Virus record (IMG/VR): IMGVR_UViG_3300050035_000720
Location: 1-56,095 of that record
Origin: a virus
Taxonomy: Duplodnaviria; Caudoviricetes
Length of the DNA stretch: 56,095 bases
Reading direction: 5' to 3' (one strand)
Part shown: positions 1-56,095 of the stretch, one piece after another
Numbering within the stretch: position 1 is the first letter of the stretch
Layout: each line of letters opens with the position of its first letter
Notes under the pieces: model-generated
The model's database searches: none
Told to the model about the DNA's origin: nothing
What the model saw: only the letters and a program-made list of their open reading frames with translations
Position numbers and translations under genes: made by a program

Positions 1-1140
1 ATGGTTGTAGGTTCAAAATCAAAAAACGGGAAAATGAGCTCAGATACCGGCTCTTTGGACGCATTATTAGGCGACGATGAAAATTACGTGCCCATTTCTG
101 ACGACTGGGCCGACATGTTCCGCGACTACATAAACGACAAAAAGGCTGAAAACAAACTCAATACGGTGAAATATTACCAACTACACGCTGGCCAGATTAT
201 CGAGTGGGCAGTCGAGCATAAGATCTCGCTGAAAGATTTTATGCAAAAACATATGAACCTTTTCGTGATCTACCGACGCAAGCAAAATGTCGACGAGGGG
301 ACAGTACGCAAGGCGCAGCAAGTGATAAAGAACATGATGGCCTTCTCCAAGCGTCAGGGCTACGTACAAATAAACAGGTTTACTGACTACAAGCTGACCA
401 AGCTACGCCGTAAGCGCCAGCGTTGGGTACCAGATGATCTGATGGTTAAATTCGTCGACGGCGGCATCGACACGTTCTACAGCGCGGCCAAGCGGCCGGT
501 AATGAAAAACCTCTGCCTGGCACACAGACAATTCTACCACCTTCGCTTTAAGGCATTCATGTTTATTTTGATCGATACCGGCTGCCGGCCAGACGAACTG
601 CTGAAAATTGAGATGCAAGATATTATCGAGTGTCTGAAGTGGCGGCCGGAAGATTCGTCAAAGCAGACACCGAAGCAGTTCCTCAAGGAACGACCCAGTG
701 CGGACGGCCCAAAAGTTATTTTTAGATATACAAAAAATGGCGATACCCGGGCTGTGCCAATCTCCCCTCTCTCACTCGATATCTTAAAAGCCTGGTTGAG
801 AAAGCGGCCGCAGCGTCACGGTGTGGCACCCACTGACCTAGTATTTACCGCGAACCCAGAAGGAGACACGGGCACAAAGGTAGACTACCGCGGACTACTC
901 CGGACGCTCTACAACGTTCAGGAATGGCTTGGTATCCCCAAGGTTGAACAATACAGCTTTTACTGCTTCAGACGCACCACAGCAAGCGCCATGGCCGCCG
1001 ACAATTTGGTTGATGCCAGGGACTATCTCGGTCACAAAAATATTTCGACAACCAACACATATCTTTACACCAGTGAGCAGAGCGTGGCCGACACTCACGC
1101 AAGGGTTGCACCGCTCGAACGGTTTCATCGTAAAAAGTGA
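1..1140 (+). CDS. int: Tyrosine recombinase/integrase
   Basis: DTGCRPDELL (catalytic R), TKNG (K), YCFRR (HxxR box with Y in place of H), LGHKNISTTNTY (H and catalytic Y); N-terminal helical core-binding region. Confidence 0.92.
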   Translation: MVVGSKSKNGKMSSDTGSLDALLGDDENYVPISDDWADMFRDYINDKKAENKLNTVKYYQLHAGQIIEWAVEHKISLKDFMQKHMNLFVIYRRKQNVDEGTVRKAQQVIKNMMAFSKRQGYVQINRFTDYKLTKLRRKRQRWVPDDLMVKFVDGGIDTFYSAAKRPVMKNLCLAHRQFYHLRFKAFMFILIDTGCRPDELLKIEMQDIIECLKWRPEDSSKQTPKQFLKERPSADGPKVIFRYTKNGDTRAVPISPLSLDILKAWLRKRPQRHGVAPTDLVFTANPEGDTGTKVDYRGLLRTLYNVQEWLGIPKVEQYSFYCFRRTTASAMAADNLVDARDYLGHKNISTTNTYLYTSEQSVADTHARVAPLERFHRKK

Positions 1141-1172
1141 CGATATAACTCAAAAATATTTTTATTTCTGCC

Positions 1173-1205
1173 AAAACTAACCGTAACAGTGTGTATACTA
1201 TACGT
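1173..1205 (+). promoter_or_regulatory. 33-bp promoter/operator element, copy 1 (contains TATACT -10)
   Basis: AAAACTAACCGTAACAGTGTGTATACTATACGT is 29/33 identical to 28729-28761; both lie just upstream of + strand genes. Confidence 0.7.
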
Positions 1206-1245
1206 GATGTTTATTACTTACGTAATTAATACAGAAAGGAAAGCA

Positions 1246-1452
1246 ATGGCAGACGAAAAAATAGAGCTGACGCCGACAGAACACGCAATCTTGAAACTGA
1301 TGGCTGACGGCATGACCAGCAGCGAAATTGCCGATGAAACATTCAAGGCAAGACGCACGGTTGACGGCCACAAAGCCAACATCTACAACAAGCTCCGTGT
1401 CAGAAACGCTATGGAGGCCGTCAATGAGGCCAGAGAACTGGGACTGATATGA
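1246..1452 (+). CDS. Stand-alone LuxR/GerE-type HTH regulator
   Basis: LTPTEHAILKLMADGMTSSEIADETFKARRTVDGHKANIYNKLRV matches the LuxR C-terminal HTH pattern; RBS AGAAAGGA before ATG at 1246. Confidence 0.88.
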   Translation: MADEKIELTPTEHAILKLMADGMTSSEIADETFKARRTVDGHKANIYNKLRVRNAMEAVNEARELGLI

Positions 1453-1655
1453 TTGAAAAGTTTACATATGAGTACTGCAATGTTATCACAGACACCAACG
1501 AAGAGTACCTCGATGAAATGAATACTCTGAAGAAGGACGGATGGTCTCCGTCTGACCCTATTGATCCAGCCATGCTCGACCTCTTAATTGCAGGTAAGCA
1601 CGGTAACACTTTTCGCCGCAAGGTTGTGACTACGGCAGAGGCACTATCGAAATGA
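1449..1655 (+). CDS. Hypothetical protein
   Basis: ATGA overlaps with both neighbouring genes. Confidence 0.65.
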   Translation: MIEKFTYEYCNVITDTNEEYLDEMNTLKKDGWSPSDPIDPAMLDLLIAGKHGNTFRRKVVTTAEALSK

Positions 1656-2068
1656 GTGATCCATACGATCGAGCTGTTCAGTCTGAATACATTCGTTACC
1701 TTTGCCTATATTCAGACGGCAACCTAAACGCATTAAGAGACCTCGTTCATGAACAATCTATCAACTGGTGGAAGGACCCGGCTACGGGTGAGCCGATTGA
1801 TCGCAATGTTGGTGAACTGCTCATGCTCGCGGTATCCGAGCTGTCAGAAGCGATGGAGGGCCACCGCAAAAACTTAATGGACGACAAGCTGTCAAGCCAC
1901 AAAATGTTCGAGGTAGAGATTGCAGATTGTCTTATTCGCCTGCTGGACATGGCCGGCGGATTAGGTATCAACATTGGCAGTATCGTTGCCCAGAAGATTA
2001 TCTACAACATGTATCGAGAAGACCATAAGATCGAGCAACGACTTGCGCCTAACGGAAAGCGGTATTAA
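1652..2068 (+). CDS. MazG-like all-alpha NTP pyrophosphohydrolase
   Basis: ExxE...ExxD pattern: SELSEAMEGHRK...EVEIADCLIRLLD, typical of phage MazG-like proteins. Confidence 0.8.
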   Translation: MSDPYDRAVQSEYIRYLCLYSDGNLNALRDLVHEQSINWWKDPATGEPIDRNVGELLMLAVSELSEAMEGHRKNLMDDKLSSHKMFEVEIADCLIRLLDMAGGLGINIGSIVAQKIIYNMYREDHKIEQRLAPNGKRY

Positions 2069-2069
2069 T

Positions 2070-2939
2070 GTGATTACGACCGTCCTACGTCCCTTACTGC
2101 GTTACCATGGCGGAAAATTTCGATTGGCCCCGTGGATCATAGGCAATTTCCCTGCCCACAACGTGTATGTTGAGCCGTTTTGTGGCGCGGCGAGCGTATT
2201 GCTGCGCAAACAACGTGTATATGCCGAGGTGATTAACGACCTTGACGAGGATGTCGTAAACATATTCTCGATCATGCGTAATCCTGCACAGGCGAAGGAT
2301 CTAATAAACGCAATCGGTCTGACTCCCTTTGCACGTAAAGAGTTCGAACGCGCCTACGAATACTCGAATGATCCAGTTGAGCGAGCCCGCAGAATGGTCA
2401 TCCGTTCGTACATGGGATTCGGAGCTACTGGCACATTAGGGAACAGCACAGGTTTTCGAAACAACACGACCCGGAGGGGAACCACGCCAGCGCATGACTG
2501 GGCATGGCTGCCTTCCGCACTTGTCGAGATAGTAGATCGACTCCGCGGCGTTATTGTCGAGTCGCGTCCAGCAATAGAATGCATTCAGCAGCATGACGGT
2601 ACGGATGTTCTAATTTACGCGGATCCTCCCTACGTGCATTCCACGCGAAGCAAGGGCAATCCCTATTGCACCAAGCACATGTACCGGCATGAGATGACGG
2701 ACGAGCAGCACCGAGAGTTGGCGGACACGCTGAAACAGGTGAAGGCGATGGTGGTGGTCTCCGGTTATGACTGCCCTCTCTATGCCGAGCTTTATGATGG
2801 CTGGGAGTTTAGAAGCCGAATCGCCATGGCTGACGGCGCGAAAGAGCGTGTCGAATGCCTCTGGCTCAATAATGCTGCCTCTGAAAGGCTTGGACAGAAA
2901 TGTCTAAATCTCGGAAGATTAGAGGCGCCAACAAAATGA
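2070..2939 (+). CDS. DNA adenine methyltransferase (Dam/D12 class), orphan
   Basis: RYHGGK, YVEPFCGAASV (SAM binding), EVINDLD, YADPPY (catalytic); GTG start at 2070 right after the upstream stop; no partner endonuclease. Confidence 0.92.
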   Translation: MITTVLRPLLRYHGGKFRLAPWIIGNFPAHNVYVEPFCGAASVLLRKQRVYAEVINDLDEDVVNIFSIMRNPAQAKDLINAIGLTPFARKEFERAYEYSNDPVERARRMVIRSYMGFGATGTLGNSTGFRNNTTRRGTTPAHDWAWLPSALVEIVDRLRGVIVESRPAIECIQQHDGTDVLIYADPPYVHSTRSKGNPYCTKHMYRHEMTDEQHRELADTLKQVKAMVVVSGYDCPLYAELYDGWEFRSRIAMADGAKERVECLWLNNAASERLGQKCLNLGRLEAPTK

Positions 2940-3274
2940 TCACCCGAGCCGATATTGTGCCTGGTCTGTTTTTTACGTCGAGCGACAACGATGACATTTG
3001 CAGGATTGTTCGCGTTTACGATATGCCGGACGGATGGTTTAAGCTCGGTTGTTCTTATTCAAAGACCAATTGGTGCGACACAGAAGGCTGCTGGACAGTT
3101 TCGTACCACATAGTTGAAGGCAAGATCATTGGACGCTGCTACCCGAGTTACACTCCCTATCACAACTCGAATATGCCCACTCCGGACGATATTCATTGTG
3201 ACCAGATTTGGATCGTCGAACCCGAGCCACACATGATCACCGCCCAACACGGGCAGTTAGGATTCGCATTATGA
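2936..3274 (+). CDS. Hypothetical protein
   Basis: ATGA-coupled to the methylase stop and to the next gene. Confidence 0.65.
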   Translation: MITRADIVPGLFFTSSDNDDICRIVRVYDMPDGWFKLGCSYSKTNWCDTEGCWTVSYHIVEGKIIGRCYPSYTPYHNSNMPTPDDIHCDQIWIVEPEPHMITAQHGQLGFAL

Positions 3275-3648
3275 TTACAGAATTAGTCACCGACCCCGTC
3301 GCGCTGTCGGCTATGGACAAAGGGCAGCTTGCAGTACAGGTGCTAATAAGAAAGCACCCGAAGGTTTGCATCGAAAAGTGCATCCTGTTCACGAACGACT
3401 ACCTGAAGCATTACCTTAATAGCAAGGTGTTCGAATTGCTGGAGGAAATCAAAGTCTCGCCAAAGATTGCCTCTCTGTCTATTAACATCCATACAGGCTA
3501 TGGGCCTACAGATATAGTGGTGCACCAAGACTTGTCGTCCAGATGGTTCGACTGCGAACATGCTGACACAATCTGTTGCATTGCCATCGCATGGGCGCTT
3601 TGCCACGATGCCGGGCTGCTGCCGAAGCCGGAGGCCAGCAATGCCTGA
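3271..3648 (+). CDS. Hypothetical protein
   Basis: ATGA overlap at 3271; part of the coupled gene chain. Confidence 0.6.
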   Translation: MITELVTDPVALSAMDKGQLAVQVLIRKHPKVCIEKCILFTNDYLKHYLNSKVFELLEEIKVSPKIASLSINIHTGYGPTDIVVHQDLSSRWFDCEHADTICCIAIAWALCHDAGLLPKPEASNA

Positions 3649-3919
3649 AAAACCATGGCAGGCACGATTCGCGAAAAAGTTTGGCGGTACTTGCAGTAGC
3701 GAGTTTGCTGCAGTTGTTCAGTTCTTTGCTGCCGAGCTTGCCGCGAATGACACGGAAATCGCTGAGCTAAAAGAGCGATTAGCTCATCCAAATGAGATCA
3801 AATGCACTCGTTGTGGCAATTGGGGCAGAGAACGGCATCGGATTGGCCCGTCTACTCTTTGTCCGGATTGTGCGTCCCTGTTTGGTAAGAAATTGAAGGC
3901 GGCTAATGAGCATAGTTAA
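3641..3919 (+). CDS. Hypothetical protein with CxxC...CxxC zinc finger
   Basis: RBS GGAGG before ATG 3641; coiled coil followed by CTRC...CPDC. Confidence 0.65.
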   Translation: MPEKPWQARFAKKFGGTCSSEFAAVVQFFAAELAANDTEIAELKERLAHPNEIKCTRCGNWGRERHRIGPSTLCPDCASLFGKKLKAANEHS

Positions 3920-4196
3920 CCATCCAGCCTTTAATATGGCATTAACCGAACTAGCTATAGGTACACATAACCACTTACCTAACGATGAAATTTTTCTTGT
4001 TGAAGCGATAGATGCGTATGTCGCCGCTGCCGTTGCTGCCGAACGCGCCAAATGGCTAAAGGTCATAATACGGTCGTATTCCAGTGGTGTACACGAGTGC
4101 AGAATATGCGGCGGAAGGTATCGCCCATGCCGTGTATATGTTAAACATATGGACTGGTGCCCCGCTTACGAGGAGGCAACCAATGAGCATACGTAA
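3906..4196 (+). CDS. Hypothetical protein, C-terminal Cys/His zinc-binding motif
   Basis: CRICG...H..WCP; overlaps neighbours as in an operon. Confidence 0.6.
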   Translation: MSIVNHPAFNMALTELAIGTHNHLPNDEIFLVEAIDAYVAAAVAAERAKWLKVIIRSYSSGVHECRICGGRYRPCRVYVKHMDWCPAYEEATNEHT

Positions 4197-4764
4197 AAGC
4201 CACACATTTTGGACAATGTTCAACAACCTTTTTAATGCCTACATCAATGGGCCAGGACATACCACCAAGACAGAAATATGGGGCAAACTATGCGAACTCT
4301 CCGATGAGCATACCGACAACGCCGTCAGTGCAGAGCGAAAGCGAATTGCTACCCTATTAGCGCATGAGTTGATACCACTCAAAAACCAGAACCCGGTGCT
4401 GCTAAAAATTCTGCCCGATCTTCGAACGCAAATCCTGAACCGAATTCTATACCTGGACAACATTGCCACTTTGATAGGCATCCAGGAAGAGTTCAAGTCA
4501 GCGATGCAGGAAACTGAATTCAAGAAGAAAGCGCAAGCCGAATCAATGGCATATATTGTTGCTCACGCCAAAGACGAAAGGTGTCGTGTTTTTTGGGATG
4601 GTCCAAAAACGCAGCCAGCAACGGCACAGCAGTCACCGCTTCAAGAGCTGCGCACAATGGTCGTCAAGGCATGCGAAACCGGAGATAACCGAGGAAATAT
4701 AGGCAGACTAGGCGCGTTTATTGAAGTTATGGGAATGATCGACGAAATGGAGCCAACGCCATGA
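4183..4764 (+). CDS. Hypothetical protein
   Basis: RBS GAGGAGG before ATG 4183; ATGA overlap with the next gene. Confidence 0.65.
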   Translation: MSIRKSHTFWTMFNNLFNAYINGPGHTTKTEIWGKLCELSDEHTDNAVSAERKRIATLLAHELIPLKNQNPVLLKILPDLRTQILNRILYLDNIATLIGIQEEFKSAMQETEFKKKAQAESMAYIVAHAKDERCRVFWDGPKTQPATAQQSPLQELRTMVVKACETGDNRGNIGRLGAFIEVMGMIDEMEPTP

Positions 4765-5453
4765 AACCTTGCCGCTATTGCGATAAGCTGTTTATCCCGA
4801 CTGCAGAACTACGTTTCTTTTGCTGTGTTAAGTGTCGAGAAATTAAACAGCATAATGACCGTCTCAGATATGGGCGCGCTTACGATGCCGCCAACAAACA
4901 ACAACGTCTCGCTCAGAATAGTGAGTATTGCAAGCGCCCGGACATTAGAATTGAACGGTATGAGCGCAAACGGAGCGAGGAGTACAAAGAGCGACGACGA
5001 AAAACACGACAGAAGCCCAAAGTAAAAGCTAAGGAAAGGGTCGCATTTGCGGAATGGCAGGCGCGAAACCGTGAACGTCGATCTATTTATATGCTGAACT
5101 GGGATCGCCGCAACCAGGCCATAAAATGGGCAAAAGAAGACTTCTCCCGGGCCAGAGAATTCAAACTGGTTAGAACCAGGCCTGTCGACATGGTAGCGAG
5201 TTTTTGGCGCGGTATTCCGAACTCAGTGAAGATCGCTCCGGAGGAAGAGACAGTAGCCTTCTTCGAGTTTGCCGGCAATATGTGGCACATCACGGCACCG
5301 GCCAACACAACTGCAGAAATCAGGAAGCTTGTGGATACACTCAAAGCTCGTGAGAACAGATTAGTCGGCACTATTGTTGCTCCATCCATGCTCGGCGACA
5401 AACGTCTCAACAAGCAGTTATTTGACAAAGATGGCGAGTTTAAGTCCGCGTAA
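4761..5453 (+). CDS. Zinc-finger plus basic coiled-coil protein
   Basis: CRYC...FCCVKC followed by an R/K-rich helix, like the N-terminus of phage HNH proteins; no HNH motif found. Confidence 0.6.
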   Translation: MKPCRYCDKLFIPTAELRFFCCVKCREIKQHNDRLRYGRAYDAANKQQRLAQNSEYCKRPDIRIERYERKRSEEYKERRRKTRQKPKVKAKERVAFAEWQARNRERRSIYMLNWDRRNQAIKWAKEDFSRAREFKLVRTRPVDMVASFWRGIPNSVKIAPEEETVAFFEFAGNMWHITAPANTTAEIRKLVDTLKARENRLVGTIVAPSMLGDKRLNKQLFDKDGEFKSA

Positions 5454-5479
5454 AAACGGCACGCAAAAGTGACTACTGC

Positions 5480-5749
5480 ATGTATCAGTATACTGTAATG
5501 GAGAAAAACAAAACTATGGACACACCAAAATGCGACTTCTGCGGGTACCCCGCTCCGCTCCAAACCGTCAAGATGGGTTTAGGCTCAACGGCTGTCAAGC
5601 ATGAACTGTGCGACCTGTGTGCGAACTCAAGGAGCACCCAGGCACTTGTATACCCGCAGTTGTTCAATCCCGATTTTGTCGAAGAGAAGAAGAAGGTGCT
5701 GTTTAACACCAATGCGCGGTTGGAGGATAAGGGAGCGTTTAAGATCTAA
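5480..5749 (+). CDS. Small zinc-finger hypothetical protein
   Basis: CDFC...CDLC; exact start uncertain. Confidence 0.6.
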   Translation: MYQYTVMEKNKTMDTPKCDFCGYPAPLQTVKMGLGSTAVKHELCDLCANSRSTQALVYPQLFNPDFVEEKKKVLFNTNARLEDKGAFKI

Positions 5750-5764
5750 TTATAGGCGTAAATC

Positions 5765-5775
5765 TGTGGTAAAAT
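5765..5775 (+). promoter_or_regulatory. Extended -10 promoter (TGnTAAAAT)
   Basis: TGTGGTAAAAT ends 8 nt before the tRNA-like RNA; the same GTGGTAAAAT occurs at 45137-45146. Confidence 0.55.
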
Positions 5776-5782
5776 AACCGCA

Positions 5783-5853
5783 GAAGCATTCGGTGAGAGC
5801 CCGAGAAGCGACCTTAAAGCTCGCAAAGACCGGTTGGAATCCGGGATGCTTTA
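5783..5853 (+). ncRNA. Degenerate tRNA-like RNA (possible anticodon TAA)
   Basis: Acceptor GAAGCAT/ATGCTTT, D-like arm TCGG/CCGA, anticodon arm GCGA/TCGC around CCTTAAAGC, T arm CCGG-TTGGAAT-CCGG; lacks D-loop GG, C56 and an encoded CCA. Confidence 0.55.
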
Positions 5854-5908
5854 ACCGTCACCCACACAACACAGCCTAGCGGATCGCGCGAATATTCGGG
5901 ATGCCGGG

Positions 5909-5942
5909 AAAGCCTCAGTCAATATTCTAACTGGGGCTTTTT
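5909..5942 (+). terminator. Intrinsic terminator, probably bidirectional, between the converging arms
   Basis: AAGCCTCAGT-10 nt-ACTGGGGCTT followed by a T run. Confidence 0.75.
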
Positions 5943-5947
5943 GCGGT

Positions 5948-6484
5948 CTACAGGTTTGCAATCACGAGAGATAGCCGATTAACTCTACCAAGCCAACCGG
6001 GAAGGAACTTTTTCAGTTTCGGATTTTCCGCAACCAGCGCATGGTAATGCGCCTCACGACGAGCCAGTATTCCCGCAGCCATTTCGGCATCGGAATGTCC
6101 CACCGCAAACCAATTGTGATATCCCATACTGGTCATCGTGTCGAAAACACGGGTAACAGGAATGCCTAGCACGCCCTGCATGAACTCTAAAGCTGTTCCG
6201 ACACCACAATTTACCCCAGTATCAAAGAGTGTATACGCGGTGCGACTGGCAACGTAGTCCCCGTGAATAGGCACCCAATAATATGCTTTATAAATAGCGC
6301 CGGCTTCGTCATCGGTGATGAACGCCACTGATCGCAGCGGAAGCCCGCTCCGGCGCCGCCAGACGTCATATTCACCCTGCTCGATGCCCTTGCAGGTTGC
6401 ACCGCCCGGATCATCCTGATCATCGCTGTATCCGCCCTCTGCCTGCAGTACAAAGGCTAGTGCTCCTGTGAAATCGTTTTGCAT
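5948..6484 (-). CDS. Endolysin, glycoside hydrolase family 108, with C-terminal peptidoglycan-binding region
   Basis: EGGYSDDQDDPGGATCKGI, YYW, FDTGVNCG and KFLPGWLGRV signature motifs. Confidence 0.92.
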   Translation of the reverse strand: MQNDFTGALAFVLQAEGGYSDDQDDPGGATCKGIEQGEYDVWRRRSGLPLRSVAFITDDEAGAIYKAYYWVPIHGDYVASRTAYTLFDTGVNCGVGTALEFMQGVLGIPVTRVFDTMTSMGYHNWFAVGHSDAEMAAGILARREAHYHALVAENPKLKKFLPGWLGRVNRLSLVIANL

Positions 6485-6508
6485 GGCCGTTCCCTTTCAT
6501 TGTCAGTC

Positions 6509-6534
6509 AAAGAAAAAGCCGCCCGAAAGCGGTT
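6509..6534 (-). terminator. Intrinsic terminator just upstream of the endolysin RBS
   Basis: AACCGC-TTTCGG-GCGGCT-TTTTCTTT on the - strand. Confidence 0.65.
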
Positions 6535-6634
6535 TGAACAAAGTTAGAATATTTGGCATTTTTTCGAACAAAACAGCCATTTATTGGCTATTTAATGAAA
6601 CAAAATGCCGTTTTCGTGAAACAAATCGCAATTT

Positions 6635-6686
6635 AACCCAAGTGGATCAGGCTGCAATTAACTGACCAGATTGATCCACTTGGGTT
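6635..6686. repeat. Perfect 15-bp inverted repeat with 22-bp spacer
   Basis: AACCCAAGTGGATCA (6635-6649) / TGATCCACTTGGGTT (6672-6686). Confidence 0.85.
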
Positions 6687-6688
6687 GT

Positions 6689-7054
6689 TTAAGTTGCTAC
6701 ATGTCGTCGACCGGCCAGCTCGCGCTGCAGCGCGGTCACCTTGCCCTCTAGGACCTTAACCTGCCTGATGGCTGCGTCTCTCTCCGTCTTGAGAACGTCG
6801 ACCTCGGATCTCAGATCTTTGACCTCGGATTGCACCTGCATCAAAATCTGCATGAGCTGGCTGAACGTCGACTCTCCCTGTTGTCGTTCTTCTGCTCGTT
6901 CGGCGAGCTCGACCTGGCGACGAGAAAGCTCGAGCTGTTCTTTGACAGGACGGTTGCGCCACCATTCAATGATTTTGCCTAATAAAACAGACAAGATCCC
7001 TGCCCCTCCGAACGATTGGGCGAGCTTAATCACTTCGGCCTCCTTGGTAGTCAT
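6689..7054 (-). CDS. Membrane-anchored coiled-coil protein in the lysis module (holin/spanin-like)
   Basis: N-terminal hydrophobic helix FGGAGILSVLLGKIIEWW followed by a long heptad coiled coil; next to the endolysin. Confidence 0.6.
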   Translation of the reverse strand: MTTKEAEVIKLAQSFGGAGILSVLLGKIIEWWRNRPVKEQLELSRRQVELAERAEERQQGESTFSQLMQILMQVQSEVKDLRSEVDVLKTERDAAIRQVKVLEGKVTALQRELAGRRHVAT

Positions 7055-7057
7055 GGC

Positions 7058-7255
7058 TTAAACCTCCGTGTTTGCTGGTGTGGATCCACGCGGCACCGAT
7101 AGGTACCCTTTCCACGCTGTGCAGCCGGCCATTATTGAGGCGATGATAACGGCGACAAGTGTTCTGTCGGAAAACGGCTGCACGGCGAAGACAGAGAATG
7201 GAGATACAAACGAGGGAATGATTACTAACGCGCCTTCGATGTCAAACCTCTTCAA
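7058..7255 (-). CDS. Putative holin (2 TM)
   Basis: GGAGG RBS before TTG at 7255; 65 aa with two hydrophobic segments; in the lysis region. Confidence 0.55.
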   Translation of the reverse strand: MKRFDIEGALVIIPSFVSPFSVFAVQPFSDRTLVAVIIASIMAGCTAWKGYLSVPRGSTPANTEV

Positions 7256-7371
7256 GGCCGCCTCCAGGTAGTTTAATGAATGCGAGCTGCCCGGGTTAAC
7301 CGAACAACTCGCACGGGCACGCTGCGCCCAATAGAACAAAACCCACGGATGTAGTCCCGGCTCTTCCGGGC

Positions 7372-7776
7372 TCACGATTGGGGGACTATAATGCCCTGGG
7401 CCGCAAGAATGGAAGCAGCCTGGCCAGCGCCTACTGCGTCCTGCAGCGCTGTGATATAACCGTCCGCCACTCCCTGCTCGATCAGGGTGTTTAGTGTCGG
7501 CTCTTCTGTTACGAAGAAAGCTTCACTGAGCACATTGGCCGGCACTGGGAGCTTCGCAAGAGTGTCGGTAATAGCATTGTCGGCGAACGTGACAGCTTCG
7601 CCCTGGACACTCGCCAGCGTCACGCTTGGGTTAGCCTTGATGATCGCTGCCAGTCCGGTTGCTACGCCGTTCTGAATCGCCGAACCAAGCGTTTGTTTAG
7701 CGATGTAGACCTGCGCCTTGGTGACCGACTTACTGACGTCAATATTGATACCTGTGATTTTTGATAACCAACTCAT
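7372..7776 (-). CDS. Hypothetical Ala-rich protein
   Basis: RBS AAGGA before ATG 7776; N-terminus MSWLSKITGINIDV. Confidence 0.7.
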   Translation of the reverse strand: MSWLSKITGINIDVSKSVTKAQVYIAKQTLGSAIQNGVATGLAAIIKANPSVTLASVQGEAVTFADNAITDTLAKLPVPANVLSEAFFVTEEPTLNTLIEQGVADGYITALQDAVGAGQAASILAAQGIIVPQS

Positions 7777-7789
7777 GATGATTGTTTCC

Positions 7790-8062
7790 TTATAGTGTGA
7801 TGTCCGGGATGTCCGGTTCGAGAGAATTGTAAAGTGCTTCAAGGAGCGCCTTGATGTCGTTGCCGATTACGCCCGGGTATTTGGCAACGAGGTCCTTTTC
7901 GGCAAGTGCCTTGAAGTAGAGAACTACGCCCTTGACAGTCGGTTCAATACCGGCTGACTTGAGTTTGTTTGCGAGAAACTGTTCACCCGCATCAACGGCA
8001 AGGTTTTCGACTGCCTTGGTAACGTCGATATTGATTCCAGTTGCATTGCTGAGGATTGACAT
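7790..8062 (-). CDS. Hypothetical protein
   Basis: RBS GGAGG before ATG 8062; N-terminus MSILSNATGINIDV. Confidence 0.7.
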   Translation of the reverse strand: MSILSNATGINIDVTKAVENLAVDAGEQFLANKLKSAGIEPTVKGVVLYFKALAEKDLVAKYPGVIGNDIKALLEALYNSLEPDIPDITL

Positions 8063-8124
8063 TGGAACCTCCAAAGAAATAACCCCGTGCTCTTTCGAGT
8101 AGGGGCTGTGGTCAAAATTGGTGA

Positions 8125-8631
8125 TTAGTGCGTAAACGTAAACTTTTTACGTGGCCCGCTCTTTACAAACGGCTCTGTCATAAGTCGTTCATGTGTCCAG
8201 TCGGGATGAGCGCGTATCCTGTTAATTAGCCCACTCCTTGACATAATACAACGAGAATCATTAACCCATTCCGTGCATGTTTTGATCTCTCCAAATGCAG
8301 TTAAGTAAACCTTCTCTCTCTTCTGTGCCTGCTTATCAAGAGTAATCACTGCTATGTCTGAAGGTTCCGCGGCAATAATCTTATCGCGATAGTCTAAAAG
8401 TCGCAAAACCTGAGAAAGCTGAGGATTAAGTGCAAAATTCGCGCAAGGTTTGGCTTCCCTGCTGTTAAGTTCAAACAGCACTATCGAACCGTCTCCGCAC
8501 TCATATTTATCGTTGTCGCTGATCGTCAACGCACAAACAAGTTTTGGGTGGCCGTCTCGCTCAATCAATATATGACGCTGGTCATAGTCGTGAACGATTC
8601 CTATGAGTCTGATCTGTTTGTTGTAAACCAT
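8125..8631 (-). CDS. Moron-like protein with C-terminal DNA-binding domain of the type found in phage HNH endonucleases
   Basis: YLTAFGEIKTCTEW...GLINRIR...WTHERLMTEP; RBS GGAG; flanked by hairpins. Confidence 0.6.
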   Translation of the reverse strand: MVYNKQIRLIGIVHDYDQRHILIERDGHPKLVCALTISDNDKYECGDGSIVLFELNSREAKPCANFALNPQLSQVLRLLDYRDKIIAAEPSDIAVITLDKQAQKREKVYLTAFGEIKTCTEWVNDSRCIMSRSGLINRIRAHPDWTHERLMTEPFVKSGPRKKFTFTH

Positions 8632-8641
8632 AGATGTCTCC

Positions 8642-8672
8642 AAAGAAAAAGCCGCTCTGTCGGGAGAGCGGC
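8642..8672 (-). terminator. Intrinsic terminator after the tail genes
   Basis: GCCGCTCT/AGAGCGGC stem followed by TTTTTCTTT on the - strand. Confidence 0.75.
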
Positions 8673-8710
8673 AAGCATTAAATTGAGTGCACGGTTTTTT
8701 TCGTCGGCTA

Positions 8711-9367
8711 CTAGAACCAGAAACTGCCGTAACTTGGCGTGCTGACCGCTGCACCGGTAAGTGCCAAGGCGATGGCTACCCAAGGCTCGCTTGACGTGTT
8801 ACTGAACGAAACAGGGACAGATGCAGGCGTGGCCGTATACGCGGACGCGATTTCTCCAAGTAAATCGTAATAACCATTCACTGTGGGATATATCCCGGTA
8901 GATGAGAAGCCGCTTCCCGCACCGGGAACGCTTTGGTTGGTAGAGATTTCGTAGGCAAGCACCTGGTCGAAAGCGTTGACCGTCGTAATCGATGTCGACG
9001 GATCTGCCGATGTCCCTTGAAACGGTGCGGACGTAGAAAGTACTGGGTAGGCCGTGGCCCCCGCTGCATCATAAAACGGATCGAGCGTCAGCAGTAATAC
9101 CGAACCGCTGGTAACAGTCACAGTTGTTGTACCGGACGCGGCTGCAGCGGTTCCTGTAATTACACGCAGCGAAAACGTACCATTGCTGACAATGGCACCC
9201 GCTCCCCATATGATAGACGGGTCCGAAACGAATGGAACAGCTGTACCGTAGACTGCTATCGCTAGGACAATTGTACGGTAATCCCCAGTGGTTGACCAGG
9301 CAATGTTCTCCGTCGTACCGCCGCCGCTGACCTTGTAGTGTCCGTCCTGTAATATACTGTTGGCCAT
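8711..9367 (-). CDS. Putative tail-fibre-associated beta-rich protein
   Basis: S/T/G/A-rich beta-strand composition; follows the fibre-like gene. Confidence 0.55.
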   Translation of the reverse strand: MANSILQDGHYKVSGGGTTENIAWSTTGDYRTIVLAIAVYGTAVPFVSDPSIIWGAGAIVSNGTFSLRVITGTAAAASGTTTVTVTSGSVLLLTLDPFYDAAGATAYPVLSTSAPFQGTSADPSTSITTVNAFDQVLAYEISTNQSVPGAGSGFSSTGIYPTVNGYYDLLGEIASAYTATPASVPVSFSNTSSEPWVAIALALTGAAVSTPSYGSFWF

Positions 9368-10399
9368 TTAATAACCTGTAAGATCAGCAGCCATCGCCAC
9401 CCACAGAGACTTAACAGCGTCATAAATGACCCTGACCATATGTGTTTTTGTCGCGACGGTGGTTACTGGTAATGTCACAGGACCATTGATGAAATTCGCG
9501 CCCCATGCAATCGCCTGAGCGGTCCCGTTATCGTGGATCCGGAACGTGTACTCCTGACCATCCGTCGGTGCCCCAGTCATACTGCTTGACATTGATGTTA
9601 TCGCCGTGGCAAGTGACGTGATGTTAAGCTGGTCACTTGCGGCAATATTGTAAGTCGGTGTTGCAGAGCTCACCACCGTAAGTATGCGCTTGTTTGATGT
9701 GAGTCCTGGCGGAAGGTCAGCATACACGAGTGCTGCCCAAAAAGGAGCCGTTGGTGAGCCCGACGCTGGCCCGCGAAGAAACGTATTTGCAACCTGTGGG
9801 TTAAAGGTGAGCGCAATTGTCCCGGAGGTCGTCACTGGGTCTCCAGTTTCAGCGAATGTAGAAGCAGGAGCGGTAACGCTAACACTCGTCACCGTGCCAG
9901 CGGCCCCACCAGGCGGCGTATTCCAGCTGCCATCTTCGCGCAGATACCGGGTAGTCCCTGCCGTGGCACCTGGATCCGGCACGATGCCAGCCGCATGAGA
10001 AGCGCCAGAAGCACCGAACACGACGCCAACAATTTGCAGTGTTTCGTCACCTCCAGGATTGGCGGTTGAGCTACTTAAACCTCCGGATGCGACAATCTTG
10101 CTAGATGCAAATCCAGGCGTAGAGTCCGACGAACTGTTCAAGAACTCGTAACTTGGGCTGGCCACCACGTTATTAGTGCTTACCGACTCCGAGGGGGTAC
10201 TCACACTGTTACTGGTCGTCGAGGTCGTCTTAGTTGAAGCTTGAGAGTTGACGGCCGCAAACTTCTGGAACGACTGTACATGATCGTACAGTTGCGCCTG
10301 TGTCATTCCGCGAGTACCCGCATAACTCGGTTTCGTTGGAGTTGCAGGCGACGTGCGAGTATTTGGCTTCCCTGTCGGTACGTTTGGATTACTTGCCAT
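9368..10399 (-). CDS. Putative tail fibre/spike protein
   Basis: Fibre-type motifs GIVPDPGATAGTTRYLREDGSW and GTVTSVSV...PVTTSGTIALT. Confidence 0.65.
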   Translation of the reverse strand: MASNPNVPTGKPNTRTSPATPTKPSYAGTRGMTQAQLYDHVQSFQKFAAVNSQASTKTTSTTSNSVSTPSESVSTNNVVASPSYEFLNSSSDSTPGFASSKIVASGGLSSSTANPGGDETLQIVGVVFGASGASHAAGIVPDPGATAGTTRYLREDGSWNTPPGGAAGTVTSVSVTAPASTFAETGDPVTTSGTIALTFNPQVANTFLRGPASGSPTAPFWAALVYADLPPGLTSNKRILTVVSSATPTYNIAASDQLNITSLATAITSMSSSMTGAPTDGQEYTFRIHDNGTAQAIAWGANFINGPVTLPVTTVATKTHMVRVIYDAVKSLWVAMAADLTGY

Positions 10400-13300
10400 T
10401 ATTTCGGCCTCGAAAGTTGTCCCATAATGCCCAGCCGATTAGCTAGCATTGCATCCGCCGGCGTCGCTTCTCGCGACCGGATAGCAGCGAGTACTCTTTG
10501 CATGATGAACGGCCTCCATGTCTGCCTGAGCTGCACTGGCTGCTGCTGATACGCCTGCAGTACTTGAGATATCGGCAGCGCATTGACCGCCTGTATCATT
10601 TGTGCTGGCTGCGGTGCCGTCCTCATTTCAGCATTTACCGCAGCAGGTGATGCCGATGCGTACGATGTGCCCTGACCTGGTGCGTTTCGGTCAATGATCG
10701 CCTGCTGTTCAGGTGTGAGTGCTATAGGTGATCGCTGCAGCTTCTGCTCAAGGTAAGGCTTCAATAACTGCTGATCCTGTGTCGACGCATTCTGATAGAA
10801 TGTCTGCTCTGCAGCAAGTGGTAATTCACGAAATTTCGTAACCACGGGGTTGCTGACTGCATCTCTAAGCGAATCTTCAATCTGCATTTTAGAGGCATGG
10901 CCAGACCGTATAAGTTGACCAGCTTCGGCGCTTACATCCTCACCTTTCTGATGCCGTTGAACGATGTCCTGTATTGTCGCATTCACGCCAGGCTGGATTA
11001 CTGCTTTATGCGCTGCAGCTGCAGTATCAGCGAGTCCCAGCCCTGTCATGTCTGTTGCCGGTTGAGTTAGCCCACGCGGCAGGAACGTATTGACAATGTT
11101 CTTTGCAAACTGCGCGGATCCGCTCATAGGCGACTGCCCTTTTGGTGTATAATCGGCATTTGAGCCATAACCTGCTTTTCCAAGTAATGCGCCGGCTACC
11201 GGGTTTGCGGTGGCAGCTACAGAAAGTGCACGATTTTCTACCTGGTTTGCGTAGCCTGGCTCTGAAGGTGGAAGAGTATGCTCGAATTGCGGCACGTTCT
11301 GTCCACTGCTTCGATCTCTAAGGCTGCTAAGGTACGGAGTAATGCCGCCTGCAGCTAGAATGTCATTCAGTAAAGGGCCGCTGGTAAACGGCTGAGAAAG
11401 TCCGTTGATCTGGCCGCGCAGCGCTTCTTCTCCCACCATTCCCGGTGTCGCGCCTTCCTGATAAGCATTGTAAGCATTGCGTACACCAAGGGCATTTAAT
11501 CCCCTCGAAACAGTCGGATTCATTATCGCAGTGCTTACTCCGGGTTCTTGACCTTTTTGAGCGTTCTCCAGTTTACCTATTACATCGGAGACTCCGGGGA
11601 ATGCCTTGCCGAGCCTCGTATCAGTTCCAACAGGAACAGTGAGAAACCGGCTCTTCTTATCATCAAACGGCAGATGTCCGGTCTGAATTGCGTATAGCGC
11701 CGCCCATGTTCCGATCAGTGCCACTGGCCCAGCGATAGCCTGCTCGAACATTTTATTAGCAACCTGGCGGCCAAGGGCAACACCCTTAGTAGGCAGCGTG
11801 TTTACATCCCAAAATCTGGTATTCGCTTCGATGCCCTGCTTCATAAACGTAGTGCCGGCCACTGCGAACGGATTACCAAGCGGATGCTTGACTAGTCCTC
11901 GCACAACAGAATTTTGCAACACTCGGTTGTATTGACCAACCGTGTCGGTTACATATTTGGCAAGTTGCGCCGCCATCTCCGGATCTTGGTATGAACCGTT
12001 TGGATTTGTCGGCAGCGGTGCGTCCGGATCCAGTCCGACCATAGCCTTAGCAGAGCGGTAGAGTGCAATGCGAGTCCGGACATCCATGCCTCTGTCTCCA
12101 AATAGCAGGAACTTCGGATTGGTCGCAAGCCTAGTATTGCCAACCGTTACGCCACTAACCGGCTTTGTGCCAAGTAGTTCAGCGACTTTGGGATCATTGG
12201 TCAGACTGCCGTATCTATCACTAAGAGCACCACTGCGGGCCATCTCCTGGAGTGCTACGGCGTTCCTGTCCGGATCGTTATTTGCGACCTGTGCAAATCG
12301 CTTAGCCATGTTCTGCACGCCGCACTCGCCCCCGAGGATGTGAACCAAGTTAGGCCCCGCAGATTTAATGAAACCATACGATAGGTTGAATACGTGCGCT
12401 ACTCCCGCCTGCGGAGCAGCTAGACTAATCGTTGTCGCGGCCCGGGAAAGAATGTTCTCCGGCGTGTCATCGTCACTGCCCCATCGCTCATAGTCATGCG
12501 TCAGGACCGGACCTGATTCTTTCTTCAGCCAGTTCGGAACATAGACCGATTTACCCTTAGTGCTAAACGGAACCCCATCAGCACCGACCTTGCGGCCGCC
12601 ATATTCAATGGCAGCAAGCGATGCCGGATACTTTACGCCGCCGACGTCGATAGTTGCCTGGTCGTGAGAGTTTCCGTACTGGTCCTTCTTGCTTACGGTA
12701 GTGATCCGCTGCATCTGAGCTTCGTCGCTCGGATCCACTGTTAGCCCGTCGTTTACGATACCGCGCACAAATGCAGCCTGGCTGTTTCGGCGAAGCAGTC
12801 CAGACACCTTGCTTGCCAATGCGCCGGGGGTGCTGTCGTATTGCTCAGCCTGGCCAGTGGCAAAACGGTTGTGAATATTCTCGGCTGGCTCCATAGCTGG
12901 TGATGGAGTGCCAACAGGTCTTAGTGAACCATCTTGCTTGAACACTGACAGTGGGTAGTAAGTCTTGAGCGGCCCGAGGTCCTGCGAGAAGACACCTTCA
13001 TTGCTAGCATGGCTTTCCGCGATGTGTGGCTCGATCCGATCTTTGTAGATCTGGAGCGCAGTCTTGAACTTTGGATCGTTTACGGTGTTATCGTAGTGCA
13101 GAGGATTCCCGAACATCGTCGGAACGTTCTTGGACGCTCGATTCATAGTACTGGCAACAAAGTTATTCAGGTGAGTTAGATCGCCGGTCTCATTGGCATA
13201 TTCGATCTGCGAATGCAGCTGAGCTGCGATATTACTCCATCTTCCGCCGCCACTGCCAAGTGCTTCAATTGGTTCTGCATACTTGTCGTCCAGCGCAACG

Positions 13301-16300
13301 ATCGTGCCCTTGTTGTCTCGCGTAACAAGATCCTCCGGATTAGCAGCTCGTGCATTGGCCGTAAGTGATTGCCACCGAGCACGTACACCGCGGAGTCTGC
13401 TTTCAGTCAGTACTTTTCCGAAGCGGTCTAGGTCTGCAGAGGTACCGAGTGCATGCACGACGTCGCCCATTGCATGCTTCATCAGCACGTTTGTCCTGGC
13501 AGTTACAGCACCCAGTTCCTGGAATCGGCTGGTGGTTTCCGGGGATGCATGCTTCTTCAGGTAACTGCCGGCAGCGTCAAAGGTATTTCGTACTGCCGGT
13601 TTGGCATTTCGCACTGCATTGGCTAGATCCTGCAGATTCGGTGTTCCAAACTTCCAGTTAAACATCGGAGACTTTGCTCCTGATCCACCGGCCATAACTG
13701 GTGAAGACGCGAGCGGGCTATCACTGGTCGGTTCTCCGGTGATAGACTCATGGCCTTTGCCGCCAAGCATATCATCAAAGAGAGTCTTCATCGTTGGATG
13801 AAGTTCTCCGGCGATTGGACTATCGATTGTATTCTTGTAGATATCTGTCAGCCAGCCCTTGAAGTTATCGAACACTTCCTGCAGCTGTGGGCGCGGAGCT
13901 TTCCCGTTGGCTAGATACGCCTCAAAGTCACGCGCGAAATTCTCTTCGTGGTCAGTCGTCCATTCGCCATTTTTAATGCCGTAGTAATCTTCAGCCCTGG
14001 CCAGCAGATCAGGTGTGAGCGACTTACGAAAGAAGTGTGCAAACTCGTGCGCCGCGGTAGATACGTCAGCTGATTGGTAAAGCTTTATGAGTGCTTGACC
14101 GTCTTTGCGAGACCACTGTATACTTCCCTTTTCACCATCAGGACCAAGTTGTGAGTACTTATTGCCTTTGATTGCGTCAATTATTTCTGACGGCCCAGCG
14201 CCTGCAGCAGGTTCCGAGCCTTTTTGAAATAGTGGCTTACCATCTTCTTGCAGATGATAGTAAGCGTAGTCCGCCAGCTTGCGGGCATTGACTTCGTTTG
14301 GGCTATTTCGGTAGGCGTTGTAATCACCGTTGTAAAGATGCTGTGCACCTTCGTCTGTCAACCTGCCCTTCTTATCCTGCAATGCGTGGGCGGCTTCGTG
14401 AAGGATAGTGTGAAGCGGCCCATGTTCATCCATATCATGCGCGGTGGTGATATCCTTCCAGTTATGATCATACAGGCCATAAGCACCGCGCAGTACTGGA
14501 TCTTCATTCGGAAGATTGGTAATACGGGTATTAAGAACATCCTTGAACAACTCCCTGATTTTAGGGCCCTTCAAGTAATCACCAAGTGTTCTGGGAGATT
14601 CTACATCTCCGAACTTCTTGGATGATGCCCAGTCCAGCGCCTCGGGGGTGAACTTGTCGGCGTAGTCATACGGCTTGTTGAATGGCGCACTCTGATGAAG
14701 AATGTTAGGATCGTTAGGATCGAAGTTACCATTATTACCGATAGCGGACTTGATCTGTGTGCCATTGAATGCTATAGCAACATTGTGCGGCTCGCCTCCT
14801 GTGATGCTTCCGCCAATATGGGTTATGCCGTCGTACCCAGCTTTTTCGAGCACTTCTCGTACATCCCATTTGTCTCCTAAGTGCCTACAGAGAACTTTAT
14901 ATAAGTCCTTGCCAGTACTTAACGGGCTGATATTATTATCGTAAAGTAAAGATTCTGGCAGGCCTTTTTCTTTGAGCGCTTTGACAATCGACTTGGCACC
15001 GTCCAGTCCGATGCTCTTGTCTATGTCGAATGGATTTTTAATGGAAAGGTGAACTGGATACACACCTTTTCCTTTTCCAAGCGCCTGTTTTATGTCGTTA
15101 GTGTTCTCATTATCGATTGAAACACCATAAGTTCTCGGCTTTTCACCTGCAATAGGCGATCCATCACGGTTAACCCTAACACCGGTAACATAGCCGGTTT
15201 TCGGATCATACCCTTTTACAATTTTATCGAATCCTCCATAGGATCTAACAATGCGTCCTTCAGAATAGTATGCCGCCTTATCTGCAGACGTGATTGATCC
15301 TTTGGTTGTTTCAGCATAACCAGATGCAGTCTTTGGGCTATCGGTGAAGTACGCACCGGAACCATAGAGTAGATGATTGTCTCCCGCGTAGTTTGTTGTA
15401 TCAAATTCTGAGTGCCTCGCGCCTCCAGTGCCGTGATACATAACCTTTGGTTGCTGCTGGTCGTCTACTATCCGAGACCTAAGGAACCATTTTTTAAATT
15501 GCGGAGTGTTGACTTGGCTAGGTTTTTGGAATAATTTCTCGTCAGATTGTGGTATATCTGGATTAGCGAGCGAACTACTCCGAGCGGAACCGTCATCGGT
15601 CGACGTATGCGCGACGCCCTCTGTTTTAGAGGTAGCACGTTGCTTCGGAGCGCTCGTGCCTTCATCGTATGCCTTAACAGTCGCAGTAAAAACTAGTTTT
15701 TTGCCTTCACTTACTCCTGTTACAATCTCAATACGCTTGCCTATTTGCTTTTTGAATACTATGGCAGGAACTGTGCCGCCTTGAACAGTATTCTTACCTT
15801 TTTCTATAGTGTCTGCATCTTTTATCACATCATATATATGTGTGAAATCTTCCCTGGTCATGTGCACACGGTTTTCTTCGTGTTCATCTTCTACACCCCT
15901 ATTGGGGCCACCCTTGTTCGAATGATGGACAGTGCTCGTATCAGCAACTAAAGTAGATCCTTCTGTTTCTAATCCGACGGCGCCCCTGATACGATTAGCA
16001 AGTTCGTGATCTACTATCGCTATAGGCATTTTTGCATTCTTCGAAGATACGCCACTCTTTCCTTTTTGCCCTACTGCCAGGTCGTAAAGCTTTCCAAGCC
16101 TGTCAGCAATATAGCCTCGCGGATCTTGTGACCATTCAGTAATTTGTTTAGGTATGAGGATGTTGCGAACATCCTGGCTAATAGGCATATTCAGACTTTC
16201 TCCATTCCTAATCCTATGGTTTCCCAGGGAATCGGTTATAAACGTTACGCCTCCAAGACCTGGGACATAATGATCTTCACCTTCGCCAAATGGTGACTTC

Positions 16301-19300
16301 TGGAACAGCGTTCCGCTAAATCCGCTATTCGGCTCCGCTGCTCCCACATTACTCCGAACATACACGCGAGTCTTGCCATCAGGTGAAACAATGGCAGTAA
16401 GGTGATGATCGCCGTCGACAAGGTTGTAGGTAATGTCTCCGTTCGCTCCGTGTAGCACTTGGCCATGACCATTGGCCGCAGCCTTCTCCATGTCGCTGAC
16501 GGTCATCTGTGCGCCGTAGTTGACCCACTTGCCGTTAATCTTTGCGCGAGCCGCATTCTTGACATTGCCAGAAGCTGACAGGGAGCCGTCTGACTGCCGT
16601 TCGGCGTTGCCGATTACATCCCTGATAGTTTGAGGAATACGCTCGTCAGACTGAAACGGATGAACTTCATCTTCAAATTGCAGCCTTCCTGTAACACCAT
16701 TGGGAATAGCCTTAGTATTGGCAGTAGGCTTTTCAGTTGGAGGCTGCAGGCGGAAATCTTCTACATTGTCATCGCCGAACAAAGACCCAGTCGGTGCACG
16801 TTGGAAGAGCTGGCCAGTTACGTGGTCTTCTTCTTCGGTTGGGATAACTGTTCCCGCTGTTCCCATCGCTCCGGCGGCTGACTGTGGGTGAATTGCTGCA
16901 CCTTCGCCAACAGGTTCGCCTGCTGCTGCAGTCGTTGCTGTATCTCCGGTTGTTCGCTGGCCAAGGGATCTGATGATGTCGGGTGCGGCTGTACGGAACT
17001 TGTTAAGGGCATCTTGTTTGACGACATTTGGCGACTCTCCTTTTCCTAGACGGCGTGAAGCTTCGTCTAGTATATCTGATACTGGACCAGACGAGTTCTT
17101 GGTTCGGTCGAATATCTCCTGAGCTTGATTAGTTTCATGAGCTTTCTGCGCACTTGTCTCTGCGTCGATCACGTTTTTGCCGGTAGCAAAGGCCTCGGCA
17201 TTCGCGGTGTTACCGGCGGTCTTTAATACATTTGCGGTTCGTCCGAGTTGTCTGCGAATATAATCAGCAACACTGGCTCGCTCAAAGAACAGGCTCTTGT
17301 CTGCAGGGGTTGCATCGTCGCCAAACATATTCGGCGTGGATACTCCCGCTGCACCCCTTGGAGCGCCTGCAATACTGTCGGCCATTTCGGATATTTGCCC
17401 GTTGGTCGGTTCCTTGCCTGACTTCTCCAAGTCGTCCATCCGACGGGTAAGCAAAAGCTGATCGTCCGGGTTCGGCAACTTACTGCCGATAATCGATGCA
17501 CGTTCTGCAGGAATCTCTCCGCGAACGACCTTGGAAAATATCGAAGGATGAAGCTGTGAAAGTGCAATGCCCTGTTCCGCTACTTTGCCCTTCAGAGGTA
17601 TGCCCTGGTCGGAGATTTCCTGCGGCGTCATCTTCGAGTCTCTAAAGAACTGCGCAGCGTCAACTGCCGTACCTTGGCCTTCAGCAATGTTTACCAGTGC
17701 GCCGTGGGCCCTGGCCTCGCCTGGAGTTGCAGCATCGAGATATTGAACATTGACATTCTTAACGCCAAGCCGATTAGCAAGCGCGAGACGATTATGCCCG
17801 TTGACTGCGTAGGTCTGTCCATCCGCTGGATCACGCCATACTTGCAGTGCGCCGGCGGAGTTGGGATTCCATGATTTTACACTAGAAAGCGATCCGGTCT
17901 GACCACCATGTCCTTTGATAATCTTGTACTGAAAACGATCAGGATCAACCTGGATCGAGGAAGTAGGCACATTAGCAAAAGCGGCAACTGGCTGTCCTGA
18001 TGCAACTTCATGTTTAGACGCAGTACTATCCGCAAACAGATCATCTGTCTGCGGCTGCGCTGCATGCTCCTTAACAGCATTGTTAATATTATCAACTAAC
18101 TGCTGGCCTTCCGTAGTCTTGGCTGTCAGTGTTTCGCCCGGCACGACACCTCGGAGATTAGCCTCCAGGTATTGAGATGGAGACTCGCCAGTTTTAGCAG
18201 CTCTAGTATTCAGGTAAGCGTCAACCAATGTAGAGACTGCACGCGCTCCATCCTGTGGTATCCCGGACTCAACAAGCGCGTTAGCAATATCGGCGGTCGA
18301 AGTGATCTGCACAGGCTTCCCATTCGACGCGGCGAATTTCGCGTGGCTGACCAATACTGAGTCCGGATTGCTGAAAGCGTCATCTAAATTGTTGGCGGCC
18401 GCCTGGGACGGCTCGAATGCGGATAGTGGGTCGTTAGTATGTTCCGCTGCGCTTGCTCCGAGAGCTGTATTGGATGCGGCTTGAGCTGCTTCCTTCGCAC
18501 TCTGAATACCTTGAGCCCTCTCTTTTGTCGCCTTCAACACACTGCCCAAAGAATTGATTGGCTTCGGGGCTTCGGGCACATTTGCCTTAGCTTCTGCTTC
18601 CTGCATGGCCGCAACACTGGACGTTTTCAATGGTGGTGCTGTCGTTTTTGAGATACCAAGTACTTGCTCAGTATTCTGCGTTAATTCATGTGATAGTTGC
18701 TGTGAGACACTTCCGTCAGCGTTCCGAACTGACTTATAGACTTCGACGCCTTCAGGTAAGGAGTGGATTCCGTTAAGCGGTGCTTTATACCAAGTCGGAT
18801 TAACGTGTATCGTTGTGGCCGACGATGCGATAGTGCTGTTCGGCAAGACGAGCGGCTTGTTGATAGGATCGGCTTCTGGTGCAACACCGCTCTCTGGCTC
18901 AATGGTTGTGCGTTCACCCTTCGTAGAAAATGCGCGTAGCAATTTGCCTTTCAGGTTAGGGATACCGCTGCTGGCTAGGAACTGTAGACGGTTATTAGTG
19001 TCGACCAGCAGTTGAGCCTTGGCAAGTGATTCGGTATCTCCGGCAGCACGTAGAGCGTTGATCTGTGCGTTGTTGGTAATGATTGTACGGTTTAATGCCG
19101 CCGGAGCATCCATGATACGAAGCGCAGCGCCCAACGCTGATCCGCCGACAACCATACCGGTATTTGCTAAAAATCCGGCAGGGTCCGCGCGGTACTCTTG
19201 ACCATACGTCCCATTGATAGATCTGCCACCGGCTTTTATTGCTTGGAGTACACCTGCGTCTGCAGACTGCCCTATTCTGCTGGTGGCATTGTAAAGCACA

Positions 19301-20178
19301 CCGCCAGGTTCGGCGCCAGCCAACGGAGCAACATCGCCCTTCAAGTGCGCCTGCGACAATTCGGGCGTGATATCCTGTGTCGGCAACTCCCCGCGCTGGG
19401 TACGGTAGATTGACTCAAGCCCCATCAATGCGTGAAGAACTCCGCCAGTCTCTATTGGCTTCTTTGTGGGTCCATTAAATGCGCCTGGATAAACAATTGA
19501 TTTGCCTCGCATAGCGGTGTCTATTGCATCAGACGTGATACTTCCAGCAAGGTTTAACGCACCCGTTCCCAATCCTTCAATTCCCTTCACTATCGGCGGC
19601 ACTGATGGTACATCCATCGTGTAGCCTGCGATTGTTTCGGGATGTGTAGATCCCGGCTTGAAATCGTTTATAATGTCAGTAGCGACTTCGCCAAATGAAG
19701 GTAAGCCCGCTGAGACATGGTGACCTGCTATCTTAGGCTGATGTACCTGTCTCACTTCGTTATTTACATTACTCTGGAACTGCGTAGCCATACGAGACGC
19801 TTCGCTATTGTTAGACGCCCACGGAATGCCGCCGCCTGCAGTACTGGGTGTCATTCCGTGCGGAGTGTTTCCCGCAATTGGATCGTTGCTATTGCTTCGG
19901 TACGGATTGTTATCGGCAATGATCTGGGACGGTGTGCGCTGCGGCGGTGCGCCAGACTGAACCGAATATCCTCTTTGATTTAGTTCAGTGTCTGTAAATG
20001 TCGGTGTAACAGGAGGCGGTGCTCCGCTCTTCACCAAAAGGCCAAGTTTCGCAAAATCAGCATCACTCATCCCGGATGTTGCCTGAGGTTGCGACTGCGG
20101 AGGGGCACCGTCCCTCACTGTATAGCCTTTTGACTGAAGCAACTCGTCGTTGATTGTTATTGGTCCAGTAGTTGACAT
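10399..20178 (-). CDS. Giant polyvalent (DarB-like) internal virion/ejection protein, 3259 aa
   Basis: ParB-like domain (AVNGHNRL), BECR RNase-like domain, ART-like domain (MYHGT..GAYFT..YDGI..QIKS), two HExxH motifs (HEAAH, HEFAH); third and largest gene of the ejection-protein cluster. Confidence 0.85.
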   Translation of the reverse strand: MSTTGPITINDELLQSKGYTVRDGAPPQSQPQATSGMSDADFAKLGLLVKSGAPPPVTPTFTDTELNQRGYSVQSGAPPQRTPSQIIADNNPYRSNSNDPIAGNTPHGMTPSTAGGGIPWASNNSEASRMATQFQSNVNNEVRQVHQPKIAGHHVSAGLPSFGEVATDIINDFKPGSTHPETIAGYTMDVPSVPPIVKGIEGLGTGALNLAGSITSDAIDTAMRGKSIVYPGAFNGPTKKPIETGGVLHALMGLESIYRTQRGELPTQDITPELSQAHLKGDVAPLAGAEPGGVLYNATSRIGQSADAGVLQAIKAGGRSINGTYGQEYRADPAGFLANTGMVVGGSALGAALRIMDAPAALNRTIITNNAQINALRAAGDTESLAKAQLLVDTNNRLQFLASSGIPNLKGKLLRAFSTKGERTTIEPESGVAPEADPINKPLVLPNSTIASSATTIHVNPTWYKAPLNGIHSLPEGVEVYKSVRNADGSVSQQLSHELTQNTEQVLGISKTTAPPLKTSSVAAMQEAEAKANVPEAPKPINSLGSVLKATKERAQGIQSAKEAAQAASNTALGASAAEHTNDPLSAFEPSQAAANNLDDAFSNPDSVLVSHAKFAASNGKPVQITSTADIANALVESGIPQDGARAVSTLVDAYLNTRAAKTGESPSQYLEANLRGVVPGETLTAKTTEGQQLVDNINNAVKEHAAQPQTDDLFADSTASKHEVASGQPVAAFANVPTSSIQVDPDRFQYKIIKGHGGQTGSLSSVKSWNPNSAGALQVWRDPADGQTYAVNGHNRLALANRLGVKNVNVQYLDAATPGEARAHGALVNIAEGQGTAVDAAQFFRDSKMTPQEISDQGIPLKGKVAEQGIALSQLHPSIFSKVVRGEIPAERASIIGSKLPNPDDQLLLTRRMDDLEKSGKEPTNGQISEMADSIAGAPRGAAGVSTPNMFGDDATPADKSLFFERASVADYIRRQLGRTANVLKTAGNTANAEAFATGKNVIDAETSAQKAHETNQAQEIFDRTKNSSGPVSDILDEASRRLGKGESPNVVKQDALNKFRTAAPDIIRSLGQRTTGDTATTAAAGEPVGEGAAIHPQSAAGAMGTAGTVIPTEEEDHVTGQLFQRAPTGSLFGDDNVEDFRLQPPTEKPTANTKAIPNGVTGRLQFEDEVHPFQSDERIPQTIRDVIGNAERQSDGSLSASGNVKNAARAKINGKWVNYGAQMTVSDMEKAAANGHGQVLHGANGDITYNLVDGDHHLTAIVSPDGKTRVYVRSNVGAAEPNSGFSGTLFQKSPFGEGEDHYVPGLGGVTFITDSLGNHRIRNGESLNMPISQDVRNILIPKQITEWSQDPRGYIADRLGKLYDLAVGQKGKSGVSSKNAKMPIAIVDHELANRIRGAVGLETEGSTLVADTSTVHHSNKGGPNRGVEDEHEENRVHMTREDFTHIYDVIKDADTIEKGKNTVQGGTVPAIVFKKQIGKRIEIVTGVSEGKKLVFTATVKAYDEGTSAPKQRATSKTEGVAHTSTDDGSARSSSLANPDIPQSDEKLFQKPSQVNTPQFKKWFLRSRIVDDQQQPKVMYHGTGGARHSEFDTTNYAGDNHLLYGSGAYFTDSPKTASGYAETTKGSITSADKAAYYSEGRIVRSYGGFDKIVKGYDPKTGYVTGVRVNRDGSPIAGEKPRTYGVSIDNENTNDIKQALGKGKGVYPVHLSIKNPFDIDKSIGLDGAKSIVKALKEKGLPESLLYDNNISPLSTGKDLYKVLCRHLGDKWDVREVLEKAGYDGITHIGGSITGGEPHNVAIAFNGTQIKSAIGNNGNFDPNDPNILHQSAPFNKPYDYADKFTPEALDWASSKKFGDVESPRTLGDYLKGPKIRELFKDVLNTRITNLPNEDPVLRGAYGLYDHNWKDITTAHDMDEHGPLHTILHEAAHALQDKKGRLTDEGAQHLYNGDYNAYRNSPNEVNARKLADYAYYHLQEDGKPLFQKGSEPAAGAGPSEIIDAIKGNKYSQLGPDGEKGSIQWSRKDGQALIKLYQSADVSTAAHEFAHFFRKSLTPDLLARAEDYYGIKNGEWTTDHEENFARDFEAYLANGKAPRPQLQEVFDNFKGWLTDIYKNTIDSPIAGELHPTMKTLFDDMLGGKGHESITGEPTSDSPLASSPVMAGGSGAKSPMFNWKFGTPNLQDLANAVRNAKPAVRNTFDAAGSYLKKHASPETTSRFQELGAVTARTNVLMKHAMGDVVHALGTSADLDRFGKVLTESRLRGVRARWQSLTANARAANPEDLVTRDNKGTIVALDDKYAEPIEALGSGGGRWSNIAAQLHSQIEYANETGDLTHLNNFVASTMNRASKNVPTMFGNPLHYDNTVNDPKFKTALQIYKDRIEPHIAESHASNEGVFSQDLGPLKTYYPLSVFKQDGSLRPVGTPSPAMEPAENIHNRFATGQAEQYDSTPGALASKVSGLLRRNSQAAFVRGIVNDGLTVDPSDEAQMQRITTVSKKDQYGNSHDQATIDVGGVKYPASLAAIEYGGRKVGADGVPFSTKGKSVYVPNWLKKESGPVLTHDYERWGSDDDTPENILSRAATTISLAAPQAGVAHVFNLSYGFIKSAGPNLVHILGGECGVQNMAKRFAQVANNDPDRNAVALQEMARSGALSDRYGSLTNDPKVAELLGTKPVSGVTVGNTRLATNPKFLLFGDRGMDVRTRIALYRSAKAMVGLDPDAPLPTNPNGSYQDPEMAAQLAKYVTDTVGQYNRVLQNSVVRGLVKHPLGNPFAVAGTTFMKQGIEANTRFWDVNTLPTKGVALGRQVANKMFEQAIAGPVALIGTWAALYAIQTGHLPFDDKKSRFLTVPVGTDTRLGKAFPGVSDVIGKLENAQKGQEPGVSTAIMNPTVSRGLNALGVRNAYNAYQEGATPGMVGEEALRGQINGLSQPFTSGPLLNDILAAGGITPYLSSLRDRSSGQNVPQFEHTLPPSEPGYANQVENRALSVAATANPVAGALLGKAGYGSNADYTPKGQSPMSGSAQFAKNIVNTFLPRGLTQPATDMTGLGLADTAAAAHKAVIQPGVNATIQDIVQRHQKGEDVSAEAGQLIRSGHASKMQIEDSLRDAVSNPVVTKFRELPLAAEQTFYQNASTQDQQLLKPYLEQKLQRSPIALTPEQQAIIDRNAPGQGTSYASASPAAVNAEMRTAPQPAQMIQAVNALPISQVLQAYQQQPVQLRQTWRPFIMQRVLAAIRSREATPADAMLANRLGIMGQLSRPK

Positions 20179-21819
20179 TTATTTTCTCGTTATGTAGTGT
20201 CCGGAGTAAGAGCCGTCTTGATTGAACAGTTTTAGGTAGGGACCTTCTGGCACTACTGAATACTGTTTTCCGTTATAGGTGACCTGCTGTCCTTGCGATC
20301 CACTCATTGCGCTGTGCGCAGTCCTCGCAATCGCCGGATGTACTGGCGGAGCTGATGGAACGTTCGGATGTGGAACAGCGGAGCCTGGTATCCCTGACGG
20401 AGTCACGACCGGAAACGGTCTGATTGTTTGGCCATTTGGATCAGTCCCCTGCGTGGCAGGCGAAGACACATTAGAACCGCCTCCAGTATCTAGTGAAGAT
20501 CCAGACTTTCCGAGCCTTGCGGTAACAACAGTTATCGCCTGACTAAGCAACGACTGATAGGCAGCTACCTCTTTTGGATTCGCAAGAGGATCATTGATTA
20601 CCTTGCTGGCAAGGGTCATCGTATTCATTGCACTTCTGAAACTACCGTCCTGGTCTTTTGAATAAATATCAGCTATACGTGCCTGAGTCAAATTATCGGT
20701 AACGCCCATACTAGTCAGCGTCTGTTTAAGAAGCGTTGTTCGATCAGCAAGGTTTCCCTGTGCGATTGAGAGCAACCCTTGACGATAGCCCGGTATCGAT
20801 GCTGCAGCTGTTGTTTGGGCGTCGTACAGATTCTCCTTTGCTTTATCAAGAGAAGGCAGCATATTTGCCTGAACTTTCTTCAATGCGCCTTCATTCTGCC
20901 AAAGTGCAATCTGTGCCGCGTCCCTTGGGGCTATGAAGGGCAGATTTGCTAAAATAGTTTGAGTTTTTGCCCCTGTCTCCTTGACGTCCGCGTCTCCAAT
21001 TTTTGCGTAAGTTTGTGCTCTAGAAGCGGATGCATCAGCCGATATTGTTCCGTTGTTAGCTGTTACCGTGCCATTGTCAGCCTTTTGCTGGTCTATAGAG
21101 AGCAGCCCACCCTTTTGCGGTCCCTGGTTCATCCAGTCCGGAGTAGTCGACGTGGTCATCGAACTGGGCATAGGCGCCAGACCAGGCGCAGTACTCCTTG
21201 GCTGCGGAACAGGTCCAGGTATTCCAATCTGCGGCATACCGCGCGCAGCAATTGGAGGGTGATAGTCCAATCCTGTGATTGGCGGTGTCGTAGGTATCGT
21301 AGCAGGACCTGGCGAAACATTTGAAGGCATCGGCGCTAAAAGTCCAGCCGGTCCACTCGTATAGTTGTTCGTTCCTGTAATTGGAGCTGTGCCTGGTACA
21401 GTCCGTGGAATACTCGCAAAAGCTCCCATTGGCGTTGAGTCTACCGAAGGGGGTAACGGTGTAGGCATTCCGTCAGATCCAGGATAACCAGGAATGGGTT
21501 GATTGGACCCGAGAGATCTTCCGTAGTCCATAATCTGTCCAGGAGTTAATCCATAGGCTGTTCCGAGTTTTTCGGCTGTTCCGGCATCGGCCGCAGCTGC
21601 TCGAATAAGTGCTGGATCAACGCCGCGAAGCCTTGCTTCCGCAATGCCTGTAGCATTCCTCTGCTCCATCCAATCACCGTAAGCCTGGTTCTTCTGAATT
21701 TCACTCTGGTTCAGAGCGGCTTGTTGCCTGATCTGCGTGCCATGTTCCAAGCCTGAGTCAAAGCCAGTTAATGCCGCACCAAGCCCTGCGATCGGGCCGC
21801 CTAATGTGTTAAGTGACAT
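20179..21819 (-). CDS. Putative DNA ejection protein
   Basis: N-terminal GLGAALTGF helix, Pro-rich linker and helical body; lies between the pilot-like and giant proteins. Confidence 0.6.
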   Translation of the reverse strand: MSLNTLGGPIAGLGAALTGFDSGLEHGTQIRQQAALNQSEIQKNQAYGDWMEQRNATGIAEARLRGVDPALIRAAAADAGTAEKLGTAYGLTPGQIMDYGRSLGSNQPIPGYPGSDGMPTPLPPSVDSTPMGAFASIPRTVPGTAPITGTNNYTSGPAGLLAPMPSNVSPGPATIPTTPPITGLDYHPPIAARGMPQIGIPGPVPQPRSTAPGLAPMPSSMTTSTTPDWMNQGPQKGGLLSIDQQKADNGTVTANNGTISADASASRAQTYAKIGDADVKETGAKTQTILANLPFIAPRDAAQIALWQNEGALKKVQANMLPSLDKAKENLYDAQTTAAASIPGYRQGLLSIAQGNLADRTTLLKQTLTSMGVTDNLTQARIADIYSKDQDGSFRSAMNTMTLASKVINDPLANPKEVAAYQSLLSQAITVVTARLGKSGSSLDTGGGSNVSSPATQGTDPNGQTIRPFPVVTPSGIPGSAVPHPNVPSAPPVHPAIARTAHSAMSGSQGQQVTYNGKQYSVVPEGPYLKLFNQDGSYSGHYITRK

Positions 21820-21828
21820 AGTTTTTCC

Positions 21829-22569
21829 TTAGACCAGTGATCCGAGACCTGCAAGGCTTCCGCCGAATGAAGTGATTCCGCCATAACCAGCGTTTTGCGC
21901 TTGCTGAGCGGTTTGCGTATTCTGTATCTCCTGCTGTCCCTCGTTCAGATAATCGTTACCAGCCTGACTGGATAGCTCTCCTCCAGAACTTAAAGCACCC
22001 GTACCCTCACTGCTGGCCTGCCCCTGGGCAGACTGCGCTGCAGAGTTGGCTGTCATAAGATTGTTCAGATGCTGCCGCATCATGTCCCATGTATTGGTGT
22101 TGTTTATACTTGCGTCAGATGCAGCCTGGGTTGCCGCGACATCAGCCTGGCCGCCTGCAACTGCAGAACTGTTTCCGCCGGCGGATGCGACGCCGCGAGC
22201 TCCGGCATCAGCAAGCACTTTGGCATCCGCAGATTGGAACTGTTTGTCGTTGTTTGTCTGATTGTCGAGAGCTTCCATCTGCGTGTTGGTCATGCCCGTG
22301 GTAGGGTTGGCCGTGTCAGACAGAAGATTGGAGAGTGTGCTGTTTTCAGTATTCTGCAGTGTATTCGCTTGTCCGACCTGCGATTGTCCATACTGGCTGA
22401 GATCGGCACCGTCAGAGGCTTCCTGCGCATATCCTGAGTTCGCCTGAGACGAGTACGGATTGGTAACAGTCTGTACGCCGCCGCTTACAAGTGGCAACAA
22501 TGCACCCAGTGCACCAATGCCGACGCCTACCGAGCCAGCAGTTGTAGATAATGGATTTGATCCTGCCAT
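21829..22569 (-). CDS. Putative ejection/pilot protein (P22 gp7-like position)
   Basis: Hydrophobic Gly-rich termini around an A/Q/N/S-rich helical core. Confidence 0.6.
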   Translation of the reverse strand: MAGSNPLSTTAGSVGVGIGALGALLPLVSGGVQTVTNPYSSQANSGYAQEASDGADLSQYGQSQVGQANTLQNTENSTLSNLLSDTANPTTGMTNTQMEALDNQTNNDKQFQSADAKVLADAGARGVASAGGNSSAVAGGQADVAATQAASDASINNTNTWDMMRQHLNNLMTANSAAQSAQGQASSEGTGALSSGGELSSQAGNDYLNEGQQEIQNTQTAQQAQNAGYGGITSFGGSLAGLGSLV

Positions 22570-22583
22570 GGTGTTTAACCTTC

Positions 22584-25500
22584 CTAATATTCAGGTGCAG
22601 TTTTCGATATGTCGAGAGCTAGAAATCGTACTGCAAATTGTCCACTCGTGATTGATGCGGAGATACCGGCAAAAAGTTGCGTGCCGGACAAACCCGGAGC
22701 GAGAGACCAACGGAACTTGTGTTTCCCGCCAGCGGCCGCGTATGTGTTGCTTTGGTACGTCGGGTCTCCAGCAGCGTTGTCGTCGTCAGCAAAGGCAAAT
22801 GTGGTGACCGTGCAGCCAGAAGAAGGGATACGAACCTCTGTGTAGTATTCAGTCGCAACGGTGTCCAGCAGTGCTGCCAGCCCAACTTCCATTGACGGAG
22901 AGTACGAAGCAACTTCCTCCCCCATGCCTCTTGACGTTACAGAAGCGACGATCGGAATTACCGCCCCACCTATACTGGTATAGTCTCCTGTACCCGGCGA
23001 GTAAGTATAGATTTGGCCGTCGAGTCCGCCCATGTAAACGCAATCTCCATCCGAGGATGCGACAAGGCTGCAGCCAGATGTCATTCCAACAGGATAGATC
23101 CACTGCGTCCATGCATTCTCGATGAAGTCGAACACCCAGTCTACCGAGTTGTTACTGCCACCGGCCACAGGAGCCAGTAGGTGCAATCTGCCCTGATACA
23201 CAAACATCGCAGAAAGTGCAGCAGCTGCAGCGCTAACTGTTGCTTCACCAGCGTTCCCAGATGGATGCAATTGCGGCCCAATCTCTATACTTCGTCGATC
23301 TACTGTGTCACCGTTGAACTGGTATACAGAGTCCGGACCAAGAAACAGAATTTGGTTATTGTATGCCACTGTCCCTCTCGGAGCTATGCAACCGTTTCCA
23401 GCGTCGACCAGATAACTCTGTAGTACAAAGTTCGATGGATCGTAGCCTTGCATAAGTCCGCATGACTTAGATTTGAATGCGACGAGCTGCGTGTCGAGTG
23501 CGACTAGGCTACGTATCGGATCGTTGTCACCCGGTCTTATATCGTCGGCAAATCCTTTAATGATACAGTTTGGATCAGTACTCGAATCATTGGTATCACT
23601 GATGTAGATGCCATTCTGTGCGTCTGCGATAAGGCTCCAGGATAGCGAGAGTGTTTCGTCACTGCCAAAGGCTATACGGTTGTCCCAGTAGGCCATACAT
23701 GTGACGCCTGCAGGAATTAAGTCTCTGCTAAGCTGTAATGTCAACGCTTGGTTTAGATAACTATCCGGGGTATTGTCTGTGACGGCGCGAGTCGAATGCT
23801 TCCACGTAACAAACGGATTTTCCAGGTCGCAAGCCAGGTTGTCACCAGCGAAATTCCCGCTTGCACCGGAACTTCCGGCTGTTCCCGCCGAACTGTTGAG
23901 GACCCATGCAGTGCCGGATATCCCCACGATTTGATAGAGTCCTGCGGTAAATCCAGTTGGCACCGGCGCATTGATCATCACCGTCTGTCCGACGTCAGTA
24001 GTTACTGCAGGCCTGGTCGCACTGTGCATCTGCATCGGCTGTCCAGCGGGGATTGAGAAGTCAGTTAAATCGATAGGTGCCAGCACGTCATAAGCCTTCG
24101 GTAATGTGCCGATCACTCTAAACTGTCCATCGTCATACGTACCGCCTCGTCGCCCTACCCTGACGTAATCAGCCAATGGATTGATGAACTGCGGAATAGT
24201 AATCAGCCCTGTCGCTTGGTCAATAGTCGCCGTCAGTGCGTTTGACGTCGGGCTGTAGAATGTCTCAATTGGATCTGAAAGCGTGAAATCTCCAACGCTG
24301 TAAACTTCCTCAAAAGCATAAGTAACATCAGTAAATCCAATTGGCAAATTCCCGCTAGACACTATGGAGTTGATCGTAAACATCGCGGACGTACTAACAG
24401 TTGTAGTTAGATCGGCAGTAAACTCTATGCTGAAATACCGGAAAGCCGAGAGAATGCTGGCTGGGATTGCATTTGAAACGTCCGTGCCAACATAGGTAAA
24501 GGATGTGTCGAATGTCAGCGGTGACGAATCATAGTCAACCGTTGCGCCGTCTTGCCGGAAAACAAACTGCATAGCCATGCCTGCAGTCACAAGATCGCTG
24601 ATCGTGAGCGCGCCGCCTGTGCTGGATGTGCCAATATTGAGAGCAACAACAGGGCAACTCGACCAGTTCAGAATGTTTCCCGGACCGGAGTCATAAGTGA
24701 TCCGTGTGCCATTCAGTGCGCCGAAATAACCAGATGAAGGCTCCAGGTGGGACAGTGCCATCGAACTATTGGCTCCTTGGGCTATGGTAAAACCGTTCGG
24801 AACTGGTGCCCATACTGGATTTGCAGCATAAACCCATCCGTGCCCAGTCGGGTAGTTTGTGGCCGCGCCGCCGATGAACAATTTAACTCCCGCAATCGGA
24901 GCAGTAAGGTCGGAGAAATCAAGTATAAAATCACAGAACTGGCCCGGTGTTTGTCCACCGTTCTGCGGTATGAATGTCTTGGTACATGGTGCTCCAAGTT
25001 GAACAGTGCAGTACACATCGCTGTAGGCTGTAAGTGTGACGGCGAAACCCTGTTTAGAGGAGGTGTCTGTCGTGTAATAGTTGAAACCCACATAAAACTG
25101 TGAGCATGATCTATAAGCATCCGGAGCCTCAAGCGTAGGGGACTGGTAGTATATAGACTGCCCACCGTTAATGACTGCGCCATTTTGGAAGATAAAGCCT
25201 TCGCCAGCATTATCAAATTGCATCCAGGATGAAGTGGTTATGCCGTTGATCGAGCCGTAAGACGATGGAAGCCCTTCAGTGTTTATAGGCTCCACGGCAG
25301 GATTAGCACCTGTCGAGAGCATAACGGAGTTGGTCTGTACACCAGATGTTATGCTGCCGTCTTGGTTGTAATATCCGGACGTATAGCCTCCGCTATTGCC
25401 TATAGCGTTGAGAGCCTTTTGCACAACGTTCAATCCGCCCTGATAAAAGTAGTTACCTGTTTCAAGGTTAAAGCCCGGCAGGCAATTTGTAATAGCTCCA

Positions 25501-26057
25501 CTCCACGAGTCTTGGCTCCAATTTGACAGAGACGCAAGTGACAAAAGCGGCTGACTAGTGAGCGCTGCGACAGGAGCACTTGTTGGCGGGTTTAACGCTG
25601 TGACCGCTGCGGCCGTGCTTGTGGCTAGATTGGTTCGGTAGACATTCGCCCCGCCCCAGCAGAAGTAGGCGTAGCTACCACCCTGAACCGCACGAAATGC
25701 CGAGGCATTAATCGAAAAATGAGCATTGCCGTTGGTCGCGTCGAGGATTTCTGTCGGTGTTCCGCCGGCCTTTGTTACCTGCCAAATGGTTCCACCAGTA
25801 GTATTACCTGGAACACCCACGGCATAGATGAGCCATTCTGATCCATCCGATTTGACATAAGGAAACCCGGTATAGCAAGCTTGTCCAGTATGAGCGGCCG
25901 TCAGTATGGCATTAACGCCCGGTCGACTGTAATAGTCGCCACCCTGGGCGTAGACGTTACTAGCCTGGATTGTCTTGCCCGGGGAAATGGAATACAATCC
26001 GCCTGGATCGGTCCGAACATCAATACCGGAAAAGTTACGGGCAGATACGACTGGCAT
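22584..26057 (-). CDS. Tail nozzle/hub protein (P22 gp10 / T7 gp12-like) with large central insertion
   Basis: N-terminal FSG...NV...SRPG; C-terminal propeller motifs GCIAPRGTV..ILFLGPDSVYQFNG and VFDFIENAWTQW. Confidence 0.7.
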   Translation of the reverse strand: MPVVSARNFSGIDVRTDPGGLYSISPGKTIQASNVYAQGGDYYSRPGVNAILTAAHTGQACYTGFPYVKSDGSEWLIYAVGVPGNTTGGTIWQVTKAGGTPTEILDATNGNAHFSINASAFRAVQGGSYAYFCWGGANVYRTNLATSTAAAVTALNPPTSAPVAALTSQPLLSLASLSNWSQDSWSGAITNCLPGFNLETGNYFYQGGLNVVQKALNAIGNSGGYTSGYYNQDGSITSGVQTNSVMLSTGANPAVEPINTEGLPSSYGSINGITTSSWMQFDNAGEGFIFQNGAVINGGQSIYYQSPTLEAPDAYRSCSQFYVGFNYYTTDTSSKQGFAVTLTAYSDVYCTVQLGAPCTKTFIPQNGGQTPGQFCDFILDFSDLTAPIAGVKLFIGGAATNYPTGHGWVYAANPVWAPVPNGFTIAQGANSSMALSHLEPSSGYFGALNGTRITYDSGPGNILNWSSCPVVALNIGTSSTGGALTISDLVTAGMAMQFVFRQDGATVDYDSSPLTFDTSFTYVGTDVSNAIPASILSAFRYFSIEFTADLTTTVSTSAMFTINSIVSSGNLPIGFTDVTYAFEEVYSVGDFTLSDPIETFYSPTSNALTATIDQATGLITIPQFINPLADYVRVGRRGGTYDDGQFRVIGTLPKAYDVLAPIDLTDFSIPAGQPMQMHSATRPAVTTDVGQTVMINAPVPTGFTAGLYQIVGISGTAWVLNSSAGTAGSSGASGNFAGDNLACDLENPFVTWKHSTRAVTDNTPDSYLNQALTLQLSRDLIPAGVTCMAYWDNRIAFGSDETLSLSWSLIADAQNGIYISDTNDSSTDPNCIIKGFADDIRPGDNDPIRSLVALDTQLVAFKSKSCGLMQGYDPSNFVLQSYLVDAGNGCIAPRGTVAYNNQILFLGPDSVYQFNGDTVDRRSIEIGPQLHPSGNAGEATVSAAAAALSAMFVYQGRLHLLAPVAGGSNNSVDWVFDFIENAWTQWIYPVGMTSGCSLVASSDGDCVYMGGLDGQIYTYSPGTGDYTSIGGAVIPIVASVTSRGMGEEVASYSPSMEVGLAALLDTVATEYYTEVRIPSSGCTVTTFAFADDDNAAGDPTYQSNTYAAAGGKHKFRWSLAPGLSGTQLFAGISASITSGQFAVRFLALDISKTAPEY

Positions 26058-28696
26058 CAGTTATAAATAGCTCCTGTCCCGCTGAGAAACCTAGCGGGAG
26101 TAATTGACTGCGCTGCGCTTTGTGCTGACTCTCCGCCAGCATTAACAGCAGTCACAGAGTAGTAGACCGTCACACCAAAGTTTGCCGCGGCGTCGACGTA
26201 AAACAGGTTAGTGACGCCGGTTGAATAGATCGTCATATTTCCTGCACTGTAGCCTTTGTAAATGTTGTACGATGTCGCACCAGGAACTGCAGGCCACGTC
26301 AAGAACGGTAATCCGGTCGGACTGATCATGGCACTCGCCACATTGCCATTTCCCGGCACTGCGCCGCCTAGCAGTGTCACAACAGGCGAAGACGGAATAA
26401 GTATCGAAGCAGCAGAATAGTCGACCGTGTACGGGCTGCAGTTGCCTGCAGCGTCACTCGATCGAGCACGGTAATAGTAAGTCGTGCCCGGGATCGGTGT
26501 CGTATCGGTATATGTTCCTGCTGATAGTGCTACAGAGGCGATTTGAGCAAACACGTTGCCATCAATTGATCGCTCAATCAGCACATTTTGAGTACAAGCT
26601 GTCACCGGGGTAGTCGACCATGAGACTATAACGTTTCCAGCAGCTGCGCCAGTAAACGATAGGCTTGACGGCGGCTTAGGTCCACACACCCAAATATCGG
26701 TCCAAACGCTTTGAGTGATTCCTCCTGCTCCAATAGCAGTCAGATTGACGCGATTATCTCCGGGCAAAGTTGGTGTAAGCGCTGCGGATCCACTTGCTGT
26801 CACTGTGCCTATTCCATTGTCGATAGTCACGGTGGTCGGACTGTTGAGTACTCCCCATGCGACTTCTGAAGTTTGGCCGGCATTGATGCTTGACGGCGTA
26901 GCTGTAATTGTTGGATCCGGACCTGGGCCCTGCAGAGAGAATGTCGGCGGCATACTGCCCGGAAGACATCCAGCGGTTGAGTCTAGGTTCAAATAGATTC
27001 CTATTGGGCCGCCGTTATGCTGATAGTAAACAGCAATTCCAGCATTTACAGTACTAGCAGCTGCAGACGACGAGTAAGGAACGAAGTGGCCCGGTGCATC
27101 GAATATGTATCTTCCCTCGCCACTGGCAGGAGCGAAAGCGTGGCCGGGCAGTGGGTTGAACGTTCCTGGCACCGTGGTGATCTTAAACGCCTGGTCAACG
27201 GATGTTTTCTCGTCGCTCCAGTTGATGCCGAATCCAGCATTATTGTTATACTGAAAGCTTCCGCCGCAGCAGGTGATTAGATATGTCCCTGCAGTGAAAT
27301 TCTCTCCGCCTTCGAACCAGTTAATCATGCCGTCGAGCGACGGAAACAAAAGTGTTGGATCTACCGTTACAGTCGCCGAAGCAGTGATGTTCCCCGGCTG
27401 CGCTGTGAGCGTCCACGTTTCGGTCGTGAGCGGGTAAACCTGTAATGACCCCACAGGTCCCACTGCGCCAATTCCCTGGTCGATACTTTGGCTTATTGTG
27501 CCGGTACAGAACCAGCTTAGTGCTGCACCGGTTGAGATATTAGCACAGGTGAGCAGTGTCGTCGTAACACCAGCGCTCGGCGTAATACCTAGGCAAACGA
27601 GCTGCGCTGGGATTGTAATTGTCACCTGTGCCGTCGATGTGCCACCGGGGCCTATCGCGGTAATCGTATAAATCACGGTCGAGATTGGTGATACCTGGCA
27701 AGCGCCGACCAAATTGTTTGGTAGCGGAGCATAGTAATCAAGAACACTCACCGGCGCATCGATGTTGCCGATTGCGTACAAAAGGTTGCTGCCAATGACA
27801 GCCCCGGGCGCATTGATTATGCCTATCAGTGTTCCAACAACGAGCGTCCCGTTATCCAGCGTGCAGGTCGGTATACCGTCTATCGCGCCCCATTTAATCT
27901 CCCAGTTTAGCGGAGTTCCGTTTAGCTCGTATGACTGAAAGTTCCCGCAGCCAATCACCAGATTGCCATCAAAAAGTATGGTTGGAGGTTGAGGGCAATT
28001 TAAGCAAACACTTGTAATATTGTTGAAAGCAGAACTGCGACCCGTAACGAACTCTGGGGTTACAGCAACACCTGCCGCATAAGAAGAAGTAGAATATTGG
28101 CCACTTATTTCTCCATCGTCACCGTTTATTACAACATTGCTTGTTGATACATATCCAGGAAGAGGACTTTCAGTAACTCCTCCACCCCATGAAGCAAGAT
28201 ATGTTGCGATATAGGAATTGTTATATGCTGGAGTTATAGAACCAATTGGATCAATCCCGTAACCTGAATACACAGAATTCGAGACTGTCGCAATTGGGAG
28301 AATCGGGCTCCCGTTGTTAGTAAAGTAATAGGTGTCGCAAAGCCAACTAAAATCCCCTGCTGTTGCTGTCAGAGTAACTGCTGCTGTATAGCTCCCACTG
28401 ACCGGTACGGCAGCAGACCATACTTCTTGGTCATCCTGAGTGTTTGTGGGTGGTTGACTAGGAACTAGACTACCGAGCGGAGGAAATAGACTAGCTGATA
28501 ATTTCGTCCAGATAAGCCCTGGTGTTTGAATATTTAGGACGGACGGAGCATTAGAAACGCCGCTTGCAGGTAACGTTATACAAAGAATTGCAAGCCGATT
28601 TGCGCCCGTTGTGGAAAAGTTGGCACTAAAGGAACTTGCGTTCCCCTGCACTATTGGCCCAGGATTACTTGTATCTAGCAAAAGAGCAGACGACAT
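26057..28696 (-). CDS. Ig-like/fibronectin type III repeat virion protein
   Basis: YTITAIGPGG and TITATPSSINAGQTSEVAW Ig-like repeats; FN3 motifs IERS..YTDT..TYYYRAR and VYYSVTAVNAGGES. Confidence 0.75.
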   Translation of the reverse strand: MSSALLLDTSNPGPIVQGNASSFSANFSTTGANRLAILCITLPASGVSNAPSVLNIQTPGLIWTKLSASLFPPLGSLVPSQPPTNTQDDQEVWSAAVPVSGSYTAAVTLTATAGDFSWLCDTYYFTNNGSPILPIATVSNSVYSGYGIDPIGSITPAYNNSYIATYLASWGGGVTESPLPGYVSTSNVVINGDDGEISGQYSTSSYAAGVAVTPEFVTGRSSAFNNITSVCLNCPQPPTILFDGNLVIGCGNFQSYELNGTPLNWEIKWGAIDGIPTCTLDNGTLVVGTLIGIINAPGAVIGSNLLYAIGNIDAPVSVLDYYAPLPNNLVGACQVSPISTVIYTITAIGPGGTSTAQVTITIPAQLVCLGITPSAGVTTTLLTCANISTGAALSWFCTGTISQSIDQGIGAVGPVGSLQVYPLTTETWTLTAQPGNITASATVTVDPTLLFPSLDGMINWFEGGENFTAGTYLITCCGGSFQYNNNAGFGINWSDEKTSVDQAFKITTVPGTFNPLPGHAFAPASGEGRYIFDAPGHFVPYSSSAAASTVNAGIAVYYQHNGGPIGIYLNLDSTAGCLPGSMPPTFSLQGPGPDPTITATPSSINAGQTSEVAWGVLNSPTTVTIDNGIGTVTASGSAALTPTLPGDNRVNLTAIGAGGITQSVWTDIWVCGPKPPSSLSFTGAAAGNVIVSWSTTPVTACTQNVLIERSIDGNVFAQIASVALSAGTYTDTTPIPGTTYYYRARSSDAAGNCSPYTVDYSAASILIPSSPVVTLLGGAVPGNGNVASAMISPTGLPFLTWPAVPGATSYNIYKGYSAGNMTIYSTGVTNLFYVDAAANFGVTVYYSVTAVNAGGESAQSAAQSITPARFLSGTGAIYN

Positions 28697-28728
28697 GATT
28701 AATCTATCTTAATATTTTCTCGGCCAAT

Positions 28729-28761
28729 AAAACTAACCGCAACGGTGCATATACTATACGT
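28729..28761 (+). promoter_or_regulatory. 33-bp promoter/operator element, copy 2
   Basis: AAAACTAACCGCAACGGTGCATATACTATACGT, 21 bp before the antisense moron gene. Confidence 0.7.
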
Positions 28762-28782
28762 AAAGGATATTTTTCAAGCATT

Positions 28783-29085
28783 ATGAAAACAGCATATTGG
28801 CCAATTCTGGCGTTATTCCTGGTTTGTTGTGGCGCATACTTATCTGCTATTCCGTGTCGACGACAAACGCAATCAAGCGATGTGTCGCAATCCTACTTCA
28901 GTCCTGCATCAGATAAAAGTATCGAGAAAGACCAAATCGAGTGGTTGATTAAGGATAGAAATATCGTGCTGGACAAACGGAAGCCTTCTGCCGAACGAGA
29001 CAATGCAAGCGAAAGCTATAACGCTATTTCAAGTCAAATGAAGCAGGGTGTGCTCGCAGCTAATCACTTGCCGCGTAAGATCTAA
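28783..29085 (+). CDS. Exported/membrane-anchored moron protein
   Basis: Signal-like N-terminus MKTAYWPILALFLVCCGAYL; own promoter and AAAGGA RBS; antisense to the structural operon. Confidence 0.7.
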   Translation: MKTAYWPILALFLVCCGAYLSAIPCRRQTQSSDVSQSYFSPASDKSIEKDQIEWLIKDRNIVLDKRKPSAERDNASESYNAISSQMKQGVLAANHLPRKI

Positions 29086-29132
29086 TCTTCGCTTGAATAG
29101 CCAGCGGTATAACCGTCTCAAAAAGGTCTCTT

Positions 29133-29276
29133 TCATTCTACTGGTGTCCATTTGTCCCTTGTAGTTGCTCGCCAGAACAACTTTCCACAAACCTTACATT
29201 TCTGCTCACACCCGAACAAAAAATTGTTAAACTCATGGCAGTTAAAAATTGTGCATAGTAACAGATGTAGTGTCAT
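29133..29276 (-). CDS. 47-aa Cys/His zinc-ribbon protein (not in the ORF track)
   Basis: MTLHLLLCTIFNCHEF...CKVCGK...; RBS GAAGG; LC..F.H...CxxCG pattern seen in small prophage proteins. Confidence 0.6.
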   Translation of the reverse strand: MTLHLLLCTIFNCHEFNNFLFGCEQKCKVCGKLFWRATTRDKWTPVE

Positions 29277-29457
29277 TAAGTACCTTCGTATAATTGTGTA
29301 TACTTGTGAACGCTATCACGCATTCGGATTAGTCTGACTAATCTGAGTCGGGTTGACGCCGGTAAGTGGCTGAATGTTACGTGCAAAGATCGCACGATAG
29401 GCATGCGGCCGCAATGCCGCCATCGGTGCTCATTGCTAATCACCTACCGCGTAAGAT

Positions 29458-30195
29458 TTAACTTGTATGCTGCTCTCGGTCGCCAGTGTTCGGTGTCGTT
29501 ACCGCTGAATACCTAAGCACATTAGCAATATCTGTATCGCTGCGGAACACACGACCGAGGCAGTCGGATCCTATGCGCAAATATTCGGTATCGAAATCTT
29601 TTCCTCTTGCCTGCAGTTCTGGGCTGTCTCGACGCTGCAGTAATAACTTCGCACATACACCTACCGACAAGGCGTAATGCAGATCTGCGGGAAACTGTGG
29701 TGTATCGGTGCTGGAAACCAACGCTTGCGGAGTTACCAGTACAGAGCCGGCTACTGTAGCAATAGACGGAGGCGGTGCGCTAAGTCTCACACCCTCGAGG
29801 AAATCGTAATAGTAAAGCGGATATCCTGTCGTCGGACAGGCAAGCTGTGTCGGATCCCAGTTCGATATCGCTCCTCTGCTGGCATAATTCATCTGAGTTC
29901 CTGCATAACTCATGCTAAGTGCTGCGAACGGCACGTTGCCAGAGACTATGCTGCATGTCCACAGAGACCATTTTGCAAGGAACGCACCAGCTGGCCACGC
30001 ATACGAAGCATAGTCTTCAATCGGACAATAACTGCGGGCAAAGTCATCCTGCAGCTCGTTGATGTACGATGTCAAAACCGTATCGGTCGGCGTCGTCGGA
30101 GTACCCGACGTGCCAGGCATAAGCGCGAACTGGTTCGTATTCAACACTCGCCCGAGTCGGGTCAGTATGTCATTTTGCAGCTGTCCTAAGTTCAC
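29458..30195 (-). CDS. Head-tail adaptor (tail tubular protein A-like), paralogue 2
   Basis: MNLGQLQNDILTRL...GYPLYY...DTPQFPADLHYALSVG. Confidence 0.65.
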   Translation of the reverse strand: MNLGQLQNDILTRLGRVLNTNQFALMPGTSGTPTTPTDTVLTSYINELQDDFARSYCPIEDYASYAWPAGAFLAKWSLWTCSIVSGNVPFAALSMSYAGTQMNYASRGAISNWDPTQLACPTTGYPLYYYDFLEGVRLSAPPPSIATVAGSVLVTPQALVSSTDTPQFPADLHYALSVGVCAKLLLQRRDSPELQARGKDFDTEYLRIGSDCLGRVFRSDTDIANVLRYSAVTTPNTGDREQHTS

Positions 30196-30503
30196 AGCCA
30201 GATCCCCACAACCTGAATAGCAAGCGTACTATTGACAGGGTCATTTGTCACATCGGCAACGCCAGTCGGTGCCGTCAATGTCTCTGTCGTGCGGATTGTC
30301 GCGTACCACGTTCCGACAACTCCGGTCGATGGAACTGCAGGGGTGATGATGTTGCCCTGCCCGTCTGTGACGGCTGCTACGGCTGCGGTGCCCTGCCCTA
30401 CACGGCAGTTCGGGAATACGATAGGCTGACCATTGCTGACGTCCACGAGAGAAGCCAGTAAGCTTGTTTGAGATGTGCTTGACCAATAATAAGTGTTTGT
30501 CAT
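30192..30503 (-). CDS. Hypothetical virion-associated protein
   Basis: ATGA-coupled to both neighbours. Confidence 0.65.
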   Translation of the reverse strand: MTNTYYWSSTSQTSLLASLVDVSNGQPIVFPNCRVGQGTAAVAAVTDGQGNIITPAVPSTGVVGTWYATIRTTETLTAPTGVADVTNDPVNSTLAIQVVGIWL

Positions 30504-31777
30504 GTTGCTTGCTCTTGTTGAGATGTTGAGAGAACGTAATTCCAGTAGTTAAACTTCTGCAGCCAGCCTGAAATTTGCGCTCCACCGACACTGTTGCATC
30601 CGAGGTTAAGCAAGGTCGGAGTGTTCGCGACAGCACCACTCGCCTGAGTGGTCGGAACGGCCGCATCGAGTGTTGCAGAGAACGAGGGAGCGGTCGAGTA
30701 CGAGAGCAAAGCTCGCTGAAGATTACCGGGTGAAAGTGTGCCGATATTCGCGGTGAACTCTGTAGTCGAAGCGTTGACAGCAAGGGCAGATATGTTGCTT
30801 GTTGAGCAGTAAAGTTGGTAGCCGTTCGTGCCGCTTGGGCCGGAGAGCTGCATTGCGCATTGAGAAGACCCAAAACTGATTGCCTGTGGCACCCACTCTA
30901 CCTCCAGTGTTCCTGCGCTGCTGTTAAACCAGGTTAATGAACTAGTTGAAAGTACGTCTGATGCGCGGGTAACGGTGCTGCCTGCAGTAGGGATGTAACT
31001 TGTGGCAAAAGATAGGTTTTCGTACTGGGGTTGCGAGATATAAAATGATCCGTTATTTTGCGCGTTCGTAAATGAGCCCGACCAAAATCCAGCAGAAGAT
31101 CCCGTATGCCCTGCATTAATAGTCCATGTGATCGTGATTCTGTAGATGCCGTTGCTGATAAATTGTATGGTAGAAGTTGTTCCTGTACCATTTGCTGTCG
31201 CTGTACCTGCACCTACTAACGTAAATGTGCCGTAATTAAGCTGATTGTTATTATCAAATATAGTAACACTGGTTGATGTTCCAGCTTGCACATAGGCTGA
31301 AGCTGTCCATGTTGTTCCCGGGGTTACAATGATTTGCTGTAAAATATATGCCCACTTCGCAGTGGACTGTAATAGGTACATGTAAGATGCATTGTCAGGA
31401 CTCAAAATAGATGAGAGAGCGCATGTTGCAGCTTGCATCGACCACGGTGCTGAAAGCATGTTTGTAGAGTATAGGAACGCATTAGTGCTCTGCGCCTCCA
31501 TAAGCAGCCCATTGCACGAAAGCGTGGCAGGGTTGTAATCAATTCGTGGCGTGTTGATCGCCGCAGATGTGAGTACACCTGCGCTATTGTAATAATAGCC
31601 GACCGAAGCACGGGAAAAACCTGAGGCCAAAGACGCCCCAAGTGTTCCTGACATACTACCAAGCGCATTGAAGTTTGCAGTTGTTGCCGGAAGTGCCGGT
31701 ACTGTCACTCCTGCGAGGCTGAAGTACGGGACATATTTCGTCCCGCACTTCATCATAGTTAAGATAGGAGCAGTCAT
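30500..31777 (-). CDS. Spike/fibre protein with lectin/CBM-like domains
   Basis: FSRAS..YYNSAGVL..NTPRIDY..GLLMEAQSTN and ATSYIPTAGSTVTRASD motifs, common in phage spike proteins. Confidence 0.7.
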   Translation of the reverse strand: MTAPILTMMKCGTKYVPYFSLAGVTVPALPATTANFNALGSMSGTLGASLASGFSRASVGYYYNSAGVLTSAAINTPRIDYNPATLSCNGLLMEAQSTNAFLYSTNMLSAPWSMQAATCALSSILSPDNASYMYLLQSTAKWAYILQQIIVTPGTTWTASAYVQAGTSTSVTIFDNNNQLNYGTFTLVGAGTATANGTGTTSTIQFISNGIYRITITWTINAGHTGSSAGFWSGSFTNAQNNGSFYISQPQYENLSFATSYIPTAGSTVTRASDVLSTSSLTWFNSSAGTLEVEWVPQAISFGSSQCAMQLSGPSGTNGYQLYCSTSNISALAVNASTTEFTANIGTLSPGNLQRALLSYSTAPSFSATLDAAVPTTQASGAVANTPTLLNLGCNSVGGAQISGWLQKFNYWNYVLSTSQQEQAT

Positions 31778-31780
31778 TGT

Positions 31781-32905
31781 TTACGCTCCAGACCAGCTAA
31801 ACCAATCCGAAGCCGTGCCGTTGAAGTACACAGTGTTTAAATTCACACCGGCAGGGATTACTATTGATGTTGAAGCAGCGCAATAAGCGCCTGTGCCTGT
31901 GCCGCCTACAGTGTTGTTTACACCAGCTACACCGATAGTACTCACTATCGAGTTGGACGGCCCCGCTGTACAAATAACAAACGACTGTACAACGTAAGAA
32001 ACGCTTGTCATTTGTACGGCCGTGCCGGTCGTAACTACTGTTTTCTGACCTGTCTGAAATACTGCCGGCAACACAGGCGGCAGGTTCGTAGCCGGGTCTA
32101 TCTGTACAGTAGTCAGTGAAACGTCCGGCGTAGAGCTTGTGACAAGGACGATTGAAACCGACGACGAACCTGTAATCTGCGTAGCAAGCCTGACACGAAA
32201 TTGTGCAAATGGCGGCGGCGATGCCGTCCACATTTGAGTGAGACCAGATGTACCGGACAGGTTGTATACCAGGTTCGTATTCGGAGAGTTAATCTGAGCA
32301 ATTCGTAGGTTAAACCAGTTTGAGCCATCGTACACCTCGAAGATTAGCTGCCCTGCTGTAAGCGTACCGGCGCTGCAGGTGACTGTTACACCAACAGTGT
32401 CCATACCAGACGTGTTTGCGGTCAGCGCCGTGTTGGCGGCGGTAGCGGAAGTCCAAGTTACAGTTTGCGGAGCGAGAAAAGCATCTGCAAAATAGAGAGG
32501 ACCGTACGGCGTATTTCCCGCGTCTCCAATACCGGTGAATAGAGACGTGTTTACTCGTCCAAAGCCATAGACTTCGCCAGCAGTTAGTGGGATACCATTA
32601 GCATCAGCAGTAATTAACAGGTTCTCGCCAAGGCCAAAGTTTACGGACTGGCTAAAGAACCCTAGGAAACCAATTGCCGTAGCCGGCAACGCAGCACCGT
32701 ATGCCATCGTAAACGTAAAAGGTGTCGTAATTGTGAAATTGTAACTGAGGCTTGCCCCGACCTGCTGACCTTGTCTGTCAACAAAGATTCCCTTCATTGT
32801 GCCTGAAGCTTGCGGGTAAAACGAGAATGCACCAATATCAGGCGTCACGCCTGATAAATCGGCAACTCGGCCCTGGAGTTCAAGAGTAGAAACTGAATTA
32901 GTCAT
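31781..32905 (-). CDS. Putative virion structural protein (beta-sandwich domains)
   Basis: T/G/S/V-rich; FEVYDGSNWF...FRVRL; ATG at 32905 follows the upstream stop. Confidence 0.6.
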   Translation of the reverse strand: MTNSVSTLELQGRVADLSGVTPDIGAFSFYPQASGTMKGIFVDRQGQQVGASLSYNFTITTPFTFTMAYGAALPATAIGFLGFFSQSVNFGLGENLLITADANGIPLTAGEVYGFGRVNTSLFTGIGDAGNTPYGPLYFADAFLAPQTVTWTSATAANTALTANTSGMDTVGVTVTCSAGTLTAGQLIFEVYDGSNWFNLRIAQINSPNTNLVYNLSGTSGLTQMWTASPPPFAQFRVRLATQITGSSSVSIVLVTSSTPDVSLTTVQIDPATNLPPVLPAVFQTGQKTVVTTGTAVQMTSVSYVVQSFVICTAGPSNSIVSTIGVAGVNNTVGGTGTGAYCAASTSIVIPAGVNLNTVYFNGTASDWFSWSGA

Positions 32906-32907
32906 AA

Positions 32908-33669
32908 TTAAAATCCAATCAGCGGATTTACTACCGCCGTATTGCCGAACCCGCCGTCCCACCAAGACGAGTACTCGTCGGCGTAAGCTGGAAGATTTGC
33001 GGCTGAGTTGTCGCCAATTCGATCCTGATAAGCCTGCTGCATCTGCTCACGGTACTCTTTCTCGAAGCCCTTAAGCCTGCGCATATTCCAGTCGGTAGGG
33101 TTCTGTTCACAGCGCATAATGCAGCCTTTGAGCACGACAAGGTCATGCAGATCGGTAGGCAGTGGACACTCTGCCGTAGGCGATGCCCAGCTGAGACCAG
33201 GAAGAATTGCGCCCTCCATGAACATTCCTGCAGGTGGTGGTCCTGCCGATGCGGTTGCACTGAAATTAGGTACCGGCCAAAGCGCGAAAGATGAAATTCC
33301 AAGCACCACATAAAGTTTAGGCAGCGCAGACGCAGGAGCCGAGCGCCATCCTGGGAGCCGCGAGTCCATAGTTTGCGGCTTCACCGGATTTAGCGTATGT
33401 GGATAGCCGTTCACGTCGTAAATGGTCAGTGCGACCTTCTTGTTTAAGATCGCCTGACCAAGTGGAACGGACGTAGGCGAAAGATAAAGAGCCTGGTTAG
33501 CGACTATATTTATGGGGCAAACACCATAGTCAGTTTTCAGCAGCTTGGCAACCTGATTGGCGGAGTTCGTGATGATGTCGTTAAGCTGCATGGGCGAACC
33601 GGACATGGGATCGCCCTTGTACTCGCTGATCCGATCCAGAATTGCCGCCAATATATGTTGCCTGGTCAT
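32908..33669 (-). CDS. Head-tail adaptor, paralogue 1
   Basis: MTRQHILAAILDRI...NQALY...PKLYV..FALWPVP...LPTDLHDLVV. Confidence 0.65.
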   Translation of the reverse strand: MTRQHILAAILDRISEYKGDPMSGSPMQLNDIITNSANQVAKLLKTDYGVCPINIVANQALYLSPTSVPLGQAILNKKVALTIYDVNGYPHTLNPVKPQTMDSRLPGWRSAPASALPKLYVVLGISSFALWPVPNFSATASAGPPPAGMFMEGAILPGLSWASPTAECPLPTDLHDLVVLKGCIMRCEQNPTDWNMRRLKGFEKEYREQMQQAYQDRIGDNSAANLPAYADEYSSWWDGGFGNTAVVNPLIGF

Positions 33670-33672
33670 CGC

Positions 33673-34506
33673 TTATTTGACAGCTTCCGGCGCGGTGCGA
33701 GCACCACGAGGCACTTCTGAGGCGATGTCTGCCGTCTGGCCTACTGCAACGTCAACAGGAAGGCCAATAGCGCGAGGATCAACCCATGCAGGTGGAGCAT
33801 CTTCAGGTGCCTGAGTCTTACGCATGCCTGGTCGCTCATTAGAGTAAGAGCCAAACACGCGGCGAGGTTCAAGCTTGACGCCTGCCTTCTCTTTGCTGTT
33901 GCCCTTGCGAACCGTGCGCGGAGTAAGGGCAATGTCTTCGATAGTCAGCGGAGAAATGATCCCGGCGGACACGCCAATTTCATACACCGGACGCGGTATC
34001 TCAATAGGTATCCCTGTCGGAATATACCAATAGGTGCCTGTGTGAACGATCAGCTCATAATGGTCGTGTGTTCCGTCCTGGTAGGATGGTTCCTGCTTGA
34101 TATGCTCAGGTGTAGGTACAGAAACGGTAACAAATGGTTCTCTGTGCAACCTTGCCAGCATATCCTGAGCTGATGGCAGTTCATACTCGTCGTTTAGTGG
34201 CCTGCCATTCCTGCCCTTGCGCTTTTCATCTCGTCCGGCGCGGGTAAGAATTGCATCCTGCGGACTGAGCCAGCCAGCGTTACGCAACTGCTCCATGATC
34301 TTAGGGATAATCGCGTTGATAATGTTCTGTGACGGTGCAGACGTTGCGGTTTCCGCATTTGGGTCGCCTACCTGCTGATTGGCAGGGGCAAAGTATCCTT
34401 CCGCCAGCAGCTGCTGTTTAGCGGCTTCGAGAACGTCGGCAGGGATCGGCTCGGTGTCGATTTTGCTTTCGACAAATGGCGGCCGCTTGATCGGTGTAAT
34501 AGACAA
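33673..34506 (-). CDS. Hypothetical head-associated protein
   Basis: TTG start with AAGGAAG RBS; directly after the capsid gene. Confidence 0.6.
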   Translation of the reverse strand: MSITPIKRPPFVESKIDTEPIPADVLEAAKQQLLAEGYFAPANQQVGDPNAETATSAPSQNIINAIIPKIMEQLRNAGWLSPQDAILTRAGRDEKRKGRNGRPLNDEYELPSAQDMLARLHREPFVTVSVPTPEHIKQEPSYQDGTHDHYELIVHTGTYWYIPTGIPIEIPRPVYEIGVSAGIISPLTIEDIALTPRTVRKGNSKEKAGVKLEPRRVFGSYSNERPGMRKTQAPEDAPPAWVDPRAIGLPVDVAVGQTADIASEVPRGARTAPEAVK

Positions 34507-34535
34507 GGTTTTGCTTCCTTTGCTTTAGAGATTGG

Positions 34536-34569
34536 AAAAGAAAAAGAGCCGCCTGATCGGGCGACTCTT
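34536..34569 (-). terminator. Intrinsic terminator after the major capsid gene
   Basis: AAGAGTCGCC/GGCGGCTCTT stem plus T run on the - strand. Confidence 0.75.
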
Positions 34570-34594
34570 GGAGACGGAGTTCACGAAATATCGC

Positions 34595-35536
34595 TTAGAG
34601 CGTATTCGCGCTTTCAATGCGGTTAACGTATGCCTGGTTTTCAATCGCTCCACCGAACGTGGTCTTCACGGCGATCGTTCCGCGCTGGTTGGCCGCGTCA
34701 GCAACGCCAGAGCTACCCGGCATATGGATGATTAGCTCGAGGGTTTCGCCGGAAATCTCACTCTTGCCAAAAGCGCCATCACCAAAGACAGGAGTACTCA
34801 TGACATTAATCGTCGAGCTGAACGTCACACCCTGCGGAGACATGACAAAGCGGATACCGTACAGGACTCCGGCTTCACCCTGGTAGATGCGCTCCGGATC
34901 GCTATACTCGGCGGACGCCAGCCATTCAGGGATGTTCTCAAGGTCATAAAGGACTTCCGGGCGAATGACTGCGAAGAAGTTCTTTCCGTCCCATGGACGC
35001 GCCCAGTTGAGTTGCAGAGTTCGAACAGATTTTTTAATTTCGACCGATGTCAGAACGTTGCTCTGAATAAGTGCAGAGCGGGAGATTGCTCCGCCGGCAT
35101 ACAGGACGTTGGTACCACTGGACATGAAGTTAGCAGCTACCAGGTCCGGAGTGCGAGCTCCATCAAACGCCAGGCGCTTGGTGCCTTCAGCAATCACATC
35201 GTCGATGCTTGCCCATATCGTTAGATCAGTGAAGCCGATGATACGAGCGTACTGCGAGACACTGATTGGAATGTTCGCTCCGGTCAGCACATCAAGATCG
35301 GGCGTGACGCCCTCGGTGAGTGGTGTGGTATTCGGCGCGAGAATTTCAATCCTGCGAAGGTTGATCACGAGACCGGTATGCTTTTCAATCGGGTGAGGAT
35401 CGCAGAACTGGGTGTGAACAAGCGCAGGGCGCGCCTCTTTCAGAAGTTTAATGTCGTACGCCTGTCGTACTTCGAACGGGAGCGTACCGCCGGTGCCTGG
35501 GGTTGTGCCAGGGCCGTAGCTGATAATGATAGCCAT
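34595..35536 (-). CDS. Major capsid protein, N4-gp56 family
   Basis: LLKEARPALVHTQF, PLTEGVTP, QYARI, IYQGEAGVLYGIRFV, DAANQRGTIAVK; start re-called at 35536 (RBS AAGGGG). Confidence 0.88.
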   Translation of the reverse strand: MAIIISYGPGTTPGTGGTLPFEVRQAYDIKLLKEARPALVHTQFCDPHPIEKHTGLVINLRRIEILAPNTTPLTEGVTPDLDVLTGANIPISVSQYARIIGFTDLTIWASIDDVIAEGTKRLAFDGARTPDLVAANFMSSGTNVLYAGGAISRSALIQSNVLTSVEIKKSVRTLQLNWARPWDGKNFFAVIRPEVLYDLENIPEWLASAEYSDPERIYQGEAGVLYGIRFVMSPQGVTFSSTINVMSTPVFGDGAFGKSEISGETLELIIHMPGSSGVADAANQRGTIAVKTTFGGAIENQAYVNRIESANTL

Positions 35537-35560
35537 AATTACCCCTTGATTTTTGTCGTG

Positions 35561-35591
35561 AAAAAAGGGCCAAGTAGTAATCCTCGGCCCT
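35561..35591 (-). terminator. Terminator-like hairpin between scaffold and capsid genes
   Basis: AGGGCCGAG/CTTGGCCCT stem plus T run. Confidence 0.6.
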
Positions 35592-35592
35592 C

Positions 35593-36408
35593 TTATTTGG
35601 ATTTGTTTCGGTTTCGCCACTCGGCGATCACCTCGTCGGCGGCCTGGTTGGCGCCTTTTGGATCTGTGTCGTAGTTTGGTATGTCGGGGCCAAACCGTTT
35701 AGTGTTTGCCGATGACCCGTTGCCGCCGGCTGTCGCCGGTTTGCCTGATTTTTCCTGCTCTTGTTTCTTGCCGCCATATGCCGAGATTGTTGCGTCATGT
35801 CTCTTCTGGAGCCGTGCTGCTTCTTTCTCCAAGTCCTCTCCCGGGTTTGCCTTAGCAAAGTTTTGGAGAGCGATTGGATCGGCGTCTGGGTATCGACTAG
35901 CAGCGGTTAACTGCTTTATGCGGACTGCTGTAGTTTTGGCAGGATCTTCTCTGGCTACCGTGTCGGCAACCTGCTTGAGCAATGCGTTTTCGCGCCTGAT
36001 ATACTTGGCGTCGAGCTTTGCGAATGCAGTCTCGAAGTGGACTTGAGCCTCTTCTTTGGTCATGCCTCCAGCGATTTTATCCCAGTACTCTCTCTGAGCA
36101 AGACCATCTTCCTCTGCCTTGCGATCAACGGTGATCTGTCCTATTTGCGCCTGCAGTTGTTTAGTAGTTGTTGTTTTGTTTTGCTCTGATAGGTATTCGG
36201 AAAGCGCATCCATCGTTGTCACGCCTTCGCCGTGCAGCTTTTCTATCAGGTCGCCTAATCCGGACGCCCGGTCAAGGAAAGCTTTTTGCTGTGGTGTGAT
36301 ACTGATGGATGTTTCGGCTGTCGCTTCTGTATTATCCGCTTCAGTTGCTACTGGTGCCGCTTCGGCTGCGGCTGGTTGATGTTGCGTAATCTCTGTTAAG
36401 AGGGGCAT
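35593..36408 (-). CDS. Capsid scaffolding protein
   Basis: Acidic disordered N-terminus, helical body, G/S-rich linker; immediately upstream of the capsid gene. Confidence 0.7.
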   Translation of the reverse strand: MPLLTEITQHQPAAAEAAPVATEADNTEATAETSISITPQQKAFLDRASGLGDLIEKLHGEGVTTMDALSEYLSEQNKTTTTKQLQAQIGQITVDRKAEEDGLAQREYWDKIAGGMTKEEAQVHFETAFAKLDAKYIRRENALLKQVADTVAREDPAKTTAVRIKQLTAASRYPDADPIALQNFAKANPGEDLEKEAARLQKRHDATISAYGGKKQEQEKSGKPATAGGNGSSANTKRFGPDIPNYDTDPKGANQAADEVIAEWRNRNKSK

Positions 36409-36468
36409 GAGTTTTGCTTCTCCTGCTAGGTAAAGGGTCGCTTTTGCTTGCGATCCTTGGAAAGTTGC

Positions 36469-37110
36469 TTACTGTGCGCCGTTGGCAAGTGCGCCAGCAG
36501 CAAAGAGAGGAACTGGATAACCCTGGAAGAACGTGACAGTGATCGCGCCTGACGTTGCGACGTTCGTCACGTTAGCCTCAAAGCCGATCGATCCAGCCGC
36601 TACTGCAATACGGACACCGCCCAAGACGGTGATGCCGTTGATTGGCAGTCCGCCGTTGGACGGCAGCTCCGGGTATGGAGCCTGGCCACTGCCTGTGAAC
36701 TGCAGTGCGGATGTATTGGCGACGTTGAGTGTCGACAAAGGATACTGGACACCTTCGCTATCGGTCGTCTGGAACGTTGAGATCATTCCAAGCGTGCCGG
36801 CGGAAGTGATTGTCACAGCATAGACGCGCTCCTGAACAGTGGTAGCGTTTGGTGTGATATCCCAAAGGCCGGTAAACTGTGCGTTTCCAGTAACCGGGAA
36901 TGCGACCTGTGCCGCTGATGTCGTAGTATAGAGCTGCCCACCGCAGCGATACGTGACAGCGTTAGTCACTTTCAGGCTGGTTGTGGTTGCGCCCTGAGCG
37001 ATGCCGGCGTTACCGAGCGGCTGATTACCGATCAATAGCGCCAGCAGGTCGTGGTCGTTCAGATGTGCCTGACTGAGGACGAGCCCGTTGCCGAATGGTT
37101 TCTGATTCAT
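36469..37110 (-). CDS. Putative head decoration protein
   Basis: Beta-rich A/G/T composition in the head module. Confidence 0.5.
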   Translation of the reverse strand: MNQKPFGNGLVLSQAHLNDHDLLALLIGNQPLGNAGIAQGATTTSLKVTNAVTYRCGGQLYTTTSAAQVAFPVTGNAQFTGLWDITPNATTVQERVYAVTITSAGTLGMISTFQTTDSEGVQYPLSTLNVANTSALQFTGSGQAPYPELPSNGGLPINGITVLGGVRIAVAAGSIGFEANVTNVATSGAITVTFFQGYPVPLFAAGALANGAQ

Positions 37111-37146
37111 AGTGTTTTCACCTACTTTCGAATAATGTGGATTGTC

Positions 37147-37371
37147 TTACTTAGGTTTGTTGCGACGAATGGCTGCCTGAGCTTTTACGCTTGCAGTCGG
37201 ATCGGTCTTAACTGGATGCAGGTATCGCCCGAGATTTTGATGCGGATACTGCTGCGAGTAGTTGGTCTCTTTATCCTGCTTCGTCTTGGCTGTCTTGTTT
37301 TGAGCCTGGTCGGCTGTGCGCTGCAGAACTTGTTCTCGCCTGGAAACTTGTGATAAGTTATCGTTTGCCAT
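37147..37371 (-). CDS. Small basic hypothetical protein
   Basis: Co-oriented ORF filling the gap in the head module. Confidence 0.55.
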   Translation of the reverse strand: MANDNLSQVSRREQVLQRTADQAQNKTAKTKQDKETNYSQQYPHQNLGRYLHPVKTDPTASVKAQAAIRRNKPK

Positions 37372-37391
37372 TTTGTTTTGTACCGGGCATT

Positions 37392-37423
37392 AAAAACCCC
37401 TCAGTCTCGGGAGGACTGAAGGG
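37392..37423 (-). terminator. Intrinsic terminator
   Basis: CCCTTCAGTC/GACTGAGGGG stem plus TTTTT on the - strand. Confidence 0.7.
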
Positions 37424-37442
37424 CAGCGTTGGCACTTGCCAT

Positions 37443-37610
37443 CTATCTATGTCGTGTCGGATCTTCGGATCTTGCCTGATCCCGCTTTTGTCTTACTGGT
37501 GCGAGCGCTGAAGCTTTGCGCTCATTGAGCACAATGCTACCGCCTGGCTGCTTTCGACCGTGATCCTTCGGTTTTGGTACCTGCCGTTCGGCATCGTCGA
37601 TGCTAGACAT
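37443..37610 (-). CDS. 55-aa basic hypothetical protein (not in the ORF track)
   Basis: TAATG overlap with the upstream stop; MSSIDDAERQVPKPKDHGRK... Confidence 0.5.
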   Translation of the reverse strand: MSSIDDAERQVPKPKDHGRKQPGGSIVLNERKASALAPVRQKRDQARSEDPTRHR

Positions 37611-37813
37611 TAGTCTCTCGTGATCTTCGCGCCCATCGTGCTGTTCCAGTCGCCCTGGTGCGACGCAGAACCCGCGCCGGTGCTCCCCACAGTCTTCTTG
37701 CTATCGCCAGGTTTCACAGGTACGGGAGCAGCCTTTACAGCACTCCTGCCCTTACTTAATCCTGATTGCGTACCGCGGCTGTTGGTGCCGCCGTCATCAT
37801 CTGTTCTCATCAT
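37610..37813 (-). CDS. Small G/S/K-rich hypothetical protein
   Basis: Starts 4 bp after the upstream stop; coupled to the next ORF. Confidence 0.55.
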   Translation of the reverse strand: MMRTDDDGGTNSRGTQSGLSKGRSAVKAAPVPVKPGDSKKTVGSTGAGSASHQGDWNSTMGAKITRD

Positions 37814-37817
37814 GTTA

Positions 37818-38297
37818 TCAACTGCCTTTCAGTTTTGCTATGTGACGATCGGCAAGCTCGTCTGGTGTTTCGCCGGGTTGGAGTTTGGTGGAGATTGAGA
37901 GCGGAGTTGCTGCCTCTTGATTAACTGCTATCTCCACAATTGCGTGAAACTGTCCGCCGCAGAAAATGCACATATACATGTTTCGCGCCATATCATGCGA
38001 AAACGTAGCGCCACACTTGGAGCACTTCACGCGAGTATCGGTCGCAGGCTTTCGGGTCGACAATTCTTTGACTGCAGCGATTATAGAGTCTCCGCTAATC
38101 CTGACGTGCTTGGTGGTAGCAGAGCCAGTCATGGCATCCTGAACGTCCTGTGCTTGCTCGACAAACTTGTCGATGTCCCAGTTCTGGTTTGACTTGATTG
38201 TCACATGTCCGGGAGTTGCTTCAATGTGAAGATCCGGATTGTCCATTACGACTTTGTTGGGGATATCGTATTGCTCAGTTGAAATTTCGTTAGTCAT
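37818..38297 (-). CDS. Zinc-ribbon hypothetical protein
   Basis: CSKC...CIFC; RBS GGGAGG. Confidence 0.65.
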   Translation of the reverse strand: MTNEISTEQYDIPNKVVMDNPDLHIEATPGHVTIKSNQNWDIDKFVEQAQDVQDAMTGSATTKHVRISGDSIIAAVKELSTRKPATDTRVKCSKCGATFSHDMARNMYMCIFCGGQFHAIVEIAVNQEAATPLSISTKLQPGETPDELADRHIAKLKGS

Positions 38298-38299
38298 AA

Positions 38300-40924
38300 T
38301 TACTGCCCTCCCGAGGCAGTATTATCGTCACTATCAGTGGCCCCCGGTTGGGCCTGCTCTGCTTGCTCTTGTTCTTGCTCCATTTGTTGCTGTTGTAGCT
38401 GTTGAGACTGTTGTGCCTGATTGTCGACCTGCTGCTGCTTTATCGCATTGGCATGAGCCGGGGCAGCGGTTGCAAGGATGTTTGCCTGATGCTCCATCTC
38501 GGCAGCTGCAGGCGATGGGCTCACGCCGAACGTTTCCTGCTCGTATGCTGCCTGGGCCTGCGGAGAAAGCGTGACGGAAGCGGTAATACGGTTATTGAGG
38601 TGTTCGAGCATTGCCTGAGCACTTGCCAGTTCACGCTGCATTTCCGCAATTTCTTTGTTCGCCTCCAGTTGAGAGTTGATCTTGTCCTGCTCGATCTGGC
38701 CCTTGATCTGCGCCAGCTGCGAGTCTGCAGCGAGTTTCGTCTGTGCTTTGTGATCCTCAAACTGCGCCTTGAGCTGTTCCATAGCCATCTGATGATCTTG
38801 ATCTGACTGCTGTTGAGCTGCAGGATTCGGAGCAGTGGCCATCTGAAGCAACATATTTTTGTATGCTGCGTCTTCCATCATCTCCACAATCTCATCGCCA
38901 CCTGCAAACTCTAATGCGGCAAGTACAATCTGTGCGGTCGACGGCATGTTCACGGGCCCAAACAATCCTGCTTTGTAAAGCTCGATAACTTCGGCCCTGG
39001 CGGCTACTGGGTCTCTCGCAAGTGCAGAGCCTGGCGTAATAACGAGGTGGCAGCTTCCGCCGGCGGCTAGTGCCTTGAAAGATTGCGCTCGCTTCAAAGC
39101 TGAAGGTGGAGCGTCCGGCGCCTGCGGAGATGGAGTGGCAGGCTGAGGCTGTCCTGGTTGACCAGGCTGCTGTGTCTGTCCTTGCTGCTGGCCAGTTGGC
39201 TTCAGTCCAAGCTTCTTTGCCGGGTCGCCAAAGTATCCTTGACTGACGAACATCATCCGCTCTTCAGTGTAATTGCGGCCGCACACATGGAGCTCAAGAG
39301 CTGCGCGGTGAGCGTGATAATGCTCAATGTTCGATGCCCGTTCAGCACCCATCAGCTCATCGAGAGCCGCCAGTGCCATGATCGCCTGGGCTGCAGTTAC
39401 GCCAGTCGGAACGTTTCCCTCTGACGTTTCATGGAGTCCGGAGATGTCGTCGATGTAGCCCTCTTCGACTTTGAGTATGTCGAACATCCACGCTGGTGCT
39501 TCAGCGGCTTTTAATATCTCAGGGAACTGTGCGCCTTGAGTGACTGCGATCTTTTCGTTCGGCTTGGCCATATCGAACGAGTCTATCGGAATAGACATGG
39601 CCTCAAATACGAGTTTGCCCCAGCTGGTGTTGCGGTGCTCTTCGAGCCGGCTGATCGTGTTATTGATTGAACGCTGCGACGGTATAAGATCCTGAACGGC
39701 TGATAGTGGATAGAGCGATCCCAGTTGCTCTTCTTCCATCATCAGACTGATCGGAAACCTGATACCTTGAGCTGATAATTGCTTGGCATCCATCCCAGGC
39801 CAACACTGATCGTCTGCCAGCAATACATTGTTCGACATGACTACATGGCGGCCATTCGGGCAAAAATCAGGATCGACAGGGAACCATAGTTCCCAAACCT
39901 CAGCGCAATTTTTTTTGTTCGGCCCTGGCTCGGCACCTCGCACATATTCGCCTACCACGGAGGCCATGCGGCTTTCCACGGTGGCAGCAATACCAGTGCC
40001 GGCATTTGGTCTTACAGCAGGTCCCCACTCGGGATACATTGCTCGAATGTCGGCAAGCGTTCGGACTTTCCGAATGCCTATCCAACCAAGCTCTTCTTCT
40101 TCCCGAGCCTGTGGATCGAGAAGCAAATCAGGGAACGGAACGATCATCTGCTTCATGCAGCCTGCGCGCTTCATGACCGAACCGATCAGGATCGGGTTCC
40201 CCTGCTCGTCATAAACGAGTGGACTGTTTTCGTCATTCGGATCTTCGTGCTGGTAGTTTGGCACCTCAGCCCAGCCGCGCGGATCATGGTATGTGAGAAG
40301 TCCACAAATACCAGTAACCATAGACCATTTGCCGACCTTTTTGGTCTGTCGGTCTCGCTTTACACGGTGGTCATTGTCAGATAGGATTCCCCTGCCCTCT
40401 TCGGCTGCAGCTTTGTCGATGTCGCTATCGCTGGAGGCTTTGACACTGGCATCTGGCTTGTGGCTGTAGGCCTTGGCATGCAAACGTTTGATCTTTGGGC
40501 GGATCAGCGGCCTGGTCGTGCGCACGGCCCAGGTCGAGCCCTGGCCCCCGCTGAACTGCAGCGTACGCATCTGGTAGTTGTAGCGAAGCAACTGCATGCC
40601 TGAGTACATCGCGAGACATTCAAACACGCGCGGCTCGACAACTCGGCGATAATTCAACGCCCCAGTAACCAGTCGCGTGATCTCATTAATCGTGTTCGAC
40701 TGCAGGCTGTCAGGATTGAACTCTTTGTAATCGTAATCGTCCGGCCCAACTTCGAGCCCGGCATTGTCGGGATCATTGAGACGTAGATTTCGCGCCATCT
40801 CTCGGGCAGGAATATCCTGCTTGCGGATGGTATGCTCTGTAACGCCCTCTTTAGGACTGCGGCGCCATCGGCGCTTTGCCTCTTCAGGCAAGCGAGCAAC
40901 TATGTGGTCAATGAGTCCTGGCAT
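38300..40924 (-). CDS. Portal protein (P22-like, long C-terminal coiled coil)
   Basis: 874 aa between TerL and scaffold; LLLDPQAR, DLIPSQRSIN, IDDISGLHETSEG; Q/A-rich C-terminal helix. Confidence 0.85.
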   Translation of the reverse strand: MPGLIDHIVARLPEEAKRRWRRSPKEGVTEHTIRKQDIPAREMARNLRLNDPDNAGLEVGPDDYDYKEFNPDSLQSNTINEITRLVTGALNYRRVVEPRVFECLAMYSGMQLLRYNYQMRTLQFSGGQGSTWAVRTTRPLIRPKIKRLHAKAYSHKPDASVKASSDSDIDKAAAEEGRGILSDNDHRVKRDRQTKKVGKWSMVTGICGLLTYHDPRGWAEVPNYQHEDPNDENSPLVYDEQGNPILIGSVMKRAGCMKQMIVPFPDLLLDPQAREEEELGWIGIRKVRTLADIRAMYPEWGPAVRPNAGTGIAATVESRMASVVGEYVRGAEPGPNKKNCAEVWELWFPVDPDFCPNGRHVVMSNNVLLADDQCWPGMDAKQLSAQGIRFPISLMMEEEQLGSLYPLSAVQDLIPSQRSINNTISRLEEHRNTSWGKLVFEAMSIPIDSFDMAKPNEKIAVTQGAQFPEILKAAEAPAWMFDILKVEEGYIDDISGLHETSEGNVPTGVTAAQAIMALAALDELMGAERASNIEHYHAHRAALELHVCGRNYTEERMMFVSQGYFGDPAKKLGLKPTGQQQGQTQQPGQPGQPQPATPSPQAPDAPPSALKRAQSFKALAAGGSCHLVITPGSALARDPVAARAEVIELYKAGLFGPVNMPSTAQIVLAALEFAGGDEIVEMMEDAAYKNMLLQMATAPNPAAQQQSDQDHQMAMEQLKAQFEDHKAQTKLAADSQLAQIKGQIEQDKINSQLEANKEIAEMQRELASAQAMLEHLNNRITASVTLSPQAQAAYEQETFGVSPSPAAAEMEHQANILATAAPAHANAIKQQQVDNQAQQSQQLQQQQMEQEQEQAEQAQPGATDSDDNTASGGQ

Positions 40925-40927
40925 TTA

Positions 40928-41347
40928 TTAGGAAGCCTGTCCAGCAGCAGGATTAGCAGCAGCAGCGAGTTTGTCGGCATCAGCAATACCGGAAGTTGGC
41001 GGAGCAACGAAAACTGCAGCAGGAGTCACCGGAATGGCGGCTGCAGCAGGAACGGAAGCATTGGCGACTGCGGTAAGTGCGGCCGCCAGCTCTTGGCCGT
41101 ATCCAGCATAAGCATTGCGAAGCGCCAGAATGTCATCAGCCATTGACGATAACTTTTCGCCGCCTTGGATGATGTCAGTGGCAACGTCGGAGTAGATCAC
41201 ACTGGTTAGCGTGTTGTGCTGGTGCGTCTGCGGATCCTGATAAGTGTAGACTGCATGACTGACGACAACAAGCCCGGCATCATGCGCGGAATCCAGCCCT
41301 GCCTGCAGGTCAGCTCGATTAGTATACTCTTCGGTGGTGTAGCTCAA
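40928..41347 (-). CDS. Hypothetical protein with Ala-rich C-terminus
   Basis: Coupled ORF between TerL and portal. Confidence 0.6.
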   Translation of the reverse strand: MSYTTEEYTNRADLQAGLDSAHDAGLVVVSHAVYTYQDPQTHQHNTLTSVIYSDVATDIIQGGEKLSSMADDILALRNAYAGYGQELAAALTAVANASVPAAAAIPVTPAAVFVAPPTSGIADADKLAAAANPAAGQAS

Positions 41348-41808
41348 AATATTCTCCCTTTTTGCTTGCGAGCTTTAGGTGCCACAAGCGCATGCTTGTC
41401 CTCGTCTCGGCGATTGTCTTGCTGCATGACTGGGTCGATGGAGCCGGATTTGACTCTAGCGGAAGCGTCGAAGATCAACTGAGCGACGTGCCGGCGCTTG
41501 ATGGCAATGCGGTGTGCTTGTCCGTCCATCAGGAATCTATCGCGTGACTCAACGGTTGGATACCTCTTCTTGGGCAGCGCAAAATAGAGGGTGACGAACG
41601 GTGATAAACCGTACAGCGGCCCGGGCACTTGATCGAAATTCAGTGTGTTTGGATCCCAGCCTTTGTCTATCAGCATCTGCAGCCACGCAGTGAACGCTTC
41701 GTCTCGACGCTGCACAAGCATGCCAAGTTCCCTGTTAGCTGCCAGAACTTCTGAAAGCGGAGCCCCAGGCATTGCAGACTTGGGTATGAATGATCCATCA
41801 TTGCTCAT
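41344..41808 (-). CDS. Hypothetical protein
   Basis: Overlapping operon gene. Confidence 0.65.
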   Translation of the reverse strand: MSNDGSFIPKSAMPGAPLSEVLAANRELGMLVQRRDEAFTAWLQMLIDKGWDPNTLNFDQVPGPLYGLSPFVTLYFALPKKRYPTVESRDRFLMDGQAHRIAIKRRHVAQLIFDASARVKSGSIDPVMQQDNRRDEDKHALVAPKARKQKGRIF

Positions 41809-42169
41809 ATTGCACTACACTCCCATCATTCTCAATGCCGTACGTGTCATCGTCTGGATCCCAGTTAAAATCTTTTCTCATCTGAGCTCGAAATTCTGCG
41901 TTGTGCCTTAGATCGACTTCAGCTTGTATCTGTGCTTGCTCTTTGGTAAGTTGCTGTTGACTAGGCCCCATCACTGCTTTGGTCAGCCCAATGCCCGGAT
42001 TTGGGCTCGCAGGAGCCACGGACAGCGGCTGTTTTTCGTTTCGTGGATTGTATGTCACAGGCTGCGGAGCGTCGGCGATCTTACGAAGCATCCACAGCAG
42101 AATACTTGCGGCGGTGGTCGACCCGCCAAGAGTGAACCATAGAGCACAGTCTAAAATGCGGGCTATCAT
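41798..42169 (-). CDS. Hypothetical protein with N-terminal TM helix
   Basis: ILDCALWFTLGGSTTAASILLWML; ATGA overlap. Confidence 0.6.
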   Translation of the reverse strand: MIARILDCALWFTLGGSTTAASILLWMLRKIADAPQPVTYNPRNEKQPLSVAPASPNPGIGLTKAVMGPSQQQLTKEQAQIQAEVDLRHNAEFRAQMRKDFNWDPDDDTYGIENDGSVVQYEQ

Positions 42170-42399
42170 TCTGGGTCCTCGCGTTTAGAAATAGTTTCAG
42201 GCGGCAGGAAACAAATCTCATCGCACTCGACATCTTCGACGATAGCCACCCACTGAATATTTTCAGAGTCTATAATGCGAACAATTGTGTGTGACAAACG
42301 GAAATCATGTGACATGCTATCGAATTCAATTCTCAGGTACTTCTCAACGTCAATATCGTGGCGTTGCCTTGCACGCAATAACCCGTCTTCTCTGCTCAT
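42166..42399 (-). CDS. Hypothetical protein
   Basis: RBS GGGAGG before ATG 42399. Confidence 0.55.
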   Translation of the reverse strand: MSREDGLLRARQRHDIDVEKYLRIEFDSMSHDFRLSHTIVRIIDSENIQWVAIVEDVECDEICFLPPETISKREDPE

Positions 42400-42425
42400 A
42401 ATAACGCCCTCCCGAGGCGCTGCGC

Positions 42426-44144
42426 TTATCCCCAATGCGCCAGCTCGTGCTCCGAGACTGCGCCGGGATCATAGCTGTCTGCTTGCTTTTCAGGATTCTG
42501 CAGGTAGTACGGCAGCTCTTCTTCCGGAATGTTGACGATCTTGCGTCCGTCGAACTCTAAGCCGGTGTCGTTTGGATCACCGGGGTCTTCAGCTGGATTC
42601 GGTCTTGTCGAAAGCATATTGCCAATAGCTACAACGATATGGCTGAACTTGTCATGCAACACCATTTCGCGCTTAGTAGGATCATGTCGCGCACCCTCTA
42701 GGCCTTCCTTGGCAGCTGAATTGAAACCTCGATAAATCTTGAACTTACCGGGAACGCGAAGGAACGCGCGGATCTGGTTATTTCTATGCTGGATCGAGAC
42801 TATGGCATTGCTCGCCTTAACACAACGCAGTCCTGCTCTTTGGAAATCAGCAATGTCAGGTTCGGCTTTGACTCCGTTGATAGTCTTTTGTGACCACATC
42901 GACTCATCACAAACGAGAATAAACTTGTCTTTTGGGATGCTCCACCACGCTAGCCCCTCACAAACTAATTCAGCCTGTTCAGCATTACTCAGCCTTGATT
43001 GTTCGTGGGAGCAAAGGCAATGCACCGCGCCGGTTTCGTCCACGCAGCCAACAGTAAATGCATATGGATCGGCGTAGCCCCAGTCGAGACCTCCGACAAA
43101 CGTGTACCACCTTGGGGGTGGCTGCTCCCGTGTAAAAATTGGAGTTATACAATGCTGATCCTCAATAAACGTATCGAAGAATGCTTTGCCGGTAACACGA
43201 AACGCCTCTTCGTCGTCGCTCGGGTATTCTTGCGGGAACATGGCGCCCATACCCGGTTCGGCAATCTTGTTACGGCGCCATTGAAGCTGGCCATTCATCA
43301 GCGAGTGCTGCGCCTGCAGTACAAGTTCTTCCTCAGTTGCAGTAAAGCCTGGCCCTGGCTCAGCAGTGTACTCCGGATGCCAATGCCACGGGTAGAAATG
43401 AGCGTTGAATACGCTTTTTGTTCTGCCGTCTTCGGTTTGTTTCAGCTTACCTGTGGCCAACTGGTACTCTTCGTAGAACTGGTTACCTCGCCCGTTAGCT
43501 GTTGTCTCGCCGAAAACGTTACCCGTTGTCGGTATCGCCTGCAGCAGTCCGGTGAGTACATCCTCGTTATCCCAGAACGCCCACTCCGACATGTGTAGGT
43601 TGTTGATTGTATCGCCGCGGCCTGCTGTCCCCTTGCCGGCGGTCATAATCGAAACACGACTGTTTATCGAAGGCCAGTAGATCTCACGTTTGGACGCGTA
43701 CTGTGTTTCCGGCTTGCCTTCCGGTAGAAAATCATAAAAGCGTGACTGCATACGGAATAGCTTTTCAGCCGATTCCAGGTCGTGCGCCATAATGATCGTG
43801 TTTGTGTTTCGATTGTTAATCGTGTCTAGAAATAACAAACCGCCGATCAGGGTAGAAAAACCGAACTGCCTTGCCTTCAGTGTTAGGTCTCGAAGTGACG
43901 CGAGTCTTACACCGTCTTCATAGCCAATGTCATCCAGGAACATACGCTGGATCGCATTAAGCTGGAACCGAACAACTGTACGTTCTTTGGTCTGGATGTA
44001 GAGGTCAGCAAGTCCGTAAACTCTCGTTACTTCGCATTCCGCCAGGCCCCTACGCTGCGCCTGCGTGTATAGCTCCTCGAATAGATCGACGTGCGGCAAG
44101 TTTTTCGAGGATTTTCTTTCTGCTGCCCGGTTCGCATTCATCAA
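42426..44144 (-). CDS. terL: Terminase large subunit
   Basis: Walker A LKARQFGFST, Walker B LHMSEWAFW, ETTANG coupling motif, FPQEYP, RNase H-like GGLDWGYADP; exact start uncertain. Confidence 0.93.
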   Translation of the reverse strand: MMNANRAAERKSSKNLPHVDLFEELYTQAQRRGLAECEVTRVYGLADLYIQTKERTVVRFQLNAIQRMFLDDIGYEDGVRLASLRDLTLKARQFGFSTLIGGLLFLDTINNRNTNTIIMAHDLESAEKLFRMQSRFYDFLPEGKPETQYASKREIYWPSINSRVSIMTAGKGTAGRGDTINNLHMSEWAFWDNEDVLTGLLQAIPTTGNVFGETTANGRGNQFYEEYQLATGKLKQTEDGRTKSVFNAHFYPWHWHPEYTAEPGPGFTATEEELVLQAQHSLMNGQLQWRRNKIAEPGMGAMFPQEYPSDDEEAFRVTGKAFFDTFIEDQHCITPIFTREQPPPRWYTFVGGLDWGYADPYAFTVGCVDETGAVHCLCSHEQSRLSNAEQAELVCEGLAWWSIPKDKFILVCDESMWSQKTINGVKAEPDIADFQRAGLRCVKASNAIVSIQHRNNQIRAFLRVPGKFKIYRGFNSAAKEGLEGARHDPTKREMVLHDKFSHIVVAIGNMLSTRPNPAEDPGDPNDTGLEFDGRKIVNIPEEELPYYLQNPEKQADSYDPGAVSEHELAHWG

Positions 44145-44526
44145 GTATGTTCATAACCTCGTCCATGAACGCCTGAGTCTCCTGGATGTTATAAAGCGTC
44201 TCCATCACATTCATCGCGAACTCTAAATGCTTGCGGATCTCGGTAATGGTGGCCCTTTTGTCGCCCGGCAAGTGACAATCTTCGAGCAGGGTTAATGCGC
44301 GTTTGTAATTATCTTCGGCCGCCTGCTTTGTGTCCCACATGGAGGCATATGCAGCTTGGGCAGCAGCTGGGGCAGCAGCTACAATTACGGCAGATGATGT
44401 AAGTTTCTTAATACGCTGGTTGACCGCACTACGGCTAACGCCCGATATTTCAGCAATGGCAGTTGGACCAAAGCCTTTATTAATTAGGTCCTGTAGCTCT
44501 TCATCTGTGAGTTTCTTAGGTCGCAT
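44050..44526 (-). CDS. Terminase small subunit (N-terminal HTH)
   Basis: GFGPTAIAEISGVSRSAVNQRIKK HTH plus helical C-terminus; immediately upstream of and overlapping terL. Confidence 0.75.
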   Translation of the reverse strand: MRPKKLTDEELQDLINKGFGPTAIAEISGVSRSAVNQRIKKLTSSAVIVAAAPAAAQAAYASMWDTKQAAEDNYKRALTLLEDCHLPGDKRATITEIRKHLEFAMNVMETLYNIQETQAFMDEVMNILDECEPGSRKKILEKLAARRSIRGAIHAGAA

Positions 44527-44571
44527 GTTGGTAAGTGTACAGACTGTACAGCTGTACAGTACAGTGCACAG

Positions 44572-44949
44572 TTAAGCAGCTCGACCGAGTTGTGTGCGCT
44601 CGGAGTAATACCCATACTTAGAGCGGTAAAGATTCTCGGTCTCTAGGTCACACGGTATACGGCCATGCTCGTCTCGCTTTTTAACGTGTCCCTGGCTATC
44701 TCGTGCAGCAATAGCGTTAATCGCTTCGCTGGCAGCTTCCGGCACTAAGCGGAATGTGACACCAGTTAAACAAGCAACTACTTTGCGTAGAGACACAATT
44801 GATTCGCGGCGGCAGAAATCAAGACGGTCATCGTTACTCATGACTGCCCAGGCTGTTGGAGCGTGGAACTTGATGTATCTGGCAACTTCGAGCCGTTCCC
44901 GTTTACGCTGCAAATACTGCCGGAAGTTTCTTCGCTCTTGCTTGGTCAT
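44572..44949 (-). CDS. Basic hypothetical protein, first gene of the late operon
   Basis: RBS GGAGG before ATG 44949. Confidence 0.65.
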   Translation of the reverse strand: MTKQERRNFRQYLQRKRERLEVARYIKFHAPTAWAVMSNDDRLDFCRRESIVSLRKVVACLTGVTFRLVPEAASEAINAIAARDSQGHVKKRDEHGRIPCDLETENLYRSKYGYYSERTQLGRAA

Positions 44950-44961
44950 GGGTGCCTCCAC

Positions 44962-44999
44962 AAAAAAAATAGAGCCCAAAACAGCATCGTTTTGGGCTC
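44962..44999 (-). terminator. Strong intrinsic terminator in the late leader
   Basis: 11-bp stem GAGCCCAAAAC/GTTTTGGGCTC followed by TA and T8. Confidence 0.8.
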
Positions 45000-45072
45000 C
45001 AGGACTACAACGCCATCCCATGGGCTATTTAAAAGCTCCGCAGCCGGGAAGGACTGCGGGTTGCTTGTTATA

Positions 45073-45101
45073 ATGCTACCACTCTACCAAACAGCCGTCA
45101 A
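45073..45101 (-). promoter_or_regulatory. Sigma70-type late promoter
   Basis: TTGACG-17 bp-TAGCAT with TG extension, pointing at the terminase operon. Confidence 0.6.
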
Positions 45102-45150
45102 GAGGTGGTCAGACCTACCAATTTTGCATCTACAACGTGGTAAAATTAGC

Positions 45151-45270
45151 ACATACGGAGATCTGGTTCAAATCCAGCGTTTGGGCCTAGCCCGGGCGTA
45201 GTTCAACATGGTAGAGCATTCGTTGGGAGATTACGGTAATTTGGCCAATTACTTAGGGTCTCCCAGGCCC
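45151..45270 (+). ncRNA. Circularly permuted tRNA-like RNA (YrlA/Y-RNA-like topology)
   Basis: T arm CTGG-TTCAAAT-CCAG precedes a loop-closed 9-bp acceptor-like stem, then TA, D arm GTTC-AACATGGTA-GAGC; ACGGA/TTCGT closes the domain; extended -10 upstream and a hairpin plus T run downstream. Confidence 0.75.
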
Positions 45271-45272
45271 TT

Positions 45273-45530
45273 TTAAACCACCCCTTGCCGCCTGAAAAGT
45301 ATCTTGATCACACGCTGCGCTCTCTTTGCACGATCCTGCGTCAATCCGTACGCGGCAACTATTCGCCACCAGCCTATAATCTTGCCGTTTTTTACACAAT
45401 CCCGGGCGATCCGGACATACTGCCCGTGATGCGCTGCGTAGGGGCAACTGGCAACAAAATCCTGGTACTCATCGTCGCTATATTGCCGAATGTCCACCGG
45501 CTCCACTGCCGGTTTGTCTGCCTCTGCCAT
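45273..45530 (-). CDS. Hypothetical protein, possible HTH
   Basis: RBS GGAGG; last gene of the replication operon, at the usual position of a late activator/antiterminator. Confidence 0.6.
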   Translation of the reverse strand: MAEADKPAVEPVDIRQYSDDEYQDFVASCPYAAHHGQYVRIARDCVKNGKIIGWWRIVAAYGLTQDRAKRAQRVIKILFRRQGVV

Positions 45531-45533
45531 CTG

Positions 45534-46109
45534 TTACACCGCCTCCCTGATTGTAATTTCCAACCATTCGAGCAGGCCAGGCTCACGCTCTACGATCTGC
45601 GTTGCCGAGCCAATGTCGACTTGCTTGTCGTCGACCCAAACAATGCCTGTAAGCGAGTCCAAGCTCGTCTTGCAGGCAGCAATAATATTGTCTTTGTCCA
45701 TTTGCACACTGTGACGCGGCGTAAAAACAAACCGTAAATCCACAATTAGAGCCCTGTCTATCGTCGACAATTTCAACCCGGGAAACGCTTCGTACGCCAG
45801 CACCTGCAAACATTCAGCCTTATGCGCTGCCTTAATCCGCGCTTTTTCCATGTGCCCCGGACGGCCGTTTGGCCACAGTTTCCGAGGCGGCAAAGGCAGG
45901 CAAATTGTGTGCGGCAAAGCCAATTCTCCGCATTCAGTCAGTTTTGCAAGCTGTTTCTGTCTCAGGTAAAGCCTCACATCCGGCAAATGAGGCTCACTAC
46001 AGCGTTTCTGTGACACTCCGCCACGTTTTGTTTGTGTGCACTCATTTGGCAAAATCCGGCGTCTCTTACAGTACGCATTGTACTCCTGCACTGTCCAGCG
46101 AGCGCTCAT
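45534..46109 (-). CDS. rusA: RusA-family Holliday junction resolvase
   Basis: LPLPP..LWPN and DKDNIIAACKTSLDSLTGIVWVDDKQV (DxDN..K...D......DD). Confidence 0.8.
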   Translation of the reverse strand: MSARWTVQEYNAYCKRRRILPNECTQTKRGGVSQKRCSEPHLPDVRLYLRQKQLAKLTECGELALPHTICLPLPPRKLWPNGRPGHMEKARIKAAHKAECLQVLAYEAFPGLKLSTIDRALIVDLRFVFTPRHSVQMDKDNIIAACKTSLDSLTGIVWVDDKQVDIGSATQIVEREPGLLEWLEITIREAV

Positions 46110-46585
46110 GCAGCCTCAAACAATGATATTTGCTGCGGTGCATGTTTTCCAAGATCTTCGGCGCTCAACTTACCGGGTATCGTTCGCCGGATTTCATGGA
46201 TGATTTCCGCCGCCGTCGACGATATGCCGGCAAGTAGTAGTAGCTCATCGCCCTGGTACACAACGTCGGTGACATTTTGCAGTACTGCCCTCTCGCCAGC
46301 AAAAACTACAGGCTCTCCGACCAGCTCGCTGTAAAACCGCAGAACTCGGTCCGATCGAGCGAAGTCCGCTAGCGTTCCGGCTGTCATCGACTTCCATTGC
46401 ACATATTTGAGCACCTCGGAGTACTGCCGGCTTATCTCCTTGCGAAGCGACTTAGGCAACGCCTTGATATCTCCCTTAAACCCGGGCTCACCATTGTGCA
46501 CTACGAAGTCACAGCCGAGATGCCGGACGCTCGACAAAATCTCCGGTATCGTCAAATGGTCTTCTACTTCGATTACTGCGTTCAT
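46106..46585 (-). CDS. Hypothetical protein with TubC-N docking-like N-terminus
   Basis: ILSSVRHLGCDFVVHNGE...LRKEISRQYSEVLKYV resembles this small domain; ATGA-coupled. Confidence 0.5.
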   Translation of the reverse strand: MNAVIEVEDHLTIPEILSSVRHLGCDFVVHNGEPGFKGDIKALPKSLRKEISRQYSEVLKYVQWKSMTAGTLADFARSDRVLRFYSELVGEPVVFAGERAVLQNVTDVVYQGDELLLLAGISSTAAEIIHEIRRTIPGKLSAEDLGKHAPQQISLFEAA

Positions 46586-48345
46586 ACCGCTGCCCCCTGA
46601 CTCTTTCGCTTGCGCGAAAATCTCTCATCGATGAACTTTGACGCATCGCCGGCGGACATCATGGAAATCACCGACTCGGCAGTTCCAAATCGCCTCAGTA
46701 AGCCGATCTGCTTCTCCGTCGGTTTCTTGGTCCGCCATCCGGTGCCACTCTTCGCGAGAAATATGGTGTCCGGCCATGTCTGTTCAATCTCATAATCGGC
46801 GGCGGATATAACCTGCTCAATGGTCCATTCCTCGTGAAACAGAGGAGTACTCGAAATAAACTCTTTGCCCTCAGTGAGTATTAACTGCCATTTGCCCTCA
46901 GAGCTTAAGCAGAGCTCAGCGCATCTGTTGCCGGCAACTCCTTTGCCAACTGACAGCCGGTACGCGGGCCCGAACGGCATCCATTCGTACTGTGAGACAT
47001 TGGCGACTGGGTTAGGCGCCTGTACTTTTCCTAGCAGGTCAACCTGTCGCAGTACTGTCCGGAGGTCGTCGAACTGCAGCTCGTCAGCCTTTTTTTCTTT
47101 CCCGGTCGCCTTTGTTAGGATCTCCGCCAAATGCTGCGCGTTTTCTCCCAGCTGGTCGACGGCGTCGGCCGCTTCCATCAGGGAGTGTCCCTGCAAATTG
47201 AGCTGCGGCGGAAGGTCTAAAATTGTCGGGATTGTCGCCAGATTATGCTTACTGGTGTTATCGCAGACGTCGATTATGATTAAATTCTCTTTACCAGGAC
47301 AAATGCGAGTACCGCGGCCGATCATCTGAGAAAATAGACCCCAGCTCTTGGTCGGACGAAGCATCAAAACGCAGTTTATCGGGGGATGATCGTAGCCCTC
47401 AGTTGCCAGTTCGACATTGGTCAGCACTTGGGCCTCGCCGTTTTCGAACCGCTTTATGACGGCCTTTCGTTCGTGTGCTTTCATGCCGCCATTGACTGAC
47501 ACGGCCTTTATTCCAGCCTCACAAAATGCCTGAGCGACATCCTGAGCATGTTGCACGTCGACACAAAACACAATGGTTTTTCGCTCTCCAGCGATTTCCT
47601 GCCAGTGCTCGATTGCCTTCTTGGTCCTACTCGCCACATTGACGGCGGCGGCCAGCTCGGTCTGATTAAAGTCACCGCCACTCGTCTTGACCCCGTCCAG
47701 GTCGACCAGGCCCTTTACGACGTATCCGAGGATGTCGCTCAAATATCCGTCCCTAATAGCTTCCCTAATCGGGTACTGGTAGACCAGTTTTTCGAACACC
47801 GCACCATCCTGATTTCCTACCAGCATCTTTCGATCCAGCCTTTTCGGCGTCGCAGTGCAGCCGACCACAATCACCGGGTCGACCTCGTCGTAAGCGCCAA
47901 ACTCAGCCAACGTGTTTCGGTAGCCGGCAGCTGCCCCGTGGTGTGATTCGTCGATGAAAATTATCGATGGTCGGATCTCTTTCAGCCATTTCAGCCGCTC
48001 ACTGCCGGCCCGGCCAATAGTCGCCACTGAAGCACAAACAATGTCGCTCGACCTGGGCGCTATTTCCGTCCCAATCTCCATGCCGACCTCGACACCAGGG
48101 ATCATTCTCCGCATCGTCCTGGAGGCCTGCGTCAGTAGCTCGTGGCGATGTGCTAAGAACAATGCCGGACGTGGCCGTACTGTCCGTACTCGCCGGATTA
48201 TTTCGACTGCCACAGGAGTTTTGCCGCACCCTGTCGGAAGTACAAAAAGCATCCTCCGGAGGCCCTTGCTCAGCCCCTCGAAAACCCTGTATACTGCCTG
48301 CTGCTGATACTTGCGTAATTCAATTTTTGTTGTTTCGGTTGTCAT
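46582..48345 (-). CDS. Superfamily 2 helicase (DEAD/DEAH, Irc3/Res-like)
   Basis: LRKYQ, LPTGCGKT, DESHH, TATP, TEGYD, QMIGRGTR. Confidence 0.92.
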   Translation of the reverse strand: MTTETTKIELRKYQQQAVYRVFEGLSKGLRRMLFVLPTGCGKTPVAVEIIRRVRTVRPRPALFLAHRHELLTQASRTMRRMIPGVEVGMEIGTEIAPRSSDIVCASVATIGRAGSERLKWLKEIRPSIIFIDESHHGAAAGYRNTLAEFGAYDEVDPVIVVGCTATPKRLDRKMLVGNQDGAVFEKLVYQYPIREAIRDGYLSDILGYVVKGLVDLDGVKTSGGDFNQTELAAAVNVASRTKKAIEHWQEIAGERKTIVFCVDVQHAQDVAQAFCEAGIKAVSVNGGMKAHERKAVIKRFENGEAQVLTNVELATEGYDHPPINCVLMLRPTKSWGLFSQMIGRGTRICPGKENLIIIDVCDNTSKHNLATIPTILDLPPQLNLQGHSLMEAADAVDQLGENAQHLAEILTKATGKEKKADELQFDDLRTVLRQVDLLGKVQAPNPVANVSQYEWMPFGPAYRLSVGKGVAGNRCAELCLSSEGKWQLILTEGKEFISSTPLFHEEWTIEQVISAADYEIEQTWPDTIFLAKSGTGWRTKKPTEKQIGLLRRFGTAESVISMMSAGDASKFIDERFSRKRKSQGAAV

Positions 48346-48563
48346 CCTCTGTTCCGATCTTCAGATCCCACTTTTCGGTACATTTCTACGCATTTTCGGT
48401 AATGGTTAATTGCCGAACGACTCACCGCCGACACGGTTCGATCTTGCCTTTGTGCCTCTGCTGTCAACCACTCGATCAGCTCATTGTTGAGGTTGACACC
48501 GATCTGTGTGTATCGGCTTTCCGGTGACTTCTTCGGTCGTCCTCCACCTGGTCTGTTTTCCAT
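48342..48563 (-). CDS. Ribbon-helix-helix (CopG-like) DNA-binding protein
   Basis: GGGRPK...TQIGVNLNNELIEWLTAEAQRQDRTVSAVSRSAI; RBS AGAGGAG; an alternative start exists at 48629. Confidence 0.7.
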   Translation of the reverse strand: MENRPGGGRPKKSPESRYTQIGVNLNNELIEWLTAEAQRQDRTVSAVSRSAINHYRKCVEMYRKVGSEDRNRG

Positions 48564-48649
48564 TTCAATTTCTCCTCTGTTCCGATCTTTCGTTTCCACC
48601 CCGTTCCAGGTGTGATAGGTTTTGGCCATTTTCCTATAGGGGAAATGTT

Positions 48650-48925
48650 TTATAATATTAATTACAGTTATTAATTAATAATTACAGTTATTTTTATGTT
48701 ATATATAGTTAACTTGGAACACTTGGAACACTTGGAACAAAACACTCTATTTGATCTTAATTTTCTTGTTCCAGGTTGTTCCAGGTTGCCCTATTTGTTC
48801 CAGGTTTATTTTCATACGATTATATGACTACACACTGATACACACTTCGGTACATCATGGTCTAATTGTTGTTTTTGCATTTGTTCCAAGTAACCTGGAA
48901 CAGGACTGCCAATTTGTTCCAGGTT
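48650..48925. repeat. Putative replication origin: AT-rich tract plus nine TGTTCCA(A/G)G iterons
   Basis: ACTTGGAAC x3 in tandem, inverted TGTTCCAGG copies, duplicated TAATTACAGTTA; directly downstream of the primase-helicase gene. Confidence 0.8.
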
Positions 48926-48927
48926 GG

Positions 48928-51441
48928 TCAGTCCCATATGGCATCTTCTATTTTCTCCATTTCGGATTTTAGGGCGATGCCAAACCATACATTGATGGTC
49001 TTGCTGTTTCCGTCCGATTCGTCAACCATACGCTTTTTGTCCTTGCGTAAACCGAGCTTTTTCAGCCGTATTCCAAACGCCACATTCGGCATAATGTAAC
49101 GCTCTCCATTTCGCTCACACCATGCCTTATATGTCGCGTAAATATAGCCCGCAGGAATGGCTTCGCACTCGCTCTCAGCCCGCTTTTCGTAGGTGTCTTT
49201 AAAGAACCTTATGAACGGATCTTCCTGCTCTCGGTAGTCGTCCAGCAGCCTCTGTGATGCAATGGAAAACTCGAACCTGTTACCACGCTCTTGGAACCGT
49301 TTCAGGCCTGCAATGGCCCAGTTGAGGATGCCCGGCAACTCGGCAGCCAGCTTGTCGTCGAGCAGTGGATCTCGCTTGTCGGCGGGCACGTTATAACGCC
49401 ATTCGATCATCTGTATTCGCCGGAAATATCCACCGCTTAAGTCACGAGTCCGCGGCATGGCGTTACAGCTAACGATGATTCGAATGTTGGGAACGAAGCT
49501 GAAAACCTTCTCGGTCGGCCTTCTTGCAGAAATGCTGTCACCTGCAACAATGGCCTTGAAATGCCCGCCGTTCTTGTTCATATCCTTCGGGTCAGGCTCG
49601 TTTACGAAACCTACAATTTTGCCGAACAGCTCCGCCCTGTGGTAGGGGTCATGTAATTGCTCAATTGGTATCGTGGTGTAGCTGTCCTGCCCTGCCATAG
49701 CCTGCAGCACCCTTGTTGCGACACCCTTACCGTTGCCGCCGTCTCCCAACCAGAACATCGAAACTTGGGCCGTGGGGCATGGAAGCATGCAGTAGCCATA
49801 CCACTCTTGCAGTAGGTCGATCCACTCCTTATGAGTCTGTCCGGACTCGGTGATCACCACTTCTGACAAGAACTTGAGCCACAATGGGCATTTAGCATCT
49901 TTGTCGTAGCGCACAGGCGACACGTGAGTAATCAGGTGTTTTGGGTCGTGTTTAATTAGTGTCTGCTCGTCGACATCGTAGATACCATTCGCGAGCGGTA
50001 TCCATCTGGGGTGATTGTCAAATATGTTTGGCTTTACCGGCCCAAGCATGCTTTCAGCAAGGTACAGAATATTCCTGATTAACGTGGGCTTTGGCGTTAC
50101 CTTATCGCCGTCTTGCATGCGTTCAACCAAGAACTCCTGGAGGCAGCGTCTCGCACCCTCTAGTGATGCGTATTCCCAATGGTTACCCGTATATGTCCAC
50201 CATTGATTGCCTTCCACGTACAACCATTTGCCTTCAACGCTCGCTGCCCAGTCGACCGCCAGCGCGTAATCACTAGGCCGGTAGCCGCCTTCATCATCGT
50301 CAGATGTGCTAGTCGACTTCTTGGGTCGACTGGGCCCCCTCTTCGGAGTCTCGGTCGGCTCGACTAATATAAGGTCCGGATCCGATGGCAACGGGTCATA
50401 CGTAGACATCTGAAACGGTGGAACATCATCGTCCGTAAATTGCGCAGCCTGGCTGCTCTCATTCCGTCGCTTCGGTGGGTCGCCGTACCCGAGCTGTCCG
50501 AGCGCAGCGGCCGCAGCCCGATCATCGCCAGCATGCTCTAAAAGTGAATAAACGCGAAACGGTGTGTAGCTCGCATTTGGGTCGAACGGTGATCCGTTCG
50601 ACGTCCAGCAATAAAAGACGTTAGATCCGCCATGGTTCCAGGTTGCGGACAAGCTATTAATAGATGTGTCAGTCTTGCCCGGGCGCAGCAGCTCCGCCTT
50701 GTCTCCGAGCCATTTACTGATCTTCCAGCCGTGCTTTTCTAGGACTTGAAGGCAGTCTCTTGTCTGGTTATACGCATCGCCTGGCCGTTGTCCTGCCTCA
50801 GCCGGTCGTGGCCGAGCTGCAGCTGGTGCCGCTGGTACCGCGGCTACGCGACAATTAAAGGTTGACGCGATCCGGATTAGGTTGGCGCGCTCGCCGGGTG
50901 TTATGATCGGTGCCATCTCCGGGCTCAAATGTTCACACGTATAGAGCCCTAAGTTATGGTGGCACGACGGCGGACAGCCAGGCGCAAGAACTTGCCCTCC
51001 GTCCCCGCGAATTTCAATTAATGTCTTGCCCTCTTCGGTTTCCGCTACTTTCTTGTTGTGCGAAGCGTTTCCAGATACTCTATAGTAGAGATGGTGGCCG
51101 CTCGACGGCGTCCGGACGGCCGGTATTGAATTGAGCAACCCGCCGTACCCTTCGCTCTTCATGGCGCCGACGAATTGAGGCCATACATCGCCATAGGTCA
51201 CGTCAAAATCTAAAACCTCTAGGTTTCCGCTCAGCGGTCCACCGAGTACGCCGATGCCCACCAGCGGCGAAAACTGGTTAATAAAGTAGAAATTAAATTG
51301 GTCATAGCTCAGACCTTGCTGCCATGCGCTTAGCGCCGGCGCTTTGCTTTTGTCTGTGCGAATAGGAATAAGAGACAGCCCTGAAGCCTTGTACTTTAGG
51401 GCCGCCTCTCGTACGATGCACTTGTAATCGCCGTTAGGCAT
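48928..51441 (-). CDS. Bifunctional primase-polymerase fused to D5/P4-family SF3 helicase
   Basis: GLSLIPI..KAP, VLDFD, RTPSSGHHLYY, IRGDGGQVLAP; Walker A GDGGNGKG, GDSISARR, GYFRRI. Confidence 0.9.
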   Translation of the reverse strand: MPNGDYKCIVREAALKYKASGLSLIPIRTDKSKAPALSAWQQGLSYDQFNFYFINQFSPLVGIGVLGGPLSGNLEVLDFDVTYGDVWPQFVGAMKSEGYGGLLNSIPAVRTPSSGHHLYYRVSGNASHNKKVAETEEGKTLIEIRGDGGQVLAPGCPPSCHHNLGLYTCEHLSPEMAPIITPGERANLIRIASTFNCRVAAVPAAPAAARPRPAEAGQRPGDAYNQTRDCLQVLEKHGWKISKWLGDKAELLRPGKTDTSINSLSATWNHGGSNVFYCWTSNGSPFDPNASYTPFRVYSLLEHAGDDRAAAAALGQLGYGDPPKRRNESSQAAQFTDDDVPPFQMSTYDPLPSDPDLILVEPTETPKRGPSRPKKSTSTSDDDEGGYRPSDYALAVDWAASVEGKWLYVEGNQWWTYTGNHWEYASLEGARRCLQEFLVERMQDGDKVTPKPTLIRNILYLAESMLGPVKPNIFDNHPRWIPLANGIYDVDEQTLIKHDPKHLITHVSPVRYDKDAKCPLWLKFLSEVVITESGQTHKEWIDLLQEWYGYCMLPCPTAQVSMFWLGDGGNGKGVATRVLQAMAGQDSYTTIPIEQLHDPYHRAELFGKIVGFVNEPDPKDMNKNGGHFKAIVAGDSISARRPTEKVFSFVPNIRIIVSCNAMPRTRDLSGGYFRRIQMIEWRYNVPADKRDPLLDDKLAAELPGILNWAIAGLKRFQERGNRFEFSIASQRLLDDYREQEDPFIRFFKDTYEKRAESECEAIPAGYIYATYKAWCERNGERYIMPNVAFGIRLKKLGLRKDKKRMVDESDGNSKTINVWFGIALKSEMEKIEDAIWD

Positions 51442-51724
51442 AATTAGACCATGCTGCCTTCCACTGGTCGACTGTTATGTACACAACGGGTCGCATGTTC
51501 GTACTGCCGATAATGCACTTGGATCCGCAATAGTAGGAGTTAAGGAGCATTCCACTCACTACGGCGAATCCTACTCTGTGACGTCCGCCGCATGATGGGC
51601 ATTCGATATGTTCGCCTGGTCTTACTGTTCCTTGATTTACTGCTGCCCGCCGTACCGGCCCTGGGCTTTCCAGGACCGGCTTCGGCTGCGCCTGCTTGTT
51701 TATGACAAAAACAGAGCGTGTCAT
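51434..51724 (-). CDS. Small Cys-containing hypothetical protein
   Basis: TAATG overlap at 51724; CPSCGGRH. Confidence 0.6.
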   Translation of the reverse strand: MTRSVFVINKQAQPKPVLESPGPVRRAAVNQGTVRPGEHIECPSCGGRHRVGFAVVSGMLLNSYYCGSKCIIGSTNMRPVVYITVDQWKAAWSNYA

Positions 51725-51921
51725 TATCTCACCTCGCGACGCATGACCGTAACAATGCACCCTACACCGCAGACAAACCGGTGCTTGGCCTCGCCAAATA
51801 GCCAGCCATCGGATTCCATCTGCACCTGCTTCTCGCGCGATTCCTCGGACGTTCTGCGGAAGAACGTATACGATCTCGCCTCTTTGTCGCAAGGTAGTTC
51901 CGGCGGGTCAAATGTGCTCAT
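51724..51921 (-). CDS. Hypothetical protein
   Basis: RBS GAGGA; coupled to neighbours. Confidence 0.55.
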   Translation of the reverse strand: MSTFDPPELPCDKEARSYTFFRRTSEESREKQVQMESDGWLFGEAKHRFVCGVGCIVTVMRREVR

Positions 51922-52204
51922 GATCATGTTCCTCACGTGCAGCAGAAATGGCAATCGTTCCGCCTTCGCGTACTAACCAAATGCTGATTCCGTCGGCAAG
52001 GCCCCCTACGTAGTTCGCATGTAGTCCGAAGCCGAGAAACAGGATTGCGGCGATAGCCAGCAGTGATATCCACTTGTAATCAAGACATGCCTGATTATGT
52101 GCAAATAGGTATTCGGAGGCTTCGTCCTCCCCGCCGTCGTCGACAAGGACAACGGCGGGATTCTCAATCGTTTGATCGCGTTGATCAATACTGATGTTGG
52201 TCAT
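51908..52204 (-). CDS. Hypothetical membrane protein
   Basis: TM segment WISLLAIAAILFLGFGL. Confidence 0.6.
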   Translation of the reverse strand: MTNISIDQRDQTIENPAVVLVDDGGEDEASEYLFAHNQACLDYKWISLLAIAAILFLGFGLHANYVGGLADGISIWLVREGGTIAISAAREEHDHEHI

Positions 52205-52207
52205 GGC

Positions 52208-53362
52208 TTAATCCTCTAAATCGAACGGGTTTTCACCAGCAAGAGAAAGGAAATCCTCCGTTGGTGCAACAACGGCGGCAGGTACAACAGGCGCAGCGGC
52301 AGCGTCGAACTGCGCTTTGGCCTCAGCCTCCTTCTTGGCAGCCGCTTCGGCCGCCGCCTTATCAGCCAGAGCCTTCTCGGCCTCTTGCGCCGCCTTGTAC
52401 TCCTGCTTGATGACTCGTACCTGCGCGGTCAATTGGTGGATCTGTGCATCGGTGAACTTGAGGATGTCGCCCGACGGGGTAATTGTCTTAGCAAATGCCT
52501 CAATCGCCAGCCGAACAGGTTCAACCTGCTTGGCAATCCCAGCGATACACCCATTCGCCGCTTCCAGACGGGCAACTTCTTTGGGATCGACAGCAACGGT
52601 CTCAGCCACAACCATACTCGACGACTGAACACCGGCTGCCGGCGGAGTACTCGCGGCCGCCGGCGCTTCGCTCACTTTTGTCTCCTGACGTGCACGAAGT
52701 TTGGCCTTGGCCTCATCGTTGCGAGATAAAGGCGCTTCGGCGGGAGTTGCTTCGTCTACACTGATAACATTGCCATGGAGTCTGGCCTTCGCGATTTCCT
52801 CGTCTTCATCCGGGATGTACAGGCCCATCAACATATCAGGGTAGACCATGCGTCCCAAACTGGCGGAGCATCGAGCGCGGAGCATAGCACTCCTGTTGGC
52901 CTTCCAATTGGCTTTGCCAAGCAGATTGGCCGCCGTAGCCATTTCAATGGTATACGTGTATGAAACCTCCGGGTCACCACGACGCTTGGTAACATAAATT
53001 GCCCTCTGCTCATTGCTCTCGACCACGCGGAAATATTCACAGACGTCGCGTCGGGATATTGACAGCCCGCTGATAAGATCCGCCGACAGCGATGTTCTCC
53101 CCTCGATGACGTAGATCGAGCGCATAGATTGCGCTGCCGACAATCCCAGTTCTAACCCTGTCATCAATATCATCAGTGCGGCCGCCGGAGTTTTGACGTT
53201 GAACATGTTCGCCGCGGCAAACCATTCGGCGCACTGGACGCACTCTGCGAAATTCTGTGGCTGAATGCTCGCGCCAGGACGCTGCGCCAGGCTGCGTCCG
53301 GTTGACTCTACAAGGTCGTTATGACCGTTTCCGTTTCCGTTTCTAACTGTTAACTCGTCCAT
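52208..53362 (-). CDS. RecT/Red-beta-like single-strand annealing protein
   Basis: GLELGLS..SMRSIYVIEGR, WKANRSAMLRAR, GLYIPDE; acidic-aromatic C-terminal tip (ENPFDLED); adjacent to the YqaJ nuclease. Confidence 0.75.
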   Translation of the reverse strand: MDELTVRNGNGNGHNDLVESTGRSLAQRPGASIQPQNFAECVQCAEWFAAANMFNVKTPAAALMILMTGLELGLSAAQSMRSIYVIEGRTSLSADLISGLSISRRDVCEYFRVVESNEQRAIYVTKRRGDPEVSYTYTIEMATAANLLGKANWKANRSAMLRARCSASLGRMVYPDMLMGLYIPDEDEEIAKARLHGNVISVDEATPAEAPLSRNDEAKAKLRARQETKVSEAPAAASTPPAAGVQSSSMVVAETVAVDPKEVARLEAANGCIAGIAKQVEPVRLAIEAFAKTITPSGDILKFTDAQIHQLTAQVRVIKQEYKAAQEAEKALADKAAAEAAAKKEAEAKAQFDAAAAPVVPAAVVAPTEDFLSLAGENPFDLED

Positions 53363-53364
53363 TG

Positions 53365-54288
53365 TTAAATTGCTTTCTTTGAGAAGTTGAGCTGAATGAA
53401 GTCTGTAGGCTGAACGGTGTAACCGGCCCGCTTAACCTGCTTGCGAATGTAGCCGGTGCCGTCCGGTAACTTGGCAATTGCGGCGTTGCCCATGGCGGCG
53501 AGAATATTAACCTTCGCCTCTTTTTCCACCGCTTCGGCTGAAGACCGCTGCAGCTTCGCTGCCGCCAACTTGTCGTGCCAGGGGATCACGTCGTCAGGCA
53601 GCATGATCGTTGTGCCGTCGGTGCCCGGATACAAGCGCTTGATGATCCGGTCAGCGTGAGGCTTCGACGGATCGAACTCCGGCTGGACCTTGTCGATCAC
53701 CGACTGCCAGAACTTGGCGTACTCGACCAGCAGCATCTCGATCAGCTCATCGTCTCGCTGAATCGTATAAATATTGATCGTTGATGTAGAGACAAACAGT
53801 GCAGCTAAATACCACACGTTTCGTCCACTAACCGCCAAGTAGTGTTGGCACTGCAACAAATAGTGGAACGGCACCTGATCGGTACCCGACTCGCCCCATT
53901 CCGATTTGTCGGCACGGTCTCCAACATACTTCGCTTCGAAGCCCGTATCCTCGCCCTCAATCAGGCCATCGTAATGGCCGATGATATAAGGCACGTCAGG
54001 ATGCGTGAACGTTCCCTCGTCTCGAATAACGTGCTTGCCCGTCGCTCGCTCGAACTCGGCCACAATATACGGCTCCATATGCCGCCCTAACCGTGTCGAT
54101 ACGGTGTCCACCCGCGGCTTCGGATTAGCTTCGGTCTTGTCCAGCCACACCTCAAGCGGAGTGGTAAACGGAGACCATCCGAGGATACCGGCGGCATCAG
54201 AGCCGCCGATCCCGCGCCGACGATCAGCGTGGAACGTCTCACGACTGATCGTCCGGCCCTCAATTGCTTCTATAGTAGTAGTACTCAT
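53365..54288 (-). CDS. YqaJ/lambda-exonuclease family nuclease
   Basis: RRRGIGGSDAA, GRHMEP, HYDG, FEAK, YLLQCQHYL. Confidence 0.92.
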   Translation of the reverse strand: MSTTTIEAIEGRTISRETFHADRRRGIGGSDAAGILGWSPFTTPLEVWLDKTEANPKPRVDTVSTRLGRHMEPYIVAEFERATGKHVIRDEGTFTHPDVPYIIGHYDGLIEGEDTGFEAKYVGDRADKSEWGESGTDQVPFHYLLQCQHYLAVSGRNVWYLAALFVSTSTINIYTIQRDDELIEMLLVEYAKFWQSVIDKVQPEFDPSKPHADRIIKRLYPGTDGTTIMLPDDVIPWHDKLAAAKLQRSSAEAVEKEAKVNILAAMGNAAIAKLPDGTGYIRKQVKRAGYTVQPTDFIQLNFSKKAI

Positions 54289-55559
54289 TCTTCATCCGCT
54301 CCCTTCACGGTTCCATCCTCGATCACATAGTCGCAGTCGCCATTGTCGCCTACAGTCTCAAGGAACACCTGGCAGTTTTGTTCGGTACAAATCTGATCGA
54401 TGATCGCCAAGCTTTCGGCATCGAAGAAGCTCCCATCATAAATAGGCACCCATCGGAGCTTCGGCTCACTGGCAAGATACAGCAAAACACCAGCGCGGAG
54501 CTTTTCAGCGGTGGACGCCTGTTCCAATGGAAATCCGTTCAACGTCACCACATCGCCGTCGATAGACAGTCCCGGCACTGGGAACACCACAGAAGCTAGT
54601 AGTTTGGCCTTTTTCCGGTCAATCTCTTCGATCTGTTTTGTCAGCCTTTCGGCTTCGTCGCGCTTTGCGGTGAAACGATTCATCGCCGACGCCTGCTCAT
54701 TGTTGGCTGACCGATGAGCTGCGCGTTCCCCGTTGATCTGCGAGATGTCGTTCATTTGAGCAACGAGACCAGACGTGTCTTTCATAGTGCGATCGGAGGC
54801 GTTAAACACAGCCGCAAACTCGTCAAGATCCGATTTGGCTGCTTTGTACTCACTAACAGCTTTCTCGTACTGCTCCTTCAGGCTGATAACGCGATCCTTT
54901 ATAGTGTCGAGATCGACAGTCTTTGCTTCCCACTCTCGGCACTTGTCTTTGAGTTTGTTATTGTGATCTTGCGCGTCCTGGACACTCTTCACCAGCTCGG
55001 TTATGGAAAGGTCAGTTTCAGGAACATCCGGCCAGACCGGCATTTCCTTCATTGCGCCTTCAAGGTCTTTCGCATCCCGATTGACCACGGTGCGAGTGTC
55101 AAACAATCGCTTTCGCTCGGCATCCAGCGGCCGCGTATCAATGCCTAGGATTTCCCGCAGCTTTTCCGCCTGGTCGGAAGGCTTCATCCTCACGAAGGCG
55201 GTGATGTCAGGCTTTTGGCCGTCAAACAGCGTAGAAAGCAGCCCTTGAGGCTTGTTAACCACGACGCCGCGCAAGTCCTTAACGACGAGCTTGGTATGGC
55301 CACCAGGCGTAAACTCCTTGCGGATCGTGTACTGATCGGTAACGATCTCAACATGGCCATGTTCAGTTCCTGCGCGCAAAGGCTGCGCGGGAGTATGCTT
55401 GTCACCGGCCAGGGCGGATATGATCGCATCCAGGACAGAGCTCTTGCCCTGTGCGTTGTTACCGCCTATTTTTGTCACCCCGATCGGTCTGGGTTCCATC
55501 CAAACCGCTTCGGCTCGCTTGAAATTTCGTACTTCGATGGTGATGATGTTATTGCTCAT
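54285..55559 (-). CDS. SbcC/SMC-like ABC ATPase with coiled coil
   Basis: NFKR, Walker A GNNAQGKSS, coiled coil, QASTAE signature, IYDGSFFD. Confidence 0.82.
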   Translation of the reverse strand: MSNNIITIEVRNFKRAEAVWMEPRPIGVTKIGGNNAQGKSSVLDAIISALAGDKHTPAQPLRAGTEHGHVEIVTDQYTIRKEFTPGGHTKLVVKDLRGVVVNKPQGLLSTLFDGQKPDITAFVRMKPSDQAEKLREILGIDTRPLDAERKRLFDTRTVVNRDAKDLEGAMKEMPVWPDVPETDLSITELVKSVQDAQDHNNKLKDKCREWEAKTVDLDTIKDRVISLKEQYEKAVSEYKAAKSDLDEFAAVFNASDRTMKDTSGLVAQMNDISQINGERAAHRSANNEQASAMNRFTAKRDEAERLTKQIEEIDRKKAKLLASVVFPVPGLSIDGDVVTLNGFPLEQASTAEKLRAGVLLYLASEPKLRWVPIYDGSFFDAESLAIIDQICTEQNCQVFLETVGDNGDCDYVIEDGTVKGADEE

Positions 55560-55876
55560 GATTGCGCCTCATCCTTCGTAGCCGGCGCATGAAAAACAAG
55601 CGCAAGCACATCGCATAATTGGGCGTGGATGCTTTCATTCAAGCAAACGAAATAACGCCGCCGCGCGTGGTTCTCATCGGTTGCGAAATATCCAAGACAT
55701 CGCTTCGACGCTTCCGCATGCGCTGCGCCCAGCGCTTTCACATAGTGCTCGTAACCCGGCCCGGCCAAGACGCCGAAACCACGGCTACTGCAAGCAAACC
55801 GGTTGATCATTTGCTGATCAATCTTAATGAGCGGGGATTGACCCGCTGCTGTCATACGTTCTATAATAGGGTTCAT
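55556..55876 (-). CDS. Hypothetical protein
   Basis: RBS AGAGGA; ATGA overlap with the ATPase gene. Confidence 0.6.
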   Translation of the reverse strand: MNPIIERMTAAGQSPLIKIDQQMINRFACSSRGFGVLAGPGYEHYVKALGAAHAEASKRCLGYFATDENHARRRYFVCLNESIHAQLCDVLALVFHAPATKDEAQS

Positions 55877-55900
55877 TCAATCATCCTCTGGTTGGGTAGT

Positions 55901-55929
55901 GAGCCCGGTGTTGCCGCCGGGCTCTTTTT
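55901..55929 (+). terminator. Terminator-like hairpin
   Basis: GAGCCCGG/CCGGGCTC stem followed by TTTTT on the + strand. Confidence 0.6.
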
Positions 55930-55933
55930 GTTG

Positions 55934-56095
55934 TCAGTCGCCGTAGCCGTCGCCGGAGCCGGAGCCGTCGCCGTAGCCGGAGCCGTAGCCGTAGCCGTCG
56001 CCGGAGCCGTAGCCGGAGCCGTCGCCGGAGCCGTCGCCGGAGCCGGCGAGTTAGACCTAGCCGGAGCCGGAGCGGGAGCCGGCGCCGGAGCGGGC
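55934..56095 (-). repeat. Hexamer repeat encoding a (G-[D/S/Y])n protein C-terminus; partial CDS
   Basis: GGC-TCC/GAC/TAC tandem codons ending in TGA at 55934; degenerates in the last ~50 bp. Confidence 0.75.

Follow-up and report, generated by a model that had tools for sequence, protein, structure and literature searches.

A three-residue word, L-[F/Y/H]-Q, marks the joints between the modules of P0001, a giant phage protein of 3259 aa, where it occurs in excess over chance, is independent of the flanking domains and co-varies with an HExxH domain of the HEFAH type (MPT2) carried in the same chain. Since the word recurs at the joints of distant relatives that carry this one kind of putative zinc peptidase, it is a candidate cutting signal, and the sequence comparisons give a nearly even chance that the motifs are recognition or cleavage sites of an MPT2-type zincin.

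The giant protein and its modules

P0001 is encoded by an open reading frame with a stop-free translation on the minus strand of the window (the whole stretch of DNA analysed, 56,095 nucleotides). The source record is a provirus, in which a scan of the open reading frames of the window showed integrase, terminase, portal, head and tail genes, and the host element is a temperate podovirus-like prophage. The P0001 gene lies at the end of the podovirus-type structural module, after the tail genes, and bbp10 of BPP-1 and gp16 of phage AF likewise come after genes annotated as "internal virion protein". From this gene order and the annotations of the cultured relatives, P0001 may be packaged into the virion and ejected. 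P0001 belongs to the phage "polyvalent proteins": its single chain carries an ART-PolyVal domain, a PBECR3 RNase with a near-threshold score and two HExxH domains, that is, disparate effector domains in one large phage polypeptide together with a signature Pfam family. The Pfam scan of P0001 returned three families only, and no MPTase Pfam model matched the protein. The features are as follows.

10399-20178, minus strand: gene of the giant polyvalent protein P0001, 3259 aa; open frame, with ART-PolyVal above the Pfam cut-off
17041-18003, minus strand: residues 726-1046, domain also present in the C-terminal extension that "portal" proteins of PHROG 21 carry (positions 1009-1327 of the 1362 in the phrog_21 profile, E 3.9e-65)
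16801-16809, minus strand: junction motif 1, GQLFQR (L1124, then R); coil in a low-confidence AF2 model
16309-16800, minus strand: module A, residues 1127-1290 (~165 aa), between motifs 1 and 2
16300-16308, minus strand: junction motif 2, GTLFQK (L1291, then K); coil between predicted secondary-structure blocks (low confidence)
15535-16299, minus strand: module B, residues 1294-1548, of which 1389-1500 form a PBECR3-like RNase core (PF18812, E 1.1e-6)
15526-15534, minus strand: junction motif 3, EKLFQK (L1549, then K), 6 residues ahead of the TPQFKKW start of ART
14701-15525, minus strand: ART-PolyVal ADP-ribosyltransferase module, residues 1552-1826 (PF18760, HMM envelope 1554-1826)
14692-14700, minus strand: junction motif 4, NILHQS (L1827), with which the ART tail, FDPNDPNILHQ, ends in the Q-type manner
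14233-14691, minus strand: MPT1 module, residues 1830-1982, with HEAAH at 1927-1931 (window 14386-14400); weak DUF6782 match
14224-14232, minus strand: junction motif 5, KPLFQK (L1983, then K); pLDDT <50 when residues 1960-2155 were modelled with AF2
14152-14223, minus strand: linker, residues 1986-2009, ending in YSQ; Q2010 aligns with Q51 of alignment A1
13762-14151, minus strand: MPT2 core, residues 2010-2139, with HEFAH at 2044-2048 (window 14035-14049); from alignment A1 and AF2
13942-13944, minus strand: E2079, candidate third zinc ligand of MPT2, corresponding to E120 of A1
10402-13731, minus strand: C-terminal 1110 residues, in which neither a known family nor any L[FYH]Q was found

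The module identities given in the original prediction held to different degrees. The ART module scored 64.6 bits against a gathering cut-off of 31.2, the RNase-like module reached 29.0 bits, which is 1 bit under the PBECR3 cut-off of 30, and the HEAAH module matched DUF6782 only weakly (19.1 bits versus a cut-off of 27); the HEFAH domain proved to belong to a large conserved family for which there is no Pfam model. Module A matched no Pfam family and gave no usable match in the ESM Atlas. The domain at residues 726-1046, which may be ParB-like, had no Pfam match.

The five L[FH]Q motifs first noticed in this protein were found exactly at their reported positions, all within residues 1124-1985, or 26% of P0001. 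Four copies of LFQ were observed, compared with 0.32 expected from composition, and the other 47 open reading frames of at least 100 aa in the window together contained one L[FYH]Q versus 3.8 expected. The residue after LFQ was K or R in 4/4 cases, and the hydrophobicity of the motif flanks was unremarkable (percentiles 0.26-0.45). A sixth match, LYQ at residue 2033, is located within the HEFAH domain in a predicted strand and not at a junction.

The junction motif in relatives of P0001

To follow the motif beyond P0001, the MPT2 core was used as the sole phmmer query, which retrieved 7972 library representatives at E<=1e-3. This query held no L[FYH]Q junction motif, so that the family-level comparison is independent of the motif. 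Among the best 148 new proteins, which are metagenomic predictions retrieved by the MPT2 core only, LFQ was observed 148 times versus 40.5 expected, was carried by 91 of the proteins, and ranked 5th among the over-represented tripeptides with an expectation >3. LYQ was similarly enriched (95 versus 32.4 expected), which gave 243 L[FY]Q sites versus 72.9 expected; 34 of these 148 proteins contained none. Most sites (186 of 243) lay away from MPT2, in 102 proteins with up to six each. The excess of the motif was replicated in two protein sets (Poisson p <1e-28). Chance recurrence of a tripeptide whose core is only three residues was considered as an explanation and rejected as hardly credible, given this twofold replication and the finding that a fraction of only 0.0002 of 5000 shuffles of P0001 reached four LFQ.

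The original prediction that the motifs stand at module joints was borne out by their recurrence at homology break-points in distant relatives. In the best 148 MPT2 proteins, 65% of the 243 L[FY]Q sites were found near the start or end of a BLAST HSP (within ~20 residues), compared with 31% of all positions, and in an ART-selected set the values were 48% of 138 sites versus 22%; control tripeptides gave 6-43%. The sequences around the 186 MPT2-distant sites in the best 148 proteins fell into 97 clusters after the motif and 104 clusters before it. The flanks were rich in G/P/D/N/T, and the residue following Gln was K/R/S in P0001 and E/S/G/R in the relatives. For a site that a protease cuts specifically, a core of three residues is short. 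Variant words were present in the cultured relatives, namely LTQ and LAQ in Jess A, FYQ in BPP-1 and LNQ in AF. The arrangement of motif 3 and the TPQFKKW start of ART recurred in P0004, P0006, P0010, P0017 and P0068.

The check proposed at the outset, whether modules are gained and lost at the motif, gave a positive result in P0004, the closest relative. There ART, ILRQ and MPT2 are joined directly, and the MPT1 (HEAAH) module, which in P0001 lies between ILHQ and PLFQK, is absent. Module gain and loss exactly at the motifs could also mark them as scars of recombination or as a convention at junctions, kept as cassettes swap together with their linkers and with no biochemical reader. The recurrence among relatives of a longer shared linker element, ITPEMRxxxxxGQPLFQ, and a relic of an ART tail, PSEIIDAIKGN, upstream of MPT2, would agree with such an origin. 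However, the Leu codons differ at all five sites of P0001, as had been noted before (CTC, CTG, TTA, CTT and CTA), which indicates that the repeat is kept at the protein level; the relatives are only ~25-60% identical, and recombination could not be directed by nine bases that are degenerate. The tripeptide is also kept although its flanks comprise ~100 unrelated clusters, and a switch of dialect with the resident peptidase, described below, is not expected of a scar. Hence, we consider the scar improbable, and the cassette-swapping alternative of the original prediction, although compatible with the data, leaves the tracking of motif and peptidase unexplained.

Co-variation with the HEFAH domain

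To compare proteins with and without MPT2, 72 ART-selected proteins were divided using an iterated HMM, drift of which may have affected the labels of a few. The 44 proteins with MPT2 contained 107 L[FYH]Q versus 38.6 expected, while the 28 without it contained 25 versus 20.5 expected (binomial p 1e-4; this statistic and the following one ignore shared ancestry). The ART tail (SAxGNxGxF...), which is near-identical across proteins, ended in I-L-x-Q in 15/19 proteins with MPT2 versus 2/23 without it (Fisher p 4e-6), one of these two being a regex artefact. In the proteins without MPT2, 11/23 tails ended in I-R-[FY]-S-like words. With such a switch, the protease and its sites may co-evolve. The closest ART relative, L005 (51% identical), has another HExxH domain, no MPT2 and zero L[FYH]Q. 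On these sequence comparisons, the motif co-varies with the HEFAH-type and not with the HEAAH-type HExxH family.

The sites could instead be cut by another protease, such as the phage head-maturation protease, MPT1 or a host protease, and MPT1 does sit between motifs 4 and 5. On the other hand, MPT1 had no relative among 78 motif-carrying homologues, and no prohead protease was found in the 30 neighbouring open reading frames scanned, of the 47 of at least 100 aa besides P0001. P0001 also differs from the cargo of T4/phiKZ-type head proteases in that the major head protein and the two open reading frames between portal and head (the capsid/scaffold region) contain no L[FYH]Q. We therefore regard cleavage by another protease as quite improbable.

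The features of MPT2 itself are those of a candidate zincin. In alignment A1 (15 rows) no row deviates at E86, H89 or E120, H85 is kept in at least 90% of rows, and these positions map to HEFAH 2044-2048 and E2079 of P0001. By sequence, MPT2, a putative peptidase, thus carries a gluzincin-type signature, HExxH with a downstream Glu conserved across the family. Q51 of A1 is likewise kept in 90% of rows or more, and a Gln immediately precedes strand 1 of MPT2 in 14/15. The AF2 model of the MPT2 core (pLDDT 78-97) consists of two strands and helices, and LFQ1983 adjoins this confident core in a stretch with pLDDT <50. The VIA-align matches to zincins were weak, with none standing out (lethal factor Z 4.8, PPEP-2 4.2, PprI 4.2, ArdC 3.8), and the best Z value, 5.7, was obtained for unrelated chains. 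A Foldseek search with the MPT2 model gave no match, and none of the Pfam peptidase models matched any of the 15 members of A1.

These data bear on a further explanation, in which the motif is a non-cleaved linear motif or linker, for example a handle for MPT2 or another partner in folding, capsid packing or tail threading, and the protein stays whole. N4 virion RNA polymerase, ArdC and TraC1 contain MPTase domains, yet are delivered at full length, N4 virion RNA polymerase being packaged unprocessed, according to the part of the source available (PMC5512222). MPT2 is a putative peptidase, with weak zincin fold matches and negative Foldseek and Pfam searches, and the motif density is equal on the two sides of MPT2 (0.59 upstream versus 0.65 downstream per 1000 aa), so that no polarity is evident. 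In contrast, a motif at every joint between unrelated modules is more in keeping with modules being released one by one than with a single handle, the invariance of HExxH and Glu in A1 argues for a functioning metal site, and LFQ1983 is not ordered against the MPT2 domain in the AF2 model. A non-cleaved motif thus appears rather unlikely.

A possible processing system and its known counterparts

P0001 is a chain of effector enzymes, and its gene closes the structural operon, the usual place of internal or ejected proteins in podoviruses. L-[F/Y/H]-Q, in which Gln is the most conserved residue, serves as portable punctuation and is placed in flexible linkers, usually 4-12 residues ahead of the next module. 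If the motifs are cleavage signals, the embedded zincin-like MPT2 would recognise them and cleave P0001 in cis or in trans. The products would be module A, the PBECR3 RNase, ART, MPT1, and MPT2 with the C-terminal body as separate effectors. In this reading the peptidase activity of MPT2, its binding of the motif, the scissile bond, virion packaging and the moment of cleavage, whether inside the capsid or following ejection, are inferred, and the large protein sets consist of metagenomic predictions only.

Cleavage at short Gln-ending words is well known in picornaviruses and coronaviruses, where the 3C/3CL proteases cut after Gln in LEVLFQ-GP (rhinovirus 3C) and LQ-S/A/G (coronavirus Mpro). 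P0001 resembles these polyproteins in having a short Leu-x-Gln or Leu-Phe-Gln word at each joint of a viral multi-enzyme chain. The differences are that its candidate enzyme is a zincin, that the residue after Gln is neither small nor conserved, and that cleavage is suggested by sequence; no chymotrypsin-like cysteine protease domain was found in P0001 by Pfam, NCBIfam and PDB sequence searches. In MARTX and related toxins, which are bacterial and secreted, an internal protease cuts the inter-domain linkers after Leu and thereby releases the effector domains, this protease being a cysteine protease domain activated by InsP6. The similarity to P0001 consists in an effector chain with an embedded protease, which is predicted in P0001, and repeated linker sites, while the protease class differs, the toxin is secreted by bacteria rather than being a phage virion protein, and no homology to P0001 was found.

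A close precedent is the proposal that MPTases autoprocess polyvalent proteins, in which the analogy to viral polyproteins was also drawn (Iyer, Burroughs, Anand, de Souza and Aravind 2017; PMC5512222). Like P0001, these proteins combine ART-PolyVal, PBECR RNase and HExxH domains in one chain encoded in a phage structural operon, and the HEFAH domain of P0001 differs from their MPTases in that it is matched by no Pfam peptidase model. The available part of that paper names no cleavage motif and links no peptidase family to a site; the present comparisons of sequences add such a word explicitly, one that ends in Gln, stands at junctions and goes together with the HEFAH domain. The same part reports that DdrB of phage P1 is processed to a 76-kDa product (PMC5512222), and the accessible portion of a 2026 paper on N4 mentions HExxH and no proteolysis (PMC13434306). 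DdrB and N4 virion RNA polymerase are, like P0001, giant proteins that contain an MPTase or HExxH domain and are delivered with the virion, as gene order suggests for P0001; they differ from it in that these partial sources describe no repeated junction motif for either.

More broadly, there is a somewhat less than even chance that the HEFAH-zincin polyvalent proteins are true polyproteins with a Gln-anchored code, L-[F/Y/H]-Q, and peptidase-dependent dialects, which would form a co-evolving, portable release system for injected effectors and would be for DNA phages what the 3C sites are for RNA viruses. The connection of a three-residue word to a very large HExxH family makes the idea of autoprocessing directly testable, and cultured relatives exist in the Caulobacter Rauchvirus phages, Pseudomonas phage AF and BPP-1. 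If the reading is true, the mature effector sets of thousands of uncultured phages would be predictable from sequence, the module boundaries of many unknown domains could be defined, and the motif and MPT2 would possibly represent a new pair of a sequence-specific protease and its site.

The prophage and the modules of its giant protein

The window, 56,095 bases long, is a complete provirus record from IMG/VR (completeness estimate 75%). The element is temperate, and its record is cut at the integrase; tRNA genes were not found in the window. The genes that place it are the following:

1-1140 (+): integrase, open at the record start
1974-2939 (+): D12-class (Dam-class) adenine methyltransferase
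5948-6484 (-): GH108 lysin
29458-30195 and 32908-33669 (-): SU10-type adaptor proteins (PF24175), two paralogues in the structural module

The minus strand carries replication genes, terminase, portal and major head protein, and beyond the head genes lie the two adaptor paralogues and tail proteins. The two PF24175 paralogues point to a SU10/Kuravirus-like tail. After the tail genes come ORFs of 879, 1157, 246 and 546 aa, followed by the 3259-aa ORF of P0001 (10399-20178, minus strand), which belongs to the polyvalent-protein class. This gene order is of the podovirus type, and in BPP-1 and Pseudomonas phage AF a homologous giant gene comes after genes annotated as internal virion proteins. 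Because the order is podoviral, like that of BPP-1 and AF, it is plausible, judging from gene position alone, that P0001 is packaged and ejected.

The following modules were distinguished in P0001:

residues 726-1046: match to the PHROG 21 C-terminal extension
residues 1127-1290: module with no Pfam family and no usable ESM Atlas match
residues 1294-1548: core module like the RNase-like family PBECR3, 29.0 bits against a cut-off of 30
residues 1552-1826: ADP-ribosyltransferase domain ART-PolyVal, 64.6 bits
residues 1830-1982: HEAAH module, weak DUF6782 match
residues 2010-2139: MPT2, the HEFAH domain

The original prediction had placed RNase-like, ART and HEAAH peptidase modules between L[FH]Q motifs; the ART assignment was borne out, while the RNase-like module stayed under the family cut-off and the HEAAH module gave only the weak match. 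No Pfam family was found in the N-terminal 725 residues (window 18004-20178 (-)) or the C-terminal 1110 residues (10402-13731 (-)). In BLAST of P0001 against its relatives no HSP started before residue 1382, and the few that went slightly beyond the MPT2 core did not pass 2214. Within the data examined, these terminal regions are unique to the P0001 lineage. Residues 9-82 (window 19933-20154 (-)) consist of three tandem units of ~30 residues without a family match, each ending in G-Y/L-x-V-x-x-G-A-P-P (TVRDGAPPQ, LVKSGAPPP and SVQSGAPPQ).

The junction motifs of P0001

All five motifs were confirmed at the predicted positions (LFQ1124, LFQ1291, LFQ1549, LHQ1827 and LFQ1983; window 16801-16809 to 14224-14232 (-)), as was the difference in codons between the copies, with all five Leu codons distinct. 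They all lie within residues 1124-1985. LFQ occurs four times in P0001 versus 0.32 expected (fraction of 5000 shuffles reaching this count: 0.0002), and each of the four has Lys or Arg as its next residue. Elsewhere in the window, the 47 further ORFs contain between them a single L[FYH]Q versus 3.8 expected. A sixth match, LYQ at 2033, falls on a predicted strand within the HEFAH domain and does not mark a junction. The region around LFQ1983 (residues 1960-2009) had pLDDT below 50 in the AF2 model, and for residues 1100-1560 an alignment-free AF2 run produced a low-quality model (mean pLDDT 38.5), in which the location of three LFQ sites in coil is a weak hint. By a simple measure of flank hydrophobicity the junction motifs were not set apart.

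Beta-clamp-binding motifs have the consensus QL[SD]LF. This candidate was rejected, as the junction sites have D/N/E/G instead of Leu at position -2, and only 18/185 have Q at -3. Seven residues past LFQ1124 is the word GSLFGDD (window 16768-16788 (-), residues 1131-1137), the counterpart of which in the homologous protein P0004 is GSLFGDSD; in P0062 and P0068 LFR or LFG words stand shortly ahead of LFQ. Such GSLFGDD-like words possibly represent another word that recurs in the linkers.

The suggestion that modules are gained or lost at LFQ found support in the closest relative by MPT2, P0004 (61% identity). Its joint reads ...IKSAIGNRGTFDPSDPNILRQ-NPADTKGSISW..., therefore its ART is fused directly to MPT2, whereas in P0001 the HEAAH module sits between ILHQ and PLFQK. 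Directly upstream of MPT2 in P0001 is PSEIIDAIKGNKYSQ (residues 1996-2010, window 14149-14193 (-)), similar to the ART-PolyVal tail PxQIKSAIGN...ILxQ that is seen where relatives have ART abutting MPT2. Its Gln aligns with a Gln present in 90% or more of the rows of the 15-row MPT2 alignment. PSEIIDAIKGNKYSQ may be a degraded copy of an ART tail, left as a relic of HEAAH module insertion.

Motif distribution and its co-variation with MPT2

A search with residues 1100-2150 returned 78 large proteins, nearly all with ART-PolyVal. Among 73 non-redundant proteins (72 relatives and P0001) LFQ occurred 63 times versus 27.3 expected, and LHQ 32 times versus 11.2. In BLAST of P0001 against relatives, LFQR, LFSR, LYQ or similar words were located just upstream of the ART match start, and ILHQ, ILKQ, ILMQ, ILFQ or IR[FY]S right at its end. 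An independent test used the MPT2 core alone (residues 2010-2145, without any junction motif) against 1.84 billion representatives and gave 7972 matches at E<=1e-3. The best 148 new proteins contained LFQ 148 times versus 40.5 expected, with at least one copy in 91/148, and LFQ was the fifth most over-represented tripeptide (expectation >3); the rest of the top 25 were mostly MPT2-domain words, TPE and SPE, with LYQ at rank 17. Given these counts, it is very improbable that the motif arose by chance.

L[FY]Q occurred 243 times in the same 148 proteins versus 72.9 expected, with at least one copy in 114/148 and none in 34/148. Of these sites, 57 were at or immediately ahead of MPT2; projected coordinates put 40 'inside' the core, and the 15 of them inspected all lay 2-6 residues ahead of its [KR]-G-x-hydrophobic first strand. 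The remaining 186 sites were away from MPT2, across 102 proteins; 50 proteins had two or more, with a maximum of six, and the density per 1000 aa was equal upstream (0.59) and downstream (0.65) of MPT2. The sites clustered near match ends: 65% of the 243 were within ~20 residues of an HSP start or end versus 31% of all positions, with control tripeptides at 6-43% (QFL and LKQ highest at 43%, LFD 41%). In the ART-selected set the corresponding values were 48% of 138 L[FYH]Q versus 22%, with controls at 10-30%.

The sequences around the 186 distal sites were diverse, forming 97 clusters after the motif (70 singletons) and 104 before it. Their flanks were rich in G, P, D, N and T, the residue past Gln was not conserved, and unrelated domain starts, such as TPEFKxWFG (ART), NLVAVHN and PTFYS, typically followed 4-12 residues later. 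A longer element, (I)TPEMRxxhxxGQPLF[QS] (also ITPEMRxxxxxGQPLFQ), precedes many sites, ahead of MPT2 and of ARTs (P0005, P0017, P0023, P0056, P0064 and many of P0082-P0229); it may constitute a helix plus motif in one portable linker cassette.

The presence of the motif was then compared with that of MPT2 in the 72 ART-selected proteins (query excluded), labeled for MPT2 by an iterated HMM. The 44 proteins with MPT2 contained 107 L[FYH]Q versus 38.6 expected, while the 28 without it contained 25 versus 20.5 (binomial p 1e-4, with counts that ignore shared descent). The pattern was reversed for [IL]R[FY]S, with 6 versus 3.6 expected in the presence of MPT2 and 9 versus 2.1 in its absence. ART tails anchored on SAxGNxGxF ended in I-L-x-Q in 15/19 cases with MPT2, but in 2/23 without it, one of them a regex artefact, where 11/23 had an I-R-F/Y-S-like end (Fisher p 4e-6, again ignoring shared descent). 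Among the ART homologues that viral contigs yielded, the nearest (51% identity to the P0001 ART) is that of locus L005, a natural contrast case. The 1941-aa protein of L005 (583-6408 (+)) lacks L[FYH]Q and gave no MPT2 match at E<=10; its HExxH domain, HEMLH, is of another type, and its ART flanks are ...GFGKAPEQTNTPQFKKW and ...DANIHAALPP. A junction convention that no protein reads is improbable beside the association of the motif with MPT2.

Megablast against phages gave no match for close relatives of P0001 and tblastn only distant ones, while related-locus searches gave one distant locus in viral contigs and none in genome contigs.

MPT2 as a candidate reader of the motif

The data are consistent with a portable punctuation at the level of the peptide, whose reader would be something that travels with MPT2; the simplest candidate for this reader is MPT2 itself. 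The HExxH and downstream Glu of MPT2 are invariant in the 15-row alignment, and its core was modeled confidently by AF2 (pLDDT 78-97). On the other hand, the weak fold assignment and the absence of the strict word from a quarter of MPT2 proteins count against cleavage by MPT2. Pfam peptidase models matched none of the 15 rows, Foldseek of the model against PDB gave no match at E<=0.001, VIA-align wide gave middling, mixed matches, and zincins were not singled out by the fold searches. Co-folding of the core (alignment residues 45-185) with a 35-aa LFQ1291 peptide and Zn scored 0.00 and speaks neither for nor against. No stand-alone short MPT2 protein was found in a word-based search of 99-317 aa proteins, and the few short matches of the exhaustive search are possibly fragments. 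In cultured podoviruses MPT2 is preceded by FYQ (BPP-1 bbp10, L002 3652-9810), LNQ (AF gp16, L003 3022-9663) or LAQ (Jess A gp039c, L001 7210-13329). These giant genes appear in the records as 'crystallin motif protein', 'hypothetical' or 'lysis protein', which leaves the peptidase domain unannotated.

A precedent for the MPT2 reading, though not evidence for it, comes from ImmA, IrrE/PprI and similar small zincins of phages and ICEs, which cleave their repressors at one defined bond that follows a hydrophobic residue. Cleavage of the junction motifs by MPT2 is tentatively preferred, and it agrees with the hypothesis of Iyer et al. that polyvalent proteins are processed by a peptidase (Iyer et al. 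2017; PMC5512222). The abstract of that paper and its passages on processing name no cleavage site; the motif could still be visible, uncommented, in its supplementary alignments. It also describes N4 vRNAP, ArdC and TraC1 as having MPTase domains yet being whole, which counts against MPT2 cleavage. A linear motif that is bound and not cleaved would accommodate such whole proteins, and is rather unlikely. That another protease cuts at these sites is doubtful.

No description of the motif paired with MPT2 was found in the titles, abstracts and text passages covered by the literature searches. Searches for an LFQ-type junction motif found only proteomics and other unrelated work, the motifs were absent from titles and abstracts on phage polyvalent-protein cleavage sites, nothing relevant was found for Bbp10, and the ART-PolyVal literature found concerned a eukaryotic ART family. 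In the preferred reading, MPT2 would act as a site-specific zincin at the L[FH]Q junctions, and the pairing of motif and peptidase would be a variant of the processing idea already in print.
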